Source: a virus | Taxonomy: Duplodnaviria; Caudoviricetes | Direction: 5' to 3' (one strand) | Virus record (IMG/VR): IMGVR_UViG_3300049917_000088 | Coordinates: 1-25,098 of that record | DNA length: 25,098 bases | Shown: positions 1-25,098 of the stretch, in pieces | How the letters are laid out: each line of letters starts with the position of its first letter | Position numbering within the stretch: the first letter of the stretch is position 1 | Notes under the pieces: generated by a model | What the model was told of the DNA's origin: nothing | What the model saw: only the letters and a program-made list of their open reading frames with translations | Database searches by the model: none | Made by a program: the position numbers and the translations under genes

Positions 1-303
1 CCGACAATTCGACCGGTTCTGGACCTCACACAGGTTAAGAAGACGGCTGGAGAATTGGGCGGCATATTCCCGACTTCTCCGATTTCGGTCGATGGTTCCT
101 ACAACAAAGCTCGATTGGTCTCGGCTCAGGTCAGAAACAATCAAGAGGCTACGGACGAGGATCCGACGGACCCAACCCAACCTCGTGGTGGCGTGTCGTT
201 CACTCAGAACAACTACTCGCCTAAGGCTCTGTCTTCGGCGGATATTTACCGACAGACGAAGAACCAACTATCCGTTGCGAAGGGAGCTCTGGCGAATTCA
301 TGA
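1..303 (+). CDS. Tape measure protein, C-terminal fragment (5' truncated by window)
   Basis: Frame open from base 1 (PTIRPVLDLTQVKK...FTQNNYSPKALSSADIYRQTKNQL); lies directly before a Dit-like gene with ATGA overlap. Confidence 0.8.
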   Translation, partial: PTIRPVLDLTQVKKTAGELGGIFPTSPISVDGSYNKARLVSAQVRNNQEATDEDPTDPTQPRGGVSFTQNNYSPKALSSADIYRQTKNQLSVAKGALANS

Positions 304-1124
304 TCACCAAGGTTGAAGTTCGAAACGCTCAGGGTGATCTGATGACGTTGACACTCGAAGAAACCTCAACCGGTGTCGTTGTTCAATCCATCGAAGGATT
401 GGACCCGGTAAAGGCAACTCTGGTGTCATCCAGCTTCGCGCAGTTGGATGGGTCTCAGTACCAGTCCAGTCGCCGAGAGTCCCGAAATTTGAAATTCCAG
501 CTGGGACTCGAGCCAGACTATGTCGACATCTTTGACGTTAGGACTTTGAGGAATCAGTTGTATGGATTCTTCATGCCGAAAACGCCGGTGGATCTGCGAT
601 TCTTCCTTCCGGGAGGATTGGATGTCGATATTTCGGGGAGAGTGGAATCATTCGAAACCGCTATCTTCAGCAGAGAACCTGCCGTGGATGTCTCGATCTT
701 GTGTTTTGATCCGGACTTCTACGACGCAACACCAGTCGTTGTCGCAGGCAATACAACATCGACAACGACAGAGACGACAATCACGTACGACGGGACCGTT
801 GAGACTGGAATCATATTCACTCTCAACGTAAACCGAACTCTGGATGAGTTCACGATCTACCACACCCCGCCGGACGATCAACTCAGGATGTTGGACTTTG
901 CGGCCCCCCTTGTATCCGGAGATGTGTTGACCATCAGCACTGTTCCCGGATCCAAGGGGGCAACCCTGACTCACCTGGGTAGCAACAGCTCGATTCTATA
1001 CGGTGTCTCGCCGCAGTCCAAGTGGATTGAGCTCATGCCCGGAGATAACAAGATCCGGGTCTACGCGACAGGAGCCGCGGTCCCCTACACAATCGAGTAC
1101 ACAGACAAGTACGGGGGACTGTAA
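300..1124 (+). CDS. Distal tail (Dit-like) protein
   Basis: 274 aa, follows TMP, beta-rich, siphophage tail-like C-terminus (LMPGDNKIRV). Confidence 0.75.
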   Translation: MITKVEVRNAQGDLMTLTLEETSTGVVVQSIEGLDPVKATLVSSSFAQLDGSQYQSSRRESRNLKFQLGLEPDYVDIFDVRTLRNQLYGFFMPKTPVDLRFFLPGGLDVDISGRVESFETAIFSREPAVDVSILCFDPDFYDATPVVVAGNTTSTTTETTITYDGTVETGIIFTLNVNRTLDEFTIYHTPPDDQLRMLDFAAPLVSGDVLTISTVPGSKGATLTHLGSNSSILYGVSPQSKWIELMPGDNKIRVYATGAAVPYTIEYTDKYGGL

Positions 1125-2287
1125 TGGAGGTGTACACCCTCGATAGTCTGTACCGACGAGATCGAGTCATAGATAGATTCCAGTCGCTTATTTGGACTGA
1201 GCGATATGGAGCTTCGGGCGACTTTGAGTTGGTGATCACCTCTACTCTCGAGAGTCGTACACTTCTACGAGCAGGGGTTCGTTTGGCTCTCAACGAGTCA
1301 TATCGGGTCATGATCGTGGAAACCGTCGAAGATGCTAACGACTCAGAAGGTCGAAGCATTCTGACGGTGAAAGGACGATCTCTCGAAGCAATTCTTGAAG
1401 ATCGAGTCGCGATGGCTTCCTTGACCGATCTAACAACCTCTCCAAAATGGGTGATCACGGATACGCCTACCGAGGTGGCCAGGAAGATCTTCCACGATAT
1501 TTGTGTCACGGGAATACTCGACACCCAAGACATTATACCATTCGTGGTCGAAGACACGATCATGCCAACGGACACGATCCCCGAACCGGCAGACCCGATT
1601 ACTGTCGAGTTGGATCCTCAAACGGTGTATAACGCCATAAGGGATCTTTCGGCTATTTGGGTCTTCGGATTCAGATTGCTTCGAAATTTCGATTCGTCGC
1701 AGCTATATTTCGACGTGTACATGGGTAGTGACAGGACAACGTCGCAGACGATTCTGCCCGCCGTTGTCTTCACTCCAGAGCTCGATAACCTTCAGAACAC
1801 CACCGAGCTGACAACCATCGACAAGGCCAAGAACGTAGCCTACGTCTTCTCTCCAGCTGGTGTCCTGATGGTTTATGCTCCGAATGTCGATCCAGACATA
1901 GAGGGCTTCGAACGACGCATCTTGAACGTCATCGCGTCGGACATCACCGTGGACAATCCGGACATCCCAGCAGCTCTTCTGCAAAGAGGTCTCGAAGAGC
2001 TTGCCAAAAACAGAACCTTCCAAGCCTTTGATGGTGAGATCAACCCGAATAGTACCTATAAGTATCAGACCCACTACTACCTCGGCGATATTGTCGAGGT
2101 TCGCAATCGGGATGGTCTCACCAACAAGATGCGAATTGTCGAGCAGATCTTCGTTTCTGACGGAGAGGGCGAGCGCTCCTACCCAACTCTGGCTCTGAAC
2201 CAATTCGTTACCACAGGCTCCTGGCTGTCCATGAGGACCGAAGTTTGGGATGACTTCACCACCGAGTACTGGGCAGACATGCCCTGA
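1124..2287 (+). CDS. Minor tail / baseplate hub protein (ReqiPepy6 Gp37-like)
   Basis: 387 aa; FQSLIWTERYGASGDFEL N-terminus and YYLGDIVEV motif typical of this family; position after Dit. Confidence 0.8.
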   Translation: MEVYTLDSLYRRDRVIDRFQSLIWTERYGASGDFELVITSTLESRTLLRAGVRLALNESYRVMIVETVEDANDSEGRSILTVKGRSLEAILEDRVAMASLTDLTTSPKWVITDTPTEVARKIFHDICVTGILDTQDIIPFVVEDTIMPTDTIPEPADPITVELDPQTVYNAIRDLSAIWVFGFRLLRNFDSSQLYFDVYMGSDRTTSQTILPAVVFTPELDNLQNTTELTTIDKAKNVAYVFSPAGVLMVYAPNVDPDIEGFERRILNVIASDITVDNPDIPAALLQRGLEELAKNRTFQAFDGEINPNSTYKYQTHYYLGDIVEVRNRDGLTNKMRIVEQIFVSDGEGERSYPTLALNQFVTTGSWLSMRTEVWDDFTTEYWADMP

Positions 2288-2308
2288 TATTTAGGAAGGA
2301 GAAACATC

Positions 2309-2548
2309 ATGGCTGTAGGTGATGATGCAACAGCAGCTGGATTCCCTCTCGTTCCGGATACGGGCAGCGATGAGGCTCGAGTCCATTGGGGCGCGCGCGA
2401 AATCAACAGGACTCGCGATATCGCCGCGCAAGTGAAGGCACTGGTCCCGACAGGTAAGGCTGGCTACAGGACTGCGGGCGGTATCACATCCGGAACGGCG
2501 CTTCCTTCGGGCGGTAACGATGGAGACATCTACTTCCAGGTGATCTAG
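2309..2548 (+). CDS. Small minor tail protein
   Basis: RBS AGGAGA; ends in PSGGNDGDIYFQ, a tail-fibre-type motif. Confidence 0.6.
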   Translation: MAVGDDATAAGFPLVPDTGSDEARVHWGAREINRTRDIAAQVKALVPTGKAGYRTAGGITSGTALPSGGNDGDIYFQVI

Positions 2549-2556
2549 GAGATTCA

Positions 2557-3546
2557 GTGGTCGACTACAACAAGGATACCGGCAGTTCCGGAACCATGCG
2601 GATCCGAGATACCGGGTCTGTAGTCGAGTTCTGGATCAACTCTGGGAATGGAACAACTTTCGTTCACGAACTCCCCTGGCGCTATGTCGTCAATGGGGTT
2701 GCGAGTGGATGGCAGGAGTTCGACTACAGCGCGGGTGCTGGTTGGGAGAAGCTCGATTCGTGGACTGTCTCTACCTCTCAGACAGTCACGTTCAAAATCG
2801 GAGATACCGGAACTAGCGGTTTCGGTGGGCCGACGACGTTCACGAAGTTCATCGAGCGCGCTAAGCCTCCCAACCCACCCAGCGTTGTCACCATATCCAA
2901 CGTAACAGGGACTTCAGTTCTTGGAACGTTTACGGACGGCGACAGCAATGGTGCCCCAATCGAGACTCGACAAATCGGTTACGGCACAAACTCCAGTGCG
3001 CCACAACACCTGATCACGTCAGACAAATCGACAACCATCGGTGGACTGGCGAACGGAACGCTGTATTACTTCTGGGCCCGGTGTTGGAACGAAAAGGGTT
3101 GGAGTGCTTGGGGGCCTCGCTCTTCCAAGACAACTTTGCGTGTCCCTGACCGTCCGGATCCAGTCACAGTAACTGCCATAGGTACTACCAGTGCCCACAT
3201 CAATTTCACGGGCAACGGTAATGGCGGTTCGACCGTCCTTGAATGGGACATGTACTACAACACCGTCAACAACACAGTCGGCGCAACAACGGTCAACTGG
3301 GTTTCTGGCGGTGTCACGATTACCGGACTCGCTCCGGGTACTACCTACTACTTCTGGGCCAGAGGTAGGAACGTAGTTGGGTGGAGCCCATATTCTGCGG
3401 TAACCACTGCTAAAACGTTTGCAGGATCCTACGTCAAAGTGGGGGCTGTCTGGAAACCAGCTATTCCGTGGGTCAAAGTTGATGGCGTCTGGCGGGTCGC
3501 TCGTCCTTGGGGTCGCGTTGCGGGAGTCTGGAGACAAACGCTTTAA
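2557..3546 (+). CDS. Tail protein with two fibronectin type III domains (candidate receptor-binding protein)
   Basis: Two repeats (GLANGTLYYFWAR...GWS / GLAPGTTYYFWAR...GWS); C-terminal triple VxGVW-like repeat. Confidence 0.8.
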   Translation: MVDYNKDTGSSGTMRIRDTGSVVEFWINSGNGTTFVHELPWRYVVNGVASGWQEFDYSAGAGWEKLDSWTVSTSQTVTFKIGDTGTSGFGGPTTFTKFIERAKPPNPPSVVTISNVTGTSVLGTFTDGDSNGAPIETRQIGYGTNSSAPQHLITSDKSTTIGGLANGTLYYFWARCWNEKGWSAWGPRSSKTTLRVPDRPDPVTVTAIGTTSAHINFTGNGNGGSTVLEWDMYYNTVNNTVGATTVNWVSGGVTITGLAPGTTYYFWARGRNVVGWSPYSAVTTAKTFAGSYVKVGAVWKPAIPWVKVDGVWRVARPWGRVAGVWRQTL

Positions 3547-3567
3547 GGTCCCTAAGAGAGGAAAATA

Positions 3568-3939
3568 ATGGAACCGTGGGTCGTGGCTGCATTGGCCTCT
3601 ATCACTTCGTTGGCCGCGTCTTCTGGATTCTGGGCATATTTGCAGAGTCGAGACAAGACGAAAACGGCGGTTGCGCGTTTGTTGATGGGACTTGCCTACG
3701 ACAAGATCATGCATCTCGGCGTGTCGTACATCGAGCGAGGATGGATCTCGAAAGACGAGTACGAAGACTTCCGAAAGTACTTGTACGAACCATACAAGGA
3801 TTTCGGCGGTAACGGCGTCGCTGAGAGAATCATGCTCGAGGTGAGTCAACTGAAGATCAGATCCGCTTCGAGATATTCGGAGATCGATCAGAAAACTCTA
3901 ACGACCGTGAGGGAGACGAATCAACATGAGCACCACTAA
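3568..3939 (+). CDS. Membrane protein, lysis-module / holin-like
   Basis: N-terminal TM segment, YEPYKDFGGNG motif, adjacent to holin. Confidence 0.6.
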   Translation: MEPWVVAALASITSLAASSGFWAYLQSRDKTKTAVARLLMGLAYDKIMHLGVSYIERGWISKDEYEDFRKYLYEPYKDFGGNGVAERIMLEVSQLKIRSASRYSEIDQKTLTTVRETNQHEHH

Positions 3940-4276
3940 GCCTCCGCTTCTGACAAGCCGGCTGTACGACATCCTGAAGCCGATGACGTCGATCGTCCTT
4001 CCCGGTGTCGCGACGTTCTACTTCGCTCTCGCGCAGATCTGGGGACTCCCCAATGCCGAGAAGGTCGTCGGGACGATCGCTGCCTTGACGACGCTCCTGG
4101 GGGTTCTCTTGGGCGCCTCGTCGAAGTCGTACAACAACAGCGAAGCGCGATACGGCGGAACCATCGACGTGGCCCACACAGCCGAGGGAAAGAAGATATT
4201 CTCCCTCAAACTGAACACGGATCCGGACGATCTGGAGCAGATGGGACAGGTTCTCTTCCGAATCGAGAAGGAGTAA
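3926..4276 (+). CDS. Holin (Dp-1-like family)
   Basis: LYDILK...VLPGVATFYFALAQIWGLP...VVGTIAALTTLLGVLLGASSKSY, two TM segments. Confidence 0.8.
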   Translation: MSTTKPPLLTSRLYDILKPMTSIVLPGVATFYFALAQIWGLPNAEKVVGTIAALTTLLGVLLGASSKSYNNSEARYGGTIDVAHTAEGKKIFSLKLNTDPDDLEQMGQVLFRIEKE

Positions 4277-4286
4277 GTCTGTGGGG

Positions 4287-4330
4287 TCGCACGTTATACA
4301 ACGCGTATAATAGATGACCCCTATGCAAGG
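4287..4330 (+). promoter_or_regulatory. Repeated promoter motif copy 1 plus leader
   Basis: TCGCA-CGTTA-TACA-ACGCG-TATAAT then GACCCCTATGCAAGG (RBS). Confidence 0.8.
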
Positions 4331-4338
4331 AGAACACC

Positions 4339-4626
4339 ATGTTCGCCAAAAAGCAGCCCGCTAACCCGAAGCTCGACGAGGCCATCGACTCTGTACACAC
4401 CGATATGAACTCGATCACCAGTGATTCCGAGGAATACGCCGCGATGGCGGACCAGCTTGTCAAGCTGCTGAAGTTGAAGAATGAGATTGAATCCTCAGCT
4501 TCAGTCAGCGCCGACACGAAGGCCCTCATCGCCGCGAACCTCGCCGGCATCCTGTTGATCCTGAATTTCGAGCGTGCAGGAGTCGTGGCCTCGAAAGCTC
4601 TCGGATTCGTGCAGAAACTTCGGTAA
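4339..4626 (+). CDS. Small membrane-associated hypothetical protein
   Basis: 95 aa, RBS AAGGAG, hydrophobic C-terminal segment; sits between promoter and terminator. Confidence 0.8.
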   Translation: MFAKKQPANPKLDEAIDSVHTDMNSITSDSEEYAAMADQLVKLLKLKNEIESSASVSADTKALIAANLAGILLILNFERAGVVASKALGFVQKLR

Positions 4627-4657
4627 CGTGCAAATCCCCACAGACTAATCGAAAAGG

Positions 4658-4694
4658 TAGGAGGCGTGTAGAAATTACACGTCTTCTATTTTTT
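4658..4694 (+). terminator. Intrinsic terminator
   Basis: 13-bp stem TAGGAGGCGTGTA/TACACGTCTTCTA (2 G-U), loop GAAAT, T-run. Confidence 0.8.
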
Positions 4695-4697
4695 GCC

Positions 4698-4722
4698 TCG
4701 CATGAATTACAAGTACTATAAT
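4698..4722 (+). promoter_or_regulatory. Repeated promoter motif copy 2
   Basis: TCGCA-TGAAT-TACA-AGTAC-TATAAT. Confidence 0.8.
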
Positions 4723-4799
4723 AGAAGAGTTCTATGCGCCAGACGCATAGGCAGTCAAGAGTATGTACAGAGTTAATTCTCGCTTGACCTTCTATTTTT
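4720..4799 (+). ncRNA. Candidate small structured RNA 1 (three-way junction)
   Basis: AATAGAAG/CTTCTATT closing stem, CTATGCG/CGCATAG hairpin, GTCAAG/CTTGAC stem, ends in T-run; own promoter, no RBS or ORF. Confidence 0.6.
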
Positions 4800-4849
4800 C
4801 TTTGCCCAAATTACGAGGCTCAACTCGGACTCCTACGAAAGGCCTTCTA

Positions 4850-5062
4850 ATGTCGATCTTCAACAGCCGTTCCTTCAACGTCAAGATGGTCAAGGACAAG
4901 GATCTTAATGGGGGTGTGGAAACAGACACTCGCAATCCCTACGAGGGTGTGCAAGTTGCAGCGGCATATGCCGAAGTTGCCAAGGACTTGATTACCCATG
5001 CCGCATTGATCATCGGTGGCGTGTGGGCCGCTTGTAAGATCGTAGAGAGGATCTGCAAGTGA
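4850..5062 (+). CDS. Small membrane protein
   Basis: ATG at 4850 after GACTCCTACGAAAGG leader; C-terminal TM (AALIIGGVWAAC). Confidence 0.7.
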   Translation: MSIFNSRSFNVKMVKDKDLNGGVETDTRNPYEGVQVAAAYAEVAKDLITHAALIIGGVWAACKIVERICK

Positions 5063-5223
5063 TTCCCGACCCCGAATGCCAAACTTGGTGCGAATATGGC
5101 AATAAGATGGCCCCTCAAAGAAACCGTGAATGGGATGAATTTTCCCCGCAAAAGAAAGAGGAGATTCTTTTTCGTCTAAACGAGATCCTTGGCGAGGGTT
5201 GGGAAGAGAGGATCTGTAAGTGA
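5044..5223 (+). repeat. 19-bp direct repeat AGAGAGGATCTG(C/T)AAGTGA at 5044-5062 and 5205-5223
   Basis: 18/19 identity, read directly. Confidence 0.9.
5059..5223 (+). CDS. 54-aa hypothetical protein (not in ORF track)
   Basis: GTGA overlap with upstream stop, RBS GAGAGGA; MIPDPECQTWCEYG...GWEERICK. Confidence 0.6.
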   Translation: MIPDPECQTWCEYGNKMAPQRNREWDEFSPQKKEEILFRLNEILGEGWEERICK

Positions 5224-5249
5224 CAACACTCGATTGAAAATCTAGCTCC

Positions 5250-5292
5250 TCGCAGAAATTACAGGGGTTATAATGAAACCCCTACGAAAGGA
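5250..5292 (+). promoter_or_regulatory. Repeated promoter motif copy 3 plus leader
   Basis: TCGCA-GAAAT-TACA-GGGGT-TATAAT-GAAA-CCCCTACGAAAGGA. Confidence 0.85.
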
Positions 5293-5298
5293 AACATC

Positions 5299-5427
5299 AT
5301 GCTCTCCAAGATCAAGAACATCGACCCGACCACGAAGATTTTCATCCGCGTTCTGGCGACCCACGTCGTCATCGCGGTTGTCACCATCGTGGTCGCGAAG
5401 AAGCTCTCCGAGACCTCCGAAGCCTGA
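5299..5427 (+). CDS. 42-aa single-TM protein (not in ORF track)
   Basis: MLSKIKNIDPTTKIFIRVLATHVVIAVVTIVVAKKLSETSEA; RBS GAAAGGA; C/G-ending codons. Confidence 0.8.
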   Translation: MLSKIKNIDPTTKIFIRVLATHVVIAVVTIVVAKKLSETSEA

Positions 5428-5444
5428 ACCCCCAAGCAGAACTC

Positions 5445-5481
5445 AAAACTGAAGGACCCTAACCCGGTCTTTTAGTTTTTT
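5445..5481 (+). terminator. Intrinsic terminator
   Basis: 14-bp stem AAAACTGAAGGACC/GGTCTTTTAGTTTT, loop CTAACCC, T-run. Confidence 0.8.
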
Positions 5482-5497
5482 GATTGGAAGGCTATAG

Positions 5498-5938
5498 ATG
5501 CACACGTTGATGGAAATTGTAATCATCGTCAGATTCATCGCAGTCATCGCCCTAGCGTTTTCGATCATTCTGCTGAGTTTCCTGACTACCCACTACTGTT
5601 GGGAAGTATGGAGCGCCAAGAGGCTCGAGAAGAACCCGATCAAGAAGACGCGCGCGAGGGAAAAAGCCAGACATCGCCGAGAGAAAGCTCAGCAAGAGTG
5701 GGCCGACAGTCTGATCACCTCGTTCAAACCCGAAGGCGACCCCGACAGTCCATTTGAGGGACCGGCTCTACCAGAAGCTGATATTTCGCAGGAGAGCAAA
5801 GATGACAGTCCAAGACCTCGCCACGCGAGCCCAGAAGATGATCCTGGACAATTCTCCGACGATCCTGACGGCCATCGGCTTGACTGGGACCGTGATGACG
5901 GCCTACCTGACGGGGAAGGCTTCTTTCAAGGCCGCTGA
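5498..5938 (+). CDS. Membrane-anchored hypothetical protein
   Basis: N-terminal TM; C-terminal 137 nt overlap the next gene. Confidence 0.55.
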   Translation: MHTLMEIVIIVRFIAVIALAFSIILLSFLTTHYCWEVWSAKRLEKNPIKKTRAREKARHRREKAQQEWADSLITSFKPEGDPDSPFEGPALPEADISQESKDDSPRPRHASPEDDPGQFSDDPDGHRLDWDRDDGLPDGEGFFQGR

Positions 5939-6569
5939 GGTCCTAGCCGAACAGGATCTCGGGGCTCGACTGATGAATGAGACCGTCGACACTCGCGATA
6001 AAGTTCAGGCGGTGTGGAAGCTCTATATTCCCGCAGCAGGAACTCTGGTCGCAACGATCGTCTGCCTCGTCGGGGCTAATCAGATCGGTACCCGTCGGGC
6101 CGCGGCGATGGCTGCTGCTTTCTCGCTCTCCGACAAGGCCTTCGAGGAATATCGCAAGAAGGTCGTCGAGAAGATCGGCGAAAAGAAGGAACAGGGCTTC
6201 CGAGACGAACTCGCCCAGGACAGCGTCCGGGAAGATCCTGTAGTCACTCGTGAAGTCATCATTACGGGTGGCGGTGACGTATTGTGTCGTGATCAGTTCA
6301 GCGGCCGATATTTCACCAGTGACATGGAGAGCCTCAAGAGTGCCGTCAATGACGTGAACCATGAGGTTCTCAACAACTACTACGCGTCGCTGACCGATTT
6401 CTACAACAAGATCGGTCTGCCGAGAACGAGCATCTCGGATGACGTGGGTTGGAACAGCAACAAATTGCTCGAGCTCGAGTTCTCAACCGCGGTTACCGAA
6501 GACGGTCGACCGTGTCTCACTGTCGGTTTCCGTGTGGAGCCGATTCGCGATTACTACCGCCTCAACTAG
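5802..6569 (+). CDS. DUF6353-like membrane protein, paralog A
   Basis: ATG 5802 with RBS AGGAGAG; NSPTILTAIG...KLYIPAAG...YASLTDFYNKIGL...VGW. Confidence 0.75.
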   Translation: MTVQDLATRAQKMILDNSPTILTAIGLTGTVMTAYLTGKASFKAAEVLAEQDLGARLMNETVDTRDKVQAVWKLYIPAAGTLVATIVCLVGANQIGTRRAAAMAAAFSLSDKAFEEYRKKVVEKIGEKKEQGFRDELAQDSVREDPVVTREVIITGGGDVLCRDQFSGRYFTSDMESLKSAVNDVNHEVLNNYYASLTDFYNKIGLPRTSISDDVGWNSNKLLELEFSTAVTEDGRPCLTVGFRVEPIRDYYRLN

Positions 6570-6584
6570 GAAGGTTCAATAATC

Positions 6585-6764
6585 ATGGAAAACATCGAAG
6601 CAGTCGAGGTCCTCGCGGAGAAGGCCACCAGCGTCAACAAGAACGTCCTGATCGGGGTCGCCGCCGGCGCGGTCGTACTCGGCGCGGTCGCCGTGTTCGT
6701 GAAGGTCCGGAACTCGAAGAAGGGTAAGGACGAGGTCGAGTCCGTCGACGGGTTCGGGGTCTAA
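6585..6764 (+). CDS. 59-aa single-TM protein (not in ORF track)
   Basis: MENIEAVEVLAEKATSVNKNVLIGVAAGAVVLGAVAVFVKVRNSKKGK...; RBS AGGAAGG; strong codon bias. Confidence 0.8.
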   Translation: MENIEAVEVLAEKATSVNKNVLIGVAAGAVVLGAVAVFVKVRNSKKGKDEVESVDGFGV

Positions 6765-6773
6765 CCAACCCAA

Positions 6774-6937
6774 CGCCCGCATTCCGATCCTTGAAAGTGT
6801 GGTAAGACAAGAACTACAAATTTCGGCACCCGCCAGGAATCCCCACCGGGCCGGCCTCTAACGGAGAGTCGGTGACGAGATAAGGATGTCTGTTGGCGCA
6901 ATCCGGAGCCACACTTTTAAGGTTCAGAATGCGGGCG
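6774..6937 (+). ncRNA. Candidate structured RNA 2 (~165 nt, long closing stem)
   Basis: 6774-6802 pairs with 6909-6937 (29 positions, 2 mismatches, 1 G-U); internal stems AGACA/TGTCT, CACCGG/TCGGTG, CTCT/AGAG. Confidence 0.65.
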
Positions 6938-6975
6938 CAATCCTCTTCTTCGCAGAATACTCGAAAGGTACGACC

Positions 6976-7554
6976 ATGCTCAAGAAGACCATCACCTACA
7001 AGGATCTCGACGGTAATCCGATCGTCGAGGACTTCTACTTCAACCTGTCCAAGGCCGAGCTCGCCGAGATGGAGCTCAGTCAGCACGGCGGGATGGAGAA
7101 GTGGCTGACCAGCATCATCGCCTCCCAGGATGGCGGGAAGATCATCGCGGCCTTCAAGGAGATCCTGCGCAAAGCCTACGGCCGGCGATCCAACGACAAC
7201 AAGAGCTTCATCAAAACCGACCAGGCTTGGGTCGAGTTCGAGAGCAGCGACGCCTACTCGGAGCTCTTCATGGACCTGGTGACCGACGCCGAGGCCGGCG
7301 TGAACTTTATCAAGGCGGTCATGCCGTCGGATCTGGTCGGCAAGGTCCAGACGGTCGAGCTGCCAACGGAGATCCCCACGCCAAACTTGGCCGCCTGGGA
7401 ATCCCCCAAGACGTTCCTGAACACCGACATCGATCTCAACGAGACGAAAACCGTCCACACGCCGAAACTCAGCCCCGCCGAGAACTACCGAACCTCCGAG
7501 CAACTTCGAAACATGACCAGCGAGCAGCTCATCGAGTGGCGCAACAATTTGTAA
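6976..7554 (+). CDS. Conserved phage hypothetical protein
   Basis: ATG 6976 after GAAAGG; MLKKTITYKDLDGNPIVEDFYFNLSKAEL. Confidence 0.8.
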   Translation: MLKKTITYKDLDGNPIVEDFYFNLSKAELAEMELSQHGGMEKWLTSIIASQDGGKIIAAFKEILRKAYGRRSNDNKSFIKTDQAWVEFESSDAYSELFMDLVTDAEAGVNFIKAVMPSDLVGKVQTVELPTEIPTPNLAAWESPKTFLNTDIDLNETKTVHTPKLSPAENYRTSEQLRNMTSEQLIEWRNNL

Positions 7555-7567
7555 GGAGGTGTAACAC

Positions 7568-7654
7568 ATGAAGGTCGTCGGTCACCTGATCCTGACCATC
7601 ATGACCGGCGGGCTTTGGCTGCTCGTACTGGTCATCAAGAAGCTCGTGGGCTAA
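7568..7654 (+). CDS. 28-aa hydrophobic peptide (not in ORF track)
   Basis: Strong RBS AAGGAGG; MKVVGHLILTIMTGGLWLLVLVIKKLVG. Confidence 0.75.
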   Translation: MKVVGHLILTIMTGGLWLLVLVIKKLVG

Positions 7655-7659
7655 TCCGC

Positions 7660-7778
7660 GTGAGAGTTTAGGGGAGTCAGCAGAGGGTTTGTTCGTAGGG
7701 GTCCGAACCCTATTCCGGATGCTTTTGACTTATAAACGACAGCCAGGTCCCCGTAGAAAATGTGCCCCTTACTCTCAC
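7660..7778 (+). ncRNA. Candidate structured RNA 3 with anti-leader loop
   Basis: GTGAGAGT/ACTCTCAC plus AGGGG/CCCCT closing stem; AGTCA/TGACT; AGGGTTTG/CGAACCCT stem with loop TTCGTAGGGGTC. Confidence 0.7.
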
Positions 7779-7804
7779 AAAATTCAATTATGAAAAGGAA
7801 TGTC

Positions 7805-7987
7805 ATGAGAATTTACTTCGATGCCGTTCTGGACATCACACTCAAGCCCGTCTTCAACGGAACTTCGGAAGAGACGCAAAAGTTCGTTGAGGATTGCAAG
7901 GATGATCTGATGTTCGAACACTACATGGTCTGCATCGGTCGAACCCTCGAACTCGTCTCGTTCACGGAATACCTGGCTCGCAAGTAA
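7805..7987 (+). CDS. Hypothetical protein (60 aa)
   Basis: ATG 7805 after AAAGGAA; last codons overlap promoter copy 4. Confidence 0.65.
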   Translation: MRIYFDAVLDITLKPVFNGTSEETQKFVEDCKDDLMFEHYMVCIGRTLELVSFTEYLARK

Positions 7988-8020
7988 TACAGGGCCTATA
8001 ATGAGAACCCCTACGAAAGG
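7978..8020 (+). promoter_or_regulatory. Repeated promoter motif copy 4 plus leader
   Basis: TCGCA-AGTAA-TACA-GGGCC-TATAAT-GAGAA-CCCCTACGAAAGG. Confidence 0.85.
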
Positions 8021-8026
8021 ACCCTG

Positions 8027-8293
8027 ATGAAAGACAAACTCGAAATCACCAAGGTCGTTGTTCACAACATGACCGGCTACGCCATAGGCGCAGCAACAGG
8101 CCAGTTCTTCCGCACTTTCCGCCGTCACAGTGACAACAAGACCGTCGAGCTCCTCATCGACGTGTCAACCCTGATCACCGTGTTCGCGGTCAGTGCGCTA
8201 GCACACGAGCCCGTTCGCGACTACACCGACGCCCAGATCGACAAGGCAGCGGCCTGGTGGAAAGAGAACGTCACACCCAAGCTCCAGAAATAG
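8027..8293 (+). CDS. Small membrane-associated protein
   Basis: 88 aa, two moderately hydrophobic segments, inside a promoter-terminator cassette. Confidence 0.8.
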   Translation: MKDKLEITKVVVHNMTGYAIGAATGQFFRTFRRHSDNKTVELLIDVSTLITVFAVSALAHEPVRDYTDAQIDKAAAWWKENVTPKLQK

Positions 8294-8300
8294 CAACCTC

Positions 8301-8338
8301 AAAACTAATCGACCCTTAAACAAGGTCTTTTAGTTTTT
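8301..8338 (+). terminator. Intrinsic terminator homologous to 5445-5481
   Basis: AAAACTAA..GACC / GGTC..TTAGTTTT, loop CTTAAACAA. Confidence 0.75.
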
Positions 8339-8356
8339 CTTGGGATAGAGGCAATT

Positions 8357-9022
8357 GTGGAAGAGTTCCCCGGTAATGCCCACAAGGCAAAGCCTTACAA
8401 TGCCAAGGTAACGCCAGCCAAGAAGGACGCCGAGGTTTCCGAAGACAAAAAGGTCGAGAAGATCGTCTCGGGTAAGGTCGTCCGTCGTAAGAAGCCCATC
8501 ACGAAGAGGTTCCTGGAGACATTCATCGGCGGAGACGATGCCAAGAGCGTTCTGGCCTACGTCGTCATCGACGTTCTTGTTCCCGCGGCGAAGGACATGA
8601 TCGCCGATGCGGTGAACCAGGGTTTCCAAAGGATGCTCTTCGGCGAAGGGGCAACTACGACTCGGCGTCATGGAGGTCGTCCAAGCGGACCGGCAGGATA
8701 TCAGTCCTACAACCGATTCTCACCCGGATCGCGACCGCCTCGCGAAGAGCATCGCGACATCAGTCGTCGTGGTCGAGCCCGTCACGAATTTGACGAGATC
8801 ATCCTGGCCACTCGAGCAGAGGCCGAGGAGACCATCGACCGGATGTTCGATCTGATCGCCAGATACGAGATCGCCACGGTGGCAGATCTGTACGGTCTGG
8901 TCGACATCTCGGGCAGCTACACGGACGAGAAGTGGGGCTGGACCGACATGCGCGGTTCGCGCGCGACACGAGTGAGTGGGGGATATTTGCTGGATCTCCC
9001 CAAGCCTGAACCCATCGACTGA
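8357..9022 (+). CDS. Conserved hypothetical protein sharing the DUF6353-like C-terminal motif
   Basis: 221 aa; IATVADLYGLVDISGSYTDEKWGW. Confidence 0.8.
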   Translation: MEEFPGNAHKAKPYNAKVTPAKKDAEVSEDKKVEKIVSGKVVRRKKPITKRFLETFIGGDDAKSVLAYVVIDVLVPAAKDMIADAVNQGFQRMLFGEGATTTRRHGGRPSGPAGYQSYNRFSPGSRPPREEHRDISRRGRARHEFDEIILATRAEAEETIDRMFDLIARYEIATVADLYGLVDISGSYTDEKWGWTDMRGSRATRVSGGYLLDLPKPEPID

Positions 9023-9025
9023 GTC

Positions 9026-9160
9026 ATGAACACCGATCAAATGCGCCGCATCCTAAAAGAAGTATACGTAGGTTTGGCGTGGCGCCGGAAAATCAACGAG
9101 GCTAAGGACGGCCAGATCGTGGCCATTTACAATCGTCTCAAGCGAGAAGGAAAGGTCTGA
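9026..9160 (+). CDS. 44-aa hypothetical protein (not in ORF track)
   Basis: MNTDQMRRILKEVYVGLAWRRKINEAKDGQIVAIYNRLKREGKV fills the gap between two genes. Confidence 0.7.
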   Translation: MNTDQMRRILKEVYVGLAWRRKINEAKDGQIVAIYNRLKREGKV

Positions 9161-9161
9161 G

Positions 9162-10064
9162 ATGAACTTGAAGTCACTCAAGAACGTGGTGACCAGCAAG
9201 GCCGGTCGCTCGGTTCTGAAAATGCAGAAGCACTCCCCCGTCATCCTCTTCACCGCCGGTGTGGTGGGTGTGGTGGGAACGGTCGTTCTGGCCTGCCAGG
9301 CAACCCTCAAGATGGACGAGGCCCTGGACGAGATCACCAAGCAGAAGACCGCCGCCAAGGAACTGCACGACCGCAACATGGACCAGTACAGCGACGAGGA
9401 CTTCAAGCAGGACATGATGCTCCTGTACGTCCGGAGCGCCGTCAAGATCGTCAAGTTGTACGCGCCGGCCATCGTCGTGGGTGTTGCATCGATCGCGGCC
9501 CTGACCGGAGCCCACGTGGTGCTGAGTCGACGCAACATCGCCGTCACCGCGGCCTACGCGGCCCTCGAGAAGGGCTACCAGGAGTACCGCCGTCGGGTGG
9601 TCGACGACCTGGGCGAGGACAAGGACCGGGAATACCGATATGGGCTGGTGGATCACGAGGTCCACGAGAAGAAGGCCGACGGCAGTACCGAGATCACCAA
9701 GATCAAGGGACTGAACAACAAGGACATCTCGATCTACGCCCGGTTCTTCGACGAGACCTGCAAGGACTGGAACCGGAACGCCGGCTACAACTCGATGTTC
9801 ATCCAGTGCCAGCAGAACTACGCCAACGATCTGCTGCGCGCGCGAGGACACGTCTTCCTCAACGAGGTCTACGACATGCTCGGAATGCCCCGCTCCAAGG
9901 AGGGTGCCGTGGTCGGCTGGGTGGTCAACGACCGGGGTGACAACTACGTGGACTTCGGCGTCTTCAGTGGCGACACGTTCATGGGCCAGGAGTTCGTCAA
10001 CGGCAACGAGATGGCCGTCCTGCTGGACTTCAACGTCGATGGCATCATCTACGACAAAATCTAA
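9162..10064 (+). CDS. DUF6353-like membrane protein, paralog B
   Basis: HSPVILFTAGVVG...KLYAPAIVVG...HVFLNEVYDMLG...VGW...LDFNVDG; very strong C/G third-position bias. Confidence 0.8.
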   Translation: MNLKSLKNVVTSKAGRSVLKMQKHSPVILFTAGVVGVVGTVVLACQATLKMDEALDEITKQKTAAKELHDRNMDQYSDEDFKQDMMLLYVRSAVKIVKLYAPAIVVGVASIAALTGAHVVLSRRNIAVTAAYAALEKGYQEYRRRVVDDLGEDKDREYRYGLVDHEVHEKKADGSTEITKIKGLNNKDISIYARFFDETCKDWNRNAGYNSMFIQCQQNYANDLLRARGHVFLNEVYDMLGMPRSKEGAVVGWVVNDRGDNYVDFGVFSGDTFMGQEFVNGNEMAVLLDFNVDGIIYDKI

Positions 10065-10072
10065 GGTGGTGC

Positions 10073-10759
10073 TTGGTGAACCGAAACATTCTGATCATCT
10101 CGGCCTCTGTTCTTGTTGGGCTCACCTCTGGCTTCGCCGGGGGCTATCTGTTCGCGAAGACGCAAATCCAGAAGGACATGGAGGAGCGACTGGGCGAGGA
10201 GATCGAGGCGACGAAGGAGTTCTACGGCAATCTCCACCAGAAAGAGTACTTGACTCCTGAAGATGCTGTGGCCGCTCTGATTCCCAAGAGCGAAGGCGTC
10301 AGTGCCAAAATGGCCGCCCAGGCCGTTCGGGTATACCAGGGTGACATCAAGGAGCTCAATCTTCCATCCAAGGATGTCGAGGAAGAAAAGAAGAACGCGG
10401 AATCCGTTCTGAAAAACATCTTCGCGACACCTCCTCCCGAGGGATATCTCGGACCCGAGAGGCGTGACCCCGGACGTCCCTACGTCATCGCCGTCGACGA
10501 CTACATGTCGAACGACACGAATTACACGCAGGTGACGTTGACCTACTACGCCGGCGATCAGGTCCTCGTGGACGAGCGGGACGAACCGATTGAGCTGATC
10601 GATCAGACAGTCGGTGGTCACGAAGCTCTCGAATTCGGAGTTCTATCCGAGGACGAGAACATGGTCTACATCCGCAACGAAAGTCTCGAGACGGACTTCG
10701 AGATCGCCAAGAGCGAGGGCAAGTACTCCGAAGAGGTCCTCGGCCTTCGGAGTTCGTGA
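10073..10759 (+). CDS. Membrane-anchored hypothetical protein
   Basis: N-terminal TM, acidic C-terminal domain (LTYYAGDQVLVDE...VYIRNE). Confidence 0.75.
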   Translation: MVNRNILIISASVLVGLTSGFAGGYLFAKTQIQKDMEERLGEEIEATKEFYGNLHQKEYLTPEDAVAALIPKSEGVSAKMAAQAVRVYQGDIKELNLPSKDVEEEKKNAESVLKNIFATPPPEGYLGPERRDPGRPYVIAVDDYMSNDTNYTQVTLTYYAGDQVLVDERDEPIELIDQTVGGHEALEFGVLSEDENMVYIRNESLETDFEIAKSEGKYSEEVLGLRSS

Positions 10760-11292
10760 TGGCGAAGCCACTTGATGAGCTATATTTCACATGGCTCTAT
10801 AGTCAAGTCGGCTCAGTGAGGAACAAGAATCCATCAACCAGTCACTGGAAATTATTGAAACTCCTGTACACTAAGGAGTTCGTCTGGATCGTTCCGAACG
10901 ATGACAATCGAGCAGAAGACGGACGAGACCTCAGGGTTGAGTTCTTGCAAGAGACGCCACTACCCATTCAGGATATGGAAACCCACTGGATGGGTCTTGG
11001 GTGTGACATGCTCGAGCTCCTGATCGGACTATCGCGAAGGCTCTCATTCGAGGGTGAGGGAGAGCCTCGCGAATGGTTCTGGCATTTGATCGAGAACATT
11101 GAGTTGTACGAACACACAGACGACAAGCCCATAAATGAGGAACGTGTCAAAGACATTTTGGATGAAGTTATCTGGAGGACCTATTTGCCTACAGGCAAGG
11201 GCGGTCTATTTCCTCTGAAAGAAGCTAAAAAAGATCAGCGGAGAGTTGAGCTCTGGTACCAACTGAGCGCGTACCTCCTGGAACGCGAATAG
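10756..11292 (+). CDS. Conserved phage hypothetical protein
   Basis: NDDNRAEDGRDLR...GKGGLFPL...ELWYQLSAYL; directly upstream of the replicase. Confidence 0.75.
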   Translation: MMAKPLDELYFTWLYSQVGSVRNKNPSTSHWKLLKLLYTKEFVWIVPNDDNRAEDGRDLRVEFLQETPLPIQDMETHWMGLGCDMLELLIGLSRRLSFEGEGEPREWFWHLIENIELYEHTDDKPINEERVKDILDEVIWRTYLPTGKGGLFPLKEAKKDQRRVELWYQLSAYLLERE

Positions 11293-11309
11293 ACCGGGAG
11301 GAGGTATCA

Positions 11310-14300
11310 ATGGATTTCTTTCAGATCTGTGTTAGGGAAATTGAAAGAGGACCTAACAAAGGTAAAAGCGAAATCTTTCCAGACTTTGTGGTTGGACGCT
11401 CAAAAGACTTGATGGTCAGAGGACGCTCCTTCTACGCGATCTGGGACGAAAACACAAATCTGTGGTCTACAGATGAATACGACGTACAAAGGATTGTGGA
11501 CGATAAACTTCGTTCATATGCGAAGGACAAAGAAATAAATCATGTCAAATACATGAAGTCCTTCGGTACCAACGGATGGAATCAATTCCGTAGGTTCATG
11601 AGTCAGATCAGTGACAACAGCCATCAGCTGGACGAGAGTCTGACCTTCGCAAATACCGACGTGAAGAAGACCGACTACGTCAGTCGCAGACTCCCCTACA
11701 ATTTGGCCCCCGGAGATATCGGAGCCTGGGACGAGTTGATCGGTGTTCTGTATTCTTCTCAGGAAAGGGAGAAGATCGAATGGGCGATCGGAGCGGTGGT
11801 TTCCGGGGAATCGAAAACGATCCAGAAGTTTCTGGTCCTCTATGGTCCCGCTGGTACGGGGAAATCGACAGTTCTGAACATCATCCAGAAGTTGTTCGAT
11901 GGATACACAACGTCGTTCGAGGCAAAAGCGCTTGGCGGGAGCAACAACTCCTTCTCTACGGAGGTGTTCAAAGCCAACCCCCTAGTGGCTTTGCAACACG
12001 ATGGGGATTTGTCCAAGATCGAGGACAACACGAAGCTGAACTCGATCATCTCGCACGAAGACATGACCATGAACGAAAAATACAAGCCGGCCTTCACTGC
12101 CAAGGTAAACGCCTTCCTGTTCATGGGTACCAACCAACCTGTCAAGATCTCGGATGCAAAATCTGGGATCATTCGTCGCCTGATCGACGTCCACCCCAGT
12201 GGCGAGAAGCTTGCGCCACGCCACTACCACAATCTGATGTCGAAGATCGACTTCGAGCTTGGTGCGATCGCCCAGCACTGCCTTGATGTGTATCGCGCGC
12301 GAGGGAAGAACTACTACAACGCGTATCGACCGTTGGAGATGATGCTGCAGACTGACATCTTCTTCAACTTCATCGAGGCTAACTACGACATCTTCAAGGA
12401 GCAGAACGGCACGACTCTGAAGCAGGCCTACGCCTTGTACAAGGAGTACTGTGCTGACACGGGCATTGAGCGACCCCTACCGCAATACAAAGTCCGAGAA
12501 GAGTTGCGCAACTACTTCCAAGACTTCCAGGACCGCGGAATAGTAGACCAGACGACGGTCAGAAGCTATTACTCCGGGTTCACAGCACACCCGTTCAAGA
12601 CTCCTGTGGATGACGATGAAGGCAACGCGTTCTCGCTTGTGATGGATGAGTCTACGTCGATCTTCGATCTTGAGTATGCTGACTGCCCCGCTCAGTATGC
12701 GAAAGAGGGAGACATTCCACAAACGCGGTGGGCGAACGTAAAGACCACCCTTGCGGAGATCGACACTTCGAGAGTTCATTTCGTCCAGACTCCAGAAAAT
12801 CTAATTGTAATCGACTTTGATTTGGAGGATGAGAACGGTGATAAATCTCTTGAACGAAATCTTGCCGCGGCTAGTGCTTGGCCTCCCACTTACGGAGAGC
12901 TTAGTAAAAGCGGCTCAGCAGTCCATCTCCATTACCTTTGGACCGGCGGGGAAGATGTTTCCCGACTCGATCCTCATTACGATGACGGAATCGAAGTCAA
13001 AGTCTTCACCGGCAACTCTTCGCTACGTCGTCGACTTAGCCGCGCTAACAACGTCCCCATCGCCGAACTCAACTCCGGACTCCCGCTGAAGGAGAAGAAA
13101 GTGCTCACCTCCCAGACCATCCAAAGCGAAAAGGGTGTTCGGGAGATGATCGCCCGAAATCTTCGAAAGGAGATCCACCCGGGAACGAAGTCTTCCGTGG
13201 ACTTCATCTACCGAATCCTCGAGGATGCACATCTCTCGGGGATGGTCTACGACGTCTCTGATCTTCAGAACAAGATCATGGCGTTCGCGAACAACAGTAC
13301 GAACCAGCCACTGCTGGCTTTGAAGGTGGTTCGTAGGATGAAGTTCAAGTCTGAGGAAGGCTCTCAGATACCCCTACAGCCCTCTGAGAAGCCCGTAGAG
13401 GAACGTTATGCGTTCTTCGACGTCGAGGTATACCCTAACCTCTTCATCGTCTGCTGGAAGTTCCAGGGTGACTCTACGGTGGTGCGGATGATCAATCCGT
13501 CGCCGCAAGAAGTCGAGAGGTTGTTCCAGTTCAAGCTGATTGGCTTCAACAACCGGCGGTACGACAATCACATCCTGTACGGCCGCTACATGGGGTTCGA
13601 CAATGAACAGCTGTACAAGCTGTCGCAGAAGATCATCGACGGCAGTGTCGGAGCGATGTTCGGCGAGGCCTACAACATCTCGTTCGCGGACATCTACGAC
13701 TTCACCTCGAGGAAACAGGGGTTGAAGAAGTATCAGATCGAGCTCGGCATCCCTCACAAGGAGATGGATATTCCCTGGGACCAGCCGGTTCCCGAGAATC
13801 GCTGGAAGGACGTCGAGGACTACTGCGCCAACGACGTAGAGTCCACCGAAGCGACATTCGAATCTCGAGCATCAGACTGGGCTGCTCGACTGATTCTTGC
13901 TGAGCTCAGTGGATTGTCAGCGAACCACACGACCCAGAAACACACCGCCGCGATCATCTTCGGCGGAGACAGGAACCCTCAGCGAGACTTCGTATATACA
14001 AATTTGGCGAAGGAGTTTCCGGGCTATGTATTTGACCGCGGCCAGAGTACGTATCGTGGCGAAACCCCCGGCGAGGGCGGTTACGTATACGACGAGCCAG
14101 GCATTTATTCGGACGTGGCGCTTCTGGATGTGGCGTCTATGCATCCGACGAGTATTGAGCAGCTCGGTGTTTTCGGAGACTACACTGCTAAGTATTCGGA
14201 GCTCAAAGAAGCACGCCTGGCAATTAAGGCTAAGGACTACGACCGTGCCCGGACTCTGCTTGGAGGGCGACTTTCTCCATATCTGGGTTCTGATCAGGAC

Positions 14301-15086
14301 AGCACGGCGCTTTCCGACGCTCTTAAGATTGCACTTAACATCGTCTATGGACTGACGAGCGCCAAGTTCGACAATCCCTTCCGGGATATTCGCAACGTCG
14401 ACAATATCGTTGCGAAACGCGGCGCATTGTTCATGATCGATCTCAAGCACTTCCTCCAAGAGCGTGGCTACACCGTCGCCCACATCAAGACCGATTCGGT
14501 GAAGATCCCGAACGCCACGCCGGAGATCATCCAGGAAGTCATGCTGTTCGGCGAGAAATACGGCTACACATTCGAGTACAACCCCGACAAGGATCAGTAC
14601 TCGAAGTTGGCCTTGGTCAACGCCGCGGTCTACATCGCCAAGAAAGACCACTGTGCAGAGAATTCGTGGATTGCGGTGGGCGCTCAGTTCCAGCATCCCT
14701 ACGTGTTCAAGACTCTGTTCAGTGGAGAAGTAGTCGAGTTCAAGGACCTGTGCGAAACCAAGCAGGTGTCCAAGGGCGCCATGCAGCTGGACTTCGACTC
14801 GACGAAGCCGATGGCCTTCACAGACATCGCGGACAAACTCCACTTCGTCGGGAGGACCGGTCAGTTTGTCCCGGTCAAGGAAGGGTTTGGTGGAGGTATT
14901 CTCTACCGCGTCATGGACGACAAGACCTACGCTGTGGCCGGCACCAAGGGCTACCTGTGGGTTGAGTCGCACGTGGCCGAGAAACTTCCGCGGGAAGCAA
15001 TCGACATGAGCTACTTCGATCGTCTGGTCGACGAGGCTCGCAACACCATCGGGAAGTTCGGGGACTTCGAAACGTTCGTGAGTTAG
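11310..15086 (+). CDS. Fused SF3 helicase - AEP primase - 3'-5' exonuclease - family B DNA polymerase
   Basis: Walker A GPAGTGKS; AEP motifs IVIDFD and SKSGSAVHLHY; Exo motifs FDVEV, GFNNRRYD, YCANDV; PolB motifs DVASMHP, KIALNIVYG, HIKTDS. Confidence 0.9.
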   Translation: MDFFQICVREIERGPNKGKSEIFPDFVVGRSKDLMVRGRSFYAIWDENTNLWSTDEYDVQRIVDDKLRSYAKDKEINHVKYMKSFGTNGWNQFRRFMSQISDNSHQLDESLTFANTDVKKTDYVSRRLPYNLAPGDIGAWDELIGVLYSSQEREKIEWAIGAVVSGESKTIQKFLVLYGPAGTGKSTVLNIIQKLFDGYTTSFEAKALGGSNNSFSTEVFKANPLVALQHDGDLSKIEDNTKLNSIISHEDMTMNEKYKPAFTAKVNAFLFMGTNQPVKISDAKSGIIRRLIDVHPSGEKLAPRHYHNLMSKIDFELGAIAQHCLDVYRARGKNYYNAYRPLEMMLQTDIFFNFIEANYDIFKEQNGTTLKQAYALYKEYCADTGIERPLPQYKVREELRNYFQDFQDRGIVDQTTVRSYYSGFTAHPFKTPVDDDEGNAFSLVMDESTSIFDLEYADCPAQYAKEGDIPQTRWANVKTTLAEIDTSRVHFVQTPENLIVIDFDLEDENGDKSLERNLAAASAWPPTYGELSKSGSAVHLHYLWTGGEDVSRLDPHYDDGIEVKVFTGNSSLRRRLSRANNVPIAELNSGLPLKEKKVLTSQTIQSEKGVREMIARNLRKEIHPGTKSSVDFIYRILEDAHLSGMVYDVSDLQNKIMAFANNSTNQPLLALKVVRRMKFKSEEGSQIPLQPSEKPVEERYAFFDVEVYPNLFIVCWKFQGDSTVVRMINPSPQEVERLFQFKLIGFNNRRYDNHILYGRYMGFDNEQLYKLSQKIIDGSVGAMFGEAYNISFADIYDFTSRKQGLKKYQIELGIPHKEMDIPWDQPVPENRWKDVEDYCANDVESTEATFESRASDWAARLILAELSGLSANHTTQKHTAAIIFGGDRNPQRDFVYTNLAKEFPGYVFDRGQSTYRGETPGEGGYVYDEPGIYSDVALLDVASMHPTSIEQLGVFGDYTAKYSELKEARLAIKAKDYDRARTLLGGRLSPYLGSDQDSTALSDALKIALNIVYGLTSAKFDNPFRDIRNVDNIVAKRGALFMIDLKHFLQERGYTVAHIKTDSVKIPNATPEIIQEVMLFGEKYGYTFEYNPDKDQYSKLALVNAAVYIAKKDHCAENSWIAVGAQFQHPYVFKTLFSGEVVEFKDLCETKQVSKGAMQLDFDSTKPMAFTDIADKLHFVGRTGQFVPVKEGFGGGILYRVMDDKTYAVAGTKGYLWVESHVAEKLPREAIDMSYFDRLVDEARNTIGKFGDFETFVS

Positions 15087-15093
15087 GAATAAT

Positions 15094-15282
15094 GTGAAAG
15101 TTCCTCTTAAGAACTCGAAGGGACAGATTATCGGATCCGCGGAGGTATCGAAGGACGGTTCTTTCACTGCGACCTTCGACGAGGGGGTTCCGGGAAAAGA
15201 CATTTCTGCGATGTTAATCTCCGGAAACATGAAGGGCATGTGCATCGTCTTCTACAAAAAAGACGGCTTAGCCATGAGGTAA
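15094..15282 (+). CDS. Hypothetical protein
   Basis: 62 aa, RBS AGGA, GTG start. Confidence 0.55.
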   Translation: MKVPLKNSKGQIIGSAEVSKDGSFTATFDEGVPGKDISAMLISGNMKGMCIVFYKKDGLAMR

Positions 15283-15343
15283 TTCGAACCTCGAGATCGA
15301 CGACAACGTCCAACACAACTTCTTCGACTAACAGGAGAGAGCT

Positions 15344-15544
15344 TTGCGTAAGAGCGTCGCTGTTCTGGCGGCTGTTCTTGTCCTGACGGGGTCCACTGCT
15401 GCGAAATGTGGTGGGCCCCACGACAAGTGCAAGCCGTACGGGACCCGGATCGACAAGGAAAACCCGCACCGCTACTGGGTCTGCAACAAGGACGGAACCA
15501 AGGAAGAACCGGTCGACGCACCCGGTCCATTCCCCAGCCAGTAA
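15344..15544 (+). CDS. Small secreted protein / possible lipoprotein
   Basis: RBS AGGAGAG; signal-peptide-like MRKSVAVLAAVLVLTGSTAAKC. Confidence 0.6.
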   Translation: MRKSVAVLAAVLVLTGSTAAKCGGPHDKCKPYGTRIDKENPHRYWVCNKDGTKEEPVDAPGPFPSQ

Positions 15545-15587
15545 TCAGCCGTCGATAGCAGTTCGGAAACCGGGAGGCATTTGTAGA

Positions 15588-15866
15588 ATGAGCACACCCA
15601 AGAGGTACCGAATGGTCGTATTCACGGTCGAAGCCATCCAACTCACACCGAACAGTGTGAAGGACACAGCACTCTGGTGTGGTGGCTACGAGATCGAGCA
15701 GTACGACGCAATCGACCGGTCGAAGAAGTTCGTCGGCCTGAACATCCCGACGATGGAGGGTGTCAAGCGAGCCAGCGAGACGGACTACGTCGTCAAGGAA
15801 GCAACCGGGACCTTCTCCGTCATGTCCCAACGGGAGTTCGAGTCCAAGTACGAGCTCGTCGTCTAA
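15588..15866 (+). CDS. Small phage protein, VEAIQ...TMEG...DYVV family (paralog 1)
   Basis: ATG 15588 after GGGAGG; common phage motif pattern ending FESKYE. Confidence 0.7.
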   Translation: MSTPKRYRMVVFTVEAIQLTPNSVKDTALWCGGYEIEQYDAIDRSKKFVGLNIPTMEGVKRASETDYVVKEATGTFSVMSQREFESKYELVV

Positions 15867-15875
15867 GGAGTTGAC

Positions 15876-15995
15876 GTGCTGCGCTGGTTCAAGGCGAAGA
15901 TGGAATACTGCTGGCCTTGTTCTTTGGGTCGATGTTCCGAAGTCGTCCAGAAAGACAACTACTGCCCGTGTTGCCGGGCGGATCACGCAAGATAA
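15876..15995 (+). CDS. 39-aa Cys-rich, probably Zn-binding peptide (not in ORF track)
   Basis: RBS AAGGAG, GTG; MLRWFKAKMEYCWPCSLGRCSEVVQKDNYCPCCRADHAR. Confidence 0.65.
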   Translation: MLRWFKAKMEYCWPCSLGRCSEVVQKDNYCPCCRADHAR

Positions 15996-16006
15996 GAGGA
16001 GTGAGC

Positions 16007-16534
16007 ATGGCGCCGAATGATGGTACGCTCTTGATGGAGAGCGCCAGAATCGTCTTCCGGAATTTCGCCGGCAAGGAAGGGATGTACAACCGCGAGGGAG
16101 ACAGGAACTTCTGCGTCCTTCTCGACGCGGACCTCGCTGAGCAGATGGACAAGGACGGCTGGAACGTCAAGGCCCTTCGCGCGCGCGAGGCAGGGGAACC
16201 GGACCAGCCTTACCTGCAGGTGTCGGTGGGATTCAAGGGGCGACCTCCGCGAATCGTGATGATCACTTCCCGAGGCCGTACGGATCTGGACGAGGAGACC
16301 TGCGATCTCCTGGACTGGGCGGATCTGAGAAACGTCGATCTCATCGTTCGTCCCTACGAGTGGACGGTCAACGGGAAGAGCGGCGTGAAGGCCTACCTCA
16401 AGTCGATCTTCGTGACGATCGAGGAAGACTACCTCGAGCTGAAGTACGCCAACGTCCCGCAGCTAGGGGGCGGTGAGGACGTCAAGGCGATCGAGGGCCG
16501 TCCACACTTCGACTACGAGGGCGAGGTTGTGTGA
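16007..16534 (+). CDS. Single-stranded DNA-binding protein (putative)
   Basis: ATG 16007 after GAGGAG; RIVFRNFAGKE...DRNFCV...GVKAYLKS, acidic tail; replication context. Confidence 0.7.
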   Translation: MAPNDGTLLMESARIVFRNFAGKEGMYNREGDRNFCVLLDADLAEQMDKDGWNVKALRAREAGEPDQPYLQVSVGFKGRPPRIVMITSRGRTDLDEETCDLLDWADLRNVDLIVRPYEWTVNGKSGVKAYLKSIFVTIEEDYLELKYANVPQLGGGEDVKAIEGRPHFDYEGEVV

Positions 16535-17265
16535 TGGGTAAATTCGTCCACCGCATCGTCAAAAACAAAGAAGTCGAAGCGATCCAGTTCCTCGGGAACA
16601 ATCTCGAAGAGATCTGGGAGGTCTTCGGGGAAGACGGAATCTACGGGATTTACTGGAATGGTGGAAATCTTCCAATCCACCTGAATGTCCTCAGATTTGA
16701 CGGGACCACTCAACAGGCCTACGCCAACTACTGGTTGGTGGCGGACGGAATCCCTGGAACTTTCTCCGTCTACAGTCCATCCGAGTTCGAGCACCTTTAC
16801 GTTCCGAAGAAGATCACGACAATCAAGTCTCCGAGAAGAGGCGTCTTCGACCCCGAGATCGATGGACCTACCAGAAAATCCCAGTGCACGATTCCCAATT
16901 GTAGGGATCACGACGACGAGGAAGACGACGAAATGACCATGTCCCCGATCGACAACCCGTCCACTCACTCGGTGGTTCTCTCGGTCCAGACCAACACGCC
17001 GGTTGGATGGACGCTAGCCTTCGAGCAGTTGTCCCGCCTGGCGGCAGATCTGGGCGTCGATTACCCCGCGGTGAACGTCTCGTCGTACCTGGTCGGGACG
17101 GGTCAGGACGAAGACGACCTGTACGAGAAGGAGCTCATCTACGACGAGAACACCCTCAACAAGGCTCTCAAGGCTTTGGCGGTCAAGGGTTACGTTCCGA
17201 GCGTGGCGCTCGACATCATCAACGGTCTGCTCGGCGCCGGCATCCTCATTCGCGAACGGCGATGA
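16531..17265 (+). CDS. Composite hypothetical protein (N-terminal VEAIQ-family domain)
   Basis: KEVEAIQF...YWLV...FEHLY followed by unrelated segments. Confidence 0.65.
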   Translation: MMGKFVHRIVKNKEVEAIQFLGNNLEEIWEVFGEDGIYGIYWNGGNLPIHLNVLRFDGTTQQAYANYWLVADGIPGTFSVYSPSEFEHLYVPKKITTIKSPRRGVFDPEIDGPTRKSQCTIPNCRDHDDEEDDEMTMSPIDNPSTHSVVLSVQTNTPVGWTLAFEQLSRLAADLGVDYPAVNVSSYLVGTGQDEDDLYEKELIYDENTLNKALKALAVKGYVPSVALDIINGLLGAGILIRERR

Positions 17266-17852
17266 TGCGGATCATCCGAAAGTGGGTTTATCGCTTAGGC
17301 TTTAGACCCGCTCTCGGATCGATCTTCCATAGTCCGTCCTGGATAAGTACGGATGTCTACGAAAGTTTCAAACGGAGCTTCGACGAGGCATCAAGAAGGA
17401 CTGATAAACCCGTGATCTATGGTCTGCACGAAGACGGATCGCACTGCACGAACTACGTCTGCAGTCTCCGTCACATCACTGCCGAGGAACTCCAAGAACT
17501 CAGAGAAGAAGGGTTGCTAAAGACCATGGTGGATCTAAAGCCGGAAGTCGAGAACGAGCTCCTCCAGACAGATCAGCAGGCCTCGCTCGAATCCCTGACC
17601 TTCCCGCAGAAGGCGGTGGCCCTGGTCTACGGCTACGTCAAAACCAATCTCGAGAAGACCGACACACACTTCGCATTCGGCGAGGACGACGTCTACCTGG
17701 TCTGGTTCTGCAAGACGCTGCAGAATTGGAAGGCCCTAATCTCCACGACCCTGCCCGACGGCATGTACTACGAGGTCACCTACAACGGCGACAAGCGCGA
17801 GACCTACATCGACGCGTACAAGAAGTTCAACAACATCTGCGTTCCGGACTAA
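17262..17852 (+). CDS. Protein with C-terminal DUF6275-like domain
   Basis: ATGA overlap at 17262; VYLVWFCKTLQNWKALISTTLPDGMYYEVTYNGDK...YIDAYKK. Confidence 0.75.
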   Translation: MMRIIRKWVYRLGFRPALGSIFHSPSWISTDVYESFKRSFDEASRRTDKPVIYGLHEDGSHCTNYVCSLRHITAEELQELREEGLLKTMVDLKPEVENELLQTDQQASLESLTFPQKAVALVYGYVKTNLEKTDTHFAFGEDDVYLVWFCKTLQNWKALISTTLPDGMYYEVTYNGDKRETYIDAYKKFNNICVPD

Positions 17853-17906
17853 GCAACAACTCCGGCCACTAACCCGTCCGATGAAGATCCCCGAAACGAG
17901 GCAATT

Positions 17907-18368
17907 GTGAAGACGACACGCTTCATGCGAAAGCCGTTCTACGTCGATGCGGTCAGGGTGACCGACGAGAACATGGAGGATGTCGCCGAGTGGTGTCAGG
18001 GCGACGTTCGCCAGACCAACCCAAAGGGCGACGTTCCGCCCCAGAATTTCGTGAAGGTCAGGGTTCTGCGCCCACTGAACGAGCGCCAGTGCATGGCCTA
18101 CTCGGGCGACTGGGTCCTCTATGCCGGCACGGGCTACAAGGTCTACTCGGACAAGGCCTTCAAGCAGAGCTTCGTTGCCGAGCAACCGTTGTGGGTAACC
18201 ACCACGGCACTTGAGGAAGAAGCGTCTGGTTGGGCGGACGACGCGGTACGACTCGGATTTCTGCGAGCCGCGCGCGAACCTAACGGACCGGTCAAGCCAA
18301 AGGTGACGCCGGCCACAACGCCTCACTCGGTGATGTCTCCGCGACCCGTTGATCCCAGGCTGCTCTGA
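17907..18368 (+). CDS. VEAIQ-family paralog 3
   Basis: RKPFYVDAVRVT...AYSGDWVL...FKQSF. Confidence 0.7.
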   Translation: MKTTRFMRKPFYVDAVRVTDENMEDVAEWCQGDVRQTNPKGDVPPQNFVKVRVLRPLNERQCMAYSGDWVLYAGTGYKVYSDKAFKQSFVAEQPLWVTTTALEEEASGWADDAVRLGFLRAAREPNGPVKPKVTPATTPHSVMSPRPVDPRLL

Positions 18369-18374
18369 CGGCTG

Positions 18375-18422
18375 AAGGTTAGGGATAGGGTTCCCAGACC
18401 CTTGAACTCTGTCCCTTTCCTT
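18375..18422 (+). other. Long RNA hairpin
   Basis: AGGGATAGGGTTC/GAACTCTGTCCCT (13 bp, G-U pairs favour + strand), loop CCAGACCCTT, AAGG/CCTT extension. Confidence 0.7.
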
Positions 18423-18463
18423 GAGGTGGATAGAAAGCCTCAATCCTCGACGAAAGGAATCAC

Positions 18464-18721
18464 ATGCTGGGAAGCGACGAGATCGCGAACCGCGTCGGTC
18501 CACACAAGGCCAGAACGGATTTCGAGATCGGCGAACAGAACGCCGCGCACAATTTCACCAGCCGGATCTTCCTCCAGGTCATGAACGAGCTCGACCAGAT
18601 CGTCCCGGACGGTCGCTGCAAGGAGATCGCGTTCGCTCAGATGGAGACAGCGCTCATGTGGGCGAACAAGGGTATCGCCGAGCAGTTCCCGCTTGTGGCG
18701 TACGTGGACGACCAGCCGTAA
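18464..18721 (+). CDS. Acb2/Tad1-like helical hairpin protein (candidate signalling-nucleotide sponge)
   Basis: VPDGRCKEIAFAQMETALMWANKGIA fits the P-x-x-R-x-K-x-x-A-x-x-x-x-E-x-A-x-MWAN-x-x-IA pattern. Confidence 0.6.
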   Translation: MLGSDEIANRVGPHKARTDFEIGEQNAAHNFTSRIFLQVMNELDQIVPDGRCKEIAFAQMETALMWANKGIAEQFPLVAYVDDQP

Positions 18722-18739
18722 CCACACTGCGGCTGGTAA

Positions 18740-18784
18740 GAGAAAGGGTACGAACTTGTCGCATTCTTGTTCGTGCCCTTTCTC
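18740..18784 (+). other. Long RNA hairpin
   Basis: GAGAAAGGGTACGAAC/GTTCGTGCCCTTTCTC (16 bp, 1 G-U), 13-nt loop, no T-run. Confidence 0.75.
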
Positions 18785-18827
18785 GCTTGTAGACGTTTCA
18801 AATAGAGTCACTCCGAAAGGAAAAGTA

Positions 18828-19061
18828 ATGGCCGTCTCTGTCGTTGTCGACGTTGTCATCTCCGCCATGATCGGCTTCTTCGCCGGCGCCATCGCGTTCT
18901 GGACCCACAACGAAACCGAGTTGAAGGAGACTATTCGTTACTACGAGCTGGAACTCAAGAACCAGCACTGGGACTCCTACCATCAGGGCTGGACTCATGC
19001 CGTGGAAAGCCTACGGAACAACCAAGAAACCCAACAACTTAAACGACCTCGGAATTCATAG
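18828..19061 (+). CDS. Small membrane protein
   Basis: ATG 18828 after GAAAGGA; N-terminal TM. Confidence 0.7.
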   Translation: MAVSVVVDVVISAMIGFFAGAIAFWTHNETELKETIRYYELELKNQHWDSYHQGWTHAVESLRNNQETQQLKRPRNS

Positions 19062-19065
19062 AAAA

Positions 19066-19101
19066 AAAGACAGGGCGCTGATAACAAGGCGTCTTGTTTT
19101 T
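19066..19101 (+). terminator. Intrinsic terminator
   Basis: AAGACAGGGCGCT/GGCGTCTTGTTTT stem, loop GATAACAA, T-run. Confidence 0.7.
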
Positions 19102-19115
19102 GCCTGGAGGGATAA

Positions 19116-19310
19116 ATGATGACCTTTCCGAAACGAGAAGAAGTTCTGCCTTGGGCTGGATGGGGGTGGAACCGATGCGGGGCTGTCAAGGAAAAGAACT
19201 TCGCTGGGTTCTGGGGGAGATGTGAGCTGAAGAAGCGTCACCTGGGCGATCATGCTTTGGAGAGGGGTATGGTCGTTGCGCGTTGGTCTACGGCGTGGAC
19301 GTCATGGTAG
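19116..19310 (+). CDS. Hypothetical protein
   Basis: RBS GGAGGG; 64 aa; overlaps the helicase start. Confidence 0.55.
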
Positions 19311-20506
19311 ATCTATATCCTCATCAGCAGGATGCTCTTGGTGAGCTCAGTAACGGTAAGATCCTTCGAGGTGGTACGGGATCAGGCAAATCTCGAGTAG
19401 CCGCGGCGTACTATATGAAGGTGGAGGCAGACGCTGATGTCTACGTCATCACAACAGCCAAAAAGCGAAACTCCCTTGACTGGGAAGGAGAATTCGCCAA
19501 ACACGGAATCGGCAAACATCTCAACGCCACCATGGCCGGAGCTCTCACTGTCGATTCTTGGAACAATATCGGAAAGTACAGAGACGTCAAGGGAGGATTC
19601 TTCATATTCGATGAACAGCGCCTTGTGGGATCCGGGGAGTGGTCCTCGGTATTCATCAAGATTGCTAAACACAATAACTGGATCTTGCTGACTGCTACGC
19701 CGGGTGACACTTGGATGGACTACATCCCTGTGTTCATAGCCAACGGGTTCTACAAGAACCGCACGGAATTCAAGCGAGACCACGTCGTCTACAATACCTA
19801 TTCCAAATTTCCAAAGGTAGATCACTATGTCAATGTGGGAAAGCTGGTCAGACTTCGGAACCAACTACTCGTCGACATGCCGTATATGCGACACACAGTA
19901 CGGCATATTCAGGAGGTGGAGGTTTCGTACGATAAGGCAACATTCGATCTGGTGTTGAAGAAGAGGTGGAACATATGGAAGAACCAGCCGTTGAAGAATG
20001 TGGCGGAGTTGTTTTCTGCCATGCGGAGAGTTGTCAACTCGGATCCTTCGAGGGTGGCAGCCGTATCACAACTCCTGTCCCGCCATCCGCGTTTGATTGT
20101 GTTCTACAACTTCGACTACGAGCTCGAGCTTTTGAGGGGGCTGAAAGACTCGATCAGTTCAAACCTACTGGAGTTCGAAATAGCGGAGTGGAATGGACAC
20201 AAGCACGAACCGGTGCCGACTAGCGATCGTTGGTTGTACCTTGTGCAGTATGTGGCGGGGGCGGAAGCATGGGAATGTGTTACTACGGACGCCATGATCC
20301 TCTACTCTTACACGTACTCGTACAAGACTTGGGTGCAGGCCTTTGGTCGAAACGACCGCATGAACACGCCATTTAAGGACCTGTACTACTACATACTGCG
20401 GTCTAATTCCTACATAGATGTAGGAATTAAAAAGGCACTTGATGGGAAGGAAAGCTTCAACGAACGAAAAGTTGCCTCTAAATTTATGATCAAGTCTGGC
20501 GATTAG
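19304..20506 (+). CDS. SF2 (SNF2-like) DNA helicase
   Basis: [31 protein letters not shown]. Confidence 0.85.
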
Positions 20507-20517
20507 GACATTTCGTC

Positions 20518-20625
20518 TGCCAAAAAACCAAATTTGAAGCTAAAACTTATTTTTTAAAGTCAACTTAATATTACAATAATACTAAGTTGAATAAAATAAA
20601 AAAGTTTTCGCTCAAAATCTTGGCA
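20518..20625. other. AT-rich imperfect palindrome, candidate replication origin
   Basis: Nested arms TGCCAA/TTGGCA, TTTGA/TCAAA, AAAACTT/AAGTTTT, TCAACTTA/TAAGTTGA, TATTA/TAATA; by far the most AT-rich stretch. Confidence 0.6.
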
Positions 20626-20660
20626 AATCACAAAGTAGGACATAACGGAAGGCTGGGTTT

Positions 20661-21149
20661 GTGAGAGAAATTTGGAAGAAAGTTGATCTCTTTCCAGATT
20701 ACTCTGTGAGTAATTATGGAGAAGTTCGTAACGACAGGAAAGGCGTACTTAGAAGACCCAGCAGGAACCAACAAGGTCTTCCCACGATCAACCTCCGCAA
20801 AGACGGTTCGCTCTACTGTCGCTCACTCTCCGTTCTGGTAGCTAGAACATTCATCGAACCCGATGAAGAAAGATTCGACACTGTCATCAGTCTGAACGGA
20901 GACCGATTTAATTGTCGTGTCGATAATCTGCTCTGGCGTCCTAGGCCTTTCGCCATACGGTATCACTGGCAGCTCGAGCAAGAGTTCTTTCAAAAACGCA
21001 CACGCCCTGTGGCCGTAATTCAAACTGGAGAGCGTTTCGGTGATGTCAGTGAAGCAGCTATGGCGTATGGTTTGATTCACGCACATATCCAAATCTCTTG
21101 CATAGAACAAACGCCAGTGTTCCCTACTGACCAGATCTTCGTTTGGTAA
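20661..21149 (+). CDS. NUMOD4-HNH-like protein, catalytic His apparently missing
   Basis: EIWKKV..FPDYSVSNYGEVRN (NUMOD4); LVARTF; VISLNGDRFNCRVDNLLW; NUMOD1-like C-terminus. Confidence 0.75.
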   Translation: MREIWKKVDLFPDYSVSNYGEVRNDRKGVLRRPSRNQQGLPTINLRKDGSLYCRSLSVLVARTFIEPDEERFDTVISLNGDRFNCRVDNLLWRPRPFAIRYHWQLEQEFFQKRTRPVAVIQTGERFGDVSEAAMAYGLIHAHIQISCIEQTPVFPTDQIFVW

Positions 21150-21156
21150 TATTAAC

Positions 21157-21186
21157 CAGCGTGTAAAACATGCGATATAATAGAAG
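21157..21186 (+). promoter_or_regulatory. Variant copy of the repeated promoter
   Basis: CAGCG-TGTAA-AACA-TGCGA-TATAATAGAAG; same spacing, last 11 nt identical to copy 2. Confidence 0.65.
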
Positions 21187-21228
21187 GGGTAGAAACAAGC
21201 ATCTTAATTTTGACTGAAAGGAGGAAGT

Positions 21229-21549
21229 GTGCTTGAGAGTGTGTATCAGGCTCGGTTGATCAAGAAGCTGCACAAGTTGTTTCCTGGTTGTATCGTTCTG
21301 AAGAATGATACCGAGTACAAGCAGGGCTTCCCCGATCTCACCATTCTCTACCACACCATGTGGGCAGTGCTTGAAGTGAAAGCCGACGAAGACTCTCCCA
21401 TTCGACCGAATCAGAACTACTACGTCGAAAAGCTTAACGAGATGTCCTTCGCTGCCTTCATCTACCCTCAGAACGAAGAGGCAGTCCTACATGAACTTCA
21501 ACAAGCATTCGAACCTCGCAGGCCTTCACGCGTTTCTCTCCCCCAGTAG
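21229..21549 (+). CDS. VRR-NUC domain nuclease
   Basis: ESVYQ...GFPDL...LEVK...RPNQ. Confidence 0.85.
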   Translation: MLESVYQARLIKKLHKLFPGCIVLKNDTEYKQGFPDLTILYHTMWAVLEVKADEDSPIRPNQNYYVEKLNEMSFAAFIYPQNEEAVLHELQQAFEPRRPSRVSLPQ

Positions 21550-22051
21550 CTACCACTGGGTAAACTACGACGAAGACAAACTAGACCGCGTCTTCTTCAC
21601 CAATGAAGCAGCGCGAAGAGGTACCGAGATTCATGCCTTTGCTCATGAGGCGATTCGTCTGGGCATCAAGCTACCCGTTAGCAGGAAGACACTGAACCTC
21701 TACGTCAATGATGCGATTGGGTATCGCATGACGCCAGAGCAGACGTTGTTCTACTCCCCTAACTGTTTCGGGTGTGCTGATGCTCTTGGTTTCCGTCGAG
21801 ACACCCTACGAATTCACGACCTCAAGACAGGGGTCACGCCGGCAGGAATGACGCAGCTGAAAATCTATGCTGCTCTCTTCTGTCTCGAGTACAGATTCAA
21901 ACCAAGTGAGATCAAGATGGAACTTCGTATGTATCAGAACGATGACATCGAAGTTCTTGTCCCTGACCCTATGGACATAGTCTTGATCATGGACAAGATA
22001 GTCACCTTCGACAAGCGGATTGCTGAGCTAAGATTGGAGGGACCGTTGTGA
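21491..22051 (+). CDS. PD-(D/E)XK exonuclease (Cas4/RecB-like)
   Basis: LSPSS, GTEIH, GCADAL, IHDLKTG, QLKIYA. Confidence 0.8.
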   Translation: MNFNKHSNLAGLHAFLSPSSYHWVNYDEDKLDRVFFTNEAARRGTEIHAFAHEAIRLGIKLPVSRKTLNLYVNDAIGYRMTPEQTLFYSPNCFGCADALGFRRDTLRIHDLKTGVTPAGMTQLKIYAALFCLEYRFKPSEIKMELRMYQNDDIEVLVPDPMDIVLIMDKIVTFDKRIAELRLEGPL

Positions 22052-24672
22052 TCATTCCTGAACAGGACTATCTCGCACACTACGGTATTCTCCGTAAGTC
22101 GGGTCGATACCCTTGGGGTTCTGGCGGTCCTGAGATCGCGAGCAACAAGTCCTTCCTCGAGATGGTGGATAGTCTTCGAGCTAAGGGTATGAGTGAGACC
22201 GAGGTCGCGTCCGGCTTGGGTATCACGACGACTCAGCTTCGGGCAGCGAAGTCCATCGCAAAGGCTGAAGAGAAGCAAGCCCAGATCGGAATGGCTCAGA
22301 GACTCAAGGACCGAGGCTATTCCAACGTAGCTATCGGTGCACGCATGAATATCCCTGAGTCCTCGGTCAGAGCTCTTCTTGCTCCCGGTCAGAAGGATCG
22401 TGCCGACGTTCTTGAGACTACGGCCAACATGCTCAAGGATCAGGTAAACAAGAAGGGCTATGTCGACGTCGGTAGCGGCGTTGAACATCATCTCGGCATC
22501 AGTCAGACGAAACTTAGCACTGCGGTGGCGAGGTTGAAAGAAGAAGGCTATACGGTCCACTACGTGAAGGTTGAGCAGCTGGGTACGGGCCAGCAGACCA
22601 CCATCAAGGTATTGGCCAAGCCGGACGTTCCTTACTCCGAGGTGTACAAGAATCGTGCAGACATCAAACAAGTCACGGATCATTCAGAAGATGGTGGCCG
22701 CAGCTATCTTGGGGTTAAGCCCCCCACTTCTGTATCTTCTCGGCGTGTGTCTGTACGCTACGCCGAACAAGGTGGCGCCGATGCTGATGGTGTCATCTAT
22801 GTACGTCCTGGTGTGGACGACCTATCTCTTGGGAAGTCTCGCTACGCGCAGGTAAGAATCGCGGTGGACGGATCGCACTACCTCAAGGGTATGGCGATGT
22901 ACAAGGATGATCTGCCGGCCGGCACAGATCTCGTGTTCAACACGAACAAGAAGAGCACGGGTAACAAGCTCGACGCCATGAAAGAGTTGAAGAAAGACGG
23001 AGCCACAGGAAAGGTCGATCTCGACAATCCTTTCGGTGCAACCATTCGTCGACAGCATGGCGTCATGAACATCGTGAACGAAGAGGGTGACTGGGAGACT
23101 TGGTCTCGTAGTTTGTCTTCTCAGATGCTGTCGAAACAGAATCACAAGCTTGCAGAGACACAGCTCAACATGACGTATGAGCGCAAGCGGCAAGATCTCG
23201 ACGACATCAAGAAGCTGAACAACCCTCAGGTGAAGAAGAAACTCCTCGAGTCTTACGCTGATGATGTGGATTCGTCGGCAGTTCACCTGAAGGCTGCTGC
23301 TCTCCCGCGTCAAGGATCACACGTCATCCTTCCCGTTAACTCGATGAAGGAGAACGAGATCTATGCGCCTAACTACCGTAATGGTGAACGGGTCGCGTTG
23401 GTTCGCTACCCGCACGGTGGAATCTTCGAGATCCCCGAACTCACAGTCAACAACCACGCGCCGGGAGCAAAGAAACTTCTGGGTAATGCTAAGGATGCTG
23501 TCGGCATTCACAGCAAGGTTGCCGGCAGATTGTCCGGCGCTGACTTCGACGGAGACACAGTCCTTGTCATCCCGAACAACAACAAGACTGTAAAGAGTTC
23601 GCCTGCTCTTTCCGGTCTAAAAGGATTCGATCCTCAGTCTGCGTATCCAGCGTATCCTGGGATGCCGAAGATGAGTGCACGCACCAAGCAGGTTCAGATG
23701 GGCGTTGTGTCCAACCTCATCACGGACATGACCATTCGTGGAGCTAACCAATCCGAGCTTGCTCGAGCAGTTCGGCACTCCATGGTGGTCATCGATGCGG
23801 AGAAGCACAACCTGAACTACAAGCAATCGGCGATCGACAACGGAATCGGTCAGCTGAAAGCTAAGTATCAGGGCAGCTCTAAGGCTGGTGCATCAACTCT
23901 GATCTCTAGAGCTGGTGCTGAAGTACGAGTTGCGGAGAGGAAGCAGGGTTACCGTATAGATCCGGCAACGGGCAGAAAGATCTATACAAAGACTGGTGCA
24001 TCCTATGTGGATGCTCGAGGTAAGGTGATTGTTAAGACTACTAGATCTAAGGGTCTGGCTGAAACTGACAACGCTAACACCTTGTCTTCAGGTACACCTA
24101 TCGAGAAGGCTTATGCCACCCACTCGAACAGACTGAAGGCTCTTGGTAACTCGGCTCGAAGAGAAGCAGCCAGCACAAAAGGTATTCCTTATTCGCCCTC
24201 AGCAAAGGCGGCGTACCATAAGGAAGTTGCTAATCTCGATCACAAGCTGAACCTCGCCCTTCGAAACGCCCCCCTCGAAAGACAAGCCCAGGTCATAGCA
24301 AACGCCATAGTCTCCCAGAAGAGGCAGGCAAACCCGGATCTTGAACCTTCTGAAATTAAGAAGCTGAAATCGCAGGCGCTAACAGAGGCCCGTATCAGGA
24401 CCGGTGCAAAGAAACACCGCATAGAACTAACTGATGCTGAATGGAAGGCTATCCAAGCAGGCGCCATCAGTAGCAGTAAGCTGAACAAGATCCTAAGTAA
24501 TGCTGATCTTGATCAGATCAAGAAGCTGGCCACACCGAAGTCAGCCAAGACCATGACCAGTGCCAAGAAGAACAGAGCCATGGCTATGCTTGCGGCAGGC
24601 TATACGCAGGCTGAGGTTGCTGATGCACTAGGTGTGTCCTTGACTACCCTCAAGGAGACTATCAATGAGTGA
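22048..24672 (+). CDS. Putative single-subunit two-barrel RNA polymerase (YonO / eukaryotic RdRP-like) with multiple HTH domains
   Basis: Ordered motifs ADGVI, QVRI...KGM, VRYPH, LSGADFDGD (aa 499-503 = DFDGD), MGVVSN, HSMVVIDAEK; HTH-like segments at about aa 46-66, 89-110, 145-168 and 851-872. Confidence 0.8.
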   Translation: MIIPEQDYLAHYGILRKSGRYPWGSGGPEIASNKSFLEMVDSLRAKGMSETEVASGLGITTTQLRAAKSIAKAEEKQAQIGMAQRLKDRGYSNVAIGARMNIPESSVRALLAPGQKDRADVLETTANMLKDQVNKKGYVDVGSGVEHHLGISQTKLSTAVARLKEEGYTVHYVKVEQLGTGQQTTIKVLAKPDVPYSEVYKNRADIKQVTDHSEDGGRSYLGVKPPTSVSSRRVSVRYAEQGGADADGVIYVRPGVDDLSLGKSRYAQVRIAVDGSHYLKGMAMYKDDLPAGTDLVFNTNKKSTGNKLDAMKELKKDGATGKVDLDNPFGATIRRQHGVMNIVNEEGDWETWSRSLSSQMLSKQNHKLAETQLNMTYERKRQDLDDIKKLNNPQVKKKLLESYADDVDSSAVHLKAAALPRQGSHVILPVNSMKENEIYAPNYRNGERVALVRYPHGGIFEIPELTVNNHAPGAKKLLGNAKDAVGIHSKVAGRLSGADFDGDTVLVIPNNNKTVKSSPALSGLKGFDPQSAYPAYPGMPKMSARTKQVQMGVVSNLITDMTIRGANQSELARAVRHSMVVIDAEKHNLNYKQSAIDNGIGQLKAKYQGSSKAGASTLISRAGAEVRVAERKQGYRIDPATGRKIYTKTGASYVDARGKVIVKTTRSKGLAETDNANTLSSGTPIEKAYATHSNRLKALGNSARREAASTKGIPYSPSAKAAYHKEVANLDHKLNLALRNAPLERQAQVIANAIVSQKRQANPDLEPSEIKKLKSQALTEARIRTGAKKHRIELTDAEWKAIQAGAISSSKLNKILSNADLDQIKKLATPKSAKTMTSAKKNRAMAMLAAGYTQAEVADALGVSLTTLKETINE

Positions 24673-24678
24673 GGAGGA

Positions 24679-24924
24679 ATGATGGCAGAACACATGCTCA
24701 CTACTGTGGACAATCCATTCAATCCCTTCACTCACTTCGATGAGTGGTACACATGGGATGAGGCTGCTGGATACAGAACTACTTCTTTCTTGGCAAGAAT
24801 AGTTTCTACTTCTGATGATCTATCAGAGGCTGATGAGAGTCTTGCCATTGAGGAGGCAATCAATGAGATCGTTGAAGAGAACGTTCTTGGTCTTTATCGA
24901 AAGATCGAAGCAGATTCATCATGA
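24679..24924 (+). CDS. Conserved acidic hypothetical protein
   Basis: RBS GAGGAGG; MLTTVDNPFNPFTHFDEWYTWD. Confidence 0.75.
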   Translation: MMAEHMLTTVDNPFNPFTHFDEWYTWDEAAGYRTTSFLARIVSTSDDLSEADESLAIEEAINEIVEENVLGLYRKIEADSS

Positions 24925-25070
24925 TCTTTGCTTCGACAACTCAGAGTTTGCTTGGTCTCTGGCTAAGAAGCTAGCGATCGTCGAGCTCACCAAAGAGAAG
25001 AACAAAGCGTTCCCTCTCCATCTCTACGTTGCTGTTTGATCTTGTGGATGTTGGGAGATAAATTGTAAGA

Positions 25071-25098
25071 CCGGGGGGAGGGGTCGCAAGAATGACCC
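25071..25098. other. G-rich element / truncated hairpin, probably near the genome end
   Basis: CCGGGGGGAGGGGTC-GCAAGAAT-GACCC at the window edge, after the last gene. Confidence 0.4.

Follow-up and report, generated by a model that had tools for sequence, protein, structure and literature searches.

The window analysed here, a virus record of 25,098 bases from a cluster-BI-like actinophage that encodes a YonO-type RNA polymerase, carries a conserved structured RNA whose guide arm is antisense to a tag, GAGACCCCUAC, found behind the repeated promoter of small-gene cassettes. Comparison of related phages indicates that changes in the tag are matched by changes in the guide in several lineages. 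The RNA family is real and apparently undescribed, and would exert antisense control in trans. A first-pass annotation, made from the letters of this DNA, had proposed that one RNA addresses a whole regulon via a common tag, and this proposal held up: the RNA is structured, lies on the + strand, and has an arm that tracks tag changes in relatives.

Judged by its genes, the window follows the order of the BI/DJ/CC/AU/AM/AW/EL supercluster (tail genes, holin, small cassettes, two DUF6353 genes, primase-polymerase, helicase, HNH, exonuclease and polymerase), with a DxDGD polymerase bearing terminal HTHs, a primase-polymerase, a helicase-HNH-exonuclease block and central small membrane genes. The supercluster and its putative YonO-like RNA polymerase were described in 10.1101/842583, and the membrane-gene cluster is mentioned in the available parts of PMC13313380 and PMC7302621. 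Relatives have been described as lytic, without repressor or integrase, and repeats upstream of ATGs have been given as a cluster DJ trait suggesting regulation, without motif anatomy, start site or antisense RNA (PMC9753669); none of these three was found in the accessible portion of 10.1101/842583. The polymerase of the window shares 68% identity with gp54 of RosaAsantewaa, a Streptomyces phage. Its matches comprise 250 phage records, chiefly from phages of Arthrobacter, Gordonia and Streptomyces, and a search for a matching solved structure gave no match. We infer that this protein is the reader of the cassette promoters; the available text of PMC5467207 left the promoter of the YonO-like polymerase open.

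Features of the window bearing on the structured RNA, its targets and the phage polymerase
Feature	Position	Strand	Remarks
Cassette promoter (4287-4311) and tag (4316-4327)	4287-4327	+	before 95-aa gene 4339-4626
Tagless promoter copy (4698-4722) and small non-coding unit	4698-4800	+	closing stem starts where TATAAT ends; U-tract at the end of the unit
Promoter-less tag, longest guide match	4825-4842	+	before 70-aa gene 4850-5062
Cassette promoter (5250-5274) and tag (5277-5288)	5250-5288	+	before 42-aa membrane-protein gene 5299-5427
Tail assembly chaperone gene (Pfam Phage_TAC_17)	6976-7554	+	RNA in its 3' region
28-codon ORF	7568-7654		between chaperone gene and RNA
Conserved structured non-coding RNA, three-way junction	7660-7778	+	alignment, pair counts, covariance model
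Variable outer stem	7660-7667/7771-7778	+	
P1	7672-7674/7765-7767	+	GGG/CCC
P2	7675-7682/7720-7730	+	
Guide arm	7684-7711	+	P3 stem AGGGTTTG (7684-7691)/CGAACCCT (7704-7711); 12-nt loop TTCGTAGGGGTC (7692-7703) = antisense segment
One-sided bulge AUUCCGGA	7712-7719	+	CCGG invariant
Conserved core UAAACGACAGCC ... AAUGUGCCC	7733-7767	+	P4, bulged A; around variable hairpin
Cassette promoter (7978-8002) and tag (8006-8017)	7978-8017	+	before 88-aa gene 8027-8293
Degenerate tagless promoter copy	21158-21181	+	before nuclease-exonuclease-RNA polymerase operon; below profile threshold
Single-chain two-barrel RNA polymerase	22048-24672	+	DFDGD motif, HTH domains; 874 aa

The fold rests on an alignment of 50 copies, in which 95.4% of the 1091 cells of the named structure are paired, with 134 double-sided changes. 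None of 500 shuffles reached this pairing score, controls with the structure slid along the alignment gave 32-48%, and RNAalifold recovers P2 and P3 unaided; P1 and P4, which barely vary among the copies, are plausible pairings. The + strand is fixed by the excess of G-U pairs over A-C (49 vs 11). With covariance model R1, in which the window is included, positions 7656-7782 score 84.2 bits. Rfam gave no matches in the window at E up to 1, and none on the RNA across 18 homologous loci with a cutoff of E 5. The apical loop of 12 nt claimed by the first-pass annotation stands on the comparative fold and on covariation of the guide hairpin in relatives; it is missing from the minimum-energy fold of the isolated window RNA (-40.7 kcal/mol), in which GUAGGG pairs with the RNA's own CCCUAU. 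The comparative fold has -36.2 kcal/mol, 4.5 above that minimum, so that the guide of the window RNA alone is predicted to be hidden. For homologs, predictions mostly place the central GG of the seed in a paired mini-hairpin, its two letters having unpaired probabilities of 0.22 and 0.34 and the flanks 0.5-0.75.

All 50 aligned rows share the CCGG of the bulge, for which the search pattern had selected, and a tertiary pairing of 3 bp between the bulge and the CCG that follows UAAACGACAG is possible; these putative pairs never vary across the alignment, and one is broken in the window itself. The three-way junction is compact, its unpaired bases hardly vary and a tertiary contact is possible, features that would suit a new ribozyme that excises itself from the chaperone transcript, or that cuts or modifies a message held by the guide, as would the finding that none of 15 central genes tested encodes a protein partner restricted to RNA-bearing phages. 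We nevertheless consider this very unlikely: the RNA matches none of the Rfam ribozyme models, self-cleaving ones included, the invariance is in part built in by the search pattern, and a protein-binding surface would explain it equally well.

A distant DNA search found positions 7684-7768 in Gordonia DJ and Streptomyces BI2 phages. The core pattern was met in 50 stretches of viral contigs and 111 of metagenome contigs; a looser pattern, most of whose 119 stretches in viral contigs were chance, was dropped for this tighter one. Among 100 metagenome loci scored with the model, 73 had E below 1e-9; the pattern had served to pick these loci, some of which are shared with the viral set. Thirty-eight of 170 core loci failed the structure filter (some of them real copies with bulged stems), and removal of copies more than 85% alike left 73 loci. 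Cellular genomes yielded 27 pattern matches, all weak by the model except one, which lies on a 50.6-kb contig carrying the same cassettes, and no cellular version was found. Nor was the RNA found in the distant relatives Lactococcus P162, Faecalibacterium oengus, L010, L306 and L307. The phages with this RNA form a widespread group in soil and water.

Its genomic position is also constant. In 40 of 40 loci the RNA lies no more than 300 nt from the stop of the tail-chaperone gene (no more than 120 nt in 34). The distance to the nearest upstream cassette promoter is 955 nt or more, 36/40 loci having a terminator-like site in the interval, and a cassette promoter follows within 110 nt downstream in 23/40. 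As a promoter of the RNA's own, ATATT was a weak candidate (8/39 vs 846/9302 background bins). A frameshift or read-through signal for the chaperone was rejected, as no downstream fusion frame was seen and the chaperone gene of oengus has no model match behind it. The chaperone gene itself sits amid the cassettes, distant from the tape-measure gene, and its oengus homolog lies inside the tail operon; it may be the tail chaperone reported as missing or unidentified in cluster DJ in the available part of PMC12859696. Before it, an intergenic stretch of 165 nt (6774-6937) forms a long hairpin with 29-nt arms that are 90% complementary (-79 kcal/mol), for which no match was seen among the loci fetched. 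The RNA region stands between two DUF6353 paralogs (5802-6569 and 9162-10064), which every relative tested also has.

The cassette promoter reads TCGCA-N6-AC-N6-TATAAT, followed by GAGACCCCTAC, and over 50 loci its profile finds 300 sites on the strand of the RNA and 1 on the opposite strand; a relative of 31% GC has kept it, and Lactococcus phage P162 has kept part of it. In the window, the reverse complement of the guide loop matches at 5277 and 8006 (11/12), at 4828 (12/12, one G-U) and at 4316 (one G-U, one mismatch), as first read, and the loop site is no inverted promoter, the minus strand upstream of 7703 being without TATAAT. Five such matches occur at up to 2 mismatches, shuffled sequences giving 2.03 ± 1.34 with 4 in 100 reaching 5, so that the bare count is borderline and position is the stronger sign. 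A duplex scan of both strands put 5274, 8003 and 4825 as the three best non-self sites, the 4825 site forming a duplex of -27.9 kcal/mol with 7687-7706, and 4311 sixth, after two coding-region sites (21798 and 12466).

Other parts of the first-pass description needed narrowing. The tag does abut the ribosome-binding site here, yet its position follows the promoter: 155 of 193 leaders have ACCC at base 4 behind TATAAT, the entropy of tag position is 1.2 bits relative to TATAAT vs 3.3 bits to the start codon, and 128 of 169 same-strand tag 8-mers are at promoters. A tag anchored to the ribosome-binding site was rejected, since promoter-less tags stand before such sites in 5/41 cases, vs a background of 12.2%, and spacing is fixed to TATAAT. 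The targets at 4316, 5277 and 8006 do lie behind the repeated promoter or its decayed copy; that at 4828 has no promoter recognisable by the profile. All four downstream genes encode hydrophobic stretches of 19 residues, with Kyte-Doolittle maxima of 1.53, 1.80, 2.55 and 1.97, of which the first is marginal.

The degenerate tagless copy before the polymerase operon, seen in the window and at L002 38771, suggests that this operon may be autoregulated. In P162 (L191 8027-25425) a related promoter, TTTTACATACCCTATAAT, comes with its own repeated leader in at least 6 copies, of which no antisense copy was found in 40.6 kb. The cassette terminator hairpins of L142, L158 and L189 contain a tag-like arm, ACCCCTAC, paired to GGGGT. 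Tagless promoters with stem-closed non-coding units, like the one in the window, were also seen at L005 3965-4070, L007 3622-3725, L155, L188 5579-5910 and L191 9253, and several such units in Gordonia DJ phages are tRNA-like without an anticodon loop.

These non-coding units help to place the transcript start. They end in a U-tract, and in 15 of 48 the closing stem begins at the last T of TATAAT or at the next base, where shuffled tails give 0.8 on average and at most 5 in 1000 shuffles; closing-stem pairs number 134 with own tails vs 70 with swapped tails. Because a selected stem needs both strands in the RNA, the start would lie at the end of TATAAT. Cassette transcripts would thus begin within or just after TATAAT, with the tag as approximately nucleotides 1-13 of the message. 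The closing stems, and an upstream box spaced at 13 nt, make a sigma-A register, with the start 7 nt after TATAAT, less likely, and ARAGORN, run on 60 loci for bounding the start by tRNA 5' ends, found 1 tRNA. There are parallels in the available texts: the phiKZ polymerase starts inside its TAT motif (TATG; PMC4666361), and in P23-45 a phage single-chain polymerase reads repeated AT-rich promoters (PMC10770324). In 85 of 171 duplexes the guide helix starts directly behind TATAAT, covering what would be the first bases of the message; it fades after base 9-11 (coverage 0.29 at base 11 and 0.09 at base 12), so that it usually stops short of the Shine-Dalgarno sequence (SD); extension past the start is at about chance level, and the mean contiguous match of guide and tag is 8 nt. 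A guide match of at least 7 nt is found for 76% of 218 coding cassettes vs 22% of 41 non-coding ones.

That loop and leader covary in relatives, as the idea of a common address predicts, is borne out by permutation. For 39 loci (of 171) with at least 3 promoters and less than 80% core identity, the window being excluded as redundant, guides scored 314.5 against their own leaders vs 284.5 ± 4.8 when permuted; none of 20000 permutations was as high, and 32 of the 39 loci were positive. A table of canonical leader by canonical guide, which includes the window and is uncorrected for kinship, reads 25/6/1/8 (p=0.0003). The tree-corrected test, underpowered with 2 independent pairs on well-supported branches, was not significant. 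Matched changes take several forms: an added A in L139 (GAGAACCC with GGGUUCUC; also L179 and L202), loss of GA in L161 and L213 (GACCCC with GGGGUAC), a longer exact match in L174 (AGACCCCUUCAC with GUGAAGGGGUCU), a shortened C run in L168 (GAGACCCA with UGGGUCUC) and a substitution, in one leader only, in L296 (GACAUCCC with GGGAUGUC). They fall on separate branches for the four present in the tree, and GAGACCCC is another natural guide or tag variant. The window is itself a variant, its leaders lacking GAGAC and its guide UCUC. Six loci have canonical leaders but shortened guides, and one (L175) has the reverse.

Loss of the RNA goes with loss of the tag in one clade. The RNA is absent from the whole genomes of Linda, Damascus and Gordon at E below 0.28, and Mudcat has only a decayed copy; in these four Arthrobacter or Microbacterium phages, which form a single clade and keep the promoter, the tag is present at 5 of 32 promoter sites vs 173 of 259 in RNA-bearing loci. 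Tags without a detectable RNA were met at 6 of 7 promoters in L009, a contig that is 63% complete, and at 4 of 5 in the partial genome L192. At the place of the RNA in its relatives, the Microbacterium phage Damascus (L186 8670-9170) has a non-coding stretch of 560 nt with repeated GTTATT(T/C)GGG. The core has been kept with the guide arm lost or shortened in L187 (8594-8701), L147, L165 and L190 (8640-8738), hinting at a guide-independent role of the core; the guide-less RNA of L147 accompanies tags in 3 of 5 promoters and that of L165 decayed tags.

A reading without pairing in trans, in which the loop would be a template-strand mimic (a 6S-like decoy or template for the phage polymerase) or the relic of an inverted leader, tracking the tag through a shared protein preference, is highly improbable on this evidence. 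The loop does equal the template strand of the first transcribed bases, and predicted folds often hide the seed. Against it are the tagless promoters of the same class in the same genomes, matched changes that differ between lineages, and the fold: 6S RNA is a long rod with a central bubble, whereas the consensus fold here is branched, neither a 6S-like rod nor an Rfam 6S match being present. YonO, moreover, strongly prefers DNA templates (PMC5467207, available part).

Some kind of pairing in trans, close to the start site or directly at it, is probable. As to its effect, we tentatively put forward, at a little under even confidence, that a 3'-UTR-derived RNA silences the cassette regulon by pairing with message 5' ends, with a predicted late shut-off. 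The RNA would be made as the 3' end of the chaperone transcript, which belongs to morphogenesis, and hence later than the cassettes; its guide would pair in trans with what are taken to be the 5' ends of the messages from the small-gene cassettes, and a helix of 8-11 bp with a folded RNA of 120 nt, 10-20 nt before the start codon, would block ribosome loading and/or recruit a nuclease. The conserved core might serve as docking site for a protein partner or as catalytic centre, and the cassette genes would be shut off together later in infection. Three points favour repression: the RNA lacks a cassette promoter and accompanies a morphogenesis gene; neither the non-coding units nor the polymerase operon bear the tag; and in 10 of 38 guides an anti-SD-like CCUU or UCCU 5' of the seed extends in the direction of the SD, although these letters can equally close the guide's own mini-hairpin. 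A hairpin in cis between tag and SD was weak as a switch (mean -1.6 kcal/mol).

The same pairing could have the opposite sign, the RNA keeping nucleases off the single-stranded 5' ends of the cassette messages, or recruiting ribosomes to them, and the non-coding cassettes being exempt since their own closing stems cover the 5' end. The helix would indeed cover the 5' end while the SD mostly stays unpaired by it, blocking the tag slightly raises predicted SD accessibility (0.46 to 0.56 over 163 leaders), and there is a precedent in FasX of Streptococcus pyogenes, the best-known case of a helix this size at a 5' end, whose 7-nt helix 30 nt upstream of the AUG stabilises ska mRNA (PMC3328962, available part). 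We regard protection as unlikely, for it would need one RNA per message from a single RNA that lacks a cassette promoter and stands behind a morphogenesis gene, and the anti-SD-like extensions count against it.

Alternatively, an RNA bound to the polymerase by its conserved core might act at initiation, pairing with nascent 5' RNA or with non-template DNA, and so block or license tagged promoters. Until the polymerase escapes the promoter, the first 9-11 bases of the non-template strand are exposed, and the length of the guide helix fits such an initially transcribed bubble; the register of the tag is set by the promoter and not by translation signals, its 8-mers lie mostly at promoters, and the core outlives guide loss (L147, L165, L190). 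Yet polymerase and promoter are kept in the RNA-less phages, so that the RNA is not needed for initiation, the 4828 site of the window and a few others have no promoter, and G-U-type matches and anti-SD extensions suit RNA-RNA pairing, which leaves this version unlikely. A more general form, in which the core docks on the single-chain polymerase (or is catalytic) and a guide of 8-11 nt picks promoters or nascent transcripts at the start site, seems to us rather unlikely; if true, such a reprogrammable guide module would let RNA switch a whole regulon on or off in nature with no part played by CRISPR or transposon proteins.

The c4 RNA, processed from its precursor by RNase P, controls an antirepressor in temperate phage, and we count it, together with the CI RNA of P4, among the closest known systems. 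Like c4 of P1 and P7, the present RNA is a short, structured, phage-encoded RNA that would act in trans through short exposed segments antisense to a phage leader, with guide and target covarying between phages (here by sequence comparison). It differs in having no Rfam C4-type match, a different fold and a home in lytic phages, and in addressing 3-12 separate monocistronic targets that share a promoter-fixed tag. In the accessible part of a review of phage small RNAs (PMC12197685), c4 is listed as a trans-acting RNA of 77 nt with ant mRNA as target, and no comparable regulon RNA was found. With FasX the present RNA would share a helix of less than 10 bp near the message 5' end and well upstream of the AUG (PMC3328962, available part); FasX is bacterial and has no Rfam likeness to it, and the target here is a repeated tag at phage promoters.

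The first-pass annotation had likened the RNA to a type I antitoxin acting on several targets, and this likeness fails. Antisense RNAs of type I toxin-antitoxin systems form a long duplex with one cognate toxin message and are encoded opposite or beside it. The targets here do encode small hydrophobic proteins, as computed hydrophobicity indicates, but one RNA faces many unlinked genes through a match of 8-11 nt (8 on average) and is encoded neither opposite nor beside a toxin.

No description of this RNA was found in the literature searched, a coverage that leaves out most subscription journals. Its core motif is absent from four supplement files of a survey of viral structured RNAs (PMC10690425), and the fold may be one of the unnamed candidates in that survey's alignments, which lay outside the search. 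There is a fair chance that the family is something stranger than trans-acting antisense control, and if its core proves catalytic or polymerase-bound it would be a new class of RNA.

For the phages, the finding offers a testable regulatory mechanism for repeats that annotators noticed but left unexplained, in a group of which about 250 genomes have been sequenced and many phages are in culture. For a YonO-like polymerase, it supplies a promoter together with a probable start site. Should the guide be reprogrammable, it would provide a small regulator for Streptomyces, Gordonia and Rhodococcus. A lytic phage that marks the first bases of a dozen transcripts with one address, apparently read by one structured RNA, has no counterpart in the literature searched.
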